This document shows positions 1-4,111 of a stretch of 4,111 bases of DNA, one piece after another. The DNA is from a virus. Its lineage: Duplodnaviria > Heunggongvirae > Uroviricota > Caudoviricetes. The translations under genes and the position numbers were made by a program. The notes under the pieces were generated by a model. The model had not been told where the DNA came from. It made no database searches and saw only the letters and a program-made list of their open reading frames with translations. Within the stretch, counting starts at the first letter, position 1; every line of letters starts with the position of its first letter. The stretch lies in IMG/VR virus record IMGVR_UViG_2695420687_000011. The stretch is one strand, 5' to 3'.

Positions 1-328
1 GATGACGCATGGCCTGTAACCGGATGCGGCGTTCACTCTGCATCCGGCTACACAAATTTACTCCGCCAGAAAAAGCTCCAGCAGCGAATTTAAAAACAAC
101 TTCCCATGTTCCGTTATCTGCCAGTAATCCGCACATTCGGTGAGATAGCCCTGAGCGATAGCCTCGTCTCATCCGTTCTTGCTCTTCAATCACCTCGTTA
201 TTGTTGACGATGACATCCTTAGCAAAACGAAATACCGGATAACCCGTATCTTTGAGTTTAAATACGCCGCCCCAGGCCAGGTTCTGAAGCGGGGCGACAA
301 AAAAAGTGGTCACGCTGAATACCAGACA
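1..328 (-). CDS. Partial ORF of unknown function running off the left edge; start uncertain (GTG at 328-326 or ATG at 172-170)
   Basis: Minus-strand frame is open from the TAA at RC 341-343 to position 1 (about 113 codons). It lies downstream of and co-directional with the Cro-like gene, where lambdoid phages carry cII/replication genes. No convincing SD, the frame reads through the REP-like hairpin, and the ambiguous bases at 384-391 obscure the upstream region. Confidence 0.3.
20..47. repeat. REP-like palindromic element: perfect 8-bp stem CCGGATGC (20-27) / GCATCCGG (40-47) with a 12-nt loop
   Basis: Inverted repeat read directly. The CCGGATGCGGCG and GCATCCGGCTAC arms resemble the E. coli REP consensus as I recall it (GCCGGATGCGGCG...TTATCCGGCCTAC). 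No T-run follows on either strand, so it is not an obvious terminator. Confidence 0.4.
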
Positions 329-383
329 CAGGCTGTCGAATTTATTCCAGCGTATTTTTTCGCGCTCTTTTTTTCGCCTGACG

Positions 384-391
384 NNANTNNN
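384..391. other. Run of ambiguous bases (nnantnnn) in the assembly
   Basis: Seven N characters at 384-385, 387 and 389-391, interrupted by a (386) and t (388). They break every reading frame across this point. Confidence 0.95.
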
Positions 392-443
392 TCTGACAGC
401 TTTCACGTACCACTCAGGCTGTTTTTCCACTTTCCAGTGATGC

Positions 444-704
444 TTACCCACGGCTTACCTCCTTTTCCTGTGGTTTTAACTCATTCCGGTTTTGATTAGA
501 TTGAAAGCGGGCAGGATAGAGAATCTGCATTTCGCTGATTTCTCCCTTAAAAAAATTGGCCAGACGCTCTGCCAGATCGATAGATGGAATTTGTTCCAGT
601 CTCTCAATACGACTCAGCGTCGCTGGATTAACCTGAACACCCGCAGCAACATGCTGCAAAGTAAATCCGTGCGCCTTACGCACATTTCGTAATGGTGATT
701 GCAT
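444..704 (-). CDS. Cro-like HTH transcriptional regulator (XRE family), 86 aa
   Basis: ATG at RC 702-704 preceded by SD GGAGG (RC of 709-713) with a 4-nt spacer. HTH-like segment GFTLQHVAAGVQVNPATLSRIERLEQ. Divergent from the CI-like gene across a 97-bp palindrome-rich region. TAA stop at RC 444-446. Confidence 0.8.
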   Translation of the reverse strand: MQSPLRNVRKAHGFTLQHVAAGVQVNPATLSRIERLEQIPSIDLAERLANFFKGEISEMQILYPARFQSNQNRNELKPQEKEVSRG

Positions 705-801
705 ATAACCTCCACATATTGCGTGATAAGCATATTATTTAACGCAAATATTTTGCGCAAGTTGATTTGCTTAACGCGCAATAAAGAAATGTAATAAACG
801 C
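705..801. promoter_or_regulatory. Divergent promoter/operator region between the Cro-like and CI-like genes (OR-like)
   Basis: Palindromes read directly: TTGCttaacgcGCAA (767-781), CGCAAAtatTTTGCG (743-757), TTGCGCAA (753-760), imperfect TTGCgtgataaGCAt (719-733). Candidate leftward promoter: -35 TTGCGC (RC of 755-760), 17-bp spacer, -10 TAATAT (RC of 732-737). Candidate rightward -10 TAATAA (792-797) would start the repressor mRNA at or near its ATG. Promoter calls are by eye only. Confidence 0.6.
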
Positions 802-1494
802 ATGAACATAGGAAATCGAGTCAGACAACTTCGCCAGGCGAAGAACATGAAAATCGCCGATCTCGCTGAAGCAATAGGAGTGGATGCGGCGAATATCTCA
901 CGCCTGGAAACAGGTAAGCAGAAACAATTCACTGAACAAGCCCTGAGTAATATTGCCAGGAGCTTAGGTGTTGATATTGCAGATCTCTTTACCTCAGACT
1001 TCAAAAGTAATACTGTATGTAAAAACAGTGCTTGTGAGGATGTTGCGCAGGTGAAGGATGTATTCCGTATTGAAATGCTGGATGTCAGTGCCAGTGCGGG
1101 AAATGGCCTTATCCAGGGCGGTGATGTCATTGATGTGATTCATGCCATTGAATACAGAACTGATAATGCTGTATCGATGTTTGGCGGACGGCCAGCCAAT
1201 CACATTAAAGTTATCAACGTTCGTGGGGACAGTATGTGTCCAACCATTGAGCCAGGAGATCTCATCTTCGTTGATGTCAGTATCAATCAGTTTGATGGAG
1301 ATGGTATCTATGTATTTGGTTTTGATGATAAAATTTATGTCAAACGACTGCAAATGATACCTGACAAACTACTGGTGATTTCTGATAACCAGATTTACCG
1401 TGAATGGGGAATTACCAGCGAAAATGAACACCGGTTTATGGTCTTTGGAAAGGTCTTAATCAGCCAGTCACAAACCCTTAAGCGACACAATTAA
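802..1494 (+). CDS. CI-type phage repressor: N-terminal HTH (XRE) plus C-terminal S24 LexA-like autopeptidase domain, 230 aa
   Basis: N-terminal HTH pattern NIGNRVRQLRQAKNMKIADLAEAIGVDAANISRLETGKQ. S24 catalytic motifs present: GDSM with Ser144 (codon 1231-1233), Lys181 in VKRL (codon 1342-1344), candidate Ala99-Gly100 cleavage bond (1096-1101). TAA stop 1492-1494. No clear SD upstream, consistent with a leaderless or weakly initiated message. Confidence 0.9.
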   Translation: MNIGNRVRQLRQAKNMKIADLAEAIGVDAANISRLETGKQKQFTEQALSNIARSLGVDIADLFTSDFKSNTVCKNSACEDVAQVKDVFRIEMLDVSASAGNGLIQGGDVIDVIHAIEYRTDNAVSMFGGRPANHIKVINVRGDSMCPTIEPGDLIFVDVSINQFDGDGIYVFGFDDKIYVKRLQMIPDKLLVISDNQIYREWGITSENEHRFMVFGKVLISQSQTLKRHN

Positions 1495-1514
1495 CCCTTA
1501 CCTCCTCATCAATT

Positions 1515-1539
1515 AGCCACCCGAAGGTGGCTTTTCATT
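1515..1539 (+). terminator. Candidate rho-independent terminator after the repressor gene
   Basis: Stem AGCCACC (1515-1521), loop CGAA, stem GGTGGCT (1526-1532), followed by TTTCATT. Lies 21 bp after the repressor stop. Confidence 0.5.
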
Positions 1540-1549
1540 ACCCATTAAA

Positions 1550-1602
1550 TTGCATATCTCGCAACAAAAACACTTGCATAATGCGCAACTTCATTTTATC
1601 TT
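1550..1602 (+). promoter_or_regulatory. OL-like tandem operator palindromes with candidate rightward promoter
   Basis: Two 15-bp TTGC-N7-GCAA palindromes, TTGCATATCTCGCAA (1550-1564) and TTGCATAATGCGCAA (1574-1588), centres 24 bp apart, same half-sites as 767-781. Candidate promoter -35 TTGCAT (1574-1579), 17-bp spacer, -10 TATCTT (1597-1602); weak match, by eye. Confidence 0.4.
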
Positions 1603-2013
1603 TCTTTCCAGACAAACAAACAAGGTACTAACAAAATTTGGTTGTAACACGGCGTATGGCACATGCGTCGTTAGCGGTCTGGGGACGTTAAAGGGGACAA
1701 TCCACTCCTTGCTCGGGCAAACAAACCAGGTAGCCGGAATGTGCAAGTCAATGATGATGCTGATAAGACGCCTAACCAGCGTCGCGATTCGGTTTGACGC
1801 CTGGGAAGAGACCAGGGTGCAACGATGAGGGCATTTATGGAACCGCGACAAAGTGTGGTGCCGTAACTGGCTAAGTGCTCTCAGCGTTGTGGTAATCCGC
1901 GAAATGGCGCGGCGGTAAGTATGGCGGGGTTATTCCTTCCCCGTTGAGGACACCGGGTTGTCAGGTTGACCATACGCTTAAGTGACAAGCCCACCACAAC
2001 AGCCACTGCTTTG

Positions 2014-2060
2014 GCGGTACCAGTTTGTACACTTGCTTCCGGCTGGTACCGCTCTTTTTA
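2014..2060 (+). terminator. Terminator-like hairpin: 10-bp stem with T-tract
   Basis: GCGGTACCAG (2014-2023) pairs with CTGGTACCGC (2043-2052) around a 19-nt loop, followed by TCTTTTTA (2053-2060). The loop is long for a classical intrinsic terminator. Confidence 0.4.
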
Positions 2061-2148
2061 CAAAACAGAGAAGAGCATCACCGGACGACGGGCTCATAAC
2101 CCAATCCACCCGGGCGGCTGCCACCGCAGGTGCTCTTCTCTGTTTTGT
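2060..2148. repeat. Perfect 18-bp inverted repeat flanking a 53-bp GC-rich spacer
   Basis: ACAAAACAGAGAAGAGCA (2060-2077) is the exact reverse complement of TGCTCTTCTCTGTTTTGT (2131-2148), verified base by base. Sits 36 bp upstream of the yfdP-like SD. Function unknown. Confidence 0.85.
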
Positions 2149-2196
2149 GGAGAAACCAACCGACCTTGCAGGGTCGATATGATGAGGAGCAGCAAA

Positions 2197-2559
2197 ATGG
2201 CTAGCGAACGCAGTACTGATGTGCAGGCATTTATCGGGGAGCTGGACGGCGGCGTATTTGAAACCAAAATCGGCGCTGTTCTCAGTGAAGTCGCTTCAGG
2301 TGTGATGAACACGAAAACCAAAGGGAAGGTCTCGCTCAACCTGGAAATCGAACCGTTTGATGAGAACCGTGTGAAAATAAAACACAAACTCTCATATGTT
2401 CGTCCGACTAACCGCGGGAAAATTTCCGAAGAAGACACCACCGAAACGCCGATGTATGTCAATCGCGGTGGTCGCCTGACTATTCTGCAGGAAGACCAAG
2501 GACAATTACTGACTCTTGCCGGTGAACCTGACGGAAAACTCCGCGCAGCAGGTCATTAA
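2197..2559 (+). CDS. yfdP: YfdP-like prophage protein of unknown function, 120 aa
   Basis: ATG 2197 preceded by SD GAGGAG (2184-2189) with a 7-nt spacer; TAA stop 2557-2559. Sequence (MASERSTDVQAFIGELDGG...) and length match my recollection of E. coli K-12 CPS-53 YfdP; not verified by search. An alternative start at ATG 2179 (AGGG SD at 2170-2173) cannot be excluded. Confidence 0.8.
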   Translation: MASERSTDVQAFIGELDGGVFETKIGAVLSEVASGVMNTKTKGKVSLNLEIEPFDENRVKIKHKLSYVRPTNRGKISEEDTTETPMYVNRGGRLTILQEDQGQLLTLAGEPDGKLRAAGH

Positions 2560-2624
2560 TATCGTTCTTAATTAACTGATTATTTATCTCATCACTGAAT
2601 ATCCTTATATAGTGAGGACTTATT

Positions 2625-3449
2625 ATGTCTCAGAACTTAGACGCAACCGCAATTAATCAAATCCATGCCCTTATTTCTGCTCAGGGTGTTAATGAAATTA
2701 TTAGTAAGATTGGTGCCGATGCTGTGGCATTGCCTGAGAATTTCCGCATTCATGATCTGGAAAAATTTAATTTAAATCGCTTCCGTTTCCGTGGTGCGCT
2801 TTCCACTGCCAGCATCGATGACTTTACCCGTTATTCTAAAGATCTTGCAGATGAAGGCACCCGCTGCTTTATCGATGCCGATAATATGCGTGCCGTCAGT
2901 GTGCTTAACCTGGGTACTATTGATGAACCAGGTCACGCAGATAACACCGCCACTCTCAAACTGAAAAAGACAGCACCGTTCTCTGCTCTGTTGTCTGTTA
3001 ATGGCGAGCGTAACTCCCAAAAGTCACTGGCAGAATGGATTGAAGACTGGGCCGACTACCTTGTGGGCTTTGATGCTAATGGTGACGCCATTCAGGCAAC
3101 CAAAGCGGCTGCGGCGATCCGTAAAATCACAATTGAAGCGAACCAGACCGCTGATTTTGAAGACAATGACTTCAGCGGCAAACGCTCCCTGATGGAGTCT
3201 GTCGAAGCGAAGACCAAAGACATTATGCCAGTGGCATTTGAATTTAAATGCGTTCCGTTTGAAGGCCTGAAAGAACGTCCGTTTAAATTACGCCTCAGCA
3301 TTATCACTGGCGATCGTCCTGTACTGGTTCTGCGCATTATTCAGCTGGAAGCGGTGCAGGAAGAAATGGCTAACGAATTTCGTGATCTGCTTGTTGAGAA
3401 ATTTAAAGACAGCAAAGTAGAAACCTTTATTGGTACTTTCACCGCCTGA
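2625..3449 (+). CDS. yfdQ: YfdQ-like prophage protein (DUF2303 family), 274 aa
   Basis: ATG 2625 preceded by SD GAGGA (2614-2618) with a 6-nt spacer; 274-codon ORF with TGA stop 3447-3449. Sequence ([21 protein letters not shown]...) and length match my recollection of K-12 YfdQ; not verified. Confidence 0.85.
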
Positions 3450-3461
3450 TTTCATTACTGC

Positions 3462-3483
3462 AAATGCCCCTGCGGGGGCATTT
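3462..3483 (+). terminator. GC-rich hairpin between yfdQ-like and yfdR-like genes (terminator or mRNA stability element)
   Basis: AAATGCCCC (3462-3470), loop TGCG, GGGGCATTT (3475-3483): 9-bp stem whose A/T ends give a short T-run (CATTTAT). Begins 13 bp after the yfdQ stop. Confidence 0.3.
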
Positions 3484-3576
3484 ATGGAAACATAATTTAC
3501 TCAATAATCGCCGGATGGTGAGGGCTTCCTTTTACCAGAATTCAGCGCGGTGCAGCGCATATACGTGGAGAACAAA

Positions 3577-3936
3577 ATGTCATTTATTAAAACTTTTTCC
3601 GGGAAGCATTTTTATTATGACAAGATAAATAAAGACGACATCGTTATTAACGATATCGCGGTTTCCCTTTCAAATATCTGTCGCTTTGCAGGACATCTTT
3701 CACACTTCTACAGCGTCGCCCAACATGCGGTGCTTTGCAGCCAGCTGGTACCGCAGGAATTTGCTTTTGAAGCGTTAATGCATGATGCAACAGAAGCATA
3801 TTGCCAGGACATCCCCGCACCACTGAAACGCCTTCTTCCTGACTATAAACGGATGGAAGAAAAAATAGACGCCGTAATCCGTGAGAAATACGGGTTACCT
3901 CCTGTTTGCTGGTTAATCAGGCAGTTACCGGCATAG
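3577..3936 (+). CDS. yfdR: YfdR-like HD-domain protein, apparently 3'-truncated (119 codons; the K-12 protein is longer as I recall)
   Basis: ATG 3577 preceded by GGAGA (3566-3570). HD-superfamily signature H...HD present (GHLSHFYSVAQH, ALMHDATEAY), but the ORF ends 9 codons after KYGLPPV (CWLIRQLPA then TAG at 3934-3936), before the distal Asp expected in HD domains. Sequence character changes near 3906. Confidence 0.7.
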   Translation: MSFIKTFSGKHFYYDKINKDDIVINDIAVSLSNICRFAGHLSHFYSVAQHAVLCSQLVPQEFAFEALMHDATEAYCQDIPAPLKRLLPDYKRMEEKIDAVIREKYGLPPVCWLIRQLPA

Positions 3937-4111
3937 TTCCAGATCATCTTGATTGGAACATCCAGCTTATCTTTACCACGAACACCGTCACGCAGCGCCG
4001 TCATCTCCGGGCCGCGTTCAATCGCATCGGTCCACATAAACATGGAAATGCTGGTCTGGATCGGATTCTCGAGAGTAGGCATACGAACAAACGGTAAGCT
4101 GTATGAACCTT
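3843..4111 (-). CDS. C-terminal part of an unidentified minus-strand ORF entering from beyond the right edge
   Basis: Minus-strand frame is open from 4111 to the stop at RC 3843-3845 (...GSYSLPFVRMPTLENPIQTSISMFMWTDAIERGPEMTALRDGVRGKDKLDVPIKMIWNYAGN...). Its last ~21 codons are antisense to the yfdR-like 3' end. Product not recognised. Confidence 0.45.
   Translation of the reverse strand, partial: GSYSLPFVRMPTLENPIQTSISMFMWTDAIERGPEMTALRDGVRGKDKLDVPIKMIWNYAGNCLINQQTGGNPYFSRITASIFSSIRL

Follow-up and report, generated by a model that had tools for sequence, protein, structure and literature searches.

The DNA considered here raises the question of whether a family of short palindromes, found on both sides of a phage repressor gene, is the operator set of an immunity switch, and through which proteins and promoters such a switch would act. 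The window, by which we mean the whole analysed stretch of 4,111 nucleotides, corresponds to the immunity region of a remnant lambdoid prophage. It is highly probable that this region works as the remnant's immunity switch and that dyads of the form TTGCR-N5-YGCAA are its operators. The motif, its enrichment, the conservation of its positions and its overlap with conserved promoter-like hexamers are observed directly.

The central 3.5 kb of the window (392-3906) has about 98% identity to a lambdoid prophage of hundreds of E. coli genomes. A phage search with 444-1640 returned the Stx2 phages 1720a-02 and Stx2a_1447/WGPS2 together with phage mEp460 at 96-98%, Shigella phage SfII at 89.5%, Salmonella ST64B at 74% and Klebsiella prophages at about 70%. 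The complete prophage in E. coli O55:H7 CB9615 has the order lysis genes, Q, replication genes, ymfL, cro, cI, yfdP, yfdQ, yfdR, yfdS, integrase. Bases 1-383 of the window resemble opgE (90.6% identity to E. coli), its final 205 bases resemble dmsA (92.7%), and a run of N lies at 384-391; these flanks and the run of N suggest that the prophage part is a short remnant or a scaffold join and that the host is not a typical E. coli. The genes of the prophage part are as follows.

444..704, minus strand: cro-like gene, 86 aa, HTH_3 (domain search)
709-713, minus strand: Shine-Dalgarno sequence of cro, GGAGG
802..1494, plus strand: cI-like repressor gene, 230 aa, with N-terminal HTH, linker and S24 self-cleaving domain (Peptidase_S24; domain search)
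2197-2559, plus strand: yfdP, early-left gene
2625-3449, plus strand: yfdQ, early-left gene, DUF2303
3577-3906, plus strand: yfdR, early-left gene, truncated

The preliminary description of this DNA had assigned the repressor and its divergent neighbor correctly, as the 230-aa product carries HTH and Peptidase_S24 domains and the 86-aa product an HTH. The residues needed for self-cleavage of CI (Ala99-Gly100, Ser144 and Lys181) are present and conserved across the family. Two phage records annotate a shorter cI that starts at Met16, which we think is a wrong annotation. The ATG at 802 is not preceded by a Shine-Dalgarno sequence, and the first 15 CI residues are conserved across the family. 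The cI mRNA is predicted to be leaderless, with the PRM start at about the A of this ATG.

The exact pattern TTGC-N7-GCAA is present three times in the 4111 bases of the window, between cro and cI and twice downstream of cI, and has no other match there. Only 0.14 matches are expected by chance, an enrichment of about 20-fold, and none of 200 shuffled sequences held three or more. Three 15-bp palindromes with the same outer half-sites, the downstream two spaced 24 bp centre to centre, had been noticed beforehand from the sequence, and both statements are borne out by the exact matches that start at 767, 1550 and 1574. With one mismatch allowed, the sole extra site is 719-733. The one-mismatch class is not enriched by itself (4 found against 2.9 expected), and it is therefore solely through its conservation in relatives that 719-733 is validated. 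The stretch 717-783, which spans both upstream sites, is a 75% inverted repeat centred on 750. The sites and the predicted signals around them are listed below; those without a strand are dyads.

669..683: weak palindrome GTGCGCCTTACGCAC, operator-like, within cro at its 5' end, weight-matrix score 6.8
719..733: operator OR-A (OR1-like), TTGCGTGATAAGCAT, one-mismatch copy, conserved in relatives
732..737, minus strand: predicted PR -10, TAATAT, conserved as TAa.AT in the alignment (own reading)
760 to 755, minus strand: predicted PR -35, TTGCGC, with a 17-bp spacer to the -10
746..760: weak third OR operator position, of which the window has only the right half-site GCGCAA (755-760); the left half reads AAAT
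767..781: operator OR-C (OR3-like), TTGCTTAACGCGCAA, exact match, conserved
767-772, plus strand: predicted PRM -35, TTGCTT, the left half of OR-C (own reading)
790..795, plus strand: predicted PRM -10, TGTAAT, conserved as TgtAAT, 17 bp past the -35 and separated from the cI ATG by 6 nt
1515..1536, plus strand: intrinsic terminator of cI, AGCCACC-CGAA-GGTGGCT then TTTT (stem 1515-1532 and T-run)
1550..1564: operator OL1, TTGCATATCTCGCAA, exact match, conserved
1574..1588: operator OL2, TTGCATAATGCGCAA, exact match, conserved
1574-1579, plus strand: predicted PL -35, TTGCAT, the left half of OL2 (own reading)
1597..1602, plus strand: predicted PL -10, TATCTT, 17 bp after the -35, in a conserved TTAt..T block, with the start at about 1609 (own reading)

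Conservation of these sites was followed in the cro-cI region and the post-cI stretch of 4 annotated phages and 22 genomic loci (26 distinct), which were found by CI alignment. Their repressors range from 97% to 39% identity, and they come from about a dozen enterobacterial genera (Shigella, Citrobacter, Salmonella, Klebsiella, Kluyvera, Buttiauxella, Trabulsiella, Pantoea, Mixta, Rosenbergiella, Dryocola, Proteus, Serratia and Phaseolibacter). Almost all 26 loci have TTGC-N7-GCAA with at most one mismatch at -83 and -35 from the cI ATG, OR-A itself being found at -83 in all 26, and the spacing from OR-A to OR-C is 48 bp in 24/24 distinct OR regions. The downstream pair lies about 54 and 77 nt past the cI stop codon in 20 loci, with OL1 and OL2 22-24 bp apart; seven relatives, possibly including some decayed prophages, have no recognisable OL pair. 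Information content is about 2 bits for each of the four outer bases on either side and 0.2-1 bit in the centre, so that the inner bases drift; R is favoured at position 5 and Y at position 11, which gives the consensus TTGCR-N5-YGCAA. A motif scan of related phages had been suggested as a check. When a weight matrix was derived from 65 distinct sites, exactly the four operators came out on top in the window and in the complete genomes of mEp460 (44.5 kb) and ST64B (40 kb), and exact matches elsewhere in these two genomes are near chance numbers. Motif density in IMG/VR loci is no neutral background, because these loci were chosen through the leader element described below and often belong to the same phage family.

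OR-A overlaps the predicted start of PR (about 725) and the final two bases of the predicted PR -10. Its 3' end is GCAT in almost all relatives, its mismatch being a fixed one, and in our reading the T of this GCAT is a base of the PR -10. The predicted PR start falls near the centre of 719-733 and is followed by GGAGG and the cro ATG. On the strength of this sequence conservation, 719-733 is a genuine fourth operator.

The region between OR-A and OR-C is less simple. The weight matrix finds no full site there in the window. The 8 bp at 753-760 are a perfect palindrome (TTGCGCAA), and the slightly longer block 753-763 (TTGCGCAAGTT) is nearly invariant, with at least 90% conservation in relatives; 753-760 is best read as the predicted PR -35 together with one half-site of a weak third operator. 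Roughly half of the relatives have a moderate operator in the 15-mer that closes with GCGCAA (window frame 746-760), and its left half there is TTAC, TTGT, TAGC or TGGC. The imperfect palindrome at 743-757 (CGCAAATATTTTGCG), whose half-sites are oppositely oriented, was considered as a middle operator and rejected, as it is conserved in the closest relatives only and does not belong to the operator family. The "related palindromes" that the preliminary description listed at 719-733, 743-757 and 753-760 are thus all present, but only the first is an operator in its own right. With these corrections the analogy drawn there to lambda OR and OL holds, since the same motif is found at both loci and is conserved by position and by half-site.

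Another member of the series may lie within cro. Most relatives have a strong TTGCG-N5-CGCAA site, e.g. TTGCGATTTTCGCAA, within the first cro codons, where the window has the weak palindrome at 669-683. The intra-cro site scores 13-21 in most other genera as opposed to 6.8 here, it is always 50-52 bp from OR-A, and it is retained even where the encoded amino acids differ.

PR, PRM and PL are predicted promoters, namely our own reading of conserved promoter-like hexamers. The -10 hexamers predicted for all three are conserved at fixed distances; the predicted -35 elements match the TTGACA consensus at 3/6 positions only. A simple consensus promoter scan listed none of the three and proposed a different plus-strand site at 711-738. 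Downstream of cI, the stem of the terminator shows compensatory changes among relatives, and the operator pair beyond it overlaps a conserved promoter-like -35/-10 directed at yfdPQR. This position past the terminator and on promoter-like hexamers indicates an OL/PL-like unit separate from the cI transcript.

Two proteins, the CI-like repressor and the Cro-like one, most likely share the dyads as their targets. Helix 3 of CI (DAANISRLETGKQK) is nearly invariant across the family, and its residues AANISRLET align with PATLSRIER in helix 3 of Cro. More distant repressors with other helix-3 sequences (HK639, PhiR26_1, BTP1, HK022 and e14) are flanked by different repeated palindromes: the HK639 dyad is ATAAC-N4-GTTAT, that of PhiR26_1 is AACC..GGTT, and those of HK022 and e14 are GTAC-based. 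The e14 repressor YmfK was examined as a possible family member and rejected, having a different HTH, different operators and no LexA box. For Cro there is also structural modelling. The Cro dimer of 1720a-02 was modelled by AlphaFold3 on 20 bp located 20-39 nt upstream of cI, and Cro was also modelled on a site of phiNP 12 nt upstream of cro; in both models Arg32 contacts one guanine per half-site (bioRxiv 10.1101/2025.01.01.630987). In window coordinates the 1720a-02 site is 763-782, so it contains OR-C, and the phiNP site is equivalent to OR-A. The same work used a lux fusion to the phiNP control region, which showed early lytic-gene expression that was lower with 1720a-02 co-resident (bioRxiv 10.1101/2025.01.01.630987). 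Sequence comparison finds both OR sites in each of these two phages, and their common operator specificity may be a simple reason for the reported cross-regulation. Literature searches with the motif written out, and for the operators of ST64B, SfII and mEp460, returned nothing beyond this 2025 preprint (bioRxiv 10.1101/2025.01.01.630987); no paper was found that defines the operator set or CI binding, and the preprint's modelled Cro sites were the only ones located.

The dyads have to be weighed against other readings. They could be sites for Cro only, or for another phage regulator (YmfL/CII-like), with CI recognising some other sequence; the sole published modelling does concern Cro, and CI and Cro are just 25% identical over the HTH domain. 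We regard this as quite improbable. Both proteins have the same helix-3 core, A-x-(I/L)-S-R-(L/I)-E, and no other repeated conserved motif is common to the divergent region and the region past cI. For CI to repress PL in a lysogen it must have sites there, and no conserved dyad other than the OL pair is found at PL. In studied lambdoid phages, CI and Cro use the same operators, which again counts against sites reserved for Cro. It is extremely unlikely that the matches arose as a side effect of promoter -35 elements (TTGCxx) and of the AT-rich make-up of intergenic DNA, with no protein dedicated to binding them. The right half-sites (GCAA/GCAT), which are no promoter elements, are as conserved as the left ones at about 2 bits per base. 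The coincidence of three left half-sites with predicted -35 hexamers, and the lack of enrichment of one-mismatch matches, do fit such an origin; OL1 and OR-A, however, lie off any -35, the spacing of OR-A and OR-C is invariant, and the excess of exact matches over chance is as given above.

A further reading concerns the downstream pair, which might belong to the 3' end of cI as an RNA hairpin or termination signal, or be a host-factor site, with yfdPQR transcribed from elsewhere. The pair sits past the terminator hairpin and its T-run, and the -35 inside OL2, the 17-bp spacer and a TAnnnT -10 are conserved across genera in a copy of the OR-C/PRM geometry. Upstream of yfdP there is no further conserved promoter-like element, and e14 and HK022 have their own operators at the same place. 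In favour of this reading are the promoter scan list, which has no promoter at 1574-1602, and the fact that PL would be followed by a 590-nt leader with a terminator-like hairpin. On balance we consider this reading very improbable. The dyads are, very probably, the predicted sites through which CI and Cro would control three promoters.

In the switch proposed here, we infer the binding protein, the order of occupancy, cooperativity and any looping between OR and OL. OR-A would cover the start of the rightward promoter PR, which would drive cro, and the conserved half-site at 755-760, between OR-A and OR-C, would lie on the PR -35. OR-C would lie over the -35 and spacer of PRM, the promoter for maintenance of cI, and the PRM transcript would begin at or next to the cI ATG. 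Past the cI terminator, OL2, 24 bp from OL1, would cover the -35 and spacer of PL, and transcription from PL would cross the long structured leader to reach yfdPQR. PR and PL would be kept off in a lysogen by CI dimers on OR-A and on OL1/OL2, and at higher CI concentration OR-C would be occupied, so that CI would limit its own production. Once CI had cleaved itself in response to SOS, Cro would occupy the operators, with a probable preference for OR-C, and would turn PRM off.

Much of this arrangement resembles lambda. cI and cro are divergent, one dyad operator family serves the divergent region and the early-left promoter, neighbouring sites are about 24 bp apart (here the OL pair), the cI transcript is leaderless (here by prediction), and the C-terminal S24 domain of the repressor, with its Ala-Gly, Ser and Lys, is of the self-cleaving type. 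Unlike lambda, the operator has a different sequence and is 15 bp long; where lambda has three sites at each of OR and OL, OR here has a half-site besides its two full sites, and OL has two sites. OR and OL are about 820 bp apart here, compared with 2.4 kb in lambda. The window also lacks rexAB, the N gene and nut sites, and it has two additional features, an operator-like site within cro and a LexA box within the cI gene. The middle site is not at the distance from PRM that it has in lambda, and with only two full OR sites, positive autoregulation of PRM cannot be assumed. The operator set is thus a variation on lambda and confirmatory in kind, with an operator sequence that was previously not fully written down.

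Other switches can be compared in the same way. The 933W switch, reportedly the lambdoid Stx-phage switch described by Tyler, Mills and Friedman in 2004, is said to have an OL with only two operators; its repressor specificity and operator sequence are reportedly unrelated to those of the window, and 933W is said to have an N gene. The CI of HK022 has a C-terminal domain clearly homologous to that of the window CI, whereas its HTH differs and its operators have a GTAC core unlike the window's. Phage 1720a-02 has the same immunity type as the window, with DNA about 98% identical, and was described with one modelled site per phage; CI, the four-site family, the OL pair and the presence of both OR sites in each of the two phages are not described there (bioRxiv 10.1101/2025.01.01.630987).

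Two further elements of the window, a structured element in the PL leader and the LexA box in cI, are more surprising than the operators themselves. Their coordinates are as follows.

1011..1030: LexA (SOS) box TACTGTATGTAAAAACAGTG, in codons for the poorly conserved CI inter-domain linker
1603..2196, plus strand: non-coding leader of about 590 nt from PL to yfdP
1635-1835, plus strand: conserved structured element of the PL leader, in which the stems covary and some blocks, GGTAGCCGGAATGTGCAAG among them, are invariant
2014-2058, plus strand: terminator-like hairpin in the PL leader
2060-2148, plus strand: hairpin with a 25-bp stem in the PL leader

On its plus strand, the stretch from PL to yfdP has no annotated gene, its listed ORFs show no gene signs, and neither N nor nut was found. 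The leader folds unusually well (z = -3.98). Within the element at 1635-1835, 96% of pair cells pair, and sliding the partners lowers this share to 18-38%; double-change cells number 116, and the observed score was reached by 0/500 shuffles. The element has no Rfam match, and Rfam scans of the window and six related loci gave no family for the leader or operator regions, with tRNAs found in the relatives only; ARAGORN likewise found no tRNA in the window. The element is present in at least 120 viral contigs. It lies directly past tRNA-Ile(CAU) and before ban in P1-like phages and about 54 nt before tRNA-Arg(UCU) in Uetakevirus phages, and a tRNA adjoins it in 22/60 loci. A covariance model was also used to look for kinship with known leaders: the model, R1, of the element had no match in the put RNA (putL, putR) of either HK022 or HK639, and a relationship to the ST64B-type leader was rejected in the same way. 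HK022 likewise lacks N and carries a structured RNA immediately downstream of PL (PMC9378689), and relatives are reported to lack N (PMC3851460). For phages without N, a cis-acting antitermination role of the leader element is a reasonable guess.

The LexA box consists of a CTGT-N8-ACAG dyad with an AT-rich centre (1013-1028, CTGTATGTAAAAACAG) and is of consensus grade. It is intragenic, 212 nt into cI, rather than at a promoter, and inspection found no conserved -35 beside it on either strand. The box is found across a dozen genera: a CTG-N10-CAG box at the same reading-frame position is present in 25/27 family loci, and also in all 23 further metagenomic viral loci that bear the OR-C/PRM signature. 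The codons that form it are nearly fixed (Thr71 is ACT in 23/23 genes, Val72 GTA in 21/25 and Ser76 AGT in 23/24), while elsewhere in cI conserved Thr, Val, Ser, Leu, Arg, Ala and Gly positions are written with three to six codons. Such fixed synonymous codons are evidence of selection on the DNA itself. The SfII version of the box, TACTGTATATAAAAACAGTA, is identical to what we take to be the umuDC box. The box was found only in the repressor family of the window and is absent from the repressor genes of BTP1, HK639, PhiR26_1 and e14; that of HK022 has merely a GC-rich CTG-N10-CAG match. LexA at 1011-1030 could block or gate transcription inside cI, or could control an intragenic promoter. We tentatively suggest, at slightly less than an even chance, that the LexA box is a second, direct SOS input to the switch and that the element at 1635-1835 is the missing early antitermination device of the N-less phages. 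If so, cleavage of LexA would alter cI or cro expression independently of CI self-cleavage.

The immunity type described here is carried by the Stx2-converting phages 1720a-02 and Stx2a_1447/WGPS2 and by the Shigella serotype-converting phage SfII, and is also found in Salmonella ST64B and in many Klebsiella and Citrobacter prophages. Knowledge of the operator set provides defined targets for reporter and footprinting work, and the compact repressor/operator pair is usable for engineering. A known operator set also allows immunity groups to be predicted, as well as cross-repression between co-resident prophages, such as the interference of 1720a-02 with phiNP.

The start of the repressor gene cI is annotated in two ways among the related loci. 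Two phage records, one of them Stx2 phage 1720a-02 (L033 and L034, 3404-4051 in each), begin cI at Met16, corresponding to 847-1494 of the window, whereas the RefSeq annotation of E. coli O55:H7 CB9615 places the start at the ATG equivalent to 802. Use of Met16 would remove helix 1 of the helix-turn-helix. Because the N-terminus is conserved and a leaderless start is predicted, the sequence favours the ATG at 802 over Met16 as the probable start of cI.

Within the linker codons of cI lies a consensus-grade LexA (SOS) box, TACTGTATGTAAAAACAGTG, at 1011-1030. Its reading-frame position is the same in 25 of the 27 loci of this repressor family and in all 23 further viral loci. The half-sites of the box are fixed at synonymous positions, with Thr71 always encoded by ACT and Ser76 almost always by AGT. 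No box of this type was found in the other repressor families compared. An operator-like dyad, GTGCGCCTTACGCAC, is also present in the first codons of cro (669-683). This dyad is weak in the window and is a strong TTGCG-N5-CGCAA site in most relatives, and its distance to OR-A, the operator at 719-733, is always 50-52 bp.

The leader downstream of the predicted early-left promoter PL contains further elements. A direct repeat, CAAACAAAC(A/C)AGGTA, occurs in two copies 105 nt apart (1613-1627 and 1718-1732) where the predicted PL transcript begins. A conserved structured element spans 1635-1835; its stems covary, it belongs to no Rfam family, and at least 120 viral contigs carry it. Elements of this type are found directly 3' of tRNA-Ile and 5' of ban in P1, P7 and SJ46, and immediately upstream of tRNA-Arg in Uetakevirus phages. 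The 3' portion of the leader (~2050-2160) is common to SfIV, ST64B and LLS, and two hairpins lie shortly upstream of yfdP:

2014-2058, terminator-like hairpin with a 10-bp stem (GCGGTACCAG/CTGGTACCGC) followed by TCTTTTT
2060-2148, hairpin with a 25-bp stem, directly after the terminator-like hairpin

A different conserved motif, AACAGGCAGGACGCCCACGAAGTAGCC...GATGATTCG, lies 3' of PL in a number of immunity types, e14 among them, and suggests a second exchangeable leader module. The motif is located as follows:

L165 (E. coli K-12 e14), downstream of ymfK
L003, L005 (phiNP), L010, L013 and L015, after PL
L002, farther downstream

The prophage part is flanked by sequences resembling host genes, opgE at 1-391 and dmsA at 3907-4111, with identities to E. 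coli of 90.6% and 92.7%, respectively. The prophage genes at the two edges are incomplete, ymfL being truncated at 392 and yfdR at 3906, and a run of N occupies 384-391. The prophage part is thus a 3.5-kb remnant of a prophage or else the product of a scaffold join, and its host is divergent from typical E. coli.

Sequence comparison of phiNP and 1720a-02, the two phages treated in the 'bully phage' preprint, showed that they share one operator family, which each carries at OL and at both of its OR sites. Therefore, the CI of either phage, and not Cro alone, may act on the other.

Follow-up and report, generated by a model that had tools for sequence, protein, structure and literature searches.

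A mosaic of conserved RNA modules, including a large pseudoknotted RNA and a DicF-family terminator, in the probable early-left leader of an N-less lambdoid prophage

The stretch of viral DNA that was analysed (4,111 nucleotides, referred to here as the window) carries a cro-like HTH gene on the minus strand (444-704), a cI-like repressor gene encoding an HTH and an S24 peptidase (802-1494), a leader, yfdP (2197-2559, with its ATG at 2197), yfdQ (DUF2303; 2625-3449) and a truncated yfdR. The cI-like gene is followed by its intrinsic terminator at 1515-1532 on the plus strand, which was picked up by a terminator scan (-11.8 kcal/mol, z -3.8) and carries a terminator annotation in phage SfII. 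Annotations of RefSeq E. coli prophages and of the phages mEp460, cdtI, SfII, Stx2a_WGPS2 and 1720a-02 show the genes in this order, with yfdP at the matching place in RefSeq genomes. In mEp460, cdtI, Stx2a_WGPS2 and 1720a-02 the repressor gene is separated from the yfdP homologue by 700-780 nt of DNA in which annotation is missing or dubious, and no N gene is annotated in any of these four sister phages or in SfII. In lambda terms, the region between 1540 and 2196 occupies the place of PL, nutL and N.

At the start of this region are two 15-bp operator-like sites of the form TTGC-N7-GCAA (repeat family D1), at 1550-1564 and 1574-1588 with their starts 24 bp apart. A third copy is found at 767-781, in the divergent region between the cro-like and cI-like genes. 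The second of the two sites is overlapped by the -35 element of a candidate PL-type promoter on the plus strand (1574-1602), which consists of TTGCAT at 1574-1579, a 17-nt spacer and a -10 element TATCTT at 1597-1602. Positioned after the repressor gene, this candidate lies where the early-left promoter is found in sister phages, and both it and the operator sites are kept in SfII, a phage of matching immunity type. In mEp390 the sequence TTGACA-18-TACATT is seen about 50 nt before its module A (described below). The palindromes and the promoter candidate had been proposed at 1550-1602 in an earlier reading made from the sequence only, and all were located there, the promoter being weak by consensus: it agrees at 7 of 12 consensus positions and falls below the threshold of the promoter scan. 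This weakness counts against the precursor model considered below. From the sequence, transcription would be expected to start near 1609. A possible sigma-54 promoter at TGGCAC (1658-1663) was dropped by eye, the -12 element being missing.

Folding of the whole 596-nt stretch gave a z of -3.6 on both strands, so energy alone cannot name the strand; covariation does, in favour of the plus strand. Comparison by BLAST with phages and E. coli genomes, together with an alignment of 130 viral loci, placed breakpoints at about 1630, 1747, 1835, 1892-1900 and 1992. Judged from these comparisons, the leader is a mosaic of separately mobile RNA modules that are common to Qin, e14, P1 and the epsilon15-like phages. 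The modules follow one another in the order A (approximately 1647-1892), B1 (1886-2000), C (2013-2059) and D (2059-2149), after which comes the ribosome-binding site of yfdP. The sequence-only reading had suggested a long structured leader or non-coding RNA, and this is supported by covariation in the core of A, in the helix of its 3' domain (A2) and in B1. It had also named alignment with related prophages as a check; in the alignments made here, modules A and B1 covary. No structure had been flagged at 1647-1892, which is the most interesting part of the region.

The core of module A (1647-1825, plus strand) is a pseudoknotted RNA, defined from an alignment (A3) of 26 sequences less than 95% identical, a count of pairs and a covariance model that scores 147 bits here. 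In a hand-built structure of 31 pairs, 98.4% are paired across the alignment and 11 show compensatory changes; none of 500 column shuffles, which ignore kinship, reached this, and pairing falls to 27-45% once the partners are slid. Covariation is seen in H1 (1650-1655/1665-1670), at the base of P2 (1674-1681/1727-1734), which encloses a variable hairpin with a conserved CCUUG, in H4 (1768-1771/1779-1782) and in H5 (1800-1804/1812-1816, with the loop GAAGAGA). The loop of H4, (C/A)ACC, pairs with a downstream GGU(G/U), the varying pair being CG in 22 sequences and AU in 4, to give a covarying H-type pseudoknot (PK2; AACC at 1774-1777 with GGUU at 1791-1794 in the window). A second pseudoknot, PK1, would form between GCACAU (1659-1664) and AUGUGC (1739-1744), which are perfectly complementary and invariant; since neither arm varies, covariation is not possible and PK1 remains a proposal. 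The RNAalifold fold of the alignment pairs these invariant strings in place of part of H1. They were kept as a pseudoknot alongside H1, and of the two only H1 covaries. A helix closing the core, between its 5' flank and 1818-1825, was not conserved. The RNA is read from the plus strand, the direction of PL, because at four positions G.U pairs are frequent, and each would become a C.A mismatch if the minus strand were the RNA.

The core is followed by A2 (1820-1889), in which CAACGAUGAGGGCA (1820-1833) pairs with UGCUCUCAGCGUUG (1876-1889) around a hypervariable insert. This helix has 17 predicted pairs, 5 of them with compensatory changes among 11 sequences, and in the tRNA-bearing sister phages it ends exactly at base 1 of tRNA-Arg. 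The core also contains 19 invariant bases in a row, although this same string was used to find the loci. More generally, the homologues were gathered by exact-match patterns, so apparent invariance is inflated in the pattern regions; the diversity of B1 was limited most. Module A is an RNA of about 250 nt, read from the plus strand; its helices are conserved, and at least one pseudoknot covaries. The high conservation of its core fits an RNA that binds a ligand, a protein or polymerase at least as well as it fits a simple stable RNA.

Of 5426 complete E. coli genomes searched by distant BLAST, 1831 carry module A, with 1910 of its places on chromosomes and 554 on plasmids. Among the 30 RefSeq matches listed, A has either nothing annotated under it or the adjoining tRNA-Arg, apart from a single hypothetical protein. 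Outside E. coli, the segment 1636-1890 matches the unannotated trnI-ban spacer of phages P1 and P7 with 78% identity and, with approximately 82%, the DNA directly 5' of tRNA-Arg(UCU) in phiV10-type epsilon15-like phages (Uetakevirus), where it likewise goes unannotated. Partial matches at 76-79% were found in SPN1S, Tyrion, a Klebsiella phage and the HK97-like phage mEp390. An exact scan for the invariant 19-mer GGTAGCCGGAATGTGCAAG in one genome per species gave 24 loci, 22 of which are from Kosakonia, Citrobacter, Klebsiella, Kluyvera, Buttiauxella, Phytobacter, Superficieibacter, Pseudescherichia, Pseudocitrobacter, Enterobacter, Escherichia and Candidatus Erwinia dacicola. The aligned A sequences are all enterobacterial or from enterobacterial phages, except for one MAG contig labelled Bacillota. 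With the covariance model of the core, the P1 copy scores 150 bits and one copy is found in the complete mEp460 genome, at PL; no A was found in the SfII, Qin, e14 or HK022 stretches examined. The deposited complete genome of SfII has a broken remnant of A only, though its immunity region and PL match those of the window. The absence of A from the Qin and e14 stretches of K-12 may be the reason that K-12 transcriptomics missed it.

The Rfam covariance-model search that had been suggested for the leader was run, and no described family matches it. Scans of the window, two sub-regions and five sister loci gave matches to DicF, STnc100, tRNA, C4 and isrK only, all outside the window. For A itself, Rfam 15 gave nothing credible at E up to 10 with 300-nt inputs from two divergent copies, and nothing at E up to 0.1 on four sister loci. 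The exact sequence strings of A and B1 were not found in the searchable literature. The covariation support for A is as strong as that of many curated families, for an RNA that phage P1 and about one in three complete E. coli genomes carry.

The place after A behaves as a slot with interchangeable occupants. Among non-redundant loci it holds B1 in 39, an STnc100-like RNA (B2, starting UGGUGAA) in 30 and tRNA-Arg in 29, and 26 further loci, of the P1 and mEp390 types, have neither the A2 helix nor a slot. The occupant is B1 in the window, the STnc100-like RNA in mEp460 and e14, and tRNA-Arg(UCU) in the epsilon15-like phages. B1 (1886-2000, plus strand) is a pre-DicF element: the segment 1886-1992 is approximately 97% identical to the part of Qin between ydfC and dicB that ends just before DicF, and B1 is homologous to the 'dicF-like region' annotated in P1. 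It is closed by a helix of GUUGUGGU (1886-1893) with ACCACAAC (1993-2000) and contains a hairpin at 1897-1901/1908-1912, a variable hairpin at 1925-1943 and two helices that cross each other, 1919-1924/1970-1975 and 1955-1963/1983-1991. Its 39 pairs are 93% paired and 10 have compensatory changes, a result reached by none of 500 shuffles, which again ignore kinship. The variable hairpin is the CGGGG-n9-CCCCG element noticed earlier from the letters of the sequence, present just as described, and its loop is CU-rich in every aligned locus. Neither ARAGORN nor the Rfam tRNA model detected a tRNA or tmRNA in the window. A tRNA-like NCCA after B1 was considered and rejected, CC being present in about 11 of 15 sequences and in the wrong register. 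An antiterminator pairing of GGCGGUA in B1 with the 3' arm of C was also set aside, as it is not conserved with the terminator of P1.

Module C (2013-2059, plus strand) is predicted to be an intrinsic terminator of the DicF family, with its stem at 2013-2053 and a U tract at 2055-2059. The hairpin formed by GCGGTACCAG and CTGGTACCGC (2014-2023/2043-2052) extends to a 13-bp stem that is followed by C-UUUUU, and with -21.2 kcal/mol and a z of -4.3 it has the G+C-rich hairpin and U run of an intrinsic terminator; the simple terminator scan missed it because its loop is longer than 8 nt. The 5' arm, UUUGGCGGUACCAGUUU, is the same as that of DicF at 16 of 17 positions (alignment A1). Like the terminator hairpin of DicF, which starts with UUUGGCGGUAUCAGUUU, C ends in a U tract, and its context, a lambdoid early-left operon with B1 upstream, is also that of DicF. 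The 5' seed of DicF, UUUCUGGUGAC, is absent from C, and the 19 nt TTATCAATTTTCTGGTGACG of Qin are missing in both the window and e14. No match to the DicF model RF00039 (gathering score 48 bits) was obtained for the window at E up to 1 or for 1880-2200 at E up to 10; DicF of Qin scores 76.7 bits and the e14 variant 28.5 bits. A terminator of the DicF family follows the slot in most slot-bearing loci, at a distance that is fixed for each type of cargo. The strength of the 13-bp stem, set against expression of the genes downstream, xis included, counts against the precursor model.

Hairpin D (2059-2149, plus strand) has a stem of approximately 21 bp and a branched top. The 25-nt arms (2060-2084/2124-2148) show 88% complementarity, with a perfect core of 18 bp, and the fold is very stable (-47.9 kcal/mol, z -7.3). 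It is common to e14 and many prophages, and one compensatory change, G-C to A-U, is seen in one locus (L198). In e14 the same variant of the terminator and hairpin D lie under the annotated 'protein YmfH'. Both elements had been noticed from the sequence only, the first as a terminator-like hairpin at 2014-2060, which can now be placed in the DicF-type family, and the second as a perfect 18-bp inverted repeat at 2060-2148, which is confirmed. Beyond D, the leader ends (2161-2199) with a small hairpin at 2161-2176, which is not significant alone (z -1.2), the Shine-Dalgarno sequence GAGGAG at 2184-2189 and the ATG of yfdP at 2197.

It would seem, with a probability of roughly 0.55 for the whole of the following explanation taken jointly, that 1540-2196 forms an untranslated leader to the early-left (PL) operon in a lambdoid prophage of the SfV/cdtI/mEp460 type without N, that it is under repressor control, and that it most likely works as a DicF-style non-coding precursor, with most transcripts ending at C and the precursor processed into stable RNAs. 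By analogy with the dicBF operon of Qin, PL would yield a non-coding precursor upon loss of the repressor. C would stop most polymerases and so act as an attenuator for yfdPQR through xis, with the transcripts that read through it feeding these genes. The precursor would be cut at the junctions of the modules, for which RNase E, RNase III (at D) and, where a tRNA is in the slot, RNase P are candidate enzymes; cleavage by RNase P at 1889/1890 of the window could be proposed by analogy only, since B1 has no tRNA features. The products may be stable RNAs, namely A alone and a terminator-ended B1-C of the Hfq-binding type with a CU-rich loop and without the 5' seed of DicF. Among the relatives of this leader, only the dicBF operon has been studied by experiment. 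For DicF itself, the 3' end arises by termination or by RNase III cleavage and the 5' end by RNase E cleavage (PMC5069750). A processed precursor is favoured because of the homology of B1-C to the dicBF locus and because the modules are laid out like beads on a string. In P1, trnI is followed after 13 nt by A and then by ban, in a Superficieibacter prophage B2 abuts the 5' end of A, and in the epsilon15-like phages A is flush with tRNA-Arg, beyond which come two terminators.

A broader interpretation, for which the chances are somewhat short of even, is that A represents an undescribed class of large pseudoknotted RNA in temperate enterobacterial phages that has an activity of its own and moves as a cassette between lambdoid, P1 and epsilon15-like phages, together with a slot for a tRNA or sRNA and a DicF-type terminator. 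The activity might be the binding of RNA polymerase, a host enzyme or a small molecule, or A might be self-cleaving.

Binding of RNA polymerase is also the basis of a more specific alternative, in which A, or A with B1, would be a processive antiterminator that folds in cis on the nascent PL transcript, like put of HK022, binds RNA polymerase and takes it past C and the terminators beyond, in place of N. This idea is attractive because the phages have no N: all A-bearing lambdoid phages examined are without it and yet have a strong terminator between PL and the early-left genes. In lambdoid contexts the distance from the promoter to A is 10-50 nt, the core of A is invariant and pseudoknotted, and put RNA is a precedent for antitermination without a protein (PMC9378689). 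However, compared by eye with putL and putR, A showed no similarity in sequence beyond the short string GCGCGGCGG, and the whole mEp460 genome has a single copy and none after PR. Nor does the distribution of A fit easily with such a role, as SfII, with a matching immunity region and PL, keeps only the broken remnant, while Qin and P1 place B1 and the terminator before expressed genes without A. In the epsilon15-like phages A and tRNA-Arg are followed by the two terminators, like a self-contained RNA gene, and the A of P1 is about 2.3 kb from Pban, just before ban and with no terminator after it. A put-like antiterminator is therefore not favoured and seems unlikely.

A role for A as a sensor such as a riboswitch, or as a self-cleaving ribozyme, setting the expression or processing of the downstream RNA or gene in response to a metabolite or signal, appears rather improbable. 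Its bases in the junction and pseudoknot are invariant and its peripheral hairpins vary freely, as is usual for aptamers and ribozymes, it is always in the sense orientation upstream of genes or RNA genes, and CGUUG could pair alternatively with CAACG of A2 or, as part of GUUGUGGU, with the 3' strand of B1. Against this, there is no conserved expression platform, the core being followed by the A2 helix, by the ribosome-binding site of ban in P1 or by other sequence in the mEp390 type; no Rfam riboswitch or ribozyme matched at E up to 10, and the downstream genes share no function that would hint at a ligand.

As the sequence-only reading had remarked, the region is about 650 bp without a convincing open reading frame. 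The longest frames in 1540-2196 are of 92 amino acids on the plus strand, with a TTG start inside an operator, and 86 on the minus strand. No Pfam or NCBIfam match was obtained for the ORFs or for any stop-to-stop piece of at least 30 amino acids in the region, and no frame on either strand stays open across the 26 diverged homologues of module A, the lengths of which differ by non-multiples of three. The decayed gene that had been offered as an alternative, perhaps N-like or accessory before its loss, can hardly be the explanation, nor can small proteins encoded on one or other strand, for although hypothetical proteins are annotated here in some phage records (gp36 and gp37 of mEp460, gp40 of cdtI, ymfH of e14) and two ORF fragments over C and D match the PHROG families phrog_3651 and phrog_33599 (function unassigned), there are neither protein-family matches nor frames that stay open in the A homologues, substitutions in A, A2, B1 and D keep base pairs and not codons, RefSeq mostly lists nothing under A among the records shown, and the Stx2c phage records have nothing annotated across the leader among the matches listed. 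The PHROG-matching ORFs are broken in this window, and because they span a long hairpin a similar ORF arises on each strand. YmfH of e14, gp36 and gp37 of mEp460, gp40 of cdtI and the two PHROG families probably represent open reading frames predicted across RNA hairpins.

If the leader is organised in this way, DicF takes its place among several interchangeable cargoes of a conserved non-coding island of prophage early operons. The N-less lambdoid phages, among them Stx2a-, Stx2c- and cdt-converting phages, have a strong terminator before the early-left genes, including xis, and this terminator provides a concrete handle on how those genes are expressed.

Several known systems share parts of this arrangement. 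GOLLD, ROOL and the T4 stable RNAs 'species 1 and 2' are ornate non-coding RNAs of phages and prophages, often beside or co-transcribed with tRNA genes. GOLLD and ROOL are in Rfam, yet do not match A, which is smaller. In lambda, the leader of N contains nutL and an RNase III hairpin before N. The window likewise has a PL leader with a long hairpin of the RNase III type before the ribosome-binding site of the first gene, but in this leader there is no N-like conserved ORF and, with the box strings examined by eye, no conserved boxA or boxB. Possible boxA sequences at 1876-1882 and 2050-2063 lie inside a helix or the tail of the terminator and vary among homologues, and the Gp17/nut system of mEp021 was set aside as belonging to a different phage group. 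In HK022, put is similarly a structured RNA just after PL, before terminators, in a lambdoid phage without N. In contrast to A, which is about 250 nt long and present as a single copy, put has two stems in about 70 nt and follows both PL and PR, and A is also found in non-lambdoid phages beside tRNA genes. STnc100/PasD (RF02076) is related through B2, which sits in the slot of B1 or adjoins it (e14, mEp460 and, after DicF, Qin) and shares with B1 the closing helix GUGGU...ACCAC. RF02076 gave no match in B1 of the window, and the B2 copies of sister loci score 29-34 bits, below the gathering score of 47; PasD itself lies near Q and the lysis genes and not at PL (bioRxiv 10.64898/2026.05.13.724894).

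The closest parallels are with P1 and Qin. In P1 a homologue of B1 with a terminator comes right after the C1-controlled Pban and an A core lies between trnI and ban; unlike in the window, the order of these modules is reversed, with about 2.2 kb between them, and the A of P1 lacks the A2 helix and runs straight into the ribosome-binding site of ban. The P1 record annotates the B1 part only. The dicBF leader of Qin shares the segment matching 1886-1992 (approximately 97% identity), followed by a terminator with a matching 5' arm, in an early-left operon that is under repressor control and precedes small genes. It differs in having the protein genes ydfABC upstream and no module A. DicF differs from C in possessing the 19 nt that carry its 5' seed, without which the window has no match to RF00039, and in its loop, a region that in DicF pairs with ftsZ (PMC5069750).

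Sub-threshold matches to STnc100 (RF02076) lie directly after DicF in Qin (locus L006, 4182-4391), between upl and tciA in P1 (L009, 2071-2190) and 5′ of the DicF-like terminator in e14 (L007, 2830-3051), which suggests that STnc100/PasD-like elements are members of the same interchangeable module set. In a prophage of Superficieibacter electus (L139) the 3′ end (GCCGGAGATCAGCGCCGGCCACCACAAC) of an element of the STnc100-like B2 type is positioned 2-3 nt 5′ of hairpin H1 at the 5′ side of module A, the pseudoknotted RNA, so that head-to-tail chaining of modules is possible.

The SfII counterpart of the leader (L002, 3040-3900) has the repressor, operators and promoter in common with the window. 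Only the first ~45 nt of module A are kept, with a 7-nt deletion of UAUGGCA, and 3′ of this remnant ~600 nt of unrelated sequence are followed by an e14-like B2 element, which is annotated as a CDS (SfII_35). Annotated proteins also overlie the RNA modules in e14 (YmfH, L007 2830-3174), mEp460 (gp36 and gp37, L001 3092-3645) and cdtI (gp40, L003 3301-3756), and phrog_3651 and phrog_33599 match fragments across the DicF-family terminator C and the long hairpin D. These proteins and both phrogs are probably ORF calls on structured non-coding DNA.

The variable insert enclosed by the A2 helix of module A contains, in SPN1S (L131, ~1620-1720) and in L097, two tRNA T-arm lookalikes, CTGGTTCAATTCCAG and GTCAGTTCGATTCGGAC, at which ARAGORN calls no tRNA. 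The program does call a 79-nt ‘tRNA-Ile (AAT)’ in Phytobacter prophages (L137 2210-2288 and L157 1186-1264), ~500 nt downstream of module A on the same strand, in an mEp390-type context that lacks the A2 helix.

Of two MAG contigs, one labelled Oscillospiraceae (L143) shares with module A only the invariant 19-mer used for the scan and, as nothing beyond it can be aligned, this is likely a chance match. The other, 1.7 kb long and labelled Bacillota (L155), carries a complete, typical module A, probably because DNA of an enterobacterial phage was mis-binned or entered as a contaminant.

Within the window itself the prophage portion amounts to only ~3.45 kb. Positions 170-381 match opgE of E. 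coli at ~90.6% identity, and positions 3907-4111, on the minus strand, match dmsA at ~92.7%; in K-12 these two genes are widely separated. The yfdR gene is truncated near position 3905 and ambiguous bases occupy 384-391. The layout of 1-455 and 3905-4111 could mean that an Escherichia other than E. coli carries a small remnant of the prophage, that the DNA was rearranged, or that the assembly is chimeric. A REP-like palindrome at the left extremity (10-55; GCCTGTAACCGGATGCGGCG...GCATCCGGCTACAC) is consistent with host intergenic DNA.

In mEp460, matches to the C4 antisense RNA (83.6 bits) and to isrK (67 bits) both fall within 855-1043 of L001 on the minus strand, within or adjoining the antirepressor gene. 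This region is an immI module of the P1/P7 type inside a lambdoid phage.

Follow-up and report, generated by a model that had tools for sequence, protein, structure and literature searches.

Upstream of the gene yfdP, a Caudoviricetes virus sequence (IMG/VR record IMGVR_UViG_2695420687_000011) carries a long inverted repeat, and the question raised by this locus is to what kind of element the repeat belongs and whether that element acts as DNA or as RNA. The window, that is, the whole stretch of 4,111 nucleotides that was analysed, had previously been read for its letters and open reading frames only, and a perfect repeat with a 53-nucleotide spacer had been noted. Direct reading of the sequence confirmed that the arms at 2060–2077 (ACAAAACAGAGAAGAGCA) and 2131–2148 are 18/18 complementary and that the spacer measures 53 nt. 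No other perfect inverted repeat of the window is as long when loops of up to 150 nt are allowed, and the earlier judgement that such a repeat is improbable by chance was borne out by 200 first-order Markov simulations, in which the longest repeat per window had a mode of 9 bp and a maximum of 13 bp, compared with 18 bp here. Both palindromes described within the spacer, CCCGGG (2109–2114) and GCGG/CCGC (2114–2117 and 2124–2127), were found, as was the yfdP Shine–Dalgarno sequence placed 36 nt downstream of the right arm (GAGGAG, 2184–2189). As DNA, the repeat continues imperfectly to 25 bp (2060–2084 and 2124–2148); the RNA helix that can be drawn from it reaches 2055–2079 and 2129–2153, which is likewise 25 bp, and encloses two hairpins.

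Genomic context of the repeat

The window is the immunity region of a lambdoid prophage of the SfV/SfII/mEp460/ST64B type. The features between its repressor genes and yfdP are listed below.

444–704, minus strand: Cro-like helix-turn-helix (HTH) gene
802–1494, plus strand: cI-type repressor gene with HTH and peptidase S24 domains (Pfam PF00717 and HTH families)
1515–1532, plus strand: terminator-like hairpin ending the repressor transcript (terminator scan)
1550–1602, plus strand: inferred oL/pL, read by eye from the sequence
1609–2012, plus strand: untranslated leader of the early-left operon, long (about 400 nt) and with short ORFs only
2013–2059, plus strand: intrinsic-terminator-like hairpin followed by CUUUUU (RNA fold; GGCGGUACCAG, 19-nt loop, CUGGUACCGCU)
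2184–2559, plus strand: Shine–Dalgarno sequence (2184–2189) and yfdP (2197–2559, ATG at 2197), the first early-left gene here

The layout around the cI-type gene matches that of SfII cI, mEp460 gp38, and ST64B sb38, and the plus strand is taken as the early-left direction because of the position and strand of this gene (802–1494, plus) and the gene order of the region. The SfII counterpart of the hairpin at 1515–1532 is annotated as a rho-independent terminator. Operator-like TTGC-N7-GCAA palindromes at 1550–1564 and 1574–1588 resemble those located between cro and cI, and a putative weak pL promoter can be read from the sequence as TTGCAT (1574–1579), 17 nt, and TATCTT (1597–1602), with a start near 1609; a consensus promoter scan of the window returned no promoter above threshold at this place. 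At the equivalent place, a promoter is predicted in LLS (TTGACC-17-TAGATT, promoter scan) and in e14 (TTGACA-17-CATAAT).

Approximately 600 nt between the repressor side and yfdP contain no credible gene. Within the leader, the only ORF tested, which encodes 29 amino acids (1739–1828), had no Pfam match. The leader at 1609–2012 is variable between phage mosaics and shares just patches with other phages bearing the motif, and the fold of 1590–2200 had a z-score of −3.9. The terminator hairpin itself occupies 2013–2053 and its CUUUUU 2054–2059, with the U-tract doubling as the base of the helix described below. The leader is followed, in order, by yfdP, yfdQ (DUF2303), and a truncated yfdR. The repeat is therefore situated in the leader of the early-left operon, between the inferred pL and the first gene, which is yfdP in our sequence and a yfdP-like, apparently RdgC-like (judged by eye from the N-terminal sequence), yfdR-like, or xis gene among the relatives.

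Anatomy of the leader RNA

On comparative sequence grounds, the repeat is helix P1 of a conserved three-way-junction RNA of 100–130 nt, transcribed from the plus strand. In the window, this RNA is composed of the following parts.

2055–2079, plus strand: 5′ strand of P1, containing the left arm (2060–2077); UUUUU at 2055–2059 pairs with GGAGA of the tail
2081–2113, plus strand: P2 hairpin, with an outer stem of 2081–2087 and 2107–2113 that has two mismatches in this allele
2114–2127, plus strand: P3 hairpin (GCGG, CUGCCA, CCGC), 14 to about 40 nt long across relatives
2129–2153, plus strand: 3′ strand of P1, containing the right arm (2131–2148)
2149–2160, plus strand: conserved tail GGAGAAAC(C/U)AAC, the first five bases of which pair with the U-tract
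2161–2176, plus strand: second hairpin (CGACCU, UGCA, GGGUCG), following the tail

Inside P2, an internal loop of AC versus AAUC is followed by the pairing of GGG (2090–2092) with CCC (2100–2102) and by the terminal loop CUCAUAA (2093–2099). The RNA fold prediction that had been suggested as a check of the repeat gave a plus-strand structure of −51.4 kcal/mol (z = −7.5), with none of 200 dinucleotide shuffles as stable, and in this structure the arms close the three-way junction. Three features went beyond what had been noticed at first, namely, the three-way junction with its near-invariant hairpin, the widespread family to which it belongs, and the intrinsic terminator that abuts it.

The family consensus reads, from 5′ to 3′, a terminator with its U-tract, P1 (20–27 bp), one unpaired A, P2, P3, and the 3′ strand of P1, after which come the GGAGAAAC(U/C)AAC tail, the second hairpin, and the first gene. 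Across the family, P2 consists of an outer stem of 5–9 bp, the asymmetric loop (AC versus AAUC), GGG/CCC, and a 7-nt loop, and its near-invariant core can be written as GAC-GGG-nnCAUnn-CCC-AAUCC. The loops of P3 are often UUCCUAAC or UUGCAG, and changes in the size of P3 account for an arm-to-arm distance that ranges from 53 to about 80 nt in relatives. The stem of the second hairpin is entirely different in relatives, and the (U/G)GCA(G) loop recurs. The motif lies approximately 40–110 nt upstream of the next ORF in the contexts examined, whichever ORF follows. Directly 5′ of P1, at least five U residues were found in 119 of 123 distinct early-left contexts; for example, LLS has a terminator-like site in the same place, with a 9-bp stem, 6 G-C pairs, and a CCUUUUUUAC tail (terminator scan). 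Regarding the perfection of the repeat that drew attention to this locus, 18/18 pairing is found in a minority of alleles: a G.U pair (GAGC with GUUC) is present in the E. coli allele seen most often, and a conserved mismatch in the middle of P1 was observed in 91 of 96 sequences not of the E. coli type.

Distribution of the element and its variants

A BLAST search of phages returned the region in approximately 70 records, such as mEp460, cdtI, SfII, SfIV, SfV, ST64B, LLS, phiNP, and many Stx2c-converting phages, and scans of viral contigs, species genomes, and metagenomes yielded several hundred loci. Of 5426 complete E. coli genomes, 2719 contain the 104-nt element, the number of places per genome having a median of one and never exceeding four. 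Each prophage carries the motif once, and the complete genomes of ST64B and LLS bear one copy each, with no second copy in the rightward operon. With one genome considered per species, the hosts belong to about 15 genera of the Enterobacterales, namely, Escherichia, Shigella, Citrobacter, Enterobacter, Kosakonia, Leclercia, Klebsiella, Raoultella, Phytobacter, Pseudescherichia, Buttiauxella, Mixta, Erwinia, Pantoea, and Pseudocitrobacter. On the same one-genome-per-species basis, true matches were confined to this order, except for one metagenome-assembled genome (MAG) of the Acidobacteriaceae; apart from that MAG, the other 18-mer matches outside the Enterobacterales (about 35 in 185,579 species genomes) had no flanking stem and occurred at the number expected by chance. 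The Acidobacteriaceae copy, which recurs in metagenome contigs from peat or bog, lacks P3; its P1 is about 10 bp long, its 9-bp P2 is unrelated in sequence, and lysin-like and Dam-like genes lie next to it.

Two main settings were distinguished. In phages of the SfV/SfII/ST64B/mEp460/cdtI/LLS/e14 type, the element is located between the cI-type repressor with pL and the first gene, and P1 has 20–27 bp in all these early-left members. Variants with a short P1 (5–7 bp) are found in late-operon leaders after Q, some of them directly 3′ of phage tRNA genes, and three of the late-operon variants (L143, L284, and L290) are also preceded by a terminator. In Klebsiella phages, the middle of our spacer matched sequence immediately after tRNA-Arg or tRNA-Asn, downstream of Q. 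The P1 of this Klebsiella type differs (GGCCUG/CAGGCC), and both inner hairpins are kept by compensatory changes; the element begins 6 nt after the tRNA CCA, has a P1 of 6–7 bp followed by (A/G)CCA, and is about 70 nt long. It sits on the short constitutive transcript of the late promoter, and the late leader has a terminator-like hairpin with a long U run 3′ of the motif. In a Mixta prophage, the motif begins approximately 20 nt past the predicted promoter start with no terminator upstream, and coupling to a terminator is therefore not obligatory. The core may have travelled among early-left leaders, late leaders, and clusters of phage tRNA genes, and it is seen even in an Acidobacterial prophage. 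One contig (L173) is a recombinant within the motif, with the left arm of one type and the right arm of another.

In the CPS-53 prophage of Escherichia coli K-12, the motif is missing owing to a deletion that joins the replication-origin iterons to the yfdP Shine–Dalgarno sequence, and K-12 transcriptome data cannot be used for the CPS-53 copy for that reason. The only copy in K-12 is degenerate and lies in the cryptic prophage e14, just upstream of xisE, where it bears the annotation of an ORF, ymfH; the literature searched contained neither expression nor cleavage data for this copy.

Selection on the fold and on the RNA strand

The predicted junction is supported by the pattern of substitutions. 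When 25 distinct sequences were aligned with MAFFT, 93.4% of the cells were paired, compared with 38–52% when the partners were slid by 1–3 columns, and in 96 distinct sequences retrieved with the tail only, which were aligned with a covariance model built from the 25-sequence alignment, the figures were 92.5% and 36–52%; many of the sequences are closely related, so that these cell counts overstate the independent events, and the safer figure is the 10–12 positions with compensatory change. Ten pairs had changed on both sides among the 25 sequences, and one position of P1 was G-C in 13 of them and C-G in 12. Among the 96, compensatory changes affected 12 pairs across P1, P2, and P3, with five of seven in the outer stem of P2. 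RNAalifold independently gave the same junction, including the pairing of the U-tract with GGAGA. P1 is kept through compensatory change in the early-left relatives.

Substitutions within P1 produced 37 G.U cells versus 4 A.C cells, and at one pair U.G is more frequent than any other state. As this asymmetry is not predicted by a DNA palindrome or a cruciform, the functional molecule appears to be the plus-strand RNA, and we regard a functional RNA structure on this strand as highly probable.

Since the first loci were fetched with the core 18-mer, the invariance of the core among them is partly an artefact; in the second retrieval, which was anchored on the 3′ arm and tail only, the core was carried by 186 of 188 distinct segments. 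Within this tail-anchored sample, CAU occupied positions 3–5 of the P2 loop in 184–185 of 186 sequences, and CCCAAUCC was retained in 175–186 of the 186, depending on the position. The bases flanking CAU varied, giving the loops CUCAUAA, CUCAUUC, CCCAUAA, UUCAUAA, and CCCAUCA.

Comparison with known elements

The element did not correspond to a catalogued RNA. A search of the whole window against Rfam 15 at E ≤ 1 gave nothing in 2050–2160, a search with 211 nt at E ≤ 10 gave only far-subthreshold matches (E ≥ 0.15; miRNA precursors and the hairpin ribozyme), and the search of a Klebsiella-phage copy gave nothing relevant. No description of the element was found in Rfam 15 or in the literature, the coverage of the latter being incomplete; in particular, the literature searched on yfdP, ymfH, ST64B sRNAs, Pas sRNAs, EHEC anti-sRNAs, and RNase III maps contained none.

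Several other readings were considered and set aside. Hammerhead and other ribozymes were rejected since CUGAUGA occurs in the Klebsiella type only, within the stem of P2, and since none of the unpaired bases at the junction is conserved. The possibility that the P2 loop pairs with the next start codon was rejected as well: the loop variants CCCAUAA, CUCAUUC, UUCAUAA, and CCCAUCA are not accompanied by a matching change in the AUG region. A coding reading is contradicted by length changes in P3 that are not multiples of three and by substitutions that track pairing and not codons. One frame does cross the motif without a stop and continue into yfdP in our sequence, as it does into the first gene of some relatives.

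RNase III-type processing as a candidate function

Four roles had been offered for the repeat in the sequence-only reading. Of these, the stem in the leader RNA survived, with RNase III-type processing as its possible use; the paired sites for a dimeric regulator, the cruciform or recombination site, and the MITE-like insertion did not, for the reasons given in the next section.

The function we favour is that of an RNase III-type processing helix, an account we find plausible with a confidence somewhat short of even. According to this model, the element would act in cis on RNA, and most pL transcripts would stop at the abutting intrinsic terminator. In read-through transcripts only, the U-tract of the terminator and the next 20 nt would pair with the 3′ strand and GGAGA into a duplex of about 25 bp; the full helix is expected on read-through RNA only because the base of P1 is the U-tract of the terminator. 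E. coli RNase III would then cut this duplex, separating the long leader from the yfdP mRNA, and the cleavage would free or present the P2–P3 core. The unpaired bases of the core (CAU of the loop and CCCAAUCC) may be bound by a conserved component of the host. In general terms, P1 would serve as a context-specific processing or clamping helix, handled by RNase III in early-left leaders and by tRNA-type processing beside tRNAs, and the P2–P3 core would be the functional module that binds the host component.

The size of the helix is consistent with this account, as RNase III accommodates approximately 22 bp of double-stranded RNA (PMC6212723), and P1 has 25 bp here and 20–27 bp in the early-left relatives, where it is maintained by compensatory change. 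Against RNase III cleavage as the whole function, the invariant P2 exceeds what a plain processing site needs. Moreover, processing by this enzyme is not the function common to the whole family, because the P1 of the late (5–7 bp) and Acidobacterial (about 10 bp) variants is too short for RNase III.

The arrangement has counterparts in phage lambda. The lambda N leader has an RNase III site just upstream of the first early-left gene, and at sib/tI a terminator contributes to the helix, and only transcripts that extend past this terminator can form the RNase III substrate. Our element resembles both in being a long helix in the pL transcript; it resembles the N-leader site in its position shortly before the next ORF, and sib/tI in that terminator sequence, here the U-tract, is part of the helix. 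In contrast to both, it shows no sequence relation to them, its helix closes a junction with a near-invariant core, late operons contain versions of it with a short P1, and its cleavage is a prediction.

Alternative readings of the element

The main rival to RNase III processing is a put-like RNA acting in cis as an antiterminator or anti-Rho element, whose junction would bind RNA polymerase or a Nus factor and replace N/nut in phages that do not have N. We consider it unlikely on balance. Some of the carriers agree with it: SfII, SfV, and SfIV have been reported to be devoid of N (PMC3851460), as has LLS, the authors of which guess at a put-like mechanism (PMC12315714). The near-invariant unpaired bases, preserved over about 15 genera, suggest a conserved partner in the host. 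The location between pL and the first gene is that of lambda nutL/N and HK022 putL, the Mixta motif begins about 20 nt after its predicted start with no terminator upstream, and the Klebsiella late-leader motif lies 5′ of a terminator-like hairpin with a long U run. The motif shares with the put RNAs of HK022 and HK639 the condition of a structured leader RNA in the early-left operon of N-less lambdoid phages, and with HK639 put a single annotated copy in the left operon and a similar annotated size (126 nt).

The motif lies downstream of pL, but usually directly after a terminator. In 119 of 123 contexts this terminator is immediately upstream, where the RNA cannot help, which is the reverse of put, as most copies of the motif come after a terminator and not before one. 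The rightward operons of ST64B and LLS have no second copy; the LLS left operon has few terminator-like sites downstream, none of them matching the G-C pairs of the abutting one; and the late-operon copies are found in phages that already have Q. Shape and sequence also differ. Whereas the motif is a closed junction, put is composed of two hairpins in a V, of about 70 nt, with a conserved AGACGAACGGCGCG... stretch and a primary sequence common to putL, putR, and HK639 putL. Put is located 3′ of pL and of pR, ahead of the terminators whose action it suppresses, and its read-through is factor-independent and relies on the beta-prime zinc-binding domain. The HK022 putL and HK639 putL-like sequences show no similarity to the motif, and the covariance model of the motif (R1) had no match in HK022 or HK639 at E ≤ 10. 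Judged by these comparisons, the motif is unrelated to HK022/HK639 put RNA.

Antitermination of the nut/N kind was rejected, as the first genes are yfdP-like, RdgC-like, yfdR-like, or xis, with no N-like gene. The motif shares with the nut sites of lambda, P22, and phage 21 the leader position between pL and the first gene and a conserved hairpin loop followed by a small second hairpin; unlike nut, it has no 15-nt boxB with a GNRA-like pentaloop. The UGCUCUU of the 3′ arm resembles boxA, but it is base-paired and covaries with its partner strand, and the boxA reading was therefore rejected.

A second rival, which we hold to be quite improbable, is a tRNA-like small RNA or decoy. The excised P2–P3 core would mimic in trans an anticodon arm with CAU and engage, for example, an enzyme, nuclease, or ribosomal site of the host that recognizes Met/fMet-tRNA; RNase III would release it from the early-left type, and tRNA-processing enzymes would do so in the late type. 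The majority P2 hairpin, GGG-CUCAUAA-CCC, is of initiator type, and we take it to be identical to the anticodon stem-loop of the E. coli initiator tRNA; within the loop, conservation is highest at CAU. Some copies directly follow tRNA genes and end in RCCA, such as the Klebsiella copies, situated 6 nt after the CCA of tRNA-Arg or tRNA-Asn and with a P1 of 6–7 bp before (A/G)CCA. We also read P1 and P3 together, at about 12 bp, as resembling an acceptor stem stacked on a T stem. However, unlike a tRNA, the motif has no cloverleaf, D arm, or T loop, the sequence of the last being absent from P3. ARAGORN found no tRNA at the motif, its mitochondrial mode weakly calling the Acidobacterial copy only, and the Rfam tRNA model gave no score on any copy of the motif, compared with 64–66 bits for the neighbouring tRNAs. 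In addition, the position equivalent to the universal U33 varies and is C in 18 of 186 sequences, which weakens strict initiator-tRNA mimicry; the early-left type has no CCA; and the small RNA itself is putative. The RNase III, put-like, and tRNA-like decoy readings are mutually compatible.

An element acting at the DNA level, either as half-sites for a dimeric regulator or as a cruciform or recombination site, is very improbable, in spite of the long inverted repeat near a regulatory region and the L173 recombinant inside the motif, as the latter is expected from ordinary homologous exchange at a conserved block. For paired regulator sites, the spacing of the arms, 53 to about 80 nt, and their RNA-like substitutions are unfavourable. 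The strand-specific excess of G.U over A.C contradicts the DNA-level readings, as do the two covarying helices and the invariant unpaired core that are found between the arms; moreover, the short-P1 relatives retain the core and not the arms.

Finally, a small MITE-like insertion can be practically dismissed: the motif shares with MITE/REP repeats the short terminal inverted repeats (18 bp around a short spacer), but unlike them it is single-copy, with a conserved RNA fold and a fixed position that is always the same in the leader, the places it occupies in the 2719 E. coli genomes number one per genome at the median and four at most, ST64B and LLS have one copy each, and the flanks TTTTT and GGAGA are not a target-site duplication, with no empty site among about 500 loci.

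Implications for lambdoid phages

The motif is very common: about half of the complete E. coli genomes carry it, and Stx2c-converting phages, cdtI, and phages that convert Shigella serotypes are among its carriers. Its current annotation is either none or hypothetical ORFs, such as K-12 ymfH, which look spurious. As regards early-left control in N-less lambdoid phages, a specific and strongly conserved leader RNA other than put has now been located, and its fold and near-invariant bases have been defined; because location, non-put identity, fold, and near-invariant bases are in hand, the question of this control is directly testable. We tentatively propose, as a possibility that we still rate as somewhat unlikely, that the motif represents a new class of phage leader RNA in which the invariant hairpin (the nnCAUnn loop and CCCAAUCC) binds a universal host machine, either RNA polymerase/Nus or a reader of initiator tRNA. 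If the latter were true, the RNA would be an anticodon-arm decoy; if the former, it would provide lambdoid phages lacking both N and put with a third, RNA-only route of early antitermination.

Untranslated leader and reading frames drawn over the motif

The terminator-like hairpin and U-tract (2013-2059) abutting the 5' side of the three-way-junction motif are preceded by a long segment in the early-left direction:

1609-2012, plus strand: untranslated early-left leader of about 400 nt, 5' of the terminator

Numerous phages of E. coli (cdtI, Ayreon, 2H10, and Stx2c phages) share this leader at about 97-98% identity, and what it has in common with other motif-bearing phages is confined to patches (1654-1681, 1729-1835, and 1874-1899). 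The fold z-score for 1590-2200 was -3.9, and the leader may be a terminated leader RNA having a function of its own.

A copy of the motif was identified in the e14 prophage of K-12 (locus L270, 5100-5201, minus strand, corresponding to about 1201099-1201200 of NC_000913.3), in which the closing stem P1 is intact and the core of the P2 hairpin is mutated (GGGUUAAUAACCCGACCC). This copy falls within the annotation of ymfH (b1142), an ORF described as "putative protein YmfH" that overlies both terminator and motif in e14 and is probably not a real gene. Hypothetical ORFs likewise overlie the motif in mEp460 (gp36 and gp37), SfII, and many RefSeq genomes.

Two loop sequences recur among otherwise unrelated hairpins (for example, in loci L114, L156, L186, L169, and L087), namely UUCCUAAC, located in the variable hairpin P3, and UUGCAG/GGCAG, located in P3 and in the second hairpin (2161-2176 in the window). 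Since UGCA is self-complementary, the loops of P3 and of the second hairpin might conceivably contact each other; in the window, CUGC of the P3 loop can pair with GCAG of the second-hairpin loop.

Matches beyond Enterobacterales and the K-12 CPS-53 prophage

The sole convincing match beyond Enterobacterales is a copy of the P2 core in an Acidobacteriaceae MAG (L239, 2545-2634, minus strand), enclosed by a completely different stem of 9 bp; copies of this type were also present in peat or bog metagenome contigs (L282, L288, and L291), and they adjoin lysin-like and Dam-like genes. A gammaproteobacterial MAG (L257, about 3680-3740) carries a seeming initiator-tRNA gene devoid of its T arm (…GGUAGCUCGUCGGGCUCAUAACCCAAUCCUGCUCCCGCAACCA), which may be an integration scar.

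In the K-12 prophage CPS-53, the whole immunity region and the leader are deleted. Its yfdO-yfdP spacer (L208, 5400-5530) bears iteron-like repeats, TCAGATTTTGACGGG, which adjoin the yfdP Shine-Dalgarno sequence and are published binding boxes for SrsR (YgfI) (PMC9181523).

Ends of the window and apparent mosaic joins

The prophage match in complete E. coli genomes covers 392-3906 of the window, with 1-391 and 3907-4111 lying outside it. The yfdR gene is broken off near position 3905, where it runs into unrelated sequence bearing a minus-strand ORF, and the window resembles either the remnant of a prophage or a junction. The left end appears REP-like by eye, with an inverted repeat at about 15-52, and a run of N at 384-391 represents ambiguous bases.

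Joins were also found at the motif itself. Viral contig L173 is recombinant within it (9208-9336), the left arm and P2 being of the E. coli type and P3 and the right arm of another; the conserved block is apparently used as a mosaic junction between phage modules. In the SfII type (L002/L086), the motif tail, GGAGAAACUAACCG, is joined straight to a hairpin, GCCCCUGCGGGGGCAUUUAUGG, whose counterpart in the window lies between yfdQ and yfdR (compared region 3461-3510); this fusion accounts for the absence of yfdP and yfdQ in SfII and for the position of the motif upstream of yfdR.

Follow-up and report, generated by a model that had tools for sequence, protein, structure and literature searches.

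The PL operon of phage lambda comprises OL/PL, nutL, an N leader with an RNase III hairpin, N and recombination genes. Closer to the locus described here are the phages SfV, SfII, mEp460 and PhiR47_1 and the CB9615 prophage, which share its gene order and 95-98% DNA identity from cro through yfdR. In intact relatives the order is int-...-yfdS-yfdR-yfdQ-yfdP-(700 nt)-cI on the left and cro-ymfL-...-Q-lysis on the right; past yfdR the operon runs through yfdS, DUF551 genes, xis and int. The immunity region of SfII is about 90% identical to the one examined here, and this phage lacks the yfdPQ cassette. The trio yfdP-yfdQ-yfdR is described as common in lambdoid early-left operons (2025 paper). 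A further related locus, yfdPQRST of the K-12 prophage CPS-53 (KpLE1), is the one where YfdR-DnaA binding and inhibition of initiation were shown.

We analysed a stretch of 4,111 nucleotides, called the window in the following, which is the entire 4,111-bp contig CDRK01000964.1 of the draft assembly GCA_000936005.1. We read it as belonging to a lambdoid prophage like SfV, SfII and mEp460, of which it holds the immunity region and the start of the early-left (PL-type) operon. The features are listed in the table. As the initial annotation had reported, yfdP, yfdQ and yfdR lie on the plus strand, co-directional with the gene of an SOS-type (S24) CI-like repressor and behind operator-like sites. 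The arrangement is not unusual: at least 80% of the window is carried by 634 of 5,426 complete E. coli genomes (about 12%) and likewise by the phages SfV, mEp460 and PhiR47_1. The arrangement is thus already known, with an ordinary layout, and the placement of the module with a CI-type repressor has been noted in the literature. As first stated, the finding adds nothing new; the interest lies in the function of yfdP-yfdQ and in the conserved leader RNA. From the initial interpretation the gene identities, the repressor, the operators, the K-12 comparison and the cited DnaA work were confirmed, while the rexAB position, the direct wiring to the repressor and an exclusion function were not.

Features of the window (positions in nucleotides from its first letter)
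Feature	Position	Strand	Basis
ymfL-like gene, 5' part	2-451	-	Aligns with CB9615 ymfL and the SfII cII/YmfL gene
Cro-like HTH protein, 86 aa, divergent from cI	444-704	-	Pfam HTH_3, E=5.7e-10; cro in SfII annotation
OR-like region	719-781		Operator-like sites 719-733 (TTGCGTGATAAGCAT) and 767-781 (TTGCTTAACGCGCAA)
CI-like repressor, HTH and S24 autopeptidase	802-1494	+	Pfam, PHROG 4 and 6201, motifs
Predicted intrinsic terminator after cI	1515-1539	+	7-bp GC-rich stem 1515-1532, then TTTTCATT
OL/PL-like region	1550-1602	+	Two operator-like sites, -35, -10; same layout in ST64B and phiNP
Upstream leader part, exchangeable	1603-2012	+	No credible ORF; mosaic junctions 1630, 1992, 2012
T1, intrinsic-terminator-like hairpin	2013-2059	+	13-bp stem, then UCUUUUU
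Three-way-junction RNA, conserved	2060-2155	+	Long helix 2060-2084/2124-2148, apical hairpin, GGAGAAA
Small hairpin before the yfdP ribosome-binding site	2161-2176	+	Other groups have CGGCGG...CCGCC at this place
yfdP, 120 aa	2197-2559	+	PF27127, PHROG 204
yfdQ, 274 aa, DUF2303	2625-3449	+	Pfam, PHROG 210, PDB homologue
Intercistronic hairpin AAAUGCCCC-UGCG-GGGGCAUUU	3462-3484	+	-16.5 kcal/mol, z=-3.0
yfdR, codons 1-110 of 178, HD-domain 5'-deoxynucleotidase	3577-3906	+	PHROG 318, RefSeq yfdR relatives
dmsA-like fragment, non-prophage	3907-4111	-	92-93% identical to E. coli dmsA in 4,936 genomes

On the rightward side the ymfL-like gene takes the cII position and leaves the contig at its edge; it contains an N run (384-391), and its match to PHROG 8690 is limited to the first 22 amino acids. 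Both OR-like operator sites lie inside a 32-nt imperfect inverted repeat, and the promoter scan gave a PRM-like match at 711-738. For the repressor, Pfam matches to Peptidase_S24 (E=6.5e-19) and to HTH families (E about 1e-11) were obtained. With an Ala99-Gly100 cleavage site, Ser144 in GDSM and Lys181, the product of 802-1494 is a predicted self-cleaving repressor of the LexA/CI type, having HTH, Ala-Gly and Ser/Lys dyad.

The hairpin after cI was matched by the promoter/terminator scan (fold -11.8 kcal/mol, z=-4.5), is annotated as terminator in SfII and has equivalents in ST64B and phiNP. Behind it, the two OL-like sites TTGC-N7-GCAA (1550-1564 and 1574-1588) are 24 bp apart and resemble those between cro and cI. 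The second one overlaps the PL-like -35 hexamer TTGCAT (1574-1579), which is followed after a 17-nt spacer by the -10 hexamer TATCTT (1597-1602). As a sigma-70 promoter this would be a weak one: of its 12 hexamer positions only 7 follow the consensus, and the promoter scan passed it over, which counts against our explanation. The sites are called operator-like here, as their assignment rests on the repeated TTGC-N7-GCAA at both promoters and on the layout shared with ST64B and phiNP. An immunity-specific mosaic boundary was located at 1621-1630, immediately 3' of the PL-like promoter, and synteny continues to xis/int in CB9615, mEp460, ST64B and phiNP. Judged by these features, the layout is that of a lambdoid early-left (PL) operon, with a predicted, operator-overlapped promoter past cI directed toward xis/int.

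The module had been assigned to the position where lambda has either rexAB or the PL operon. Of these, the PL-type early-left position was confirmed. Genes of the rexAB type are co-transcribed with cI with no terminator between; here the terminator (1515-1539) and the operators (1550-1588) precede yfdP. Because a terminator follows cI and operators separate cI from the module, we regard it as a PL-type operon and not as a cassette co-transcribed from PRM. That it is nevertheless a rexAB-like, lysogen-expressed cassette for superinfection exclusion or anti-phage defence, a reading already disfavoured, is most improbable. The module does lie downstream of cI and co-directional with it, and defence genes occur further along the operon (dsr1 adjoins int in CB9615), but the cI terminator, operators and promoter intervene. 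Furthermore, PADLOC-DB gave no family at E<=0.01 for YfdP, YfdQ, full-length YfdR or YfdS, phages of Vibrio, Xanthomonas and Pseudomonas have the pair yfdP-yfdQ in their early/replication regions, and production of YfdQ promoted plaque formation of phage SW1, raising phage production instead of blocking it (preprint).

Shared with the lambda PL operon are the position relative to cI, operators that cover the promoter, a long structured leader ahead of the first gene and, in the relatives of the window, genes of DNA metabolism with xis and int behind them. In contrast to lambda, the window has no N homologue or recognisable nut site, its leader has a conserved intrinsic terminator, yfdP and yfdQ take the place of N as first genes, and no rexAB equivalent lies between cI and OL.

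The initial annotation described the module as directly wired to the repressor. This overstates the case: the operator-like sites are about 600 nt upstream of yfdP, the leader between them is non-coding, and the PL-like promoter is separated from yfdP by a conserved terminator hairpin with U-run and a conserved structured RNA. The upstream part of the leader includes a multi-hairpin domain (1884-2004) closed by GUUGUGG/CCACAAC, with a fold z-score of only -1.6. The last about 190 nt of the leader are conserved even among prophages with a YfdQ identity of only about 57%. Here T1 folds with -21.2 kcal/mol (z=-4.5). Its hairpin and at least five U were kept in 40 of 40 distinct related leaders with at least six different stem sequences. 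With a stable hairpin, a U-run and a structure kept despite sequence change, T1 is predicted to be an intrinsic (Rho-independent) terminator. Alternatively, it may be the 3' end of a separate small RNA, with yfdP having its own unrecognised promoter.

The small hairpin at 2161-2176, followed by the yfdP ribosome-binding site GAGGAG (2184-2189), forms the left edge of the yfdPQ cassette; the deletion/insertion junction of SfII is at about 2173. The intercistronic hairpin, which has no strong U-run, forms the right edge, and SfII homology restarts at 3466. In SfII, where yfdPQ is absent, the leader stands directly before yfdR; it is thus part of the operon start, and yfdPQ forms a hairpin-bounded cassette. 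In K-12 CPS-53, yfdP, yfdQ and yfdR are about 97% identical to those of the window. The similarity begins only at base 2178, in agreement with the earlier statement that this remnant has no repressor; K-12 no longer has cI, cro or the operators, nor any of the conserved leader with T1 and the junction RNA, and a yfdO remnant lies upstream.

STnc100 (RF02076; gathering score 47 bits), which together with PasD has been described as a pair of structurally related prophage small RNAs, matches many related prophages just upstream of yfdP and ends at T1. Relatives whose leader is of another version attain the gathering score; scores were 49.1 bits for one of them (L085) and 35.1 bits for a partial match in ST64B. 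Common to STnc100 and the leader of the window are GUUGUGG/CCACAAC as closing helix and T1, whose counterpart in the STnc100 model is the 3' terminator. However, the model did not match the window, neither at E<=1 over the whole length nor at E<=10 at 1780-2080, and the junction RNA 3' of T1 lies outside STnc100. No Rfam family was matched by the leader of the window, the junction RNA included.

Several other candidates in the leader were examined and rejected. A boxA reading of CGCUCUUUUUA (2051-2060) was judged coincidental; these bases are the 3' arm of T1 and its U-run, and other groups have CGCCCUUUUU. Comparison with the HK022 early region (putL, putR), made at the level of motifs, revealed no motifs shared with a put-type antiterminator RNA, and the STnc100 model found no match in HK022. 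ORFs in the 700-nt gap that could encode an N-like protein are only short or overlap the structures. In mEp460 and SfII, minus-strand ORFs are annotated that overlap this RNA in its conserved part; they are probably spurious. A tRNA gene was not found by ARAGORN. Altogether, no N-like antiterminator and no nut- or put-type element was detected in the leader, a result that counts against our explanation.

Between T1 and yfdP lies the three-way-junction RNA, with a fold of -48.2 kcal/mol (z=-6.8). A first scan of viral contigs by YfdQ alignment yielded near-identical loci only, which served for the mosaic junctions. Because such loci are useless for covariation, a second scan was made with a Klebsiella homologue as query. 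In the covariation analysis 96.7% of the cells were paired, compared with 45-59% in slid controls; eight pairs had changed on both sides, and this level was reached by none of 500 shuffles. GGAGAAA (2149-2155) is invariant. The apical hairpin carries CGGGCUCAUAACCC (2089-2102), which was present in 66 of 81 loci and is identical to positions 29-42 of the metZ tRNA-fMet. Thus, the near-invariant hairpin mirrors the anticodon stem-loop of the initiator tRNA-fMet, with three G-C pairs and a CAU loop. By binding a factor that usually recognises the initiator tRNA, be it the P site of the 30S subunit/IF3, MetRS or a tRNA-fMet nuclease of the VapC type, the junction RNA might gate or protect early expression. 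Just as well, it could be a processing site for RNase III or RNase P.

The gene identities proposed initially were supported by matches to Pfam DUF2303, PHROG 204 and PHROG 318. YfdP is 99% identical to a cluster named 'protein YfdP', with PF27127 precomputed for gene and cluster, and matches PHROG 204 with E=1e-49; the gene also has the position typical of its family, directly upstream of yfdQ. The AF2 model of YfdP consists of a long helix and a four-strand sheet, and the C-terminal tail is conserved and of low confidence. YfdQ is a full-length member of its family: residues 7-272 align with positions 2-269 of 269 of the DUF2303 profile (PF10065, E=6e-93, 311.4 bits, cut-off 26.6), and PHROG 210 is matched with E=6e-120. 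The mean pLDDT of its AF2 model is 79.5. The protein is acidic (pI about 5, net charge -10), a property that speaks against our explanation. The family comprises 1,840 clusters at 50% identity and consists uniformly of stand-alone proteins of about 270 aa.

A homologue is deposited as 'YfdQ Protein' in PDB entry 9o7m, with 36 chains, from a Xanthomonas CP2/MET23-P3-like phage. Window YfdQ aligns with it over the full length (E=8e-45, profile E=4e-59, about 38% identity). The listed example chain is C, so chains A and B may be non-protein. A literature search for a structural paper on 9o7m or on YfdQ/DUF2303/PF10065 found none, and the structure is apparently unpublished. Searches of the PDB sequence file for partners of this YfdQ, with YfdP profiles and with two neighbouring Xanthomonas-phage proteins, gave nothing. 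In Xanthomonas phages of this type a YfdP homologue is encoded directly upstream of the YfdQ gene, as in the window. The next genes there encode a large unknown protein, Erf, an exonuclease and SSB, whereas yfdR follows in the window.

The same adjacency was found in all seven distant phages and in 157 of 157 enterobacterial viral contigs. By this gene order, yfdP and yfdQ form an obligate pair, which phages of Vibrio, Pseudomonas and Xanthomonas carry as well. A constant HD-domain partner, for which a neighbourhood comparison had been suggested, was not found: yfdR follows yfdQ directly in 155 of 157 enterobacterial contigs, but is near yfdQ in only one of six distant non-enterobacterial phages (LPPA56, two genes downstream). 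Instead, the pair is accompanied in distant phages by genes for SSB, DEDD and YqaJ exonucleases and Erf or RecT.

These neighbours could point to an unrecognised function of YfdP-YfdQ in recombination or at DNA ends, e.g. as a new annealing protein or mediator forming rings or filaments on DNA. In the Vibrio phages 64E30.1 and VvAW1 the pair is flanked by exonuclease genes (YqaJ-domain, DEDD) and SSB, and no annealing protein is recognisable. Furthermore, 22% of lambdoid phages have no recognisable Rec module, and yfdPQR genes are common among those (PMC12315714). The 36 YfdQ chains of 9o7m and the possible non-protein nature of chains A and B would also fit, as would the weak sensitivity to MMS cited for the loss of yfdQ, which is also said to sensitise cells weakly to H2O2. 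The authors of PMC12315714 deemed YfdPQR unlikely as recombination proteins, which also counts against our own explanation, and YfdQ showed neither sequence-profile nor fold similarity to the annealing proteins Rad52, RecT and Erf, RecT/Erf homology being negative. We consider this function quite unlikely. Very unlikely is a counter-defence device (decoy, sponge or cage) that is made early and neutralises a host immune system. An acidic, large oligomer without enzyme motifs, encoded by an early pair at the start of an operon in a portable cassette and spread over phages of several genera, would suit this role. Fold searches, however, revealed no likeness to known anti-defence proteins, and the steady adjacency to SSB, exonuclease and recombinase genes indicates DNA metabolism.

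YfdR of the window matches PHROG 318 (deoxyribonucleoside 5'-monophosphate phosphatase) with E=1e-72, and its gene is 97-98% identical in DNA to RefSeq yfdR of related prophages over the shared region, up to 3906. The ORF 3577-3936 (119 aa) is yfdR to this base only and continues in foreign DNA until the stop at 3936; in the SfV-type relatives yfdR is not cut at 3906 and joined to dmsA-like DNA. A complete YfbR-like HD domain (H...HD...D, about 178 aa) is not encoded, since the C-terminal 68 aa are replaced by nine foreign codons; the truncated protein scored 24.4 bits against Pfam YfbR-like, under the cut-off of 25.9. As the window is the whole contig of a draft assembly, the yfdR-dmsA junction may be an assembly artefact. 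The genes yfdS and yfdT are absent from the contig. K-12 CPS-53, in contrast, keeps full-length yfdR, yfdS and yfdT, none of which is present in full here.

The DnaA literature had been given accurately in the initial annotation (Noguchi & Katayama 2016, PMC4776307). YfdR uses Phe46 to bind domain I of DnaA, in competition with DiaA and DnaB, and multicopy yfdQ and yfdR with either yfdS or yfdT inhibit initiation in vivo and in extracts (PMC4776307). On this basis, control of host replication was proposed for the module, i.e. YfdP, YfdQ and YfdR would act jointly on DnaA and stop initiation at oriC as the main purpose of the trio. The near-invariance of the trio among enterobacterial viral contigs is in line with this proposal. 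However, the effect requires yfdS or yfdT and is obtained without yfdP; it was seen only on overexpression, the authors allow for a possible artefact, and deletion of the genes left initiation unchanged (PMC4776307). The genes also separate in nature: YfdP-YfdQ occur without YfdR in Vibrio, Xanthomonas and ArgO145-type phages, and SfII has yfdR without yfdPQ. On this contig, with yfdR truncated and yfdS/T absent, the published DnaA-inhibiting gene set is incomplete. The proposal is overstated for the trio, and as its main purpose host-replication control is rather unlikely.

We prefer the following explanation, to which as a whole, with the early-left operon and the steps inferred below, we assign a probability of about 0.6. 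In the lysogen the module would be silent, and RecA-stimulated cleavage of the repressor would switch it on. The transcript from the PL-like promoter would first cross the non-coding leader of about 600 nt and then yfdP, yfdQ, the intercistronic hairpin and yfdR. Further control would act on the RNA: the level would depend on how far T1 is read through and on processing or translational control exerted by the junction RNA. The pair yfdP-yfdQ would be a self-contained two-gene cassette for replication or recombination of phage DNA, with YfdQ probably forming a large homo-oligomer and the conserved C-terminal tail of YfdP possibly docking on a partner. In contrast, yfdR would be a separate enterobacterial add-on. 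Its product, a deoxynucleotidase of the HD-domain type with DnaA domain I as binding partner, would damp host initiation at oriC in lytic growth, jointly with YfdQ and either YfdS or YfdT; this damping would be disabled here, where yfdR stops short at codon 110 and yfdS/T are lacking.

Only tentatively can a more far-reaching joint proposal be made, according to which the RNA of about 140 nt from T1 to yfdP is an undescribed cis-regulatory element of lambdoid early-left operons and YfdP-YfdQ a new large oligomeric machine for phage DNA metabolism or else counter-defence. Such a machine might be common to phages from five or more bacterial genera, temperate ones as well as others that are apparently not temperate. 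As PHROGs 204 and 210, YfdP-YfdQ ranks with the larger uncharacterised gene families of phages. Understanding the pair or its leader RNA would give general insight into how temperate phages stage early expression and replicate their DNA after induction.

The window is the complete contig CDRK01000964.1 (4,111 bp) of the draft assembly GCA_000936005.1. ORFs and profile matches showed that the identities and coordinates assigned to yfdP, yfdQ and yfdR in the initial annotation were all correct. The CI-like repressor contains the residues Ala99-Gly100, Ser144 and Lys181, and in the roughly 700 nt between its terminator hairpin and yfdP no credible gene is present. Within the ymfL-like gene the ambiguous bases gnnantnnn at 384-391 were found, which fits a low-quality draft assembly.

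Features of the window with position, strand and supporting values
Feature	Position	Strand	Remarks
ymfL-like gene fragment	2-451	-	N run at 384-391
Cro-like HTH gene	444-704	-	
Divergent control region	between Cro-like HTH gene and CI-like repressor		
CI-like repressor, 230 aa	802-1494	+	HTH and Peptidase_S24, E=6.5e-19
Terminator hairpin after cI	1515-1532		z=-4.5
T1, terminator-like leader hairpin	2013-2059		-21 kcal/mol, z=-4.5
Long helix with three-way-junction cap (junction RNA)	2060-2155; helix 2060-2084 with 2124-2148		between T1 and yfdP; -48 kcal/mol, z=-6.8
yfdP	2197-2559	+	
yfdQ	2625-3449	+	DUF2303, E=6e-93
Stable hairpin between yfdQ and yfdR	3462-3484		without clear U-run
yfdR	from 3577	+	incomplete in window
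dmsA-like fragment	3907-4111	-	92-93% identical to E. coli dmsA

At the right end the match to every related locus stops at base 3906. The protein corresponds to YfdR of related prophages up to codon 110, followed by nine unrelated codons and a stop. As the window is a whole short contig of a fragmented draft assembly, the yfdR-dmsA junction may be chimeric. The dmsA-like fragment is only 92-93% identical to E. coli dmsA; a host other than E. coli proper is the alternative possibility. Chimera or not, yfdR is incomplete in the window and yfdS and yfdT are absent.

The observed arrangement was confirmed and is ordinary. By megablast, bases 392-3906 were detected at about 98% identity in 634 of 5,426 complete E. 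coli genomes, where the annotation agrees (XRE regulator, yfdP, yfdQ, yfdR). The phages PhiR47_1, PhiR40_1, PhiR55_1 and mEp460 carry this block too; cdtI, 2H10, Ayreon and many Stx2 phages combine it with another immunity region. Gene order was read from the intact CB9615 prophage and from mEp460: to the left it is int - (dsr1) - DUF551 genes - yfdS - yfdR - yfdQ - yfdP - gap - cI, and to the right of cI it is cro - ymfL - replication - nin-type genes - Q - lysis. This is the standard lambdoid map, which places yfdPQR at the start of the predicted early-left operon. The K-12 remnant CPS-53 has sequence in common with the window only from base 2178 and carries no repressor, in agreement with the initial annotation. 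Several related prophages have matches to the C4 antisense RNA and isrK above the Rfam gathering score in their rightward operon (L009 1801-1989, L025 2012-2200, L093 617-805); they indicate that this phage group has a putative module for antirepressor control of the P1/P7 type.

Two exact TTGC-N7-GCAA palindromes are located at 1550-1564 and 1574-1588, 24 bp apart, and similar ones at 719-733 and 767-781 flank the cro-cI promoters. With one mismatch allowed, four were observed against 2.9 expected, so that not the count alone but the placement is significant. The same layout, a terminator after cI and then, 24 bp apart, two palindromes of this kind, recurs in ST64B and phiNP, which have a YfdQ of only 57-58% identity; in both phages and in the window the second palindrome contains a -35 hexamer, with TATCTT or TAATTT 17 nt later. 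The promoter predicted for the window consists of TTGCAT (1574-1579) and TATCTT (1597-1602). Just downstream, at 1621-1630, follows a mosaic boundary between heteroimmune relatives. Palindromes, shared layout and mosaic boundary thus bear out the proposal that the module stands behind a putative operator-controlled promoter. The proposed position of a lysogen-expressed cassette like rexAB of lambda does not hold: the cI terminator precedes operators and module, which argues for an early operon of the PL type. Shortly downstream of the PL-like promoters of ST64B (L093 2850-2930) and phiNP (L094 2690-2770) a hairpin element of about 64 nt, AGCGAACAGGCAGGACGCCC...GAUUCGCU, is conserved; it is absent from the window, and a comparison with the HK022 early region showed no similarity.

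Between the predicted promoter and yfdP about 600 nt are non-coding. Relatives recombine in this leader at 1630, 1992, 2012 and 2047, and behind more than 30 different upstream contexts the last 190 nt or so are the same. In many relatives the exchangeable part matches STnc100 of Rfam (49.1 bits in the related locus L085, 4215-4437; partial in ST64B, L093 3227-3345), a prophage small RNA recently tied structurally to PasD. This segment lies just upstream of T1; hence, STnc100 in the relatives may correspond to the 5' portion of the early-left transcript after termination. The STnc100 model did not match the window leader, which has the closing helix and the terminator in common with it.

E. 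coli, Salmonella, Citrobacter and Klebsiella-type viral contigs supplied 45 leaders for analysis of the conserved part, which comprises T1, the long helix with three-way junction, and a small hairpin with the ribosome-binding site. The T1 hairpin stands 0-2 nt before at least five U in all 40 distinct sequences, with stems of at least six unrelated sequences and stabilities from -7.5 to -33 kcal/mol. By RNAalifold, the U-run of T1 was also paired with the invariant GGAGA at 2149-2153. The predicted junction structure is supported by covariation: in 20 diverse sequences 96.7% of cells were paired compared with 45-59% for slid partners, eight pairs were changed on both sides compared with one to three in slid controls, and none of 500 shuffles reached the observed values. 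The junction arm CGACGGGCUCAUAACCCAAUCCACCCGG is almost invariant, and 66 of 81 loci have its core motif at a distance of 97-137 nt upstream of yfdP. In the apical hairpin, the 14 bases CGGGCUCAUAACCC (2089-2102) are the same as those of the anticodon stem and loop of E. coli initiator tRNA-fMet (positions 29-42). The best of 200 shuffles gave a match of 12, a statistic that is indicative only, as the identity was noticed post hoc. No Rfam family matched the junction RNA. Neither an N-like gene nor similarity to the HK022 early region, which contains the HK022 put sites, was detected in the leader. With a predicted terminator and a structured leader between promoter and yfdP, the claim of direct wiring to the repressor was not upheld.

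SfII lacks yfdP and yfdQ. There the leader (window bases 2012-2173) runs straight into the hairpin at 3466, followed by yfdR (5952-6113 and 6102-6542 in SfII; window break points 2173 and 3466). Thus, the leader belongs to the operon start, and as both break points lie in small hairpins, yfdPQ gives the impression of a cassette acquired or lost in one piece. The hairpin behind yfdQ could attenuate or stabilise the yfdPQ portion of the transcript. A YfdP homologue is encoded directly upstream of yfdQ in seven of seven distant phages (E. coli lambdoid type, ArgO145, Vibrio VvAW1 and 64E30.1, Pseudomonas LPPA56, Xanthomonas CP2 and MET23-P3; E 1e-23 to 1e-60) and in all 157 enterobacterial viral contigs; yfdR follows yfdQ directly in 155 of the latter. 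Among the six distant phages outside the enterobacterial group, only LPPA56 has yfdR, two genes downstream. Neighbours of yfdPQ in these six are SSB, DEDD and YqaJ-type exonucleases, and Erf or RecT.

The YfdQ family falls into 1,840 clusters at 50% identity. Of the 150 representatives with the best scores, almost every one is a stand-alone protein of 265-285 aa. YfdQ itself is an acidic protein with a pI of about 5. A homologue has been solved as PDB 9o7m ('YfdQ Protein', 36 chains; E=8e-45, profile E=4e-59). In sequence this homologue shares 98.8% identity with a Xanthomonas phage MET23-P3 protein and 93.5% with ORF37 of phage CP2. The literature search found no paper describing the PDB entry, which was not among the fold-library matches. 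The AlphaFold models of YfdQ (pLDDT 79.5) and YfdP (pLDDT 70; a long helix, a four-strand sheet and a highly conserved low-confidence C-terminal tail) gave no convincing PDB match. Profile similarity of YfdQ to RecT or Erf was not detected.

The literature link to DnaA is sound. In K-12, YfdR binds DnaA domain I, and multicopy yfdQ and yfdR together with yfdS or yfdT inhibit initiation at oriC; yfdP is not needed, and deletion of the genes left initiation unchanged (PMC4776307). The authors allowed for an overexpression artefact. According to a citation in that study, deletion of yfdQ causes weak sensitivity towards MMS and H2O2 (PMC4776307). The first-named protein of the trio has been described as a putative 5'-nucleotide phosphatase and the other two as without known function; hidden recombination proteins were judged unlikely (PMC12315714). 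YfdQ production promoted plaque formation of phage SW1 (preprint). Nothing found supports superinfection exclusion, and PADLOC gave no match. In the CB9615 prophage (L001 17092-20919) the defence gene dsr1 (sirtuin) lies between the early-left genes and int, which locates the defence cargo at the far end of the operon and not at the yfdPQR end.

In general, the initial interpretation was half right: early-left position, repressor control and literature link stood, while lysogen-expressed position, direct wiring and exclusion did not. Most likely, this is an early operon which would depend on induction and be further gated by terminator and structured leader. It would encode a portable YfdP-YfdQ pair with a role related to DNA replication or recombination, judged by its neighbours only, and YfdR as an enterobacterial add-on able to act on DnaA. 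Two by-products of the analysis deserve attention: the YfdP-YfdQ family, which is strictly paired and structurally novel, and the conserved RNA of the leader, in which a loop resembles initiator tRNA.

Follow-up and report, generated by a model that had tools for sequence, protein, structure and literature searches.

A prophage yfdR gene fused to dmsA in an Escherichia draft contig is probably a chimeric product of assembly or library construction

The stretch of DNA analysed here (hereafter, the window) is 4,111 bp long. An exact look-up of one of its predicted proteins, the hybrid YfdR described below, showed that the window is the entire contig CDRK01000964.1 of the draft assembly GCA_000936005.1, a fragmented draft in which it is contig number 964. 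Searches of the literature for CDRK01, ERR738819 and GCA_000936005 returned nothing. Most of the window (382-3906, 3,525 bp) corresponds to the early/immunity region of a lambdoid prophage, 99.9% identical over 392-3906 to a contig from an ENA metagenome assembly (L084) and 100% identical over 655-3906 to CCBU01000031.1 (L085), a contig of the sibling draft GCA_000940615.1. It carries, in its left part, the 5' end of a cII-like gene, together with a cro-like gene (444-704, minus strand), a cI/LexA-like repressor with Pfam matches to HTH and S24 peptidase domains (802/847-1494, plus strand), yfdP (2197-2559), yfdQ (DUF2303; 2625-3449) and the beginning of yfdR, so that what is genuine in the window amounts to a lambdoid early region of an ordinary kind. 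The approximately 700 bp between the repressor and yfdP (1495-2196) contain no called gene and no Rfam match, and an Rfam scan of the window gave no RNA family match at all. This interval includes a 25-nt inverted repeat (2060-2084/2124-2148, 88% complementary), and a 197-aa ORF with a TTG start (1966-2559) overlaps yfdP in frame.

The yfdR ORF starts with the ATG at 3577 on the plus strand and stops at 3934-3936. Its native part covers codons 1-110 of 178 (3577-3906) and is followed by nine foreign codons. In a comparison with 3450-4111 as query, E. coli O26:H11 and other genomes matched positions 3450-3906 (query 1-457), which comprise the native yfdR part and the sequence upstream of it, at 100% identity, and all the matches ended at 3906. 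The native sequence finishes with KYGLPPV at residue 110, whereas intact YfdR has 178 aa; what follows on the plus strand (3907-3936) is an out-of-context tail, CWLIRQLPA, and a TAG stop, read from antisense dmsA. In agreement with the initial annotation, which had noted that this ORF keeps its HD motif and ends nine codons after KYGLPPV without the distal conserved Asp, the AQH and MHDATEAY motifs (H...HD) lie within residues 1-110, and the distal Asp of intact YfdR, D119 (...VKYAD..., aligned to KKAD of PDB 2GZ4), falls beyond the break and is absent from the ORF. Residues 1-110 align to the HD-domain protein Atu1052 (PDB 2GZ4), and Pfam matches to YfbR-like and HD_3, with scores just under the gathering cut-off, cover residues 40-104. 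The ORF thus has the H...HD signature of HD-domain phosphohydrolases of the YfdR 5'-deoxynucleotidase type and lacks both their distal Asp and their length of about 178 aa.

From 3907 onwards the coding sequence lies on the minus strand, in an ORF that, as was also seen initially, enters from the right edge and reads about 21 codons into antisense yfdR, with its stop at 3843-3845. The gene, left unidentified at that stage, is dmsA, which encodes DMSO reductase subunit A. The piece (3907-4111, minus strand) begins at codon 422 and breaks off after the second base of codon 490 in a gene of 814 codons; in a scan of one genome per species, it was identical over its 205 nt (100%) to Escherichia albertii NBRC 107761, the second-best species being E. 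whittamii (93%). Its identity to E. coli is 92.7%, with 4,936 E. coli genomes matching at only 90-93%. The NCBIfam model NF011566 (DmsA) recognizes the fragment (E=4e-44, profile positions 423-492 of 814), and this equivalog match and the orthologous DNA match both assign it to DmsA; a complete 814-aa protein followed by dmsB and dmsC is not present. The 5' part of the gene runs off the contig at the right edge, and the 3' 40% (the C-terminal 324 codons) is absent. In E. albertii, dmsA consists of 814 codons and is followed by dmsB, dmsC and ycaC, an arrangement shared by E. coli, and no prophage occurs there. The window ORF ends instead with an out-of-context tail of 21 residues, QTGGNPYFSRITASIFSSIRL, read on the minus strand from antisense yfdR (3843-3906). 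The resulting 88-aa hybrid DmsA fragment had no record in an exact protein look-up.

Three-way alignments of the window with E. coli yfdR and with E. coli or E. albertii dmsA place the breakpoint exactly at 3906/3907, with zero shared and zero inserted bases. The matches on the yfdR side and on the dmsA side are each perfect or near-perfect up to this point. Judging from these alignments, chance is ruled out as an explanation for the junction, since the known-gene matches of both sides end at the identical base. In both convergent genes it is the 3' part that is lost, the 5' part being retained. No IS end, att site, inverted or direct repeat or terminal inverted repeat was found at 3906/3907. 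We considered an IS- or transposon-mediated rearrangement and rejected it, as yfdR and dmsA are fused directly, without intervening sequence, repeats or IS ends.

This junction is not the only one in the contig. Bases 1-381 are non-phage DNA, and every prophage match starts at 392 in comparisons with contigs encoding the same repressor. The leftmost piece (1-169, minus strand) contains the 3' end of hemW, namely its last ~37 codons, and the yggM-hemW intergenic region; it is 91.7% identical to E. coli, a divergence at the level expected for E. albertii, and the hemW match stops at 169. The next piece (170-381, minus strand) is an internal fragment of opgE, a phosphoethanolamine transferase gene (~codons 127-197, 90.6% identical to E. 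coli opgE), with a blunt join at both ends. The contig therefore reads hemW (169 bp), opgE (212 bp), prophage (3,525 bp) and dmsA (205 bp), with three joins within 4.1 kb, at 169/170, 381/382 and 3906/3907. Alignment to the parent sequences shows all three to be blunt, the two sides sharing 0-1 nt, and none is accompanied by an IS end, an inverted repeat or a direct repeat. A run of ambiguous bases (nnantnnn, 384-391) is located within the prophage, 3-10 nt from the opgE-prophage join; in the alignment to the metagenomic relative, both of its called bases agree with the prophage sequence ATAGTTTT. Because their divergence from E. coli equals that of the dmsA piece, the hemW and opgE pieces appear to come from an E. 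albertii-like chromosome too. The loci brought together in this way are unlinked in the E. coli records that we retrieved, where hemW lies by ansB and rdgB, opgE by ompX and mntR, and dmsA by serS and ycaC; relatives of the prophage adjoin mlrA, which adds a fourth unlinked neighbourhood. A gene called at 2-451 (minus strand, 150 aa) combines the start of cII with antisense reading frames of opgE and hemW across both left joins and is spurious, like the hybrid ORFs.

The joins also proved to be unique. Among 5,426 complete E. coli genomes, none has a region covering at least 80% of window 3450-4111, and none therefore contains both sides together. Exact searches for a 24-nt string across the yfdR-dmsA join gave no hit among GTDB species representatives, JGI metagenome contigs or IMG/VR, and the hemW-opgE junction string gave none among JGI metagenome contigs. 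In an exact look-up among ~15 billion proteins, the 119-aa hybrid YfdR was found solely on CDRK01000964.1; neighbouring proteins of the same contig occur on 8 to >1,000 contigs, Logan assemblies included. The absence of the hybrid from the Logan assemblies is weak evidence, since a unitig assembler would split the ORF at a branch point, even with a real join, if yfdR were multi-copy.

Comparison with related prophages bears on the nature of the break. The three relatives that we compared, L084, L085 and L001 (E. coli MBT-5), are mutually collinear at 99.5-99.9% identity from the repressor through yfdR and for a further ~2 kb past the breakpoint. In L084 and L001, four or five small genes separate yfdR from xis, which is followed by int and mlrA; in intact relatives about 2 kb of early genes come after yfdR, and xis and int are found 2-4 kb downstream of it. 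Because related prophages continue unbroken across it, position 3906 is, on this comparative evidence, neither a module boundary nor a phage end. In these intact relatives (8803-10811 of L001, 15406-17414 of L084) int adjoins mlrA (also known as yehV), a classical Stx-phage integration site; the mlrA product has 215 aa versus 233 aa in L001.

These data leave a next to negligible probability that 3906 is a natural prophage end (att), a recurrent mosaic module boundary or the end of a naturally short YfdR isoform. Lambdoid phages are indeed mosaic, and many YfdR entries in databases are shorter than 178 aa, but the right side of the break is a core chromosomal gene cut at codon 490, without integrase or att repeat nearby, and phage homology continues past the break to xis and int. 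The initial suggestion of a prophage boundary or mosaic joint must consequently be abandoned, given that the break falls inside a conserved gene, that three prophages remain collinear for ~2 kb beyond it and that no att site, integrase, IS end or repeat marks it. As for a short isoform, it would be a YfdR truncated before its distal metal-binding Asp, and the short entries are labelled partial by their sources, which is consistent with truncation at contig ends: this is the case of 13 of the 15 listed members of the YfdR cluster, and none of the short entries has the CWLIRQLPA tail. Intact YfdR homologues ending at this position were looked for by exact protein look-up and in the YfdR cluster, and no other record with this ending was found. 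We rejected the isoform on these grounds. Six C-terminally truncated members of the cluster account for 113 contigs (107 aa, 69 contigs; 77 aa, 12; 127 aa, 11; 92 aa, 8; 104 aa, 7; 87 aa, 6); yfdR is a frequent contig end in draft Escherichia assemblies, many of which break inside the gene.

The same relatives speak to a simple local deletion, running from a prophage located just downstream of dmsABC into dmsA, which would have removed the yfdR 3' end, xis, int, attL, dmsC, dmsB and the dmsA 3' end and locked the prophage in place. Deletions of this kind are a known route to cryptic prophages. The geometry fits, with two convergent genes each missing its 3' end and with xis and int lying in the 2-4 kb downstream of yfdR in intact relatives. 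However, those relatives adjoin mlrA and not dmsABC, dmsABC-ycaC-ycaD is free of prophage in the E. albertii type strain and in E. coli, and the deletion would leave the hemW and opgE pieces at the other contig end unexplained, all of which makes it highly improbable. Thus, of the deletion or recombination junction proposed in the initial annotation, the loss of the 3' ends of two convergent genes holds, but a simple local deletion does not.

The prophage DNA leading to the join may itself have been difficult to assemble. Logan contigs of five sequencing runs (L086-L089 and L091), which carry the repressor of the window, terminate without exception within a few bases of position 1925 (~1923-1932), between the repressor and yfdP. 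Since the contigs of all five runs stop near 1925, the yfdP-yfdQ-yfdR block (1925-3906) seems to be multi-copy in those genomes, which suggests a repeat boundary at this point. On its way to the join, the submitter's contig would then have passed through ~2 kb of prophage DNA present in several copies, where an assembler can easily go astray. One Logan contig, ERR738819_471, is 100% identical to window 395-1925 and starts right after the run of ambiguous bases; our guess is that run ERR738819 is the read set of GCA_000936005.1.

The contig of the sibling draft, CCBU01000031.1, provides a further indication. Over positions 1-16800 it is a patchwork of distant loci, in the order yceD-yceF-rluC-rne, fhuA-fhuC-fhuD, prophage, a gnd fragment and mutL-amiB-tsaE-nnr, with a prophage part that extends from the middle of cro to a DUF4222 gene, a 44-aa ORF and ~40 bp of the start of xisR. 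In this contig rne, an essential gene, is cut at ~codon 157. Because of this truncation the patchwork is unlikely to be a real structure and the contig is likely chimeric, suggesting that the chimeras of both drafts may share one source. Over amiB-tsaE-nnr, L085 is 99.3% identical to NZ_CP144926.1, a RefSeq genome of E. coli strain SCPM-O-B-7615, and ~93% identical to the other E. coli listed; NZ_CP144926.1 was probably assigned to E. coli although it belongs to another Escherichia lineage, or else the region is recombinant.

Taken together, the anatomy of the contig and the uniqueness of its joins lead us to consider, with good though not complete confidence, that the yfdR-dmsA junction results from chimeric assembly or ligation chimeras and does not reflect the structure of a bacterial chromosome; it is most probably not a real genomic feature. 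Several features of the window argue for this: three joins in 4.1 kb, pieces of only 169-212 bp, an internal opgE fragment bounded by a join on each side, the run of ambiguous bases, a contig that stops 205 bp into the single-copy gene dmsA and the lack of an independent record of any of the joins. In other words, the window shows unlinked loci in one short contig, pieces of read size and ambiguous bases at a join, and its join was not reproduced in any independent assembly or genome searched, with the reservation that Logan unitigs may miss it if yfdR is multi-copy. Of the three readings offered in the initial annotation, a chimeric assembly is hence the best supported, given the two further blunt joins, the read- or fragment-size pieces and the run of ambiguous bases at one of them.

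We infer a laboratory or assembly mechanism behind the joins. The genuine core would be the 3.5-kb lambdoid prophage stretch (382-3906), which belongs to a region rich in repeats and prone to assembly breaks. Short E. albertii-like chromosomal pieces would have been attached to it, with hemW (169 bp) and opgE (212 bp) at its left end and dmsA (205 bp) at its right end. Their most likely source would be chimeric library molecules or reads formed by blunt ligation of sheared fragments of ~200 bp, a process that would generate homology-free joins. An assembler, or a contig-extension or gap-closing step, would subsequently have used these chimeric reads and extended the contig past its proper end. 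The hybrid ORFs, namely YfdR residues 1-110 plus 9 residues and DmsA residues 1-489 plus 21 residues, would be mere by-products of the join that are not expected in a cell. The main weakness of this chimeric origin is that it requires chimeric reads or aggressive extension or gap-filling, which are undocumented for GCA_000936005.1. A de Bruijn graph alone makes no join without a shared k-mer and, as there is no shared k-mer at the joins, chimeric reads or an extension step must be invoked.

By contrast, a real illegitimate rearrangement of some kind seems unlikely. In its principal form, to which we attach a somewhat smaller probability, in vivo illegitimate recombination in an E. albertii-like strain would have fused yfdR to dmsA by homology-independent end joining and inactivated both genes. 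The join is clean, with 100% identity to E. coli prophage yfdR on the left and to E. albertii dmsA on the right, and an inversion between co-oriented genes would give two convergent 5' halves such as those seen here. Viability provides no argument against a real rearrangement either, because the interrupted genes that can be judged (yfdR, dmsA and opgE) are well established as dispensable in E. coli; hemW is represented on the contig by its 3' end only. Nevertheless, intact relatives of the prophage reside at mlrA, far from dmsA, so that yfdR and dmsA would have met through an inversion or a translocation, or in the course of a multi-break repair in which the hemW and opgE fragments were picked up as well. 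It would require three independent homology-free joins in 4.1 kb involving four loci; the 212-bp opgE fragment, internal and with a join on each side, would demand in vivo two illegitimate events 212 bp apart. In addition, ambiguous bases accompany one join, the joins were found in no other genome, metagenome or assembly searched, and the contig ends only 205 bp into single-copy dmsA. Alternatively, although much more speculative, the whole contig might be a real patchwork, in which a burst of double-strand breaks in the E. albertii-like strain was followed by homology-independent end joining, so that short pieces captured from hemW and opgE and a 5' segment of dmsA became attached to a 3.5-kb remnant of the lambdoid prophage. 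This we regard as very improbable. Were it true, it would represent a small-scale, chromothripsis-like scar in a bacterium lacking canonical NHEJ and, more generally, a real join would be one of the few documented instances in which several fragments were joined end to end without homology in the chromosome of an enterobacterium.

If the junction is, as we favour, a chimeric product, CDRK01000964.1 is unfit as evidence for a truncated YfdR or DmsA, for a prophage boundary or for a dmsA-linked prophage in E. albertii, and contigs of the sibling draft GCA_000940615.1 probably call for the same caution. The main value of the observation would then be one of quality control, the 119-aa hybrid "protein" being already present in public protein collections as a singleton. 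The hybrid ORFs are not to be treated as genes.

Compared with known systems, the window ORF is identical over residues 1-110 to YfdR, a 5'-deoxynucleotidase according to RefSeq that is encoded in the early-left region of CPS-53 and lambdoid prophages, with which it also shares the order yfdP-yfdQ-yfdR, but it is cut after residue 110, lacks D119 and the C-terminal third, and bears a nonsense tail of 9 residues. Likewise, codons 422-490 of the other gene have the same DNA sequence as E. albertii dmsA, which encodes the catalytic subunit of the DMSO reductase DmsABC, whereas antisense yfdR occupies the place where the C-terminal 324 codons of dmsA and dmsBC should be. If the join were real, the loss of xis and int and the truncation of an early gene would recall the cryptic prophages of Escherichia, which have suffered inactivating deletions; however, the relatives examined are located beside mlrA and none by dmsABC, and the contig has extra fragments at its other end. 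The usual graph-based misjoins exploit a shared repeat or k-mer, whereas the window joins its pieces without either. The closest likeness is with chimeric draft contigs from short-read or OLC assemblies, produced by ligation chimeras or over-extension at repeat boundaries. Like them, the window unites unrelated loci through blunt, homology-free joins present in a single assembly, with terminal pieces of read or fragment size, ambiguous bases at one join and a multi-copy prophage core.
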